Made by a program: the position numbers and the translations under genes
Assembly (NCBI GenBank): GCA_951406725.2
Contig: OX597829.1
Coordinates: 18,042,001 to 18,106,000, forward strand
Direction: 5' to 3'
DNA length: 64,000 nt
Source: Octopus vulgaris
Lineage: Eukaryota
Notes under the pieces: model-generated
Seen by the model: the letters and a program-made list of their open reading frames with translations, nothing else
Told to the model about the DNA's origin: nothing
Databases searched by the model: none
Shown: positions 1-64,000 of the stretch, in pieces
Numbering within the stretch: position 1 is the stretch's first letter
Layout of the letters: each line of letters begins with the position of its first letter

Positions 1-210
1 TGTTTTCACCTCAATAGACGTCATTGATTGGTTGAAATTGCAGAAATTGAAGAAAAAAAACAACAAATATCTTACAAACTATAGAATTTTCTCAATAAAG
101 CCAAGCGAAAAAGATGTTTTATAAACACATTCTACCAGTATACGAAATTTAAAAGTGTTAAGTTACGTGGAAATTATTTTTAAAAACTGCCGGTCAAACC
201 GAAAAGATCC
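1..210 (+). mobile_element. hAT-type MITE family M1, right part (left end lies outside the window)
   Basis: Ends in the TIR aaaactgccggtcaaaccgaaaagatcc; near-identical to the full copies at 10052, 52165, 57399, 61139 and 62230. Confidence 0.85.
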
Positions 211-1488
211 CTAATCCACCATATGGTAACTCGTGTACACGTATGACGGCTGTTCTTATAAAATCTCCAGGTTTCCTATCAAGTTGCCACCGTCTGAACA
301 CTAGAGATTAATTCGATGGTTCGGGTGTCTCTTATTTATAAACAGACTTCAAAAGCAAAAGCCAAAAGTTCAAATTTTATTTCACTGTTAAGTTTTCATC
401 AGTCACACAAAACAGACGTGCCCGCCAACAAACAACAGAGAGATATATTTTACCTATTGGTAAACTTCAGGAAACGACTCCTCCACTGTCGACAGAAATT
501 TATTACAATCAACTTACAAAATAGCATTATCCCCCCATCAGCTTTAGATTTATATATTTATTTACTTATCTATCTATTACTTTATTTTACGAGAGGGGGA
601 GGTTATCAGAAGTTACGATGATTTGTGTGATGTCATTGAAGCTGCATCTACCTTTTCTTCTTTACTTTTTTTTTTTCTCCTTTTTGTCATCACACATAGG
701 AACTGAAATATTTGGAGCCTCAAAAGAACCTTTGACATGTCGATACAGTTTTTAAACGGTTACTACTACATGGTCAACCATGAAATTCTAAACTATGATT
801 ATCATCGCTGACAAGAATAATTAGTTTAGAATGGGCGACGGTTGAACACATTATAGCTGATTTGAATGATTCGTATATACTGTGTTTATCTTGACTGGGA
901 TAGGTGAAGTGAAGGGATGGGAACTTGCTTATGTGGGGTGTTATGTGTGTAATGGATATCAGTTAGTGTTCAAAGGATTTGGTGGCAGCCCAAAAGTCTG
1001 GAGGTGAAGAAAAGGTCAAGTAGTTTGGTTTTGTCAGTTTATGTGTGTACGTTGTTAAAGACTGCGTGAGCGTGTTGATATAGGCAGCTCTTATAAAAAT
1101 ACAGTTTGCCGAACTATATTTAATGTTTAATAAACATATGTAAATAATCTTACCGTGGACCGAAACATGGGAGTATACACCGAATTCTCGGCAGCATGGC
1201 GCGGGTATCGTATTGACTACAGTTGTTAATCTTTGTCAGAGTTAGTTCAACGATGGCTGGATATGTCTGTGTAATGCATAGGTGAGATTCGTGTGCAATA
1301 AATACGTAGGATAAGTTTATGAAACCATTGCCACCACTGTTCTGATTTGGCTGGTTGGAAGGGTTGAACGGAAGTAAAGTCACAGGAAAAAGAAGTCACA
1401 GAAAATAAAAACAAAAACTTTATTCGGGTTTGGAGAAAATGTCAGAAGAAAATAAATGTTAAACTTCATCTAAGTGCCATAAATATTA

Positions 1489-1835
1489 GTTTCAAATTTT
1501 GGCACAAGGCCAGCAGTTTTCAGGGGTGAGGGAAGTCGATTGTATCGACTCTAGTATTTGATTGGCGGAATTTGAACTCAAAACATAACGTCAGACGAAA
1601 TACCTATTTCTTTACTACCCACAAGGGGATAAACACAGAGAGAACAAACAAGGACAAACAAACGGATTAAGTCGATTACATCGACCCCAGTGCGTAACTG
1701 GTATTTATTTAATCGACCCCGAAAAGAAGAAAGGCAAAGTCGACCTCGGCGGAATTTGAACTCAGAACGTAACGGCAGACGAAATACCGCTAAGCATTTT
1801 GCCCGGCGCGCTAACGTTTATACCAGCTCTTCGCC
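1489..1835 (-). mobile_element. tRNA-headed SINE family A (Nin-like domain), dimeric
   Basis: Minus strand has B-box-like gagttcaaattcc and core ggtcgactttgcctt..ggggtcgat..taccag; at least 12 copies in window; unit junction gacgaaatacctatttc near 1600. Confidence 0.85.
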
Positions 1836-2689
1836 ATAGTGGCATCAATTACCGCCTGACCGACGTGCCTTGCCCCGCATCATATTTGATCAGACTGGAG
1901 CGTTTTTACTTTTGCTTCATGTATAAAGGACAATTCATTTACTATCCGTAACTGCTGCGTAGAAGTCTAGGTATACTGTGTTTAACGACGCTCTGACATA
2001 CGCTTTTGTGCGCGCACGAAATGCATGCACAAACACATACGCACGCACGCACGCATGCACGCTCACCTACACACATTTGAATATGATAAATATCACAAAA
2101 CACTGCTTTATTTGAGATATTAAATGAAACATGATTTGTTTTTTTTTTCATTAACGTGTAAGGTTATTACATAAATCAGGGTGTCATTGTATACAAAGAC
2201 ATGTGTTATCAGTTAATAAGAGACTGAAAATCTTTTTTGATTGTTTAAAGTATTACTTGTGTTATTTAATTGAAATTTGACATTTCTCCTGAGATTTTCG
2301 TTTCTTTTCCGATATTTTTATTTTCTGGGAATGGAAGGGTTAGCATTCTGCATAAAAAAAAAAAACTTATGTTAGATTACTGAGAACGCATGGTGTTTCT
2401 TTCGGTGTTGGTTAAAAACAAAACAAGAAATTCTGGTAAAAGGCAGGCGACTAGATTACAGGAACAATAGTAAATACATTAGTACTGATTTTAGTAACCC
2501 AGGATATAAATAAAGCACAAAGTCGATATTATCTTAGCGGAATTCTGGCAAAGAGCATAGAGAAAGGCAAGTACATAACAATTGCAAAAGTGCTGCCTTA
2601 AGGCAAGGGTACACTAGGCAGTTGCTTGGGTCCTCGCGGGTCTTGGGATCAATTTCGGATCTATGTATGTATTATACTTTGTACTTGTA

Positions 2690-3050
2690 CTTGTGGCGAC
2701 ATTCACCCTGGGCGGGTTGGGTCGGCTTCTTCTACTCGTGGAAGAAGTTTCGTGGGAATATGTGGATTTCACAAGCGGTCCCCAGCAATCCCGCATGTAG
2801 AGACATCCTGTTTGCCGCAGATTATCCGCAGACGCAGGGACAGAACGACCGACCGAGGAGCCGCCGGTTGCCGAAGAAGACACTCCGAGGATTTTCACCC
2901 GGGTTGTGGCCCTAATACCACTCGGTGTCAGACCAATCCGCCTTGGGTGGCCCTACCAGGAACCGAAGTTCCCGACGGCACAGCTCTGACACTACCCGTT
3001 GCCAGCGTCCCCACCACGGTGAGGAGGGGACGGATTTTGGGGACGCAAAA
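2690..3050 (-). mobile_element. 5' leader and ORF start of an RTE-clade LINE
   Basis: Carries cctggtagggccacccaaggcggattggtc, recalled as an RTE/Rex3-type 5' UTR motif; homologous to 43745-44060; the ORF breaks off at ..PRVNVAT, where an APE 'ATWNV' motif would begin. Confidence 0.6.
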
Positions 3051-3965
3051 TGTATGTATGTATTATGGCTTGCTGTCAATAAATAAATAATACAGGGCCG
3101 AATGCATTGGTTTGCTCCAGAGGCTGGTGATGTTGCTATGACGGCTCTGCAAGTTATCTTTTCAGCTCCCTGATCGGTGCTGAAGACGGGATAAAGTAAC
3201 CTCTATTTAGGCGGTGTCCACTTGCTAGAAATAAGAGTCAGAACTCCATTGAATGAATTCAGCAAAAATAATATCAGACAGAGAAGAAAAAAAAAAGTAA
3301 CAGCTAAAAACAAATCGTAATTTTGGCTAAGGCAAAATAAAAATAAAGTCGCAAAAAAAAAAATGCCACATTCCATTTAAATACCATAAATGATAAACTA
3401 ATTAAACAAACAATATTTGAAGTGACTTAACTGACAACATATGTTTTGTACACAATGACAATATAATTTATATACCAGCTTTGCGCGTATGTGGAAAAAA
3501 AAGTTACGGCGCGTACAATATCTTAAATAAAACAATGTTAGAAAGTATTTAGGATATTTAAATGTGTGTGTATGTGTATTGTAACTTATATTCGTGTGAT
3601 TTTCAATGTGTCAGTGTAGACACACAAATGTATGTGTGCATGTATGTATGTGTGCATGTATGTGTGCATGTATGTGTGCATGTATGTATGTGTGCATGTA
3701 TGTGTGCATGTATGTATGTGTGCATGTATGTATGTACTATGTATGTGTGTGTATGTATGAATGTATGTAGTGTGTATGTGTGTGTATGTATATTATAATC
3801 GAGTGCTATAGTTGTGAGTATATATAAAAAATATTGTAATCATTATCTGATAAGGAATCTAATACGATGGGTAGAGTGGATACACACACACATACACACG
3901 CACACATACATACACATGCACACATACACACAAAACACGCAAACATATATATATATATACATATA

Positions 3966-5089
3966 CAGGGTGTTCATAAAGTCTCTTTACAATTTAAAAA
4001 AAATATTACAAAGGCAGTTGAGATATTTTAACCAGATTTGTTTTATTTCAATAATTGTTTATTAAAGTTTTTATTGATATTAATTTTTTGTGTTTCAGAT
4101 ACTCTGTTGATGGAAGGGAACTGATTCACTGAACCCCTATAAAATGGCTACTCCTCATGAAAAGGCACAATGTGCATCCTGACTTATTGAGACAAAATCA
4201 GATGTTCAGACTCAACGAAACTACAGAACTAAGTATGGAAGAGATCCACCATCGCGTCCTTCAATTCGTGCATGTGTGGTGTGGAACCGTGTGCAATCGA
4301 ATAATTGGTCCATTTTCCTTCTACAAGTCAACAATTACTGCAGATGCTTACCTCGACCTTCTGACCGAATAAGTAGCACCACAACTGATTGATTTAAAAC
4401 CAACCATCATTTTCCAGCAAGATGGTGCATCACCACATTTGGGACGGCATGTTCGTCAGTTCCTTTATCAAACATTTCCAGAGCGATGGATTGGAAGGGA
4501 TGGGCCAATTCCATGGCCACCGCGTTCTCCAGATATCACTCCTTTGGACTTCTTTTTATGGGGTTATGTAAAAGATATCGTGTATCAAACAAAGATACGG
4601 GACATTGTTGACTCGAAGCAAAGCATTCGTAATGCCATTGCCACCATTGATGAGGCTATCCTACAGCGAACATGGCAAGAAATCAAGTACCTATTTCTTT
4701 ATTACCCATAAGGGGCTAAACACAGAGAGGACAAACAAGGACAGACAAACGGATTAAGTCGATTACATCGACCACAGTGCGTAACTGGTACTTAATTTAT
4801 CGACCCCGAAAGGATGAAAGGCAAAGTCGACCTCGGCGGAATTCGAACTCACAACGTAACGCAGACGAAATACCGCTAAGCATTTCGCCCGGCGTGCTAA
4901 CGTTTCTGCCAGTTCGCCGTCTTGATGGGCTTCACGCAACTAATGGTTCCCATATTGAGGTCTGTTAAATAATAGTTAAAAAAACTTTAATAAACAATTA
5001 TTACAATAAAACAAATCTGTTTAAGATATCTTGTCACCTGCCTTTGTAATAAAATTTTTTAATTGTAAAGAGACTTTATGGACACCATG
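3966..5089 (+). mobile_element. Internally deleted Tc1/mariner DD41D (rosa-type) transposon
   Basis: ~52-bp TIRs (cagggtgttcataaagtctctttacaatt..), TA flanks; transposase remnants VWCG..IIGPF and FQQDGASPH...WPPRSPDITPLDFFLWGYVK, with 41 residues counted between the 2nd and 3rd Asp; contains stops. Confidence 0.9.
4689..4918 (-). mobile_element. SINE family A inserted in the DD41D transposase
   Basis: Full family-A unit interrupting the reading frame IKY|RLDGLHATNG. Confidence 0.9.
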
Positions 5090-5207
5090 TATATTAATAT
5101 CAAGAGCGGATATCTACTCTCAGTAGTGAACAGCCCATCCAACGACAAAACTCAGAGTAAACTTTTGATAATAATAATTATAATAAATATGTATGTATAT
5201 GTATACA

Positions 5208-6633
5208 TAAGAAGGGCTACCCAAAAGAAACCGGAATTTTACAATATTATTTTATTCACTTAGTTTTACATACTCTTTGCTCCTACTCCATACTCCTTTA
5301 CTTGTTTCTGTCATTTGACTGCGGCTATGCTGGAGCACCGCCTTTTTTAATCGAGCGAATCGACTCCAGGACTTATTCTTTCTAAGCCTTAGTACTTATT
5401 CTATCAGTATCTTTTGCCGAACTGCTAAGTTACGGGGACTTAAGCACACCAGCATCGGTTGTCAAGCGATGTTGGGGGACAAACACAGACACACAAACAT
5501 ACACATACACACACATATATACATACATATATACAATGGGCTTCTTTCAGTTTCCGTCTACCAAATCCATTCACAAGGCTTTGGTCGGCCCGAGACTATA
5601 GTAGAAGACACTTGCCCAAAGTGCCACGCAGTGGGACTGAACCCGGAACCATGTGGTTGGTAAGCAAGCTACTTACCACACAGCCACTTCTACATGTCTA
5701 CACTTTTATCGTCTTCAAAGTATTTTCCATTTGAAGCAATGCATCTGTCCAGATGCGTTTTCCACTGTTCGAAGCAGTACTGGAACTCTTGTGAAGTGAT
5801 ACCGTTTAACGTCTCCGTCGCTTTCTTTTTTTCTTTCACCTCTTCCACATTTGCAAATTCCATAGCACCAGCTTTGGTCACCAGCGATGACCTTCGGAAA
5901 AAGGTTCGGATAAACTTCCAACTGTTCTGTCTGTTCACAAAACGCATTCAGTCGTGACTGCTTTTGATCATCCGTGAGCAAGCGAGGCACAAATTTTGCT
6001 ACAACTCTTTCCATTCGCAATTCCTCGCTCAAAATTCGTTGGCAGAAGCTCCAGGACACACCAATCTTATCAGTAAGTTCGTCAATTTTTCGGTGACGGT
6101 CCTCAAGGATCTTTTCATGAATTTTCATGATGTTTCATTCGTTCGGAAGGTCGATGCTCGCCCTAAGCGAGGTCGGTCCTCAAGCGACAAGTGACCATTC
6201 CTAAAGCGTGAAAATCATTCGTAAACTTGTGTTTCGTTCATGGCAATGTCCGTGTAAGCTGTTTGAAGCATGACAACTGTTTCCCCAGCAGAAAACAGAA
6301 TTTCACGGAAGCCACCCGTAAACTTGTGTTTTGCTCATGGTAGCGTCTTTGTAAGCTGTTTGAAGCATGAAAATTGTTTCGACCGTCGTTTTCCCCAGCA
6401 GAAATCAGAATTTCATCAAAGCAAGCTGCTCCTTCGTTTCAGCCATCACAAAAATCGACGAAGCACTGCAAAACAACGACGCACCACGTAGGGGTACGAC
6501 TTCACTCGACAACGCAGGTTGGCAGACTGATGCCTGAGGGTCACATCAAGTGGTTTCTGGCGGTGGAAGCCTCAACTACAACGGGCTTGACCAACAGAGA
6601 ACATTTCCGGTTAATTTTGGGTACCACCTCGAA
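5208..6633 (-). mobile_element. Decayed mariner transposon
   Basis: ILSEELRMERVVAKFVPRLLTDDQKQSR and FEQWKTHLDRCIASNGKYFE motifs; degenerate TIRs (..ctacccaaaagaaaccggaa / ttccggttaattttgggtac..). Confidence 0.8.
5284..5690 (-). mobile_element. tRNA-headed SINE family B (CORE-like, internal microsatellite)
   Basis: A-box tggctgtgtgg, B-box gggttcagtccc, then gcactttgggcaagtgtctt; matches the copies at 9436, 13629, 21550 and 57957. Confidence 0.9.
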
Positions 6634-6639
6634 TATACG

Positions 6640-6870
6640 TGCGTATATTATGTGTGTGTGTTTTCGTGTCTGTGTTTGTTCCCCCATAACCGCTTGACAA
6701 CTGGTGTGATGTGTTTACGTCCACGTAACTTAGCGGTTCGGCAAAAAAGACGATAGAATAAGTGCTAAGCTTATGTTATAAGTCCTGGGGTCGATCTGTT
6801 CGACTAAAACCCTTTAAGGCGGTGCTACAGCATGGTCGCAGTCAAATGACTGAAACAAGTAATAGATTAA
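6640..6870 (+). mobile_element. SINE family B, 3' half
   Basis: cgcttgacaac..gtaacttagcggttcggcaaaa..ggcggtgctacagcatggtcgcagtcaaatgactgaaacaag. Confidence 0.85.
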
Positions 6871-7082
6871 TAGAATACATAGATAGATGTATGAATGCGG
6901 ATGTGTATATGAACAGCCACGAATATGAATACGATCGTTAGGAGATTATAGAAAAGGCAGTTTCTTTGAATATTATCCAAACAGCGAGTCACCATCAGCT
7001 TTCTATCCAATCATGCGGTCCAAGAAATTCCGAGTGGGATCTCTATTTCGATGGATTTGATATCGTTGTAGTTTCAACAGCA

Positions 7083-7228
<146 letters not shown>

Positions 7229-7892
7229 CTTGCAAAAACATCGTTGTTCAATATAAAGGTTAGCGTTCACGGCATGACCATATGGGACAAGCTCAAAATG
7301 CAACATTCCTTCCCCCGAATTTTCACAAACGTGACCTTCTGCTCAAACCGCCCTCTTTTGAGAACAGGTTCTGAAGCCTGGCCGGAAGGAAACCACTGAT
7401 TTCTCTTTATAAGATTACGAAAATAAATCCATTTATTTGCCAACAGTTGTGTACAAATGTTTATACGTTGTTGAGTTTCGTCACTGAAAAGATCACGAGG
7501 AACTTCTTAACAGCATTTGCTGACAAGGCCGAGCCTATGTAGGTGTCGACTGGTGGTACTTTGAGAAGAATCAAATTCTACCGACAATATACGAGTGCCA
7601 GTGCTTGGCAGTTGTCCAACCACTTCAGGCAAAGCCTCATCTTTCACAACAGGTTTCCCTGACCTTGGTTTGCCTTAAGGCTGGTGTCACCTTCCTTGAA
7701 ACTTTCGAACGCTTTGAGCCACACGTTTCTTGACACTTCCTGGGGCCTTCCACATCAGCAATTTCTTCGGTCGTTGGCCTCGCACACAAGCCTTTTCCCC
7801 ACAAGTAGCATAAAATGGCTCTAATTGCAATTTTTTTCGCTACTCATTATCAAAGCTGTGAAATTAAAAATAAACAACTAACGTTCATGTGT

Positions 7893-8155
7893 ACTACTAC
7901 TACTACTACTACTATGGCAATCCCTCAAGGTCGAGGATGATGGTCTTCGCGCATATTTATTGGTGAGTCCGCAGGTGACTGATAAGACCAATTCTTGCTC
8001 GAAAAGATCGGTCACTGTGCGGACATCTAGTGCCGGAAGGGAGAGTCGCACGTGGTTGTTGTTGGCGCTCCTACCGTCGTCGTCTTTTCTCCTCCAGCTC
8101 CGCAGACCTTTTCGTCTCGAAATTCGCCGTTCCCTCATGGATGGTGGTTTTCCAG
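7893..8155 (-). mobile_element. 3' end of an RTE/BovB-type LINE with a (TAG)n tail
   Basis: Translates to ..CPHSDRSFRARIGLISHLRTH* (degenerate C-terminal C2H2 finger typical of RTE), then a short 3' UTR and a (TAG)n tail. Confidence 0.85.
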
Positions 8156-8361
8156 AGTGGTCTGTTTTTTGCCGTTTCCTCCCAGTTATAAAAAAGTTAT
8201 ATATGAAAATAGAGAATGAGCAGCAACAAGACAGGAAGCTATATCAAATTAACGATATATGTGGTGATCCGAGTTGTTAAGAATCATCACTGAAAGTTCA
8301 AAAATACTTTTGGTCCAACTTGTGTGTGTGTTTGTGTTTCTCTGTGTGTGTGTGTGTGGGG

Positions 8362-8405
<44 letters not shown>

Positions 8406-8460
8406 ATAAATTCAAATTTTGTATTTGAAGCAGTTTAATAGTGTAAACATTATGAATATC

Positions 8461-8833
8461 TATTTCTTTACTACCCACAAGGGGCTAAACACAGAGGCGA
8501 CAAACAAGGACAGACACACAGATTAAGTCGATTACATTGACCCCAGTGCGTAACTGGTACTTAATTCATCGACCCCGAAAGGATGAAAGGCAAAGTCGAC
8601 CTCGGCGGAATTTGAACTCAGAACGTAGCGGCAGACGAAATACCTATTTCTTTACTACCCACAAGGGGCTAAACACAGAGGGGACAAACAAGGACAAACA
8701 AACGGATTAAGTCGATTACATCGACCACAGTGCGTAACTGGTACTTAATTCATCGACCCCGAAAGGATGAAAGGCAAAGTCGACCTCGGCGGAATTTGAA
8801 CTCAGAACGTAACGGCAGACAAAATACCGTTAC
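8461..8833 (-). mobile_element. SINE family A head-to-tail dimer with an 18-bp TSD
   Basis: TSD gtaaacattatgaatatc at 8443-8460 and 8834-8851. Confidence 0.9.
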
Positions 8834-9307
8834 GTAAACATTATGAATATCACATACCTAGTATATATCTGTTTGTAAATGCTACAAAGCTTCAGTATTT
8901 GAAGTAAAAAAAAAACCTTTAAAGACAGAGTTAAAAACACAGCATACATCAAAGTAGACGAAACGAAATCTCCTCAGAAGTAAGGTATGTATGTTTACAA
9001 ATAGTGTAAAATCTCTTTGCTACTGACTGGCCATAGCGAGTTGTTTAGGAGATGGGGAATAATGTGGCGCTAATGAGCGGAAATAACCACGAAATATCGA
9101 TATCTCTCGCTCTTGTTCATTTCTGGGGCGATTTCGTTTCGCCTGCTTTAAAGTATGCAGTGATTTTTTCTTGACACGATTCGTCTCCCTTAGACGAAGC
9201 ACCGCAGCTTTGTAGCGTTTACTAACACACATGTATTATGTAATGTAATATTTGTCTACATGCATATACACTCACAGGCATATTCACACACACACAAACA
9301 CACACCC

Positions 9308-9363
<56 letters not shown>

Positions 9364-9435
9364 GCACAATCATATGTGTGTATACAATATGTATCTTTAG
9401 AGTTTGACTCTACCAAGTTATTCTTATACAGGAAT

Positions 9436-9836
9436 AGGAGTGGCTGTGTGGTAAGTAGCTTGCTTACGAACCACATAGTTCCGGGTTCAGTCCCACTGCA
9501 TGACACCTTGGGCAAGTATCTTCTACTATAGCCTCGAGCCGACCAAAGCCTTGTGAGTGGATTTGGTAGACGGAAACTGAAAGAAGCCCGTCGTATATAT
9601 GCATATATATGTATGTGTGTGTACATGTTTGTGTGTTTGTGTTTGTCCCCTCCCCCCCAACATCGCTTGACAACCGATGCTGGTGTGTTTACGTTCCCGT
9701 AACTTAGCGGTTCGGCAAAAGAGACCGATAGAATATGTACTGGGTTTACAAAGAATAAGTCCTGTGGTCGGCTAAAGGCGGTGCTCCAGCATGGCCACAG
9801 TCAAATGACTGAAACAAGTAAAAGAGTAAAAGAGTA
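9436..9836 (+). mobile_element. SINE family B, full length
   Basis: A/B boxes, internal (TA)/(TG) tract, tail gactgaaacaagtaaaagagtaaaagagta. Confidence 0.9.
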
Positions 9837-9856
9837 ACAAAGTATATTTATCGATT

Positions 9857-10668
9857 TGAGGCTCCAATTTCGAAGATAGGTTCGCAAGGTGCAGTCAGTC
9901 ACTCTATGGAATGATCGAACATGGATCCTCATGGCTGCGAAGCAAACTCCTTCGCGTGTCATTCTTCACCCTAATTTTCCTTGGCTTCTTTCTTCTTTTT
10001 TTTCCTTTCTTATTTTAAATTTAATCTCTGTTGTTGTTCTTTACGGCATTGGGATCTTTTCGGTTTGAACGGCAGTTTTATCTAGCATTTTCATATGAAA
10101 TTGTCACCCATAATTTTGACCCTAGTATCGATCTATTGCATTTCAATCTGTTTTAGAGTTAGAGTTCGGGGTGGAGGGAAGGGTATCTTTTTTTCTTCAC
10201 AAACGTAAATATACCCAATCTGTTTCTTAAACGAGGGACATATTCATACGGCACAGAATGTTTTCACCTCAATAGACGTCATTGATTGGTTGAAATTGCA
10301 GAAATTGAAGAAAAAACCCCAACAAATATCTTACAAACTATAGAATTTATTCAATAAAGCCAAAAGAAAAAGATGTTTTCTAAACACATTCTACCAGTAT
10401 ACGAAGTTTAAAAGTGTTTAAGTTACGTGAAAATTATTTTTAAAAACTGCCGGTCAAACCGAAAAGATCCTGAGGCTCCACTTTCGAAGATAGGTTCGCA
10501 AGGTGCAGTCAGTCGCTCCATGGAATGATCGAACATGAATCCTCATGGCTGCGAAGCAAACTCCTTCGCGTGTCATTCTTCACCCTAATTTTCCTTGGTT
10601 TCTTTTTTTTTTTTTTTTTTCCTTTCTTATTTTAAATTTAATCTCTGTTGTTGTTCTTTATGGGCATT
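9857..10668 (+). repeat. ~195-bp direct duplication (9857-10051 and 10471-10668) flanking MITE M1
   Basis: tgaggctcca..gttctttacggcattg is repeated immediately on both sides of the MITE with a handful of differences. Confidence 0.92.
10052..10470 (+). mobile_element. hAT-type MITE family M1
   Basis: ~28-bp TIRs ggatcttttcggtttgaacggcagtttt / aaaactgccggtcaaaccgaaaagatcc. Confidence 0.92.
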
Positions 10669-10914
10669 GTTATTGTTGACGTCGTCGGAGGCGGCGCTGT
10701 CATCGTTGTCATCGTTGTCATCGTCGTTGTCGACCGTTTATCTCTTCGCTGCAAAACCATAAATCCTACGTTCTTCCCATCCAATAAATTTTATCATCTT
10801 TTCACCCAAACATATCAAAAGGAAAGCGAACGAATACAACAACCAGACAAAACTATAACAACTTTCAACAGTTTTATTTCTTTAAACTACACCCCGCCGA
10901 CTTTATCTTGATTA

Positions 10915-12270
<1,356 letters not shown>

Positions 12271-13628
12271 CAGACGCAAAACGTTATTCCTTTCAAAGAA
12301 CTGCACGTGCCCTAACTTCCTTTTAGAAAAAAAAAGGTAACAAAAACCAAAAAAAAACACTTTCATTTTATAGCTTATACACTCTTCCTCTTCCTCTTCC
12401 TACTCCCGATTTTCTCTGTATTTCTTTATCTTTCTCCTCGTCTCTCTCTCTCTCTCTTTTTTTTTTTTTTCACTAACTTTTCTTTCTTCCAAACCGCTTT
12501 TTTTATTCTTTAACTCTTATTCCTCCGAAGGTGAACCTTTTTTTTTTTTTACGTTATTCCACCCAACCACCCACGTGACACACCTTTCTTTTAAGATGTT
12601 CTTTTACGAATCTATCTATTTATTTATGTATTTATTTCCACCAATTATAAATTATATTGCACAGTATGTTGTTTTTGTTGCTTTTACAGTTGTTGTTCTT
12701 GTTCTTGTTGCTGTCCCATTGATATCGGCCAAAAATACTCTTTGTTTTGTGATGTTTTTTTGTTGTCTTTAGATCTTTGTTGTTATTGTTTTTGCTTTTG
12801 TTGTTGTTGTTGTTGTTGTTGTTTTGCAGGGGTGTTGCAGGGTGGAAGTTTATTTTTACGAGAAGCGTATTTTATTTATTATTTTTTTTCTTTTGTTTTG
12901 TTTTTTGTGTGTTTTTTTTTGGTTTTGGCTTTGCTTTATTATAATTTCTTTGATATTCATTCTTTGTTCCTTCTTGATTTTTCTTGCCTTTTTGCACTTA
13001 TTATGTCTGTGTGTGCTCTGTGTGCGTGCGGACGTGCCTCTGTGTGTGTGTGTGTGTGTGTGTCTGTGTGTGTGTGTGTGTGTGTGTGCGTGCGTGCGTG
13101 TGTGTGTGTGTATGTGTGTCCGAGAGTGAGGTTTGTTGTGGTGCGTGTGCGTATGAGTGGCCTGGAATGTGATTGCACGTGTATTTGAACATGGGTGTGT
13201 GTGAGAGTGTACGTGTGTGTATGAGAGAGAGAGAGTGGAAGTGAGATTGAGCGAGTGTATATTTTATCCCTGTTTAAACTCCTTTCATTTCCACCCGATC
13301 TTTAGCTGAACCTACCCGCTTCAACTCGTACTTCAGGATGACACACCAAGTGTCAACCGGTCAAACGAAAATTGATAATTTTTGTTCATCTTGTTTGTTT
13401 ATTTATTTCTGTATTCATTGTTTTATATTTTTATAAGAAATAACTTTTCAGGGAAGATAGTCACAACTACTACGACCAATGTCTAACCCAGTGGTTCACA
13501 GCCAGGATCCATGTGATCCCTGCAGATCCATATAAGATTTTGAGGTTCATACTAGCAAAATAGTAAATTGGAGATCCACAATAAGGCTTTTGAGGATCAA
13601 TGAAAAGTCTCGATTCTTAAAGTTTCCA

Positions 13629-14029
13629 GGCTGTGTGGTAAGTAGCTTGCTTACCAGCCACATGGATCCGGGTTCAGTCCCACTGCGTGGCACCTTGGGC
13701 AAGTGTCTTCTACTAGAGCCTCGTGCCGACCAAAGCCTTGTGAGTAGATTTGGTAGACGGAAACTGAAAGAAGCCCAGCGTATATATGTATATGTATATA
13801 TATATGTGTGTATATGTATTTGTGTGTCTGTGTTTGTCCCCCCAACATCGCTTGACAACCGATGCTGGTGTGTTTACGCCCCCGTAACTTAGCGGTTCGG
13901 CAAAAGAGACCGATAGAATAAGTACTAGGCTTACAAAGGATAAGTCCCGGGGTCGGTTTGCTCGACTAAAGGCGGTGCTCCAGCATGGCCGCAGTCAAAT
14001 GACTGAAACAAGTGAAAGAATAAAAGAAT
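13629..14029 (+). mobile_element. SINE family B
   Basis: Near full-length match to the 9436 and 57957 copies; nested in the hAT array. Confidence 0.9.
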
Positions 14030-14972
14030 TCTTAAATATTTTACACAGTTCGACCTACACGAGTTAATGCATAAAAAACAAATTAAGAATTTTGAAAAAA
14101 GTTTCTATAAGACTAGTTTTTAAACATCTAATGTCTAGTGGGGGCCCACCAGAATAAAATAGTAATCAAAAGGGTCCACAGATAAAAAAATATAGTTGCT
14201 TTAGATGTATGTATTGGTATGTATTACAAGAAGCGGCTAGGTTTATCTCTCTTTCTAATGTATTATGTAGTTCAACCTACACAAGTTAATGTATGAAAAG
14301 CAATATAAGAATTTTCAAAGTGTCAATAGAACTGCTTTTTAAACATCGAATGGCTGAGGGTTCCAGAGTAAAATAGTAAACAAATAGGTTCATAGGTAAA
14401 AATGGTTGAGAACTTATAGTCTAAATGAGTGGTTCTCAACCGGGGTCCATATAAGATTAGTGGTGGTGGGGGTGTCCACGCTACAAAGTAGTAAATTGGG
14501 GATCTATAATTGTATTTTAAGAACCCCTGAAAAAATATGCTTTAGGTGTATTTGTTGGGGTGTATTGGAAAAAAAAAACCTATACACAGTCCAACATATA
14601 GAAATTATGGAAAACAAAATAGGTATTTAGAAAGCAGTTTCTATAAAACTAGTTTTTAAACATTGAATGGCTTTTTGCAGTCCACCAGAATAAAATAGCA
14701 TCTCAAAGGGGTACATAGATAAGGAAACGTTGAGAACTCCTGCTTTAGATGTATGTATTGCAAGAAACAGCTGGGTTTCTTTCTCTAACATTTTGCATAG
14801 TTCAACCTACACAAGTTTATGTGTGGAAAACAAAATAGGTATTTTGAAAGAAGTTTCTATAAATATTGAATGGTTACAGGGGTCCGCCAGAATAAAATAG
14901 CAATAAAAGGGGTCCCTAAACAAAATATATATATATAAAAATATATACACACATATATATACATACTATATA

Positions 14973-15200
14973 TATTTCTTTATTGCCCACAAGGGGCTAA
15001 ACATAGAGGGGACAAACAAAGACAGACAAAGGGATTAAGTCAATTACATCGACCCCAGTGCGCAACTGGTACTTTATTTATCGACCCCGAAAGGATGAAA
15101 GGCAAAGTCGACCTCGGCGGTGTTTGAACCCAGAACGTAACGACAGATGAAATACTGCTGAGCATTTCGCCCGGCGTGCTAACGTTTCTGCCAGCTCGCC
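14973..15200 (-). mobile_element. SINE family A
   Basis: Full monomer nested in the hAT array. Confidence 0.9.
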
Positions 15201-15868
15201 ATATATACTGCTTTAGATGTATGTATTGGTATGTATTGCAAGGAACAGTTAGGTTTCTTTCTTTAATATTTTACAAAGTTTAACCGACACAACTTAATGA
15301 GTGAAAAACAAAATAGGAAATTTGAAAGAAGTATCTATAAGACTAGTTTTTTTAAATATTGAATGGCTATGGGGGGGGTCCACCAGAATAAAATAGTAAT
15401 CAAAGGGGTCCATAGATAAAAAAATGTTTGAGAACCCCTGCTTTAGATGTACATATTGGTATGTATTGCAAGAAACACTTAGATTTCTTTTTGTAACAGT
15501 TTACATAGCTAAATCTACACAGGTTAATGAGAAAAACAAAAGAGAAGTTTTGAAAGAAGTTTCTATAAAACTAGTTTTCAAACATTGAATGGCTCTCTGG
15601 GTTCACCAGAATAAAATAGTAATCAAAGGGGTCCATAGATAAAAAAAAAAAAAAGTGGTTGAGAATCCCTGGTCGTCTAGATGAACGAAAGTGCGGGTCA
15701 CTGCATATATCCCTCATATCTGACATGCAAGAAACAACAGCTACGTCTGTCTTAAATCACACACTACCAACTTTAAGAAAAAGAAATGGGTGGAGTATAC
15801 GAAGATACATTGGTTAGTGTCAGTACAATTACACAAAAGAATGTATTTTGTAATTACTACTACCATTC

Positions 15869-15916
<48 letters not shown>

Positions 15917-15951
15917 ATGATGATGTTGCTGCTGTTGTTGCTGTTGCTGTT

Positions 15952-16313
15952 AAGCGAACGGTCTTCGTCCCAGAGCTCGCAGTGGGAGAAGTCCGAAACG
16001 TGGTCCTTTGCTATTCGTAAGACCCGGAGAAGAGAAAGCAGGTCAACCCCCGACACCGAGAGCATCGACGGATGAATGAATGCGCATCCAGGCAGAGCGG
16101 TTGCGTAGGAAGTCGGGGACAAGAAACAGGAAGAAAGAGTAAGAGAGAAAATTGGAGCGAAAGAGTACAACAGGGGTCGCCAGCACCCCCTGCCGGAGCC
16201 TCGTGGAGCTTTAGGTGTTTTCGCTCAATAAACACACACAACGCCCGGTCTGGGAATCGAAATCGCGATCCTCCGACCGCGAGTCTGCTGCCCTAACCAC
16301 TGGGCCATTGCGC
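15952..16313 (-). mobile_element. tRNA-headed SINE family C
   Basis: Head gcgcaatggcccagtggttagggcag..tttcgattccc; homologous over its length to 50927-51312. Confidence 0.88.
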
Positions 16314-16409
16314 TGCAGCTGCTTGCCAATGAAGATGACAAGGGAACTGACTTGATAATTTTTGTATACAAGAAAAAAGGACCCTACATGTAACATAAAA
16401 ACCTATGAC

Positions 16410-16626
16410 ACTGGAAGCATGTTGATTCGTTAGCTACTGCACGCATTTTTTTTCTCTCCTTCTTTCTGTGTTTTTCTCTCTCTGTGTATCTTTCTGTTGA
16501 AGAGCGTAGGCTCGAAACGTTAAAGACTTGTTTTATTTATATTTCCTGAGCGCCATACTAATACAATTGTTCGTTTGTTTTCCACCTGCCTTCGTCTTTT
16601 GTTTATTTTCATAAAGCTTCCCGTTA
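16410..16626 (+). mobile_element. Penelope-like terminal repeat fragment with a hammerhead-like motif, ending in (TA)n
   Basis: tcttt-CTGTTGA-A-GAGC-gtag-GCTC-GAAACGTT-aaaga at 16489-16526. Confidence 0.6.
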
Positions 16627-16870
16627 TATATATATATATATGTACGTATGTATGTATGAGCGTATATGCCTATGTATGTGTATTTATATATGTGCGTGTA
16701 TGTTTGTGCGTGAGTGTGTGTGTATGTGTGTGTGTGTATGTGTGTATATATGTATACATCCAATATCACGGACTTTTGAGTGTTTCAAGTAGGGTTCCCT
16801 TTTTTTCGTCTTGTATACAATAATTATCAAGTTAAGTTCCCTTATCATCCTCATAAGCAGCATCAGCTGC

Positions 16871-16939
<69 letters not shown>

Positions 16940-17243
16940 GGTGGTGGTGGTGGTGGTGGTAGTAGTAGTAGCAGCAGCTAAAAACGTTCCAACAATAACT
17001 ATAATTTTATGTAATTGTACCTTCATCAAAACCCACTCTGTTTTGTTTTTTTAATCTTCCATTATACTTCACAACAGTAGCCGACCAAAGTTGTCTACTA
17101 AAGTTCCATCTCATTCTCCCCTCCAAGAATGGAACAAATCGCTGATATATGGGATCGCTATCGCTAGTTTTGCATGAGATGCAACAACATTATTCAAACA
17201 CATTATTCACATTCCTTCTCATGATCTACATTCGTGTAACAAC

Positions 17244-17340
17244 TTTAGGTGTTTTCGCTCAATAAACACTCACAACGCCCGGTCTGGGAATCGAAACCGC
17301 GATCGAAACCGCGATCCCACAACCGCGAGTTCGCTGCCAC
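17244..17340 (-). mobile_element. SINE family C head fragment
   Basis: ctttaggtgttttcgctcaataaacactcacaacgcccggtctgggaatcgaaacc. Confidence 0.8.
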
Positions 17341-17342
17341 AA

Positions 17343-17384
<42 letters not shown>

Positions 17385-17386
17385 AC

Positions 17387-17426
<40 letters not shown>

Positions 17427-17519
17427 GTATGTATGTATGTACGTATGTATGTAAATGTACGTATGTATGTAAATGTACGTATGTATGTAAATGTATGTAT
17501 GTATGTATATGTAAGTATG

Positions 17520-17990
17520 TATCGGTGTGTGTCTTGGTGTCAGTGTCTGTTCTCTACTACCACTTGACAACTAGTGTCGGTGAGTTAGCGGTTCGGCGAA
17601 AATAAAGCGACTGGACAAGTACCAGGCTTAAAAAGTGCTGGTGTCGTTCGATTTGTTCGACTAAAAGCCTCAATGCAGAGCTCCAGCATCATCGCAGTCC
17701 AATGACTGAAAAGTAGAAAATAGAAAAAGACGAAGATGTGTGTGTGTGTGTTGTTGTTGTTATTTTTGTTCGCTATGGCAGGTCAGAGAGTGCCCAGGAC
17801 ATTGACTCCTTGCTAAATTTTGTTGACTCGGGGACACCTAAACGATATATATATACACAAACACAACGGGCTTCTTTCAGTTTCTACCTGCCAAATCTAC
17901 TCACGAGTCTTTGGTCGGCGCGTGGCTATAGTAGAACACATTTCTCCAAGGTGTCATGCAAACTCCTTATCACACTGCCATACCTGCGCC
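17520..17990. mobile_element. Two decayed SINE B fragments (3' half on +, 17520-17730; 5' half on -, 17865-17990)
   Basis: Degenerate matches to family B. Confidence 0.7.
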
Positions 17991-18410
17991 TACTTATACA
18001 TACACATATATCATTATATGCATGCATATATACACACACAAAATACACAAACACATATGTGTGTGTGTGCGTGTGTATAGATATGTACTAATATTTAGGT
18101 CTGTATATGCGTGTGTGTATTTATTTGTATATATGTATGTAGGACGAGGAAGGATTTTCGAAACAAATTTCGGGATTAATAATAAATTCTTGTATATTAC
18201 ATCTTCCGTCTTTCATTTACTACATATATATAGAGAGAATGGTTGTATACTGTCAATCTAACACGAACGTGACAGTAGGGGGGTACACCACTGCTGTATA
18301 GCCCTAGGAAGCATCCGAACGCCTCCTGATGGCTTTGACACATTTTTCCCTGTGTCCTTTATATACATTTACGAAGGGGAGACAAACACCCCCGGCCGCC
18401 GAAGCTGCAT

Positions 18411-18453
18411 CTAGGGACACGTGTTTCAGGATCATTGTCCTTCATCGGCCTAG
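18411..18453 (-). ncRNA. Minimal type-I hammerhead ribozyme-like motif (U4C variant)
   Basis: CTAGG-CCGATGA-AGGA-caatga-TCCT-GAA-ACACGTGT-C-CCTAG: stems I and II pair, stem III is palindromic, cleavage triplet is GUC. Confidence 0.7.
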
Positions 18454-18639
18454 AGTAGCAGACACCGGTCAGCTGGTGATATTTGTCTCGACTTCGCAAT
18501 TGTATATATCTATAATTCAGTGAATTTAGAAATTCAGTATTTCTTATTTTGATAATCAGTGAATAGACTTCACTGAATTATAGATATATACAATTGCGAA
18601 GTCGAGACAAATATCACCAGCTGACCGGTGTCTGCTACT

Positions 18640-18683
18640 CTAGGCCGATGAAGGACAACGATCCTGAAACACGGTGTTCCTAG
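18640..18683 (+). ncRNA. Second hammerhead-like motif (right arm, slightly mutated)
   Basis: ctagg-ccgatga-agga-caacga-tcct-gaaacacggtgtt-cctag. Confidence 0.55.
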
Positions 18684-18912
18684 ATGCAGCTTCGGCGGCC
18701 GGGGTTGTTTGTCTCCCCTTCGTAAATGTATATAAGGACACAGAGAAAAATGTGTCAAAGCCATCAGGAGGCGTTCGATGTTTCCTAGGGCTATACAGCG
18801 GTGGTGTACCCCCCCCCTACTGTCACGTTCGTGTTAGATTGACAGTATACAATCATTCTATCGCCACACCACCGTACATGTCTCTACGAGAGATTTAGAA
18901 ATTCAGTATTTC

Positions 18913-19019
18913 TTGAAAACACCGGTTCTCGTCCGATCACCGAAGTTAAGCAACATCGAGCCTAGTTAGTACTTAGATGGGTGACCGCTTGGGAACCCTA
19001 GGTGCTATAAGCATTTTTT
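18913..19019 (+). pseudogene. 5S rRNA: 5'-truncated 5S rRNA copy followed by a T6 tract
   Basis: caccggttctcgtccgatcaccgaagttaagc..gttagtacttagatgggtgaccgcttgggaac..gtgctataagca-tttttt, with box A and box C present; roughly the first 18 nt are missing. Confidence 0.92.
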
Positions 19020-19082
19020 AAAATGGCGGTGCCCCAGCATGGCCACAGCTCATAGGCTGGAACTGGAATCAATCAATCAATC

Positions 19083-19130
<48 letters not shown>

Positions 19131-19181
19131 ACATAGATACATAGACAGACAGACAGACAGACAGACAGAGAGACAGACAGA

Positions 19182-19212
<31 letters not shown>

Positions 19213-19226
19213 ACAGACAGACAGAC

Positions 19227-19263
<37 letters not shown>

Positions 19264-19267
<4 letters not shown>

Positions 19268-21241
19268 TTAGTTAGTTAGTTAGTTAATTTGGCTCAAAAG
19301 CAAATAGCAAGGCCATGTAGGGGGACATGGAGTTAAGTACAGGGTGGTGTTCATGTAAAGAGTTCAGGCCACTTGAGGTCCAGGGAGGCTTTGAACAAAG
19401 CGGTCGTTGGCATCTTCACCATCTCATCTGGCAGCTTGTTCCACGGATCCGCAACCCGGACGGAGAAAGCTCCTCTCCTTCGATTGAGATGAAATCGTCG
19501 CAGGTAGAGCTTTTCGGAATGACCCCGCAGCCGACGCTCCGGAGCAGGAGTGAAGAACAGCTCTTTCGAGAGGTTACACTTCCCGCTTATGATGTTGTGG
19601 GCGAGAATGAGATCACCACGGCGGCGGCGTTTTTCAAGAGAATAAAGGTCGAGCGTCCTTAGCCTTTCTTCGTAGGACAAATTTTTGAGACCATGAACCA
19701 GGCGGGTAGCCAGCCTCTGGACTCTTTCGAGGTGCTGTATGTCTTTGAGGAGATAAGGAGAAGAGGCTTGAATCCCATACTCCAATATGGGTCTCCCCCA
19801 GCGTGACATAGAGTGGCAGGAAAATGGCTGCTGTGAGCACTCCGAATGACCGTCGAATCAAAAACAGAATTCCGCGTGCTTTGTTGGCAGCATGGACGCA
19901 CTGGGCCGAAGGCGAAAAGGAGGAATCCACCAAGATACCCAGGTCCTTTACCTGATCGGTCCTCTCCAGCAGCAGACGACCCGGCTCGAAATCAAGTTGA
20001 GTTGCAGGAGTAGAGCCGACAGGCAGATGACAGCACTTTGACACGTTCAGACACAGGTCCCAATCGTTAGACCACTTCCAAATTTGGTGGAGGCATCGAC
20101 GAAGATCCTCTATACTACCGCGAGGAGCGACCAGTTTGATATCGTCGGCAAATAGAAGGGTGTGTTGCGTGAGGTCGTCGGGCAAGTCATTTATGAAGAC
20201 TAAGAACAACAAGGGCCCAAGCACTGAACCTTGAGGCACGCCACTGCTCGCACTGGAGACGTCGGACCGCGAACCATTAACTTGAACTTGGAAGGAGCGA
20301 TCTGAGAGGAAGGCACCAACCCATCGTACAATATCCGGATGGAAACTATATGCTTGAAGCTTGACAAGTAGTAGGCGGTGGTTTACCGAGTCAAAAGCTT
20401 TGGCAAAGTCCAATAAAACGATGTCAACAGCATCACTATCATCGAGGATGCGCGTCACCAATTCTTCCATTACTAGTAAGTTGGTCAAGCATGATCTCTT
20501 CGGCACGAAGCCGTGTTGGGAATCAGTGATCGAGGCTGTGCTTATCGAGGTGGAGCATCATACTTTTCTTAAGGATGGTTTCGAACATCTTGCTGATTAT
20601 TGATGTAAGGGAAACCGGTCGGTAGTTAAGCGGGTCTTCGCGGCACCCTTTCTTGAAAATTGGGCAGATTATCGCTGTTCTCCAGTCTGCAGGTATAACA
20701 CCCGTCGCCAATGACATATTGAATAGCCGTGTTAAGGGCTCGCAGATGACCGGAGCCAACGCTTTGATAACCCGTGGGTGTATGCCGTCAGGGCCGTGAC
20801 CCTTGTTGACATCGAGGCCTTGAATAACACGTTTGACTTGGTCCCGCGTGATGATCAATCGAAGCATTGGAGGTACCGATCTATCAAATGGAGGGGGTTC
20901 ACGACCATCATCTTGTTTGAAAATAGTTGAAAAAGCCTCGGCAAATAATTGACTCTGTTGATAAGGGTCCTCAATCGATACGCCTGTTGAGTCTACCAAT
21001 GTTACAATCTGGTTGTTCAAGCGGGAATTCCGATGGACATGGGCAAAGAAGGTTTTTGGATTGCTACTGGCATTTGCCGCGATTTTGTATTCATAACTGA
21101 AGCGTTCTTTCTTTTCAATTTTCACGGCTCGGTCTCGTTGAGTTTTGTACACCTCAAAAGCTGCAGTCGAATCCAGATTTTTGAATTCAGCCCAAGCAAT
21201 ATCTCTGAGTCGACGTTCTCGTTTAACCTTCTTCGTCACCC

Positions 21242-21243
<2 letters not shown>
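19264..21243 (-). mobile_element. 5'-truncated CR1/L2-group LINE (RT domain) with a (CTAA)n tail
   Basis: GPDGIHPRVIK, PIFKKG..NYRPVSLTS, LDFAKAFDSV, GVPQGSVLGPLLF, LFADDIKL, VKDLGI, RRRRGDLI, WNKLP; two frameshifts near 20520 and 19800. Confidence 0.95.
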
Positions 21244-21314
<71 letters not shown>

Positions 21315-21327
21315 CTGTGTGTGTATA

Positions 21328-21376
<49 letters not shown>

Positions 21377-21422
21377 TGCGGTGCATCAGCATGGCCGCAG
21401 CTCTGAGCTGAAACAAGAACAA

Positions 21423-21920
<498 letters not shown>

Positions 21921-21928
21921 ATATATAC

Positions 21929-22078
<150 letters not shown>

Positions 22079-22192
22079 CATTATATATATACATTATATA
22101 TATACATATATATATATATATAAATATATATATATACATTATATATATATATATAAGGTACAAGTAACTATATATATATATATATGTATGTA

Positions 22193-22245
<53 letters not shown>

Positions 22246-23142
22246 CAAGAATCTACGGATTACGTATTAATCTAAAAGTATTTTGTAGGTCAAGACATTC
22301 CGATTTATCCAGGAGTAAGGGAGTTGTTTTTGCTTTGTTTATTCTTCCCGTATTCTTTTCCTTTGTTTGACTTTTATTTTTTTTATATTTACTCTATTTT
22401 TTTTTTGTATCTGTTTTATATTTTGTTTTGCTTATAATCTATTTATTGCTTCTTCGTGTGATTTCATCGATCATGTCCTCCCATTCCTACCCCTACCCTG
22501 TCAGAGTTAGCTGAAATACAAGCGTATTTACATGAAACGCCCGAAAGAATTGGTTAGGCCCTATAAATACCCAAACAGGATACTCCCTGTTCCCCACGCC
22601 GCACTGGTACACCCGAACTCCAAATAACACTTATAATTTAACACCAATCAAATAGGTGGTTTGTTGTGTTAAAAGGGTGAGGTTTACACCCTAGTTACAC
22701 AACGCAGTACTACACTTATAAGTGTTGGTAATTAAATACATGCATACATATGAAATCGTTTGCATACACATACATATATACAAATACACACACATACACA
22801 CACATGCACCCACGCATATATATACAAATACTCACATACATGTATACACACACACACACATACACACACATATATATATAAACATACCTATATATATGTA
22901 CATATGTATACAAATACACATACATACACCCACATTTGTAATATATGTGTGTGTGTGCGTGCGTGTGAATGTATGTGTGCGTGTATTAATATATGTGTAT
23001 ATATATTTGCGTCTGTGTATATACATACATTCATATATCCGCTCAAAACTTTAAGCCATTGCTTGCTTACACATATTTATCTATGCATCATCACAATCTG
23101 ATTCTCTTTCTATGATTTAAATACGACCCTCTCTCACTGACA

Positions 23143-23201
<59 letters not shown>

Positions 23202-23529
23202 GATAGATAGATATCGCTGTACACACACACACAAACAAGCACAAACACATCCATACACACGCACACACACATGCACTTAAATGTATGTATACACGGACAG
23301 GTACTCGTACATACACGCATGCATACAAAAGTGCACGCACACACACTTCTAAGGCATACGCTGCAGAAGCCACATTTTTTTCCACTTAATTTGCTCGACC
23401 AGAATGAAGTAAAGTCAAACAACATCTCTCACGAGATTTATTTGTACTTGTATACGTATGTCTGATGGTGTGTAGATATTTGTATATATCTAGATACATA
23501 CATGCGTACTCACACAGATATATATATAT

Positions 23530-23790
23530 AAAATTTATTCAAAAAACAGAGAAAAAAGATAAGAAAAAGCAACAACAACGTGACAATGTAGCATATGCAA
23601 TGCCTTAATAAGACGTTCGGAGAAGGAAAAGAGTAGTTGTTTTACGTTTCGAGCATAGCTCTTCTTCGGAAACATGGAAAACAGGGAAGTCTAAAGGGAA
23701 AGGAAGGGGGGGGGGGGGAAATCCCCAATAGTCCACGTGTAGTTACATTTTAAAGTGACCGGAAACCGAAGGACGAAGAGAAAGTGATGA
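23530..23790 (-). mobile_element. Penelope-like terminal repeat fragment with a hammerhead-like motif
   Basis: Minus strand tgttt-CCGAAGA-A-GAGC-tat-GCTC-GAAACGTA-aaaca at 23638-23674; ends in (TA)n; resembles 46020-46222. Confidence 0.6.
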
Positions 23791-24717
23791 TAGCCGGTAT
23801 GTATGTGTGTGTATGTGTGTGTGCGTATGTTTGTGAAAGCATGTGTATGGAAGCATGTGTGTGTGTATGCGGCAGTAACTGCGTGTGTGAGTGCGCGTGG
23901 TAGCGTGTGTAGATATAGCATGTGTAGCATATATATATATGTGTGTATTCGTGTGTGTATTTGTTGTCTGGTGTGTATGTTAGTGTATAAGGATGTACAT
24001 GCATGCACATATATGTGTAAATATATATATGCATTATATATGTATGCATGTAAAAAATAAGTAAATAAATAAATAAATAAGAATAAATAGAATATAATAA
24101 AGCAAGTTTGAATTTTAACCGTTGTCCTTGAATAGAGTGTCAGATATATATATGTATATATATGTATGTATGTATGTATGTGTAAATATATATATATATA
24201 TGTATGTATGTATGTGTGTATATGTATATATATGTGTGTAGAGATGGATGAGCGTATATGTGTGTATACTTTAAGATTATAGGTATATTTGTGAGTATGT
24301 GTGTCTATATGATTGTGTGTACTTGTATATATGTATAAGGTTATATATATGCATATATGTATCTAAGACGTTGTATCCATTCACCGTTAGACGGTGGTGA
24401 GAGGGACAAACGCACACACACACACATGTGTGTGTGTGTCTATATAAATGTATATATGTGTTTATATATATACAACCTTCAACAAGGTAACAGTGAATGT
24501 ATACAACTTGAACTGACACATATCAGTACATAAACATACGTTCACAAGTACATACACATGTAAACACACACAGACACGTCTACACACTCTCCTAAATACT
24601 CACACACTTACGTAGGCATGCACACATGCATGCGCGCATACATGTACATACATACATACATACATACATACATACATACATACATACATACATACATACA
24701 TACATACATACATACAT

Positions 24718-24752
<35 letters not shown>

Positions 24753-24998
24753 TACATACATAAACATATATATATATATATCATGAACTAACTGTTACTT
24801 TCTCAGATGCAGCACAGAGTTTTGTCAGTGAACAGGTCGTGGTCTCAAAGCGACGAAAATATTTTGACAAATTAAATTTAAATGTTGAAGTGAATCTAAC
24901 GGTTTTTGTGTTTCTTAAATGGCTTTTCCACACTGCAATTGTTTTCGTTCCAGCACACGATCTCAGATCAAGTCACTTGCTATGCAAGTACATCTCCG

Positions 24999-25080
<82 letters not shown>

Positions 25081-25096
25081 GTATATATATATATTA

Positions 25097-26385
<1,289 letters not shown>

Positions 26386-26401
26386 CACACACACACATAT
26401 A

Positions 26402-26452
<51 letters not shown>

Positions 26453-26671
26453 TATACACGCGCGCGCATACTTGTGTATATATGCATTAGTGTATCTGTG
26501 TACGTGTGCGTGTGCATATATGGATGATTGTTGACAAATTCTTCCGCTTTATAAGAGTAATTTACCCAGAATTTCTGTTTTCCTAACGGCAATTCAGCGT
26601 TCGATAAAATATCATCTAATTTGTATCGTTCAATACACGTTTCGACACTTATAAAAACAAAATGCTAGCTT

Positions 26672-27012
<341 letters not shown>

Positions 27013-27063
27013 CCACATTGTCGTGCATTTACTGTTTATATCTCGTTGAGAGATTTATTATTG

Positions 27064-27122
<59 letters not shown>

Positions 27123-27479
27123 CAAATAAGAAAATGGAGAAACAAATTTAGTTTGTTCATCAACTTTCGGATATTATAATGTTAGATTATTTATTCACTT
27201 AACAAAATGAGAACATCAATAGCATACAAATATATCCTATAATTCAATACATATAAGATATAAGATAAGAAATAAAAGTCATAATATAAATTAATGAAAT
27301 CCTTATAATCACTTCTTACAGCTGTTTCAGCCTATGGCTAAAAGTAGATAATTTTATTTTCATTGCCAATAGTTGTTAACATACTGAGGTTGTAGGCATA
27401 TAAAAATATACTGTACCAACAGTATATTTGATAAATGCTATCCCATAGTGGGTTACACCCATAACCCCTATCTTGCTTT

Positions 27480-27520
<41 letters not shown>

Positions 27521-27627
27521 AATAGTATATATCTTTGTAAGGTTTGTCGTATTTACATACCGAAATTTACCGGTAAATAATTGTTGGTTACATGAAAAAC
27601 CACAGGAAAATTATTTACCATTTTTAT

Positions 27628-27699
<72 letters not shown>

Positions 27700-27701
<2 letters not shown>

Positions 27702-28530
27702 AAGGAAATGTTAAAATATACATTATGTTTAACAATATCGATGGACATATAGTATTTGCAGCACCTTCTAGCATCGGTTCCATATCTCTTCTTGATTTTG
27801 AACTCAGAATCACAGAGAACGGCTCCAGTAGCTTTTACAGAAAAGCGACATCCAATTGTCTATTTGCACATCATAATTCATTTCTGGTCATCAGAACTGA
27901 TACGGCTTACATTAGAAATAAGATTCACGGAATACGCAGCCAATACAGCGATGCAGAAAGCAATAAGACGAACATCGTACAATTCCGAAAAGTCCTGATG
28001 GAGAATGGCAATCCAAACTCTTTCACTAAACGCCAGAACATCGCCAGACCACCTAAGAAAAGTCGCACGTCCAAGGACAACACTTAGTTGTTTTTTTTTA
28101 AATGCGAAAATTTAATGAAAAAAAAAAAGAACTGCTGCTATCCGCCGTGTGATCCGTAAGAAGGGACTTAATATACGACCGGCATAATCCAAACACTCCC
28201 CGCGGAAGGCATTATCCAAAAGCATGCCAACTTGCCTATCAATGATGAAGATGGTCCATCGTATTGTATAAAATCACATGTAGTAAACGTAAGAGATTCT
28301 ACATTACATGTACCATCTGACAAGTGTACATCGAGTTTTAAGAATACCTCTATGCTATTGCTTCTTCCTACAGAAATGCCATTCCGGAGGCATCCAAGTT
28401 TCTATTGAAGCTACAGGACGAAACATTGGGAACCTAAGAATCAAAAAAGAAACATTTTAAATTGCAAAACCAACCCACGTATTAAGACAAGCCAACTGCA
28501 CGCAGCCGATTGGCTACTATATCTATTTCT
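27700..28530 (+). mobile_element. Decayed Penelope-like RT thumb/linker region
   Basis: ISLLDFEL..FYRKAT..HHNSF..IRSQYS..LMENGNPNSF matches the PLE pattern FLD..YRKPT..L..NGYP; the downstream part is too decayed to read. Confidence 0.7.
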
Positions 28531-28660
28531 TTAGAATTTTCTCAATAAAGACAAGAGAAAAAGATGTTTTATAAACACATTCAACCAGTATACGAAGTTT
28601 AAACTTTTTTAGTTACCTAGAAATTATGTTAAAAATTGCCGTTCAAACCGAAAAAGATCC
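28531..28660 (+). mobile_element. MITE M1 right-end fragment
   Basis: tagaattttctcaataaag..gccgttcaaaccgaaaaagatcc. Confidence 0.85.
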
Positions 28661-29047
28661 CACAAGTTAAAATTGATGATTTGTTGCATTCTCCAAAATT
28701 GACACACCAATGAGAAAACGGCGACATGATATATACAAGCTATGTTGATATCATTCAATTATGTACAGATGTCTCAAAACCTCATATTGCACGTAACGTT
28801 TCTTTCAAAAGTCCTTGACTGACTAATCAATGACTAAGTTTGCTTGAGATGACGCAGATACCATCATTTACATGTTATGAACGTGTGTATGTGTGTGTGT
28901 TTGGGTTTTTTTAGGGAGTGTTTCTTCATATCTGTATGAATGTTTCTTTGTTTTACTTTTTCCAGTGGGGAAAGATTTCCTTTCTAATCTAGAAATAAGA
29001 AACTTTCATAGCAGTTGAGACTGCGTCAGACTGAGTAGTTTGGTATA

Positions 29048-29422
29048 TCTTTATATATAAAAGAGAGGTTGTGTGTCTGTCTCCTACGATTTAGATTCCT
29101 AACTACTCCCACATTTTGCGGTGCAGTTTAACCAAAACCGGGTATCTTATAGTCGTGATTCATATCGAGCCCTTCTGGGTATTAGCGCGCGTCTACGATG
29201 AGTCTACGATTTAAAAAAAATTTACCATCATTTTTTTCGCTATTATATAAAGGAAGTAACTCTCTAAAAATGTCTACGATCAGTCAACGATTTTTAAAAA
29301 ATTTACCATCATTTTTTTTTCATTTTTAATACATTTTTTGCTATTTTTTGGCCATAACTCTCTAAAAATGCTTATATAGTTATTTCCCTTACAAACCCGA
29401 GCAACGCCGGGCGATATTGCTA

Positions 29423-29423
<1 letters not shown>
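29048..29423 (+). mobile_element. Non-autonomous Helitron (family H1)
   Basis: 5' TC(tttatatataaaa), 3' hairpin cccgagcaacgccggg followed by CTAG; inserted between A and T, no TSD. Confidence 0.85.
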
Positions 29424-29477
<54 letters not shown>

Positions 29478-29550
29478 AGAATATACATGTATGTATGTAA
29501 TTATGAATGTATGTATGTGTGTGTATGTATTATGCATGTATGCATATATA

Positions 29551-29728
29551 AGGCGGCGAGCTGGCAGAAACGTTCAAATTCCGCCGAGGTCGACTTTACC
29601 TCTCATCCTTTTGGGGTCGATAAATTAAGTACCAGTTACGCACTGGGGTCGATGTAATCGACTTAATTCGTTTGTCTGTCCTTGCTTGTCCTCTCTGTGT
29701 TTAGCCCCTTGTGGGTAGTAAAGAAATA
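29551..29728 (+). mobile_element. SINE family A (internal deletion)
   Basis: aggcggcgagctggcagaaacg..gtgggtagtaaagaaata. Confidence 0.85.
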
Positions 29729-29939
29729 TATATGTATGTGTGCGTGTATAGGCATGCATATATGTATGCTTGTATGCATGAGCTGCAAGCACGTATGTAC
29801 GACATGTATGCATGTAAGAGAGTGTACGTGTGTATGTGTGTGTATATGCGTGTGCGTGCGCATGCGTGTCTGTGTTTGCGTGTATGCATACGCGTGTGTA
29901 TACATGTATACATCGATACACTCATGGATGTTATTGCAT

Positions 29940-30225
29940 ACATAGACCTTATCACATATGAATGATTTACGATGTTTTACATACTTTTAACTATTTTGTA
30001 CATGTAACATTCTGATTACGGCCGTATTCTTCTTCGTTTTCTGATTCCCAGATTCTTGTGATTCCCACTTTCTGAACGTTAGTACTTTGGCAGTTGTCCT
30101 TATGTCAAAATGCTCCAATAAATATAGGTTGGAATCTAAATCTATAGTCCAGATTCTTCATCAGTTTGGTATAGGTGTTCTAATTTTTTCTAGTCTTTAA
30201 CGCTTGCTGACATCAGCTGGGCATA
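29940..30225 (-). mobile_element. Decayed RLE-domain non-LTR fragment
   Basis: CPADVS..YRFRFQPIFIGA resembles the peptide at 39180-39400. Confidence 0.5.
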
Positions 30226-30422
30226 TATGTACGTATGCATGTATGTATGTGTGTATATTTGTATTCATGTAAGTATGCATGCATATATGTACGTATGTAC
30301 ATACGTATGTATGTATGTATGTATGTATGTATGTATGTATGTATGTACGTATGTACATACGTATGTATGTATGTATGTATGTATGTATGTATGTATGTAT
30401 GTATGTATGTATGTATGTATGC

Positions 30423-30660
30423 AAAGCGGTGAGCTGACTGAAACGTTAGCACGCCGGGCGAAATGCGTAGCCGTATTTCGTCTGCCGTTACGTTCTGAGT
30501 TCAAATTCCGCCAAGGTCGACTTTGTCTTTCATCCTTTCGGGTACGATAAATTAAGTACCTGTTACGCACTAGGGTTGATGTAATCGACTTAATCCGTGT
30601 GTCTGTCCTTGTTTGTCCCCTCTGTGTTTAGCCCCTTGTGGGTAGTAAAGAAATAGGTAT
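30423..30660 (+). mobile_element. SINE family A
   Basis: Full monomer. Confidence 0.9.
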
Positions 30661-30689
30661 GTATGCTTGCATGCAATGTTTGTATGTAC

Positions 30690-31352
30690 GTCATTGTTCA
30701 GTTTTATTCAAAAATTTCTTTCCAATAGAGAAGGAGCCGGTTTCTAGCCTAGATCCAAAGCTCCTTCATTGGAATTTCAACATCAACAACAAAGTATTTT
30801 TGTTTCTTTGTATGTATGTATATGTGTAGATTTGTATGTTTTGTTTTATTATGTATTCTCGTGCATAGAATTGTATATCTAGACATGCTCATATTTACTT
30901 AAATGATAAACTTCTGGATAATTTTACAGATTTATGCATGTGTGTGCATGTATGTATGTATGTCATTATTCAGTTTATTTCAAGATGTCTTACCAACAGA
31001 GAAAGAATGGGTTTCTAATCTAGATCCAAAGCTCCCTCATTGGAATTTCAACATCAACAACAGGGTATTTTTGTTTGTTTGTAAGTATGTGTATGTATGT
31101 ATGTATGTATGTATGTATGTATGTATGTATGTATGTATGTATGTGTGTGTATGTATGTATGTATGTATGTATGTATGTATGTATGTATGTATGTATGTAT
31201 GTATGTATGTATGTATGTATGTATGTATGTGCAGATTTGTGTTTTATGTATGTATTCTGATGCATATTGTTGCATATCTAGACATGCTTGTATATATTTA
31301 AATGATAAAATTCTGAAAAAGTTTTACAGAGTTTTACACTTCCAGTGATGGG
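30690..31352 (-). mobile_element. Two tandem 3' ends of an RLE-type non-LTR family (R3) with an internal (CATA)n
   Basis: cattattcagtttatttcaaga..tggaatttcaacatcaacaac.. at 30690 and 30964; homologous to 39016-39400 and 60473-60600. Confidence 0.75.
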
Positions 31353-31570
31353 AGAGAAAGGCCTTCAGGCCATCCGACATTGGGCAGATTGAAGTCTCCC
31401 ATAAGAAGTACACTTATGTGTTGTTCTAATGTAACTTGAACTTCTAAGGCAGTCTTCGAATCTGTCTGCATGATTCGGAGCATCTGGAGGGCGATATGTA
31501 GCACATATAACTACATCGAGTTGTCTTATATGTACAATTAGTGTGTCACATACTGAATTTGAGTATGTAT
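31353..31570 (-). mobile_element. LINE APE-endonuclease fragment
   Basis: VICATYRPPDA..VLLMGDFNLPNVGW, with one frameshift. Confidence 0.75.
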
Positions 31571-31641
31571 AGATATATATAGTGAGGGTAACTTTCTAGG
31601 TGCAATCCCATGGTCTGTGTCGTGACCGAAGGGGGTTTCAG

Positions 31642-31673
<32 letters not shown>

Positions 31674-31734
31674 TACACACACACACCACAAACAAACTTA
31701 TATATATATATATATTTGTTTGTTTGTTTGTGTG

Positions 31735-31798
<64 letters not shown>

Positions 31799-31803
<5 letters not shown>

Positions 31804-32121
31804 CCCCCTTCGGTCACGACACAGACCATGGGATTGCACCTAGAAAGTTACTTTCCGAAGCACAAGTCTGGACAAGGTTTTTTATGGAAGACCAGCAGTC
31901 GCCCATGCATGCCGGTGTCCCCTCTCCTTGCCACCGGTGTTATCCAAGGCAAAGGGTAATACAGCTTGGCACCTGTGACGTCGCAACTCATTTCTACAGC
32001 TGAGTGAACTGGAGCAACGTGAAATAAAGTGTCTTTCTCAAGAACACAACACGCAACCCGGTCCGGGATTCGACCTCACAACCTTACGATCGACGCTCTA
32101 ACCACTGAGCCATGCGCCTTC
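31799..32121 (-). mobile_element. tRNA-headed SINE family E (Meta/V-like domain)
   Basis: gaaggcgcatggctcagtggttagagcg..cttgagaaagacacttt..ctccagttcactcagctgtagaaatgagt; a head fragment also lies at 43421-43481 and a tail fragment at 31588-31640. Confidence 0.8.
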
Positions 32122-32205
<84 letters not shown>

Positions 32206-32569
32206 TATAATTATAATAAGGGCAACTACTGGGTAGCTCCAGATGCTAGAAATAGGCGCTAAATGACTCTAAAACTACTTCATTTATCACATAGACACGA
32301 GCTGAAGGTGAAGGAATGAACAAAAAAGATTTTTAAAAAGGTTTAGTCATAGATAGATTTCTAGCTTAGGAGTGTAATACCCGTTACCGTCCTCAGTATG
32401 ACATAACCCAAAGTACATAATTATAAATACTTATGCATAGCACACGAAGACAATGTATCCACAGTGCATATACAAATGTATATTATATTAATAATGTTTA
32501 TTTTTATGTTTTGGTTTATGTTTTTCATTGTTTGATTTGCCTGATAGTGGTTTTATCTCTAATTTAATT

Positions 32570-32618
<49 letters not shown>

Positions 32619-32757
32619 ATATGTGTGTGTGTATATATATATATATGGTGTGTGTATATATATATATATGTGTGTATATATATATACATGTGTGTATATA
32701 TGTGTGTGTGTATTATATATATGTGTGTGTATATATATATATGTGTGTGTGTGTGTA

Positions 32758-32801
<44 letters not shown>

Positions 32802-33032
32802 TACATACGCGACCGCACGCATCAGACAAGAAAACAAACATACATACACATATACTTACAAAAACACATACATATATATATGCGCGTATGTGTATATGTA
32901 TATATACACGTGCACATTTATATTATGTATGTATGTATGCGTGTGTGTGTGTGTATGTGTTGATGTGTGTGTGTGTGTATCTGTGTGTCTGTGTGTGTGT
33001 GTGTCTGTCTGTGTGTGTGTGTGTGTGTCTGT

Positions 33033-33075
<43 letters not shown>

Positions 33076-33564
33076 GATCACGAGGGGAGAAGGAAGTAGA
33101 GTTGTCACTCAGACCTGAAAGTAATAAAAAGAAAACAAACAAAAATTTTAAAAGAAACTTCATTAAAACTATTTGCAACACATGCAAATGTTTATGTATG
33201 GTCTCCAGCATTTCCTAATGCATGCATCGCTCGTTTCTTTAGCATGAGCTAAGTTTCAATTTTCAATTATAATTTCATTTTTTCCTGTTAAATTAACATC
33301 TCTTTCCGCTCTTTTATGGAAAATTGTAATTTACATTTTAAGAAATAAACCTTATCTTAGCATATTAGCATTTCTTGTGAAAATTAGCATATTAGCGAGC
33401 GCCGTTTAGTTTTGTTAGCCAAATACTTTTTTAAACGGCAGTTTTAAGAAAAGGCAGAAGGGCAAGTCAATAAATTAATGCTAATTTTCTACAACCGGAT
33501 ACAAATATTTTAACATTCAATTAGAAAGCAATGGAATACACACACACATACACACACACACACA

Positions 33565-33645
<81 letters not shown>

Positions 33646-34639
33646 GGGTGTTTGGAAAGCTTTTAATTCTAAAATATTTAAAATATTTTAATTTAGATTC
33701 CTAAAATCGCAATGAATAATAATTTGCAGAGTGGCATCGTAAAGCGACAGCTCAAAAACAACCGACAGGCCAATGCGTTGAACGGTGTCCTATTAGAAAT
33801 AGTAGCCAGATCCTTCTTCAGTAACACAATCTGCCATATTGAAAAAAGGATAGTAACGTTGGCTGTATCTCCATATCGATTTCAGCAATTAGCATTCAGT
33901 TACATTTAACTCATTAACTCATTAAATTAACGTGACTCAGATTAATATGATTCTTCCCCATTCTGCTACTAGTTACAGTAGACGCCTGCCAGTATGGTGT
34001 ATGGTGCCAATCAAATCTGGTTTGAATTTCTTGAATTCATTGGGCATACCATCCAAACCGGGCGATTTGTGACTTGTACAAACGTTTCAGTGGCCGGTAT
34101 CGGCTTTTCGTACAACCTCGCGTCCACTGTCACTGGCCGCTGCAGACTGTCCAAGTACGAACTAAAATCCACTACCATCACCGCCACATTCGCTTTCCTC
34201 AAATAATCGCTGCTGGAAAGATGCACACATTTGCTCGGAACTGAGTGGCACGCGCCCGTTCCAGTCCGTCCAACACTGATCGTGGTTTTGTTGCCCATGC
34301 CATGCCATACCTCTATAGTTCAGACTCATCAGACGCTTTAGTTGCCGCGTGGTTTGAGTGTTTCGTAACTTATTGAAATCGTGCAGATACAGGAAGTACA
34401 ACGCTATCTACATAAATTCTGTCATGAATAAGACTAATCTTAAGTCAAAATGATGATCATAATGACGACGACGACGACAATAACCACAATAACAACAACA
34501 ACAATCACAACTATACTAATAATAATAACAACAACAACAATAACAATAATAACAATAACAATAACAATAATAACAATAACAATAATAATAACAATAGTTA
34601 TAATAATAATAATAACAATAATAATAACAATAATAATAA

Positions 34640-36566
<1,927 letters not shown>

Positions 36567-36947
36567 CCTTTCTAATGGAAGCAAAAGGCTTCAAATTTGT
36601 GAGGAGGGGACTATTCGATTACATCGATTCCAGCTCTGCTTTGTGACAAAAGTATGAAGAAAGTGTGAGAGAAAGTTGTGGTCAAAGAGTACACCCCCTC
36701 CCACACACACACACCGTAGCCTCGTGGAGCGTATGCTGCTGCTGTTGCTGCTGCTGCTATTGTTGCTGTAGTCGTCGTCGTCATAATCGTTACTGCCAGT
36801 ACTTTTGCACTTTTTACTGTCGTCGTGGAAACTAGAGGAAATTATATTTCTCTTTGGCGAGAAATTCATTTCAACTTCGTCTGCGCTTGTTTTCGGACTT
36901 TCGACCGAACGCTGCTCTTGTTCCATTATTATATATTTACCCTACAA

Positions 36948-37348
36948 GGCGGCGAGCTGGCAGAATCGTTAGCACGCTGGGCGAATTGCTTGGTGGTATT
37001 TCGTCTGCCGCTACGTTCTGAGTTCAAATTCCGCCGATGTCGACTTTGCGTTTCATCCTTTCGGGATCGATTAAATAAGTACCAGTTACGAACTGGGGTC
37101 GGTATAATCGACTTAATCCCTTTGTCTGTCCTGGTTTGTCCCCTCTGTGTTTAGCCCCTGTGGGTAGTAAAGAAATAGGTATTTTCTCTGCCTTTACGTT
37201 CTGACTTCAAATTCCGCCGAGGTCGACTTTGCATTTCATCCTTTTCGGGTCGATGAATTAAGTACCAGTTGCATATTGGAGTCGATCTAATCGACTGGCC
37301 CCCTTCCCAAAAATTTCGGGCCTTGTGCCTAGAGTAGAAGGGATTATT
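36948..37348 (+). mobile_element. SINE family A dimer
   Basis: One head plus one unit, junction aaataggtattt near 37175, then a second unit with a different tail. Confidence 0.88.
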
Positions 37349-37613
37349 TTCTTCCTATTCCGACATTTTTTTAAAACTGGAAAAAATGAATAAACTCCTG
37401 TCTTCACAAAAAAGGCAAAAACGCAAAGCAATTATTAAACACCCCAAAAGTTAGTGGAATTACACAAAATGTTACCATCACGATCCAGACAATGCAAGCG
37501 AAATACTTGTTAGATAAAATTTTGAATGAATGGGCTTCAACCAGTCGAAATGCTTGATTGAACACTTATAATTTACGGCGCTCCAACACGTATGACTTTA
37601 CAGGCTGAGGGTC

Positions 37614-37692
<79 letters not shown>

Positions 37693-37694
<2 letters not shown>

Positions 37695-38232
37695 GCCCTG
37701 ATGCAGTACCAGGCAGTGGCTCTCATGGCTTCTGATCTTAACTGATTGGAAGTGTTATCATGTACATTGTTTTGTCTTGGTATAAAAGATGGGCTACAGC
37801 AAATATTCTGCTCAATACCACAGATTTGCTTGTCAGTTGTTTGACCTTAACCAGTTGAGCATGTCCCTTAGTGGCTGACGATATGTGCATCTCTGAACAT
37901 GAGCAGAAGTAGTGGGGGAGCATCATAGCCATGTGTTGAGAGGGATTCTTTGGGGTTTGAATAATTCACCTCTGGAAACATGGGTGTTCGTTCAACGTCC
38001 TTAAACAACCCTTATTCAGGGACCTTTTGAGCGGGATGGGTTACTCGATCTGAAGAAAATTCTAACTGGGCTCCACCTGCAAGGTCATGTGCTGTTTATC
38101 TTGATATGAGATCACCATGTCGCGCACATATGGTTGTGATGCATGTGCCTGGTGTACCCTAATCAGACGGGTAGTCATGATGGGTATATTGGGCTTCGTA
38201 TATTTTACCCCAGTGTCACTTTGATGTCACTC
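37693..38232 (+). mobile_element. Non-coding ~540-bp element (family D) inserted in (TAA)n
   Basis: (TAA)n on both sides; second copy in reverse at 49475-50031; no TIR and no tRNA head seen; orientation inferred from the Dong target strand. Confidence 0.8.
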
Positions 38233-38339
38233 AATAATAATAATAATAATGATATGCTAGTCACTGTAGTGTACGTCGTTACATATATATAGATAGAGAG
38301 AAAAATGGAGAGAAAGTGTGAGAGAGAGGGAGAGCGAAT

Positions 38340-38426
<87 letters not shown>

Positions 38427-38490
38427 GTGTATACATATATATATATATATATATACATGTGTATACATATATATATATATTAATATATAC

Positions 38491-38537
<47 letters not shown>

Positions 38538-38574
38538 TACATGTGTATACACATATATATATATTTATATATAC

Positions 38575-38661
<87 letters not shown>

Positions 38662-38865
38662 TCTGTGTCTGTCTCTCTACGTGTGTGTGTGTAAATATGC
38701 ATACATACATATTACTCACCGTATATGTAATACTTTAGTTGCCATGTGTCGTCAAGTATCTCATCTCAAATTTCTAAGCCAATCGAAGTCAATCTGACAA
38801 AGCTCCTTCCTGACAAGTTCCTTTATCATTCATAAAGCAAATATTCCTGACATGACACTGGGAAG

Positions 38866-38969
<104 letters not shown>

Positions 38970-39015
38970 TGTGTGTCTGTGTCTGTGTGTGTGTCCCCGT
39001 GTGTCTGTGAACGTC

Positions 39016-39402
39016 ATTATTCAGTTTATATCAAGATTTCTTGGCAATAGAGAAAGAACCGGTTTCCAACCTAGATCCATCTACAACAGGGTATTTTTGT
39101 TTGTATGTATGTATGTATGCAAATTTGTATGTATTCTCATACATATAGTTACATATCTAGACATGCCCATATATACTTAAATGATAAACATCCAGAATGT
39201 TTTACAGACTTTTACAGTTCCTGTGATGGATTGGATCTGTAGTCATCGAATTAGCTTTCTCCTTTCTGGTTTTGAGAAGACTAATTTCTCAAGATTGATT
39301 TTTAGGCAGTGTGTTACATATCCCAGGACCCCAATAATTACAGGTATAAACCTGAACTTGTAATCTGGATAGAGTAACTGCAGATTTCTCAATAGTTCAG
39401 CA
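39016..39402 (-). mobile_element. 3' end of RLE-type non-LTR family R3
   Basis: LLRNLQLLYPDYKFRFIPVIIGVLG..GTVKVCKTF then a 3' UTR; IPVIIGxLG is the RLE C-terminal motif. Confidence 0.75.
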
Positions 39403-39467
39403 TGTATGTATGTATGTATGCATGCATATATGAATAAATGTACGTCTTATGTATGTACGTACGTAAG

Positions 39468-39505
<38 letters not shown>

Positions 39506-39754
39506 TGGATCCGGTGATGCAGACAGGAAATTGTAATACAAAACATGAGTGTATATATATATTTTTTTATTATTAATAACTGGCAGAAGTTATAGGATGA
39601 CTCAGGGGTAGGGAGTTTCCTTCATTACCACTTATCAACGAGAAATGTATATGTATGAAATTCTCCGCTTTTGAGTCATTCTCTTCTGACAATTTTTCAT
39701 AATAAAACTATATATATATATATGTGTGTATGTGTGTGTGTGTGTGTGTATTAG

Positions 39755-39859
39755 ACGCAGGAGTGGCCCCTTGGGCAAATGTCTTCTACAATAGCTTCGG
39801 GCCAACCAAAGCCTTGTAAGTGAACTTAGACGGATACTGAAAGAAGCCCGTCGTGTGTG

Positions 39860-39927
<68 letters not shown>

Positions 39928-40256
39928 TACATACATACATACATATATATATATACATACATACATATATATACGAGGGGTGTATGAAAAGTCTTGAGCC
40001 TCAAAACCATAAAACATGGTACAAGACTTCAGGCTCGAAGGCCTTGAAGGCTTTTCATACACCTCCTCGTATATCTTGTGTGTGTGTACGCGCACATTTC
40101 TGTATGTGTGTGCGCGCGTGCGTGTGTGTGTCTGTCTGTTTGTCTGTCTGTGTGTCTATGTTTGTCCTCCACCACCGCTTGACAATCATTGTTACGTTCC
40201 CGTAATGTGGTGGTTCGGCCAAAAAAAAGATAGATTGAAAAAGAATTAGGCTTAAG
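39755..40256 (+). mobile_element. SINE family B with an expanded internal microsatellite
   Basis: 5' half at 39755-39853, 3' half at 40130-40256. Confidence 0.7.
39974..40069. mobile_element. 96-bp mariner-type MITE
   Basis: TIRs cgaggggtgtatgaaaag / cttttcatacacctcctcg, TA flanks. Confidence 0.85.
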
Positions 40257-40704
40257 AAATAATATATTTATATACCTATATCAATATAATTGTTTTTAAA
40301 TATGTATGTATCTGATGCGTACGCACGTCTACGTGTCTATATTTAGATATGTGTGTACATATACATGAACGCGCGCGCGTGTGAGTTTGCGTGTATGTGT
40401 GAGTCTAACTTTGTTGCAGTGCTATATGCTTTTTTCAGAATCTTCTGGGTAATGATTCGTACTATTTCATACACTCATGATATAATGGGTTTTATTACAT
40501 AATATACAGAATTATGGCATGTCTTGGCTCTCCGAAACAGCTGTTAAGATAAGTTTACTACATTATTTTTTTTTTGTATATTTATATATTTGCATATGTG
40601 TAATTCATGTAAACATAATCATTGGGCCTAATTCTGTATATTTGCCTGTTTACTTTTCTATCCCACGCTCTCTCTCTCTCTCTATCTATCTATCTCTCTC
40701 CGTC

Positions 40705-41412
40705 TGAGTATAGCGTGTGATTGTCGCATTGACCATGACAGAAAAAGTTGTCATGGTGATACCTGTGCAGAAGCCTACGCAGAAAGTGTATGGAGAGGAG
40801 TGTAAGAGCCGCACACAAATTTACGAGTGGTTCTGACGTTTCCAAGATGGCCGAAAAAATGTCGATAGTCGTAGTCCCGCAAACAGTAGAACTGAAAAGA
40901 AACATCGCAGATGTACGTGCTGTTGTGGGGATAAAATCGTCGAATCGCCATCCATGTGTTATCAGAGGACATGCAGATTAGTTACAGTTCAGTTCAATCC
41001 ATTATCACTGAAGATTTGGGTATGAGATGCGTGTCTGTCAAGTTTGTGCCAAAATTGCTTTCAGCTGACCAAAAAGACACTCGGGTTTCAGGTGCGCACG
41101 ATCTTTTTGATTGTGACAAGAACGATGAAAGCATCTTGAAAACTTTGCGTAGGCCTCTGAGCAGGTATCGCCAAGCTTTTGGCAAAATTTGATGCAGACT
41201 TTCTGCTTAACTTTCTCATGGTCAATGCGACTATCACACGCTACACACCTTCCTTCCAAGTACTGCTGTAAGCAGTAGAAGTGAGCTAGAACGCTGAAAC
41301 ATAGTCTGCATGCACAACAGAGCTCAAGGTCAATCTGTGTCAGGCAGTTGCACTCTACATGCTTTAGCTTCGTTACTATGGCAATAGTCTGCATACTTAT
41401 TGATCAGACCAC

Positions 41413-41413
<1 letters not shown>
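40705..41413. mobile_element. Mariner derivative made of two convergent 5' portions
   Basis: Plus strand: IYEWF*RFQDGR..SVQSIITEDLGMRCVSVKFVPKLL. Minus strand: QKVCIKFCQKLGDTCSEAYAK with TIR-like cgtggtctgatcaataagt. Confidence 0.75.
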
Positions 41414-41466
<53 letters not shown>

Positions 41467-41471
41467 GTATA

Positions 41472-41630
41472 AGGCGAGCTGGCAGAATCGTATCACGCCG
41501 GGCGAAATGCGTATCCGTATTTCGTCTGCCGTTGCGTTCTGAGTTCAAATTCCGCCGAGGTCGACTTAATCCGTTTCTCTGTTCTTGTTTGTACCCTCTA
41601 TGTTTAGCCTCTTGTGGGTAATAAAGAAAC
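41472..41630 (+). mobile_element. SINE family A (internal deletion between the two gtcgactt-like sites)
   Basis: aggcgagctggcagaatcg..gtgggtaataaagaaa. Confidence 0.85.
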
Positions 41631-42006
41631 ATATATATATATATATAATCTTTATATATATTCTTTTATTCAGGAAGAAAGAAAGTGTCCATGCCATGTT
41701 TCGAGGCCTCAGAGAGCTATGGGAAGAAGATAGGAAGTTGTACATGAAACAGAGATCTGAACCAAAAGATTGCAAACTAGTGGATTCCACCAAAGGTATT
41801 GCAGGTGCCAAACGATGGCGCTAAACCAGCGACAAATTAACACCACCACTTGTCAGATTTGAACTCAGAAGGCCAGTGTCAGATTTGAACTCTGAAGCTC
41901 TTAAGCTTCTGTCAATTATATATACATTTGCTGGTGTAAACAGGAAATTAGGACTCAAAATATGAGTGTGTGTTATGTATGTGTGTATATATATACATTC
42001 ATATAA

Positions 42007-42074
<68 letters not shown>

Positions 42075-42329
42075 GTGTGTGTGTGTGTGTGTCTTTGTGA
42101 GGGTGTGTGTATGCGTATATACATACATATCATATACAAGTGTATGTAATACGTGTGTTACACGCTTAGACACACAAGCACACACCCTGAACATACGCAT
42201 GAATTGTGTGTGTGCATTGTACGATGACCAGTATTTATCTCATTTAATATCTTGGCGGTATTGTAGCAAAGGATGAATGAGTAGGTAATAAAACGTATAA
42301 AACAAACCAAAAATGCATATTAATTGAAA

Positions 42330-42391
<62 letters not shown>

Positions 42392-42434
42392 GCAACTATT
42401 ATTACTTGTAGTAGTAGTTGTAGTAGTAGTAGTT

Positions 42435-42515
<81 letters not shown>

Positions 42516-43331
42516 ATATTGCACTGAGTAACCCCCAGTGATTCATTCGATTTTATTGTTATAATTACTTCCACAATTTTGGGGGAAATTGTGTGGGATC
42601 ATAATTTAGTCACGCATAAAGGCAACAGACCAAAAAAGAAAGAAAATTATAATAAAAACCACTGTTGTCATACAAACACAATTAAGTGCGGTTGATACAA
42701 CTGTATTGTTGTTGTTGTTGCTGGTGGTGGTGGTCTTGTGTTGTTGTTTTTGTTTGCCTCAGGTCCTGTCTTCAACTGTGTTCCATTCGTGACCATTATT
42801 CCATTTTTGAAAAAGTTGCATTTCTTTACGAGTAGATTTACTAGATGTATAGCAGCTCATGTCGTTGAGAGAACATATGACCAAAGCATTTTCAACCATG
42901 ACCATCCTGTTTTTCTAAAATGTTCTTGATTATATTTAAATTTAATGCATCCATTCCTTATTTAAGACAAATGTTGGGTCTTTTGAAGGAGATATTAATT
43001 CTAACAAGGAGTTACCACATAGTGTTACCACAAAGAGTTAACGCATAATTCTAACGAGGGTTACCACATAGTGACTCTCTTAATCAACTCTTACAGTTGT
43101 TCTTCTTGTTGGTGCAGATGGCTTCTTAAAATGTGGAGAGGGTGGTGTTTTATTAATTCCTTATATATCTCGTGTGAATCACTCTTCAGGAGATTTCTGG
43201 TTTCTAAGTATTCGTTGCTGCTTTTCCTCTTTAAATGGTAAATCTCTAAAATGAATAAATAAATCTTTCATTCCCTCTTTGCACAGTAAACTCTTTACAT
43301 GAGTCTTCATTGAATTTCTTCATACACATAC

Positions 43332-43391
<60 letters not shown>

Positions 43392-43744
43392 TGCGTATGT
43401 ATTATGGATGGATGGATATGTGAAGGCGCATAGCTCAGTGGTTAGAGCGTGGAGCTTACGATCGTGAGGTTTTGAGTCGATACTTTTTGGAGTCCCGTTC
43501 TAATTACTTTCTTAAATACTTTCTTGTAACCTGTTTTTAACATTTTCTTATTATTATCAAAGAATGTACAACTGTATCTTAATAATTTTGTAACAACCAG
43601 TACTTAGAACAACAAAGCTCATACAAAGCTTTACATTTTACTTTTGACAATCTTTACCTAAAAAGTGAAACCGGTCAAGTGAATAAACATCTTTAAAATT
43701 GCATTTTCAAACCTTCTTTCATATATATAAATGAGGAATATTTG

Positions 43745-44300
43745 AAGGATCTTGGGAATAGGAAGTTCGCAAGCGGCCCCCAGCCGCAAGTATATCCCTG
43801 TTGGGAGAACGTCTTGTTTGCCGTAGATTTTCCACGGACGCAGGAACAGGACGGGTTGAAGCCGCCGGTTGCTGGATCAGATCCTTCTGTTCACCAGAGC
43901 CCCGTTAGCCGGGTGCGGTCCTGATACCGCTGGGTGTCAGAACAATCCGCCTTGGGTGGCCCTACCAGAAACCGAAGCCTTCGACGGCATAGCTCTGACA
44001 CTCCCTTTTCACCCCCTTACCACGATGAGGAAAGGTTGGACTTTAGGGACTGTGCACTGAGTCAATCCCACTCACTAAGCAACAGCAGCCATAATCCGAA
44101 AAGAAGAACAAGTCAACATCATCGGTTACCACTGAGCCGCAGGTTTTATGTCGAAGTTATCCCAGTTACCTGAGTTGCCTTCTCCTTGAAGAATGCCCTA
44201 ACAAAAGCTAGGGGTCCTTCACTCCCAATGGCTTAACCGCGCGATCGGGTATTCAGTCCGATTATTTCTATGTCCCCGCGCACGGTGCAGCCTTAAGCTG
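43745..44300 (-). mobile_element. RTE-like LINE 5' leader (diverged relative of 2690-3050)
   Basis: Shares gtgtcagagct..ctggtagggccacccaaggcggattg..tctgacac and aaccggcggct with the 2690-3050 copy. Confidence 0.6.
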
Positions 44301-44699
44301 GATAAGATTGATATAATGAGAAAAAAATAAAAAAGAAGATATACGATATATATATAAAAAAAACATTGATATACAAAATATACATAAAATATATGATGTG
44401 AAGTATATAAAAATTTATATAATGAGCAAGCTATAAAAATATATAATATATATAAATTAGTGAGAAAAAGTCAGATAACAGTAAATATATAATTACATAT
44501 TTATTGGATGGCCGTTGACTCTCAAGAGTTCCTCCGCCCTTTGACGGGTTTTGTTTTTCTTCTCGCAGGGTGTCCAATAAACACCCGCCATACCAAGCAA
44601 GCTTGGTGGGGTTGCCAGTTTAGTTGCAGACGGCCCGAACATGCAACAGGTTGTACTAGGTTACATGTTACCAGTAGCACTCGAAAGTGACCTGACACA

Positions 44700-45915
44700 A
44701 AAATATATATATATATATATATACACATACACGCATGCACACATACATACATACACACACACACACTTACACACATACACACATACATACATACATACAT
44801 GCACACACACATACACACATACACATACACACACACATACTTACATACACTCATACGGACATACATACACACATATTCACTCACACATACATACATACAC
44901 ACACACACACATACCTACTTACACACTCGCATGCACACGCGCACACATGCATACGTGCGCGCACGCACACATACATACATGCATGCACGCATGCCTGTGG
45001 GGTCTGGCTTTATTTCGGGCGTACGTCGAGGCGTGTGCGTGTGTGCCTGTAGATTCGCATGCGCCCGCACCGCAAGAGTATTTTCCATCAGTCTTTCAGT
45101 TGCAAAGTGTGTCCTTGCATGCATATATATACACACATATAAACATATAAACACACATATAAACCCCTACATTTGTACACACACGCACATACATACATAC
45201 ATTCACTCCCACGCACATATACACACACATTTACATATATATACAATACACGCACACACATATACAAACACACACTAATTCACATACACACCGACACATA
45301 TACATACACACAACATATACGTCCACGCGCACGCACACATACACATACGTATACACATATAAGCACAGACACACACATACATACGCACACCAAACATGCG
45401 CACACATACGCACGCACACGCGCAAAAAGAAACTCACAACCCCACGGATACACGCATATACATCCATTTACGCTTACACACACACATACAAATGCACACA
45501 TACACGCACACACAACTACACACACATACATACACACGCACACACACACACAAATGAACCCACACATACATCCCTTACGGCACATAACCATACATACACG
45601 CACACACATACATACACGCACACAATTATACATACGTATATATACACACACACGCACGTACAAGCACACACGCACACCTACACTAAGTTAAGCACAATTA
45701 CTCGCCATACACACAAAAAAACGCACACGCACACACACACATACTACAACAAAACACACACACGATACATATACACGCACACACACATACCTCCCTGTTT
45801 CTGACCTGCCTTTCTGACTTGCTAGGGTACCCCCACACCACCCCTTAATTCTACTACTGCCTGCTACTAGCCATTGTCCACCATACACACACACACACGC
45901 ACACACTCACACACA
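44700..45915. repeat. Degenerate (CA)n/(CATA)n region; similar regions at 22720-23350, 32570-33075 and 54600-56475
   Basis: Read directly from the sequence. Confidence 0.9.
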
Positions 45916-46019
45916 CTTGTCATCTCGCACACCTTTTTACCATTCCTTCTTTGATATAGCTCTCTTGTTTTTAAAAACATTTTCCTCCATTTTTACCACT
46001 TCCGTCTTTTTAGTATGTG

Positions 46020-46222
46020 AACTCGTGAATACTACCAGCGATTTTTTTTCCTCTGTCCTCCCGTCTCGGGATCTTTCCTTCTCCCATGTTTCCGACGAAG
46101 AGCTCCGCTCGAAACGTCAAACCCTCCTTCTTCCCTTCTTTCCTGAGCGTCCAATAATACTTTATTTGTTCCACATCCTTGCGTTGTTGTCTTTTTGTTT
46201 TCTTGTTTGGATTAACTTTATT
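46020..46222 (+). mobile_element. Penelope-like terminal repeat fragment with a hammerhead-like motif
   Basis: gttt-CCGACGA-A-GAGC-tcc-GCTC-GAAACGTC-aaac at 46088-46122; ends in (TA)n. Confidence 0.6.
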
Positions 46223-46224
46223 TA

Positions 46225-46302
<78 letters not shown>

Positions 46303-46306
<4 letters not shown>

Positions 46307-46978
46307 AAAATGGGACAAGAACGCAAAACATCCAGTTAGGTGAGACAAAAAAAGGGACAACAAAACATCCAGACAGATGATACAAAGAAAACAAGGTCAG
46401 GTCATTCAGAGTTTTCTTTCCTCAGCCGAGTTCCAGTCTATCTTTGCAATTTCGGCTGGTTATACTCGAGATTGCTCCAATCTGGCAATCCCCAAGGAAA
46501 AACTAAGCTAAGAGCATCAGATTCCTTAGAAGAAAGCAGCGAATGTATACGAAAACAAAGACGAGAAATGGGACACAAATACAAATGCAAATAACAAGAC
46601 ATTAACAGGTGTCTTTCGATTAAGGACAAATTAAAATAAACTGGCATGTGTGGATGTAATGCCTTTCAGCAGAGACATAGGATTTGACAGGTACAGGGAT
46701 GAATATAGATGTTGCACGGATGGTAGTCGAACCAACATTTCTTCGTTTTTGTCCGTCATTGTTTTCATATACATTCGCTGCTTTCTTCTAAGGAATCTGA
46801 TGCTCTTAGCTTAGTTTTTCCTTGGGGATGGCCAGATTGGAGCAATCTCGAGTATAACCAGCCGAAATTGCAAAGATAATCTGGAACTCGACTGAGGATA
46901 GAAAACTCCGGATGACCTGTCTTTGTTTTCTTTGTATCGTCTGTCTGGATGTTTTGCGTTCTTGTCCCATTTTTGTAT
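46303..46978. repeat. Long inverted repeat (arms ~46303-46565 and ~46755-46978) with a ~190-bp spacer
   Basis: tacaaaaatgggacaagaacgcaaaacatccag.. vs ..ctggatgttttgcgttcttgtcccatttttgta. Confidence 0.88.
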
Positions 46979-47332
46979 TTTTAATATATAAAAATATAGC
47001 GGCGTACTTTTTCATCTTTATTTTCATCCGTTCGATTGCTGAGTTTCTTATGGCCAGCTTCGTACACAAATTATCACAAGTACAACTTTTATAGATTTCA
47101 TGTTCCAAATTCTCGCATTCTCAAATTCTAAGAGGTTGTATTTTTTAATTTCTCATCCCCTTTCTTCAGAATCCTGGAATCAAATGGACATGATGGATCA
47201 ATCAGTAAGCAAATCACATTTCCTTTCCTTTAATCGTAATACCTTTATCAGCGTTTCTTTGACTATTGTTGTAATAGTAATAATAATAATAATTATTATT
47301 ATTAATATTATTATTATTATTATTATTACTGA

Positions 47333-47890
47333 AGGCGACGAGCTGACAGAATCGCTAGCACGACGGGCGAAATGCTTAGCGGTATTTCGTCTGCGTTACG
47401 TTGTGAGTTCAAATTCCGCCGAGGTCAACTTTGCCTTTCATCCTTTCGGGGTCGATAAATTAAGTACCAGTTACACACTGGGGTCGATGTAATCGACTTA
47501 ATACCTATGTCTGTCCTTGTCTGTCCCCTCTGTGTTTAGCCCCTAGTGGGTAATAAAGAAATAGGTATTTCGTCTACCGCTATACGTTGTGAGTTCAAAT
47601 TCCGCCGAGGTCGACTTTACCTTTCATCCTTTCGGGATCGATTAAATAAGTACCAGTTACGCACAGGGGTCGATATAATCGACTTAATCCGTTTGTCTGT
47701 CCTTGTTTGTCCTCTCTGTGTTTATCCCCTTGTGGGTAGAAAAGAAATAGGTATTTCGTCTACCGCTACGTTATGAGTTCAAATTCGCCGAGGTCGACTT
47801 TGCCTTTCATCACCAGTTACACACTGGAGTCGATGTAATCGACTTAATCCCCTCACCTAAGGTGCCCTTGTGACAAAAATTTGAAATCAC
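47333..47890 (+). mobile_element. SINE family A trimer
   Basis: Junction aaataggtatttcgtc near 47560 and 47745. Confidence 0.88.
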
Positions 47891-48009
47891 CATCATTATC
47901 ATCTTTATCAACATTATGATCACATCATCGTCATCGTTATTTTCATATACACAGAACAGATTAGACTGTTGAAAAAGAAAAAAATCCTAACATCAGGCTA
48001 CAACAATTA

Positions 48010-49462
48010 ACCATAAATGCCAAGAACCCTCCTAAGTATTCTAGCTGTCCCTAATAACATTGTTTTCTGTAGCTGTACTAAACTGGGTTTATGCTTATTT
48101 CCTCTATCCATCTGTTCAAATCTTTAGGGGCAGTTCCCAATGCACTTATAACTACTGGGATACATTTTACCAGCACTTTCCATAGTCTCTGTAATCAATG
48201 GCTATTCCTGGAACTTTGCTATTTTTTCTATACCTCTCATACTGATTTTTATCATTTGGGACTGTAAAGTTAATTATCTGTCACTTTCTATTCTCTTTAT
48301 CTATTACTACTAAATCAAGCCTTCTAGCTTCTATTACTCTATCAATCTGAATGTTAACGTCCCACAGCATCTTATACTTCCTTCTTTCTAGTTCTTTACT
48401 AGGTTCATGTTCATACCATTTATCAGTATGTTCAAATCCTAGCTTTCTACATAACTCCAAGTGGATTACTCTCCCTAGGTTGTCCTGTCATTTCTTGTAT
48501 TTTTCTGTGCCAGCATGCTAATTCATTTACTATATAAGCATTGCTTTCCTCTTTTAATTTGCATACCCTACATTGAGAATCTACTTGATTTTTGTCTATC
48601 TTGGCTTTTATCAAATTAGTCCTTAATTCTTGCTCTTGTGCAGCTACTGACAAACTTTCTGCTTCCCTTTTCAGCTTTCCTTTCTGCAACCATAACTATG
48701 TCTTACTATTACTATTTGCTGAATCTATCATTGGGAGTCTACCATGCGAAGCCTTCTCCTGCTTGTCAGATAGTTTCTGTTCTTTCTTCTGGCTTTTAAC
48801 TTCATTTGGGTTTCCCTATGTCTTGTTGTGACTTCAGCAGTTTTCAATAAACTTACTTCACTATTACCTACGTAGGAGTCTATATCTACTCTAGCTAACT
48901 CCACGCATTCTTCTACTTCCGCCTTCCTTTCTAGGTAAGTATAGCCTTGCTGCTCCTGCCCATTCATATTCAATTCCTTCCTTGTTCCTCTGTCTAACTT
49001 TGCTAATTCAGTTTTTGTCTAATCTAGAAAAGCTGAGTATCTAAGTAATGATATTACCCAAGTATTTACAGCCTTTCATTGCTCTTCACCCTTCTGATGT
49101 ACTCCTCAAATTTCGCGTACATTTCTATAATTAGTTCTTTGTCAGATTCTAATACTCCTAGATACTTATAACTCTCTCCTCTTTCAATGGTTTTAATGTC
49201 TGGATACCTACGATTGTCCCCTTCTCATGACTAATATTCCACACTTATCTATGACTTTGCTGAAGAATCTTACAGTCACTATTAAGGAATCTATCTCTTT
49301 TCATTCTTGCTAAAAAGCTTCAGATCATCCATGCAGAGCAAATGGTTAATCCTTCCTTACTACTTCTGAACTTATACCCTACCTTTTACTTCCTTGATAC
49401 TAAACTGAGAGGGATCAAATATAAGACAAATATTAAAGGGGACGAATCACCCGGAAAATTCT
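48010..49462 (-). mobile_element. Decayed R4/Dong-type element
   Basis: LIPLSL, INHLLCMDDLKLF, YKYLGV, LKREAESLSVAAQEQELRTN, CRVCK, ARRLDLVV, IPVVISALG, LLGTARILRRVL; many stops. Confidence 0.85.
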
Positions 49463-49474
49463 ATTATTATTGTT

Positions 49475-50029
49475 GAGTGAGAAAGCAGTGCATGCCATCA
49501 AAGTGACACTGGGGTACAAATATACGAAGCCCAGTATACCCATCATGACTACCCGTCTGATAAGGGTACACCAGGCACATGCATCACAACCATATGTGCG
49601 CGACATTGTGATCTCATAACAAGATAAACAGCGCATGAACTTGCAGGTGGGGTCCAGTTAGAATTTTCTTCAGATCGATTAGCCCATCCCGCTCGAAAAG
49701 TCCATGAATAAGTGTGGTTTAAGGATGATGAACAAAACATCCATGTTTCCAAGGGTGAATTATCCTAACCCCAAAGAATTCCTCTCAACACACGGCTATG
49801 ATGCTCCCCCACTACTTCTGCTCTTGATCAGAGATACACATATCGTCAGCCACTGAGGGACATGCTCAACTGGTTATGGTCAAACAACTGACAAGCAAAT
49901 CTGTGGTATTGAGCAGAATATTTGCTGTAGCCCATCTTTTATACCAAGAGAAAACAATGTACATGATAACACTTCCAATCAGTTAACATCAGAAGCCATG
50001 ACAGCCAAAGTCTGGTACTGCATCAAGGC

Positions 50030-50031
<2 letters not shown>
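49475..50031 (-). mobile_element. Family D element in (TAA)n
   Basis: Reverse-complement homolog of 37693-38232; flanked by (ATT)n. Confidence 0.8.
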
Positions 50032-50099
<68 letters not shown>

Positions 50100-50926
50100 T
50101 TCAAAATCCGCCGTCGTGGTCAGCTTTACTTTTCACGATTTCGGGGTCGATAAACTAAGTACCAGTTACAGGCTTTGTGCCTTTAATAGAAAGAATTATT
50201 ATTAATAATACTATTATGGTTCTTGTTATTCTTCTTGTTATTCCAAAACCTATACCACTACTAATGCAATTACTAGCACCAACCACAGCTAGAAACACCA
50301 CCAGCCAACGTAGAATTCACTCTATGGTTTAATTATGCTAGACTTAGCAATTAAATGTGCTAGAAATGGCAGTTAAACCTCCATCGAATCATTTTCTGTA
50401 TATTGGATAAAAAGAAGAAGAATGGTTTTGTCTGGATCCTCGTTTTGGTCATAGTATTGCTTCTTTATCGGAACTGACCAGAACCTCTATTATGCCATCA
50501 AATGCACTAACGCCACCGCCGTCACCAATTTAATAACAGTACCAACAATAACAACAGGATAAAAACTAACACTGCTTTCATGACCAGAACCATCACCAAG
50601 AAAAACAAAGGCCTTTTCGAACCAATGAGGGAGCCTTTACGTGGTGGATCGATCAGCGAGAAGCAGCAACCCAAATAGCCCACTTTAGAGAAGGATACAT
50701 GTAGTCAATGTAGTCCTAGGCCCCAAACACACAGGCAACGGTATAGAACGGTAAGGGCTACAACGTCGTTAACCCCAGCCGGAACACAGGGAACTGACAT
50801 AGTGTTTAACAGCAATAACGACAGCCATCATTACCAGCACGTAATAATACTAACATTAACAATAATCCCAACCACAACCATCGGAAAGTCACACCATCAC
50901 CACTCAGAACCAGCAACAGCAACAGT

Positions 50927-51312
50927 GGAGGCGCAATGGCCCAGTGGTTAGGGCAGCGGACTCGCGGTAGGAGGATCGTGGTTTCGATTCCCAGACCGGG
51001 CGTGGTGTGTGTTTATTGAGCGAAAATACTTAAAAGCTTCACGAGGCTCCAGCAGGGGGTGGTGGATACCCCTGTTGTACTCTTTCGCTCCAACATTCTT
51101 TCACTCTTTCTTCCTGTTTCTTGTCCTCGACTTCCTACGCAACTGCTGAGCCTGGATGCGCATTCATCCATCCGTCGATGCTCTCGGTGTCGGGGGTTGA
51201 CCTGCTTTCTCTTCTGCGGGTCTTACGAATAGCAAAGGACCACGTTTCGTACTTCACCCACTAACTCTGGGACGAAGACCGCTTCTCTCAACAAACAAAC
51301 AAACAAACAACA
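50927..51312 (+). mobile_element. SINE family C, full length, with (AAAC)n tail and TSD
   Basis: A-box tggcccagtgg, B-box gtttcgattcc; aaccagcaacagcaaca on both sides (50908-50924 and 51313-51329). Confidence 0.9.
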
Positions 51313-52164
51313 AACCAGCAACAGCAACAACAACAACCAGCAACTCCACCACTAACAACACAAACTACCTCCATCAACTAGTGCTTCTACCACCACTAGC
51401 AACAACGGCTAGTGAAGCCATTACCAACAATAGCAACCATCAGTACCACCACAGTCACGACTGACTATAGTTGTGATAGCTGTCACAAGAGAAACAAAGA
51501 CTCTTCCGAACTAAAAAAAAAACAAAAACTAACCACAACCAAATCCCACCGCCAACAACTAGCACCACCACTACTTTCCACAAACAGGAAGCAGCGCCAT
51601 CAACAACTACCACCTCACCATTTACAACCTCTGCAGCCCTCACCATCAACCACCATAACCAACAAACAATATTTAGTGAGATTTCGAAAAACGAACTGTA
51701 ATAAAGTAACGACACATTAGCTGAAGCTTGTGTATATAATAATATATAAACCAGTGAAGCGTGCAGAAAAAATTTTGTTTATGGTTGTATTTAGACGTAA
51801 TTTCCTTTTCCTTTTCAAGACACGCAATTAAATCAGTCAGATAATTATATATATATGAATATATGAATGTATGAGTATAATTTGTGTGTATGTAAAGGCT
51901 TGTGAGTATGTGTTCGTGTTATGTTTATATCGGTATATCATTTAGTATGTGTGAGTATGATAGTGCGAACATGCTACCTCAAAGATATCTGTATGCGTGC
52001 GCGTACACAATCATTATGTAAGTTTATATAATTATTTATTACATTAAAATAAAATGGTTCTTGAACGATAGTTATGTTTTATCACTGCTTGTCAAACGAT
52101 ATAGAATTGGGATGGTTGACAGGGTTTATATTTAAATTTGGGATGGGCTCCTCAACCTCTCTTC

Positions 52165-52580
52165 GGATCTTTTCGGTTTGAAAAGCAGTTTTTCTAGCGG
52201 TGTCATATGATATTGTCACCCATAATTATGACCCTAGTATCTGTCTATTGCATTTCAATCTGTGTTAGGGTTAGGGTTAGGGGTGGGAGGAAAGGGCATC
52301 TTTTTTTCTTCAGAAATGTAAATAAACCCAATCTGTTTCTTAAACGAGGGACATATTCATACGGCACAGAATGCTTTTTAACTCAATAGACTTCACTGAT
52401 TGGTTGAAATTGCAGAAATTGAAGAAAAAAACAACAAATATCTTACAAATTAAAGAGTTTTCTCAATAAAGCCAAGAGAAAAATATGTTTTATAAACACA
52501 TTCTACCAGTATACGAAGTTTAAAAGTGTTAAGTTACGTGGAAATTATTTTAAAAACTGCCGTTCAAACCGAAAAGATCC
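52165..52580 (+). mobile_element. hAT-type MITE M1
   Basis: TIRs present; degenerate 8-bp TSD ctctcttc / gtttcttc; internal (TTAGGG)3. Confidence 0.9.
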
Positions 52581-53248
52581 GTTTCTTCTTTTTTCTTTAT
52601 CCTTCCGTCTCTTGTATTCATCTTTATCTTCTTTCTCTCTTTTGCCTTCTTATCATTGTTCTTTTTTTTTCTTTCTATCTTATTCTAGTTCTTTCCGTAA
52701 TTCACATTACTTACAAGAATCTTATACATGTTACTTCTAAGGCTGCTGACTACCCGCTGTTGGTGACGAAACTACTTTTCTTTTTGATGCTGTAGTACGC
52801 ATCAACATTTTTGTTGGCATTCTATAATCTCTGGAAATGTAAATATTTTTCTTTCTTTACTTAATTAGCTAAAATAATTACACTCACAAACTCTTGATTA
52901 TATTTAGCTTCCTTTTACTATTTAATTTATCATTAACTGTATTTTATATATTTCCTTTCACTTTACTTACATGTATACTTCATGTATATTTATTGAATTT
53001 CACTTTCCTAACCGAGTAGAATCTCTCTATATATCCTTTCTCTATTCTATTGACTCTCCTCTTTAATTGCTTAGTTTCATTTACATTCTTATAACTCTCT
53101 AAACCTATTTCTCAATCTCTGTGTAGCTCTGTTCTTATCCTTATTTCTACATACCCTTACACTCGAAATTTCTTATATTTTCCTCTCGTCCAACAAAATT
53201 TCATCATTTAAGTTTAGAAATATTCAAATAGACAATCTTATATTTAAA

Positions 53249-53595
53249 CTAGTGCATACATATACAGCTGCGTGCGTGCGCACATACACGCGAGTACTGT
53301 CCAAATCTCCGACCAATCACATACAGCTAGCTGGCATTCAATTGGCGTATCACGTTTCGGGCATTTTGATTGGGTTTTGGATAGAAAGTTCACAAAAAGT
53401 CACTTCTATTGATTTGATTTTTAAATGGCTTTGCGGGGTGACAGGGGAAATGTAAAGATGTACACGCACGACCACCCTTGGACGGTTTTGAATGACCATA
53501 AAAAGTGCAAGCCCTCTAAATGAAAAATTGTGGATTTGTATAAAGGATACACACACACAGAGACATACATTTTTCTGTTTATATATAGAGAGAGA
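53249..53595 (-). mobile_element. Non-autonomous Helitron family H2 (short 3' end)
   Basis: 5' TC; homologous to 55185-55536; ends gcaCTAG|T. Confidence 0.8.
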
Positions 53596-53899
53596 TAATC
53601 AACTGCTTCAATTCTTCAAGTCATTTAAAAGGTTCGTGAAAAGTGGAAACTATGACCGTCAGTCACAAATCTTTTTAATTTGGTGAAATAAATCATATTT
53701 CATTCAAATGTTTAACCCTGTTATGAATCGTTTATTTGAAAATTTTTATTATAAGTACCTTTTCAAACAGAATTATATAAAAACACAGAAAAAAAACTTA
53801 AATTAAACAAAATGTAACAGCCACCAAGTATGTGTACAGTCCATTCAAATTAAATGAACAATAAGATTATTAAAACAGACAATAGGACTTGCTCAAGAA

Positions 53900-54515
53900 A
53901 TACTGCGACAGTTGCCATGAGAGAAACTCTCATATTTATTTCTTTACTACCCACAAGGGGTTAAACACAGAGGGGACAAACAAGGACAGACAAAGGGATT
54001 GAGTCGATTATATCGACCCCAGTGCGTAACTGATACTTATTTAATTGACCCCGAAAGGATGAAAGGCAAAGTCGACCTCGGCGAAATTTGAACTCAGAAC
54101 GTAGCGGCAGACGAAATACGGCTACGCATTTCGCCCGGCATGCTAACGTTTCTGCCAGCTCGCCACCTTCAGAAACTCTCATATTGGCTTTTGATACATA
54201 TAAGCTCTCTTGTCTATATCACTTGCAGAAGACACATCACCCCGCCATCAACATCACCAAGATCACCATATCACGTGATTTCTGCCTTTTCTGGCCTTGT
54301 CAGTGGTAGACGCTCGGACACTGGAGATAGCTGCGATATACATGTTCTCAGTGTGTAATCAGGCACTGATAATGCAGACATTGAGACTCCATGTATATTG
54401 CTAACGAAGATATCGCTGCTGTCTCCAGCGTCTACCACTGAAAAGACCAGACAAGGCCAAAATCCTATGCTCTGCTAGTCCATATGAGAATTTCTCTCAT
54501 GGCAAATATCACAGG
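53900..54515. mobile_element. Old palindromic MITE-like element interrupted by SINE A
   Basis: ttgccatgagagaaactctcatat vs atatgagaatttctctcatggcaa; inner IR cagtggtagacgct / agcgtctaccactg. Confidence 0.65.
53937..54170 (-). mobile_element. SINE family A with a 15-bp TSD
   Basis: agaaactctcatatt at 53922-53936 and 54171-54185. Confidence 0.9.
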
Positions 54516-54850
54516 ATCCTGATTTTAAGTGGGGATAAGTATTAACTTTTGGTATTAGCACTGCATCAGTCGCTAGTAATTGTTATATATACATATATAG
54601 ATATGCATGTATGTATGTATGTATGTATGTATGTATGTATGTATGTATGTTGTGTATGTGTGTATGTATGTGTGTATGCATGTATGTATGCATGTATGTA
54701 TACATGTATGTATGTATGTATTTATGTATGTATGTATGTATGTATGTATGTATGTATGTATGTATGTATGAATGTAAGTATGTATGTATGTATGTATGTA
54801 TGAATGTAAGTATGTATGTATGTATGTATGTATGTATGTATGTATGTATG

Positions 54851-54881
<31 letters not shown>

Positions 54882-55184
54882 TGTAAGTATGTATGTATGT
54901 ATGTATGTATGTATGTATGTATGTATGTATGTATGTATGTATGTATGTATGTATGTATGTATGTATGTGTATGTATGTGTGTATGTATGTGTGTATGCAT
55001 GTATGTATGCATGTATGTATGCATGTATGTATGCATGTATGTATGTATGCATGTATGTGTGTATTTATGCATGTACGTATGTATGCATATATGTATACAC
55101 ATATATGTGTTAAGAATTAAGTTCACACATACAATATAGCTTGTTCAAAATCTCCAATCAACTGAGACATCTTTTGCATCTTAA

Positions 55185-55536
55185 TCTCTATATATATAAA
55201 CGGCAAAATGTCTGTGTGTATGTGTGTATCCTTTATACAAATCCACAATTTTTCAGTTAGAGGGCTCGCACTTTCTATGGTCATTCAAAACTGTCCAAGG
55301 GTGGTCATCTTTACATCTCCTCAGTCACTCCGCAAAGCCATTAAAAATCAATAGAAGTGAATTTTCTATCCAAAACCCAATCAAAATGCCCGAAACTTGA
55401 TACGCCAATTGAATGCCAGCTAGCTGTATATGATTGGTCAGAGATTTGGACAGTACTCGCGTGTATGTGCACATGCACGCAGATGTATATGCATGCACTA
55501 GCACTATGACCCGGCGTTGCCGGGACATAGTGCTAG
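55185..55536 (+). mobile_element. Non-autonomous Helitron family H2
   Basis: A|TC start, 3' hairpin cccggcgttgccggg followed by CTAG|T. Confidence 0.88.
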
Positions 55537-56046
55537 TTATTTATATAATCTAAGGTAATCGAAGTTTCTCACCATATTATATTGCATGCAAGAGATTCGG
55601 CGTTTTCTTAGTGTGAAGAACGCTTCCTTGGTGCAAATTCCCTGTCATACCATTGTCATACCCAATTCATGACCAGCACCTGAACATTACTGCCTTTTCT
55701 CTAAAAAATATGTATGTATGTATGTATATATGCATGTGTGTATGTATGCATGTGTATATATATGTGTGTGTGTGTGAGTGTGTGTGTGTATGTTTGTATT
55801 TATACGTCTGTATGTATGTATTATGCATGCATGTGTGTATGTATGTATGCACGTATGTATGAAAGCATATATATATAAATGAGCGTATATGTATGTATGT
55901 GTGTGTATATACGTGTGTATGTATGTATTATATATGTATGTATGCACGTATGCATGAATGCATATATATATAAATGAATGTATATGTATATGTATGTAAG
56001 TGTGTATATATATATGCATGTGTATGTATGTGTGTATATAAGTATG

Positions 56047-56085
<39 letters not shown>

Positions 56086-56877
56086 TTATACGTCTGTATG
56101 TATGTATTATGCATGTATGTGTATATGTATATATGCTTGTATAAATGTGTGTATATACGTGTGTATGTATGTATGCACGTATGTATGAATGCATATATAT
56201 ATAAATGAATGTATATGTATATGTATGTATGTGTGTATATATATGCATGTATGCATATGAGTATATATGTATGTATATATATATGTGTGTGTGTATGTGT
56301 GTGTGTATGTATGTTTGTATTTATACGTCTGTAGGTATGTATTATGCATGCATGTATGTGTGTATGTATGTATGCTTGTATATATATGTGTGTGTATATA
56401 TATATATTATGTATGTATGAATGCATATATATATATAAATATATATATGAATGTATATTTGTATGTATGTATGTAAACCTGTTACATTTATAACAGTCTA
56501 CCTGGGTTTTTGTGTGTGTGTGTGTAGATGTGAGTGCATTCCGATTAAATCATTTAATATATACGAAACGCGGCCATATATTAAAAGAGAAAATGCGCAC
56601 TGTGCCCTGGAAACACTCCCAGCTAATAATGTTGCTGATGCAAAACAAAATATAAAATTTACTTAACATTAACGTTCATAGTTCATTACCCGAAACTTAT
56701 GAGTTGTTTACGTCTTTTCCGGCATAAAATATATTTATTCAGCAGCTGGGGGGTTTTCTTTCTTTGTTTCATAACAATCACCGTGATTTATGTTTATATA
56801 AATTTATATTTTCTAATGAAATACGTTTGATACACACACTCACACATAGATATATGTGTGTGTGAATGTGTACATGA

Positions 56878-56890
56878 AGATAGATAGATT

Positions 56891-56986
<96 letters not shown>

Positions 56987-57119
56987 TAAATATAGATAGA
57001 TATAAATATAGATAGATATAAATATAGATAGATATGAATATAGATAGATATGAATATAGATAGATATGAATATAGATAGATATGAATATAGATAGATATG
57101 AATATAGATAGATAGATAT

Positions 57120-57168
<49 letters not shown>

Positions 57169-57222
57169 GTATGTATGTATGTATGTATGTATGTATGTAT
57201 GTATGTATGTATGTATGTATGC
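56878..57222. repeat. (GATA)n with a 14-bp higher-order variant, followed by (GTAT)n
   Basis: Read directly: tagatagatatgaa / tagatagatataaa units. Confidence 0.95.
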
Positions 57223-57398
57223 ATGTATGTATACACGTGTGCCTGTGCGTATTTAATTGACTTGAGCGCTTCCGCCTTCAACAGTATGAGTAGAAATAAA
57301 GTTGACTAAGATCAACCTTGTAAAGCCAGTAGAATTTTTGAAAAATGCAAAGAATCAGCAATATGCCTTCATAAAAGGTATTATGCCAATATTCTAGT

Positions 57399-57817
57399 GG
57401 ATCTTTTCGGTTTGAACGGCAGTTTTAAAAAATAATTTCCACGTAACTAAACACTTTTAAACTTCGTATACTGGTAGAATGCGTTTATGAAACACCTTTT
57501 TCTCTTGGCTTTCTTGAGAAAATTCTATAGTTTGTAAGATATTTGTTGTTTTTTTTCTTCAATTTCTGCAATTTTAACCAAATACTGACGTCTATTGAGG
57601 TAAAAAACATTCTGTGCCGTATGAATAAGTCCCTCGTTTAAGAAACAGATTGGGTTTATTTACATTTCTGTAGAAATAAAAGATACCCTTCCCCCCACCC
57701 CTAACCCTAACCCTAAAACAGATTGAAATGCAATAGGTCGATACTAGGGTCATAATTATGGGTGACAATTTCATATGACACCGAAAGAAAAAACTGCCGT
57801 TCAAACCGAAAAGATCC
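57399..57817 (-). mobile_element. hAT-type MITE M1
   Basis: Both TIRs intact; internal (CCCTAA)3; no TSD seen. Confidence 0.9.
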
Positions 57818-57956
57818 AGAATTTTTAATGATTCAGCAATAACAATAATATGAAGAATACTTGGCCATCGTACTTACTGAAAACAGACATCGAAATCAAT
57901 ATCAACATGATAAACGAAATTACATATGCTGCGACCATTCCACTTAAAAAAAGAAA

Positions 57957-58374
57957 GGCGCAGGAGTGGCTGTGTGGTAAGTAGCTTGCTAACCAACCAC
58001 AAGGTTGCGGGTTCAGTCCCACTGCGTGGCATCTTGGGCAAGTGTCTTCTGCTATAGCCCCGGGCCGACCAATGCCTTGTGAGTGTATTTGGTAGACGGA
58101 AACTGAAAGAAGCCTATCGTATATATGTATATATATATGTGTCTGTGTTTGTGTGTCTGTGTTTGTCCCACATCGCTTGACAACCGATGCTGGTGTGTTT
58201 ACGTCCCCGTCACTTAGCGGTTCGGCAAAAGAGACCGATAGAATAAGTACTGGGCTTCCAAAGAATAAGTCCCAGGGTCGATTTGCTCGACTAAAGGCGG
58301 TGCTCCAGCATGGCCGCAGTCAAATGACTGAAACAAGTAAAAGAGTAAAGAGTAAAAGAGAGAGTAAAGAGTAA
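57957..58374 (+). mobile_element. SINE family B, full length
   Basis: ggcgcaggagtggctgtgtgg head to (gagtaaa)n tail. Confidence 0.92.
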
Positions 58375-58934
58375 GCATTCTTTCACATCTATTCATTAAT
58401 GGGTCTACTTAAATTCCGGGCAAACATCGAGGTAAACAAAATATACCGCAAAAAAATAGATAATTATATAAAAGATATCTTAATTCTGAAATAAATTAAA
58501 TGCGAGAAAAAGGTGATTATTGGAAAAAAAAAAGTGAGATAGTTATTGCAAAAAATAGTATGGCAAAATATATCCTCGATATCAAAGATCGCTTTATTTA
58601 AGAAACGATTATATTAAATCACAAAAAAATCCGTGGCTATAGAAGCTGATTATGATTATTTGAACAAGGCAATGAATTCGGTTCTAAAGCCAAAGTGATT
58701 TTATCGAAATCTACATTAAAACAAGATAGAAATTAATACAGCGTTGATATGAAGAAAAATAGAAAGAGTAGAAACATCCTGCAAAAGAGTTAAGAGAACA
58801 AATGGTTTGTCATAGACGAAAATGTTTGAAACACAAGATGTAAATTGCATAACTGATAAGAGCCCTACTAATATAAAAGCAATCAGTGATGCTATGAACT
58901 TTTATCAAAAGACTTTGTAGGTATTGCGTATTTA

Positions 58935-59505
58935 GGCGGCGAGCTGGCAGAAATGCTACCACGCCGGGCGCTGCCGTTACGTTTTGAGTTCAAATTCCGC
59001 CGAGGTCGACTTTGCCTTTCATCCTTTCGGGGTTGATAAATTAAGTACCATTCACGCACTGGGGTCGATATAATCGACTTAATCCGCTTGTCTGTCCTTG
59101 TTTGTCCTTTCTGTGCTTAGCCCCTTGTGGGTAGTAAAGAAATTAGTATGGTAAATTAAGTACCAGTTATGCACTGGGGTCGATGTAACAACTTAATCCG
59201 TTTGTCTGTCCTTGTTTGTCCTCTCTGTGTTTAGTCCCTTGTGGGTAATAAAGAAATTAGTATGGATTAGTATGGTAAATTAAGTACCAGTTATGCACTG
59301 GGGTCGATGTAACAACTTAATCCGTTTGTCTGTCCTTGTTTGTCCTCTCTGTGTTTAGCCCTTTGTGGGTAATAAAGAAATTAGTATGGATTAGTATGGT
59401 AAATTAAGTACCAGTTACGCACTGGTGTCGATGTAATCAACTTAATCCGTTTGTCTGTCCTTGTTTGTCCTCTCTGTGTTTAGCCCCTTGTGGGTAGTAA
59501 AGAAA
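58935..59505 (+). mobile_element. SINE family A with three extra tandem 3' units and a 17-bp TSD
   Basis: taggtattgcgtattta at 58918-58934 and 59506-59522. Confidence 0.9.
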
Positions 59506-59749
59506 TAGGTATTGCGTATTTAAGATGCAATTATCCCAAATATAGTGAATATAAAAGCAGACGTATGTTTCAAAGAATAGTCTATATAAAAATTAAGGCT
59601 ATCTATCACTTAAAAAAAAAAGAATATTCAGTAATCAACCACCGAAAAATTGCTTCAACCAGATAAAAAAAAACAAAAAACGAAAAAGTAATTAGGCAAC
59701 GAAAGAAAGGGAGAGTGAGGCAGAGGGAGTAAGAAGCTGAACACCTGAG

Positions 59750-59920
59750 TCCGAACGATGTCCAGCCGCCCCGCTTGAAAATAATAGCAAAGGCATTGCC
59801 GCGGGAAATGGTCAGCGACACTCGCTGCAATAGCGACCCCATTTCGAAAGGTTCACTTCTCAAACAGGCCGCTGTTATTCCGGTTTTACAACGGAAATGA
59901 GCAGTGCCGCAGTCCGAGTA
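59750..59920 (-). mobile_element. C-terminal fragment of a CRE-like RLE non-LTR element
   Basis: LLQRVSLTISRGNAFAI resembles the QRLSxAxQRGNA terminus of CRE-clade ORFs. Confidence 0.5.
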
Positions 59921-60157
59921 TACATTAAAATAACATCTAACAGTAACATATAAGGATAGCTAAATCTCAGACATTGAGGAAAAGATCTAAAGCAAAACAC
60001 CGAAAAACGCGCAAGAAAATAATTTATATTTTAATTCAAAGAAATTAAGCGTTAAGATATATGTAAAGTAAAGTGTTAATTTAGTATAAAGTTACTGTAC
60101 AGCATATAGTTGTAACAAATAAATAAAAAATAAAAAAATATAGGAAGAATATATGTT

Positions 60158-60388
60158 TTTTTTATTGCCCACAAGGGGCTAAACATAGAGGGGACAAAGA
60201 AGGACAGACAAACGGATTAAGTCGATTACATCGACCCCAGTGTGTAACTGGTACTTAATTTATCGACCCCGAAAGGATGAAAGGCAAAGTCGACCTCGGC
60301 GGAATTTGAACCCAGAATGTAACAGCAGATGAAATACGGCTACACATTTCGCCCGGCGTGCTAACGTTTTTGCCAGCTCGCCGCCTTA
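60158..60388 (-). mobile_element. SINE family A
   Basis: Full monomer; imperfect TSD tata(g/a)gaagaatatat. Confidence 0.9.
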
Positions 60389-60422
60389 TATAAGAAGAAT
60401 ATATTTCAATGTTTCTTTATAT

Positions 60423-60472
<50 letters not shown>

Positions 60473-60473
<1 letters not shown>

Positions 60474-60600
60474 TATTCAGTTTATTTCAAGATTTCTTGC
60501 CAATAGAGAAAGAACAGGTTTCTAATCTAGATACAAGTCTCCTTCGTTGGAATTTCAACATCAACAAAAGGTTATTTTTGTTCGTTTGTATGTATGTATC
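60473..60600 (-). mobile_element. R3 family 3' UTR end
   Basis: attcagtttatttcaagatttcttgccaatagagaaagaa.. Confidence 0.75.
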
Positions 60601-60879
60601 TACGTATGTATGTATGTATGTATGTATGTATGTATGTATGTATGTATGTATGCATGCATGCATGCCTGTATGCCTGCATGCATGTATGTATGTATGCATG
60701 CATGTATGTATGTATGTATGTATGTATGTGTGCATGTATGTATATATGTATGCATATATGTATACATATATGTATGTATTGTTTTATATTTTTATAAAAG
60801 TAAACCCTGACCCTCTACGTTCTTGACCACAGTTGCATTCGGGTCTGGAACATTGTAGGGGCATCCCGTCGGTGAGTAC

Positions 60880-61830
60880 CAACGTAAAAAATATCAATAG
60901 AAGAGGAAACATATCAGTTATTTGTTCACTAAACCAAACAACTCAAGGTCCCAGCAGCCCAACGGCAAAAGGAGCAGCTACTTTAATATCACAAATAAAG
61001 GTGTACAGTGCTGCTATGATCCCTTGTCCCCTCTACACCGCGGAATGCATGGCACTCAACTACATGCACATGGAGGCCCTGACGTGAGCCTAACTTCACT
61101 TATGCTCCATTTTGTGTATCAGCTGGAGGATCCCATTCGGATCTTTTCGGTTTGAACGGCAGTTTTTCTAGCGGTGTCATATGAAATTGTCACCCATAAT
61201 TATGACCCTAGTATCGATCTATTGCATTTCAATCTCTTTTAGGGTTAGTTAGGGTTAGGGGTGGCTGGAACGGTATCTTTTTTCTTCACAAATGTAAATA
61301 AACCCAATCTGTTTCTTAAACTAGGGACATATTCATGCGGCACAGAATGTTATTTACCTCAATGGACGTCACTGATTGGTTGAAATTGCAGAAATTGAAG
61401 GAAAAAAAACAACAAATATCTTACAAACTATAGAATTTTCTCAATAAAGGCAAGAGAAAAAGATGTTTTATAAACACATTCTACCAGTATACGAAGTTTA
61501 ACATTTTTTAGTTACCTAGAAATTATGTTAAAAACTGCCGTTCAAACCGAAAGGATCCTCCCATTCCCTATGTAGAGGATCTGCGCCGCACTGCCGCAGT
61601 TAGCGTGGAAGCCACTTATTACCTCATCACAATAGCGCTTTGTGGGACAAGTTTGCAGATTAGAGGGTAGCAGGCTCCCAAAGGTGGTTTTTCTACTTTG
61701 AACTACGCCGAGGCTGGAGGAAGAGACATCGGAAGAACTCGCCTCGGAGGAGAAGGCTCTGCGTTTCGGGGAATGGCACCGATCGCTGAAGCGCGTAATT
61801 CTAGCCATTGAGGAAAAACAACAGAGAGAA
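60880..61830 (+). mobile_element. Decayed RTE LINE C-terminal region, split by MITE M1
   Basis: QIKVYSAAMIPCPLYTAECM and RFVGQVCRLEGSRLPKVVF resemble RTE KLKVY..LLYGCETW and RWAGHV.RM..RLPK. Confidence 0.7.
61139..61558 (+). mobile_element. hAT-type MITE M1 with a perfect 8-bp TSD
   Basis: TSD tcccattc at 61131-61138 and 61559-61566. Confidence 0.95.
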
Positions 61831-62229
61831 TAAGAACGAGCGCATGAGACTTGTCACTTTTCCGTTGTGTCAAGTAGCTTCACCTGCAGCAGATGTCATT
61901 GCTGCTGGAAATCAAAAGCAGGCCTTGTAGCCCACATGTGAGTCTGCCGGATATGATTTCTGAATAAAATAAGTCAACGACAGAGTGCCAACGACGGCGA
62001 TATTGAATATAGAAACAGAAGTTAGACTATAGCACATACGCAGTAGTGGTTGTAAAGGCGTAAAATCAAAAGTAGCAAGTCTTACAAATGGAAACCGGAA
62101 ATGAAAACATATATATATATGTGCACAGTAAAGCAGTGAGCCGGAAAACAGTGGTTTGCAAACATATTCATTGCAAAACCTACAATAAATTCCACATAAC
62201 AATACATAAAGCAAGATATAAGTGACAAA

Positions 62230-62619
62230 GGATATTTTTGGTTTGAACGGCAGTTTTTAAAATAATTTCTAGGTAACTAAAAAATTTTTAACTTTTTATA
62301 CTGGTAGAATGTGTTTATAAAACATCTTTTTTCTCTTGGCTTTATTGAGAAAATTCTATAGTTTGTAAGATATTTGTGGTTTTTTATCTTCAATTTCTGC
62401 AATTTCAACCAATCAGTGACGTCCATTGAGGTAAATAACATTCTGTGCCGTATGAATATGTCCCTCGTTTAAGAAACAGATTGGGTTTATTTACATTTGT
62501 GAAGAAAAAAAGATACCCTTCCCCCATCCCTAACCTTAAAAGAGATTGAAATGCAATAGATCGATTCTAGGGTCATAATTACGGGTGACAAAAAACTGCC
62601 GTTCAAACCGAAAAGATCC
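62230..62619 (-). mobile_element. hAT-type MITE M1 with a perfect 8-bp TSD
   Basis: TSD gtgacaaa at 62222-62229 and 62620-62627. Confidence 0.93.
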
Positions 62620-63084
62620 GTGACAAAAACTTAAATTGGAATGAGGAACAATATAAAAGTTATATATTCACTTTTTTGCTGTGAAATTGCAGGGTCGTTA
62701 GAGCACTGGATATAAGGCTTTCTTCTTTCTGCTCCGATTCTCTGAGATCTGTGATCAAATCTCATCATAGTTTAAAAGAAAGGTCGCTTTAATCCGTTTC
62801 CTACCACGCTGCTTTCAGTGGAGACTACTTTACCGCAAACATTTAGGGGCATAATTTCCGGTGATATTCCTTTATTCTTTTAAATAAATATATCTTTAAT
62901 AAATTTGTTTATTCCTTTTCCCGAATGTTTGAGTAATTTTTCTGTTGTGTTTTGCTTTATTTTTTTTTTGTTTCACCTCGTTATAAATATCAGAATTTCT
63001 TCTTAAACATGTTTCATTCGAACTCAAATGAGGTAAGTTAAGTATTCTAAACAGTTGTGTTCCTGAAAGGTTATACTTTTCAAC

Positions 63085-63234
63085 AAGTGCAGTAAGAAAC
63101 ATGCTTTCCCGCCACAGAGTTCCGAGTTTAGTTCCACTTTAATTGTACATGAGGCAAATGTCTTCTCGTTTAGCCTAGGGACGACCAAAGCTTTGTGAAT
63201 GGATTTGGTAGATGGAAACTGAAAGAAACCTGTC

Positions 63235-63240
<6 letters not shown>
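63085..63240 (+). mobile_element. Decayed SINE B 5' half
   Basis: gaccaaagctttgtgaatggatttggtagatggaaactgaaagaa followed by (TG)n. Confidence 0.75.
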
Positions 63241-63278
<38 letters not shown>

Positions 63279-63279
<1 letters not shown>

Positions 63280-64000
63280 ACCCTCACTTTCCTTTTTAAG
63301 TGAAACTTGAAAAAGTCGATTTTGGCTCTACCGAAGAGGAACGTCTGCTTCATTCTTTTCACCCTCGTCCACCAGACCTCTTTTTTGCTACAGCCTTGGA
63401 GCAAAACAAAACTGCTTTGCCTGCCCAGTTGATGGAGGACGGCAAGGAAATCCTCACTCGATCAACAGACGAAATCGTCCCACGCGCGATAGGAGCTGTT
63501 CAACATAGCTCCACAAGTCAGCAATGGCCAGACTCTGAACGAGTGTATGCATAACGCTTTCGTCGCTATGTTCGCACCTCACACAAACACATCTGACAGC
63601 ACATCCGTATCTGTAGAGTTTATCTCGAACCAGTAGCACCCCTACCCCGGTAGAGCCCCACCCGCCCGTTAGAGCCCCACTCTCCCTTCAGCGCCCCGGT
63701 AGTGCCCACGGTAGCACTGCCAAACCAAAAAACATCTGGAAATTATCCATAGTAGTATCCGATCGAAATGTCTCCCGGAACAGACAAGCCAGTCTGTTTT
63801 CGTTGATACCTAAGATTTCCCCGAGGATGTTGTCGCATTTCCTCGCCACTAATCCTCTACATATAGCGAAAGTGGAATATCCACCGATCCTATTACCCGA
63901 CTGAGCGCCTGGCGACATGAGTAGGACGACAGGAGTAGGAAATTTATGTTCCCGTCCTTGCGAGAAACACATTTGTATGCAATTTTTTTGTCGTTCGGTT
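63279..64000 (-). mobile_element. L1/Tx1-type LINE ORF2 C-terminal (zf-RVT) fragment
   Basis: LLVRDKLYRYG..CVRC..ESVMHTLVQ..DLWSYV and EVWWTR..FFKFHLKRK; frameshifted. Confidence 0.7.

Follow-up and report, generated by a model that had tools for sequence, protein, structure and literature searches.

The foldback at positions 18233-18914 of the window, the 64,000-nucleotide stretch of Octopus vulgaris DNA analysed here, is probably one double-ended, head-to-head insertion of a non-coding repeat of about 364 bp. The repeat carries a predicted extended type I hammerhead ribozyme together with a likely promoter of the U1/U2 type, and the reverse transcriptase (RT) of a Penelope-like element (PLE) likely copies it in trans. 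At this locus the foldback is an ordinary copy, not an element with terminal inverted repeats, and the insertion marks of its family suggest that Penelope-type enzymes copy such animal ribozyme repeats. The unit behaves as a non-LTR retrozyme would if mobilised by PLE machinery, and is itself neither a PLE nor a MITE.

The inverted arms occupy 18233-18524 and 18569-18862, and alignment of 18236-18524 with 18569-18859 gave 280 identical columns of 293, in agreement with the near-perfect arms of about 290 bp described in an earlier note on this DNA. The absence of an ORF reported there also holds: read as a circle, the unit has a longest stop-free frame of 87 aa, and it lacks the RT and GIY-YIG ORF of an autonomous PLE. 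The limits given for the feature (18236 to 18859) need correction, as its right limit is 18914, where a 53-bp tail is fused to a truncated 5S rRNA copy. Structurally, a 5′-truncated inverted copy is joined head-to-head to 1.06 forward units beside a TA run. The unit measures about 364 bp across the family and 369 bp in the window copy (18546-18914); the left arm begins at unit position 24 and is without the promoter core, which the right arm retains. The parts are as follows.

18224-18232: target (TA)n run on the left; TA runs flank 71 of the 106 classified 3′ ends in the family
18233-18524, minus strand: inverted 5′-truncated copy, unit positions 24-317, with a "short" 3′ end and without the promoter core
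18405-18461, minus strand: intact hammerhead of the extended type I (predicted), with the U4C core at 18448 and a palindromic helix III; cleavage is predicted to follow C17 (18416)
18524-18914, plus strand: forward partial tandem, the final 22 nt of one unit plus the full unit 18546-18914, with a "tailed" 3′ end
18555-18563, plus strand: predicted proximal sequence element (PSE) core ATCAGTGAA, a 9-mer that the main U1 genes in this genome also carry, at -57 to -59
18613-18615, plus strand: predicted transcription start ATC; insertion base of LINE or ORF1-only elements in sister copies, uninterrupted in the window copy
18632-18689, plus strand: hammerhead of the right arm, with its U4C core at 18645, a G at the centre of helix III and the rare C17U (18678); it is likely impaired
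18862-18914, plus strand: tail of about 53 bp, found at a single end only of double-ended insertions
18915-19019, plus strand: 5S rRNA copy minus its first 18-20 nt, with TT microhomology to the tail, ending in a T run
19020-19082, plus strand: common retroposon 3′ tail ending in (AATC)n, fused to the 5S copy

Insertion anatomy of the repeat family

A genome search for copies of the arm, as the earlier note had proposed, revealed a dispersed family, with 84 matches from 40 scored of 2276 candidates in the 2.8-Gb genome. The exact hammerhead pattern gave 391 matches (control, 0), and that of a sister subfamily 232; contig sets of four organisms cover the unit, none of them recorded as RNA. Insertion anatomy was described for 79 insertions, the window copy included, which remained of 90 fetched loci once 11 duplicate fetches were removed; 30 loci had been picked for their similarity to the arm and 60 because their hammerhead pattern was intact, which skews the sample towards good copies.

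The 79 insertions have 114 3′ ends, comprising 53 short ends (unit position ~316), 53 tailed ends (unit position ~2) and 8 elsewhere, and their 5′ ends are scattered over the unit. Thirty-five insertions are double-ended and 44 single-ended; among the former, a short end is combined with a tailed one in 28, one end is unclassified in 7, and two like ends occur in none. The window copy obeys this rule, its short end lying on the left beside the TA run and its tailed end on the right. TA runs touch 71 of the 106 classified 3′ ends. The longest piece is 813 bp, partial tandems reach 2.2 units, and junctions and arm lengths vary from insertion to insertion. Among the first 100 pattern matches listed, 17 inverted pairs were counted by eye, all head-to-head and 91-681 bp apart. 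In all 25 testable insertions the two arms were more similar to each other than to the median other copy, so both likely derive from one template or source locus. Inversion is a common insertion by-product with variable junctions. The family shows the marks of PLE mobilisation, namely 5′ truncation, partial tandems, inverted copies, a one-sided tail and a microsatellite target, and the repeat, as a non-coding unit of 150-450 bp with a type I hammerhead, falls within the definition of a non-LTR retrozyme. The non-autonomous, ribozyme-bearing retroelement proposed in the earlier note is supported, and the note as a whole is partly borne out, in observation as in interpretation.

The window contains a second, smaller head-to-head insertion at 26771-27069, which belongs to a distant family within the superfamily of the unit; one of its ends is short and the other tailed, and it retains no hammerhead.

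Long inverted arms with a TA flank could also be produced by a MITE or other TIR DNA transposon, or by a foldback artefact of assembly. A TIR element, the outcome named earlier as fatal to the retroelement reading, was rejected on termini that differ in sequence (unit position 317 versus 369), on the 44 single-ended insertions and on the occurrence of tandem units. An artefact would have to accommodate arms that differ at 13 of 293 columns and the same anatomy at dozens of loci, plus that of the second family at 26771-27069. Transposon and artefact together seem to us extremely improbable.

At the right end, the 5S piece scores 74.7 bits, shares 99% identity with arrayed 5S genes and misses its first 18-20 nt. 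The tail-5S junction is unique to the window locus (1 match with at most 1 mismatch), and a habit of targeting 5S genes was discarded on that ground. Nine chimeras of 5S and retroposon tail were found (L309-L317, including window 18915-19082), all with different junctions, and they are likely to be independent template switches; a 5S-headed SINE family is unlikely, given only nine exact-pattern matches, each with a junction of its own. Since the 5S start is intact in 7 of the other 8 chimeras, the foldback likely landed in a TA run before this chimera, removing the 18-20 nt. Template switching in a single event is an alternative origin of the junction.

Hammerhead fold and U4C core

The left-arm motif on the minus strand is as first described, with U4C as its sole core change, an 8-nt palindromic helix III and a GUC site. 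The broader claim that each arm bears a complete minimal hammerhead survives for the left arm as regards completeness; the right-arm motif has a central G in helix III and C17U (18678), which creates a GUU site, and the form is extended rather than minimal. C17U recurs in 1 of 68 other copies, and the right-arm ribozyme is likely impaired because U17 could pair with A14 of a partner. A relaxed hammerhead scan gave 4 motifs for the window and none for any of 20 dinucleotide shuffles; Rfam gave no hammerhead match at E ≤ 10 within 18200-19060.

The fold was derived from an alignment of 13 units of near and distant families. With a helix I of 6 bp, a 3x1 internal loop, a 4-bp distal helix, a helix II of 4 bp and the 8-nt palindrome of helix III, the predicted hammerhead has the canonical retrozyme form (extended type I), not the minimal form of PLEs. 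Conservation of core and stems across copies had been suggested as a check, and the helices do covary: 14 of 18 pairs change on both sides and 97% of cells are paired, compared with at most 52% in slid controls, the compensatory changes amounting to few independent events because the aligned sequences form two main clades. A measure based on further pair types did not beat shuffles (414/500). The predicted self-duplex of helix III has an energy of -11.7 kcal/mol.

Further conserved, partly covarying helices were observed downstream of the hammerhead (window 18613-18914 and the alignment), one of them a long-range helix with its 3′ strand in the tail; they may form a structure recognised by the RT.

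The core does not match the canonical CUGANGA, U4C being the majority state of the family. It was present in 83 of 89 copies, in 97 of the first 100 family matches listed and in 88 of the first 100 sister matches listed, and at position 18646 no other letter reached 15% in contigs of the four organisms. Cores of distant families read CUGA, CCGA or UUGA. These counts support the earlier suggestion that U4C is a recurrent variant rather than decay. Part of the original argument for it was the presence of CCGA cores at 23638 and 46088; minimal CCGA-core hammerheads do exist there, at 23669 (minus) and 46092 (plus), but they belong to an unrelated, very common family.

U4C "considerably decreases activity in vitro" (PMC3088659), and one could therefore hold that the element and its PLE-type insertion are as described while the ribozyme is too weak to matter, the repeat spreading through linear read-through RNA of long tandem masters or through template jumping and the fold being kept as a protein-binding structure. 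In keeping with this, core positions 3-4 vary among related families (CCGA, CUGA, UUGA), a young PLE family of the same genome has a further core change at position 6, and 5′ ends do not pile up at the predicted cut site (4 within unit positions 128-148 among 79 insertions). The lack of a pile-up fits circles and also an inactive ribozyme. On the other side, G5, A6, A9, the GAAA box, the A15-U16 pair, a non-G residue 17 and the palindromic helix III are kept across 13 sequences in two distant clades, and no array above 2.2 units occurs among the 79 loci. We consider a dispensable ribozyme unlikely. As to known cases, a natural viroid hammerhead with U4C is slower in vitro yet sufficient in vivo, according to work cited in PMC3088659, and 8 of 9 Xenopus retrozyme dimers are reported not to cleave (bioRxiv 2026.07.22.740005).

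Predicted promoter, insertions at the putative start and partner search

In this genome an ATCAGT-type motif lies at -56 to -59 in 24 of 27 distinct U1 upstream regions and at -57 to -61 in 18 of 19 U2 upstream regions, 6 of 30 U2 loci having been dropped (4 because a retroelement end lay directly upstream, 2 as pseudogene-like). The unit carries the same 9-mer as the main U1 genes at -58 (18555), counted from the base at which a LINE inserts. A matrix built from 12 U1/U2 promoter types ranked 18555 as the best site in the unit (7.7, next 0.6); of 127,920 positions in the window, 13 scored as well. In two distant families the motif lies at -59/-60; a third has it only weakly. The position agrees with that of a PSE, about 56-61 nt before the start, where the start is taken from the LINE insertion base. 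A likeness to the U1 3′ box (13/17) overlaps the PSE and is not kept in sister subfamilies. By these sequence criteria, the unit likely bears an snRNA-type Pol II promoter of the U1/U2 kind.

Sister copies are interrupted at unit positions 65-81 by a 5.5-kb LINE, which encodes RT and APE (RVT_1, Exo_endo_phos), or by a 1.7-kb ORF1-only derivative, flanked by duplications of 10-17 bp that begin at ATC. The LINE was observed at unit position ~67 of ribozyme repeats (L134, L139-L168) and at U2 +1 (L164, L167, L207, L214, L215), with the same register between motif and insertion base in both. ATC at 18613 is suggested as a start site by these insertions at the ATC of unit 65-81 and at U2 +1; the ribozyme repeats and U2 have little in common but ATC and the upstream motif. 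Of 30 LINE 3′ ends, 21 adjoin a unit of the same superfamily and 2 adjoin U2 +1, the enrichment at units among the closest copies being partly by construction because the LINE query came from a sister unit. Among 30 ORF1-only copies, 14 have an upstream half-site ending at unit 74-81.

Several observations concern these elements themselves. The ORF1-only element (L138, L169-L198, L226) measures 1.7 kb, has a CCHC knuckle and open frames of 450-480 aa, and shares the targets of the LINE. In more distant ORF1-only relatives (L185, L187, L189, L193-L198), a TATA-like box precedes the element by about 25-30 nt, and these relatives form tandem stacks; no histone genes were seen behind these TATA-box sites. 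Rfam gave no match at gathering score in 20 LINE/ORF1 flank loci, and the LINE 3′ flanks at L152 and L156 match neither U2, the ribozyme profile nor Rfam, and may be the starts of unknown short RNA genes. The 1.8-kb and 5.5-kb "long forms" were rejected as autonomous elements, being LINE-derived insertions with target duplications. Broken ORF2 pieces of non-LTR retrotransposons lie in the window at 19351-21557 (minus) and 34444-36233 (plus).

The tight association of this L1/Tx1-like LINE with the unit raises the question of whether the LINE itself mobilised the unit, by twin priming or 3′ transduction, in place of a PLE, and some LINE-unit joins do lack the upstream half-site (L145, L137). 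However, the LINE enters start sites with 10-17-bp duplications, whereas units enter TA runs and have two separate 3′ ends. Twin priming, moreover, inverts upstream sequence and does not duplicate the 3′ end. Mobilisation by the LINE is accordingly very improbable.

The motif at 18555 is the only predicted promoter of the foldback. Its predicted start, 18613, lies past the hairpin centre, so the RNA would have one ribozyme and no antisense arm, contrary to the earlier view that a transcript from either strand would carry a ribozyme together with its own antisense. That view was linked to a proposal in which the foldback is itself the functional unit, its transcript balancing dsRNA formation or editing against self-cleavage. 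A whole-foldback fold predicted at -555 kcal/mol with 95% of residues paired, and the frequency of double-ended insertions (35/79), are compatible with it. Against it, junctions and arm lengths differ in every insertion, the right ribozyme carries the rare C17U, and the head-to-head geometry means that read-through in either direction makes the antisense first. An antisense arm made first would zip up and silence the ribozyme rather than compete with it. Since only the right arm keeps the motif and read-through yields antisense first, regulation of this kind is unlikely, and a functional foldback as a whole is barely credible. The window copy is likely a dead end, with one promoter, one mutated sense ribozyme and a 3′ end that runs into the truncated 5S chimera.

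A link from the arm to a PLE RT, which the earlier note had proposed to search for, did not emerge: among 70 PLE loci in two groups (20+20 of a decayed group and 30 of a young, abundant family; profile matches L100 and L282 left out), no autonomous PLE with a homologous terminal repeat was found. The hammerheads and ends of both groups are unrelated to the unit, and unit-like matches at L097 and L278 are separate insertions. The young family comprises 14,725 candidates with open frames to about 1200 aa and the core change at position 6; the hammerhead type of the 23669/46092 family also ends it. A decayed PLE RT thumb remnant lies at window 27596-28087 (plus), and hammerheads of its group have a tiny AUAU helix III; Pfam did not recognise the remnant at 27710-28087.

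Proposed cycle and relation to known systems

A cycle consistent with these data would begin with Pol II and SNAPc starting at unit position 68. Although the predicted promoter is not part of the predicted transcript, 68 of 79 copies reach upstream of that start, a feature that a linear transcript of one unit could not produce; read-through of rare masters, with a promoter followed by two same-sense ribozymes, would be the simplest solution. Two same-sense ribozymes in tandem occur in 6 of 79 insertions, the window copy not among them, and a promoter followed by two ribozymes in 2 of 79. The U4C core would be attenuated but tolerated, aided by loop I-loop II contacts, which are known from type I hammerheads and may be expected here on that basis. 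The two ribozymes could then pair through the palindromic helix III and excise a unit-length RNA (after PMC4209133 and PMC7229834), which would likely be circularised. A PLE protein would nick a TA run and copy more than one unit; if it primed on both strands of the target, with its two start points separated by 53 nt, the head-to-head foldback would result.

A broader version, which we put forward tentatively and think somewhat less likely to be right than wrong, is that of a cephalopod superfamily of snRNA-promoter retrozymes whose hammerheads (U4C, C3U) are deliberately attenuated and make circular RNAs. A PLE enzyme would copy these from two programmed start points, one per target strand, giving the strict one-tail rule, and a LINE lineage would find units and U2 genes by their SNAPc-defined start, not by sequence. 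If true, this would give direct anatomical proof that animal retrozymes ride PLE machinery and provide a small substrate for the unsolved mechanism of PLE insertion.

How retrozymes are transcribed and which enzyme moves them are two open questions that the family makes testable. PLEs have been named as only a strong candidate for moving retrozymes (PMC7229834), a 2026 preprint argues their mobilisation from distribution and phylogeny (bioRxiv 10.64898/2026.07.22.740005), and PMC8557442 states that there is no in vitro system for PLE priming. The present family bears the full PLE insertion signature without any ORF, its one-tail rule, obeyed by 28 of 28 classifiable double insertions, limits how PLE priming can be modelled, and its precisely predicted start site and natural, fixed U4C core lend themselves to assay. 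The kind of element, a retrozyme, is already known; the fixed U4C, the predicted snRNA-type promoter and the strict one-tail rule distinguish this family. U4C in dimeric PLE-associated hammerheads may already have been described. No paper combining the three was found in the main texts searched, and a literature search on hammerhead, snRNA proximal sequence element and retrotransposon found none.

The closest known systems are the metazoan non-LTR retrozymes (PMC7229834; bioRxiv 10.64898/2026.07.22.740005), which, as far as these accounts describe them, share a non-coding unit of about 350-390 bp (as in mussel), a type I hammerhead, a palindromic helix III and tandem copies, as well as proposed circular RNA and PLE mobilisation. 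Unlike them as described, the octopus unit is mostly found scattered through TA runs as 1-2.2 units, its inverted double ends being of PLE type and its one-tail rule strict; it has a fixed U4C core, a promoter motif common to U1 and U2, and no homologous PLE terminal repeat found, and its circles are only proposed. Insertions of EN+ PLEs (Craig et al., 2021, PMC8557442) are alike in 5′ truncation, partial tandems, an inverted 5′-truncated copy, a tail at one end and a (TA)n bias, and PLEs also have hammerhead pairs on opposite strands, there 100-700 bp apart (Cervera and de la Pena, 2014, PMC4209133). Compared with the EN+ PLEs of that description, the unit has no RT/GIY-YIG ORF, a tail of about 53 bp rather than 30-40, and an extended rather than minimal hammerhead.

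Newt satellite 2 (Coats et al., 1994, as cited in PMC2220036) is a repeat of similar size that also bears a hammerhead and a Pol II promoter of the snRNA type; the likeness is one of published description to a promoter that is here predicted, and is likely convergent. The L1/Tx1-like LINE resembles the Tx1-clade elements Keno, Tx1L and Tx1-Mar (PMC4494074), APE-RT LINEs with a CCHC ORF1 and a fixed site in a multicopy RNA gene or transposon, and differs from them, as they are described, in targeting U2 at its first base and ribozyme repeats at the equivalent base. The viroid hammerhead with a natural U4C (PMC3088659) has the same core change as the unit; in contrast to the viroid case as reported, U4C here is the majority state in a family of hundreds and recurs in an unrelated family.
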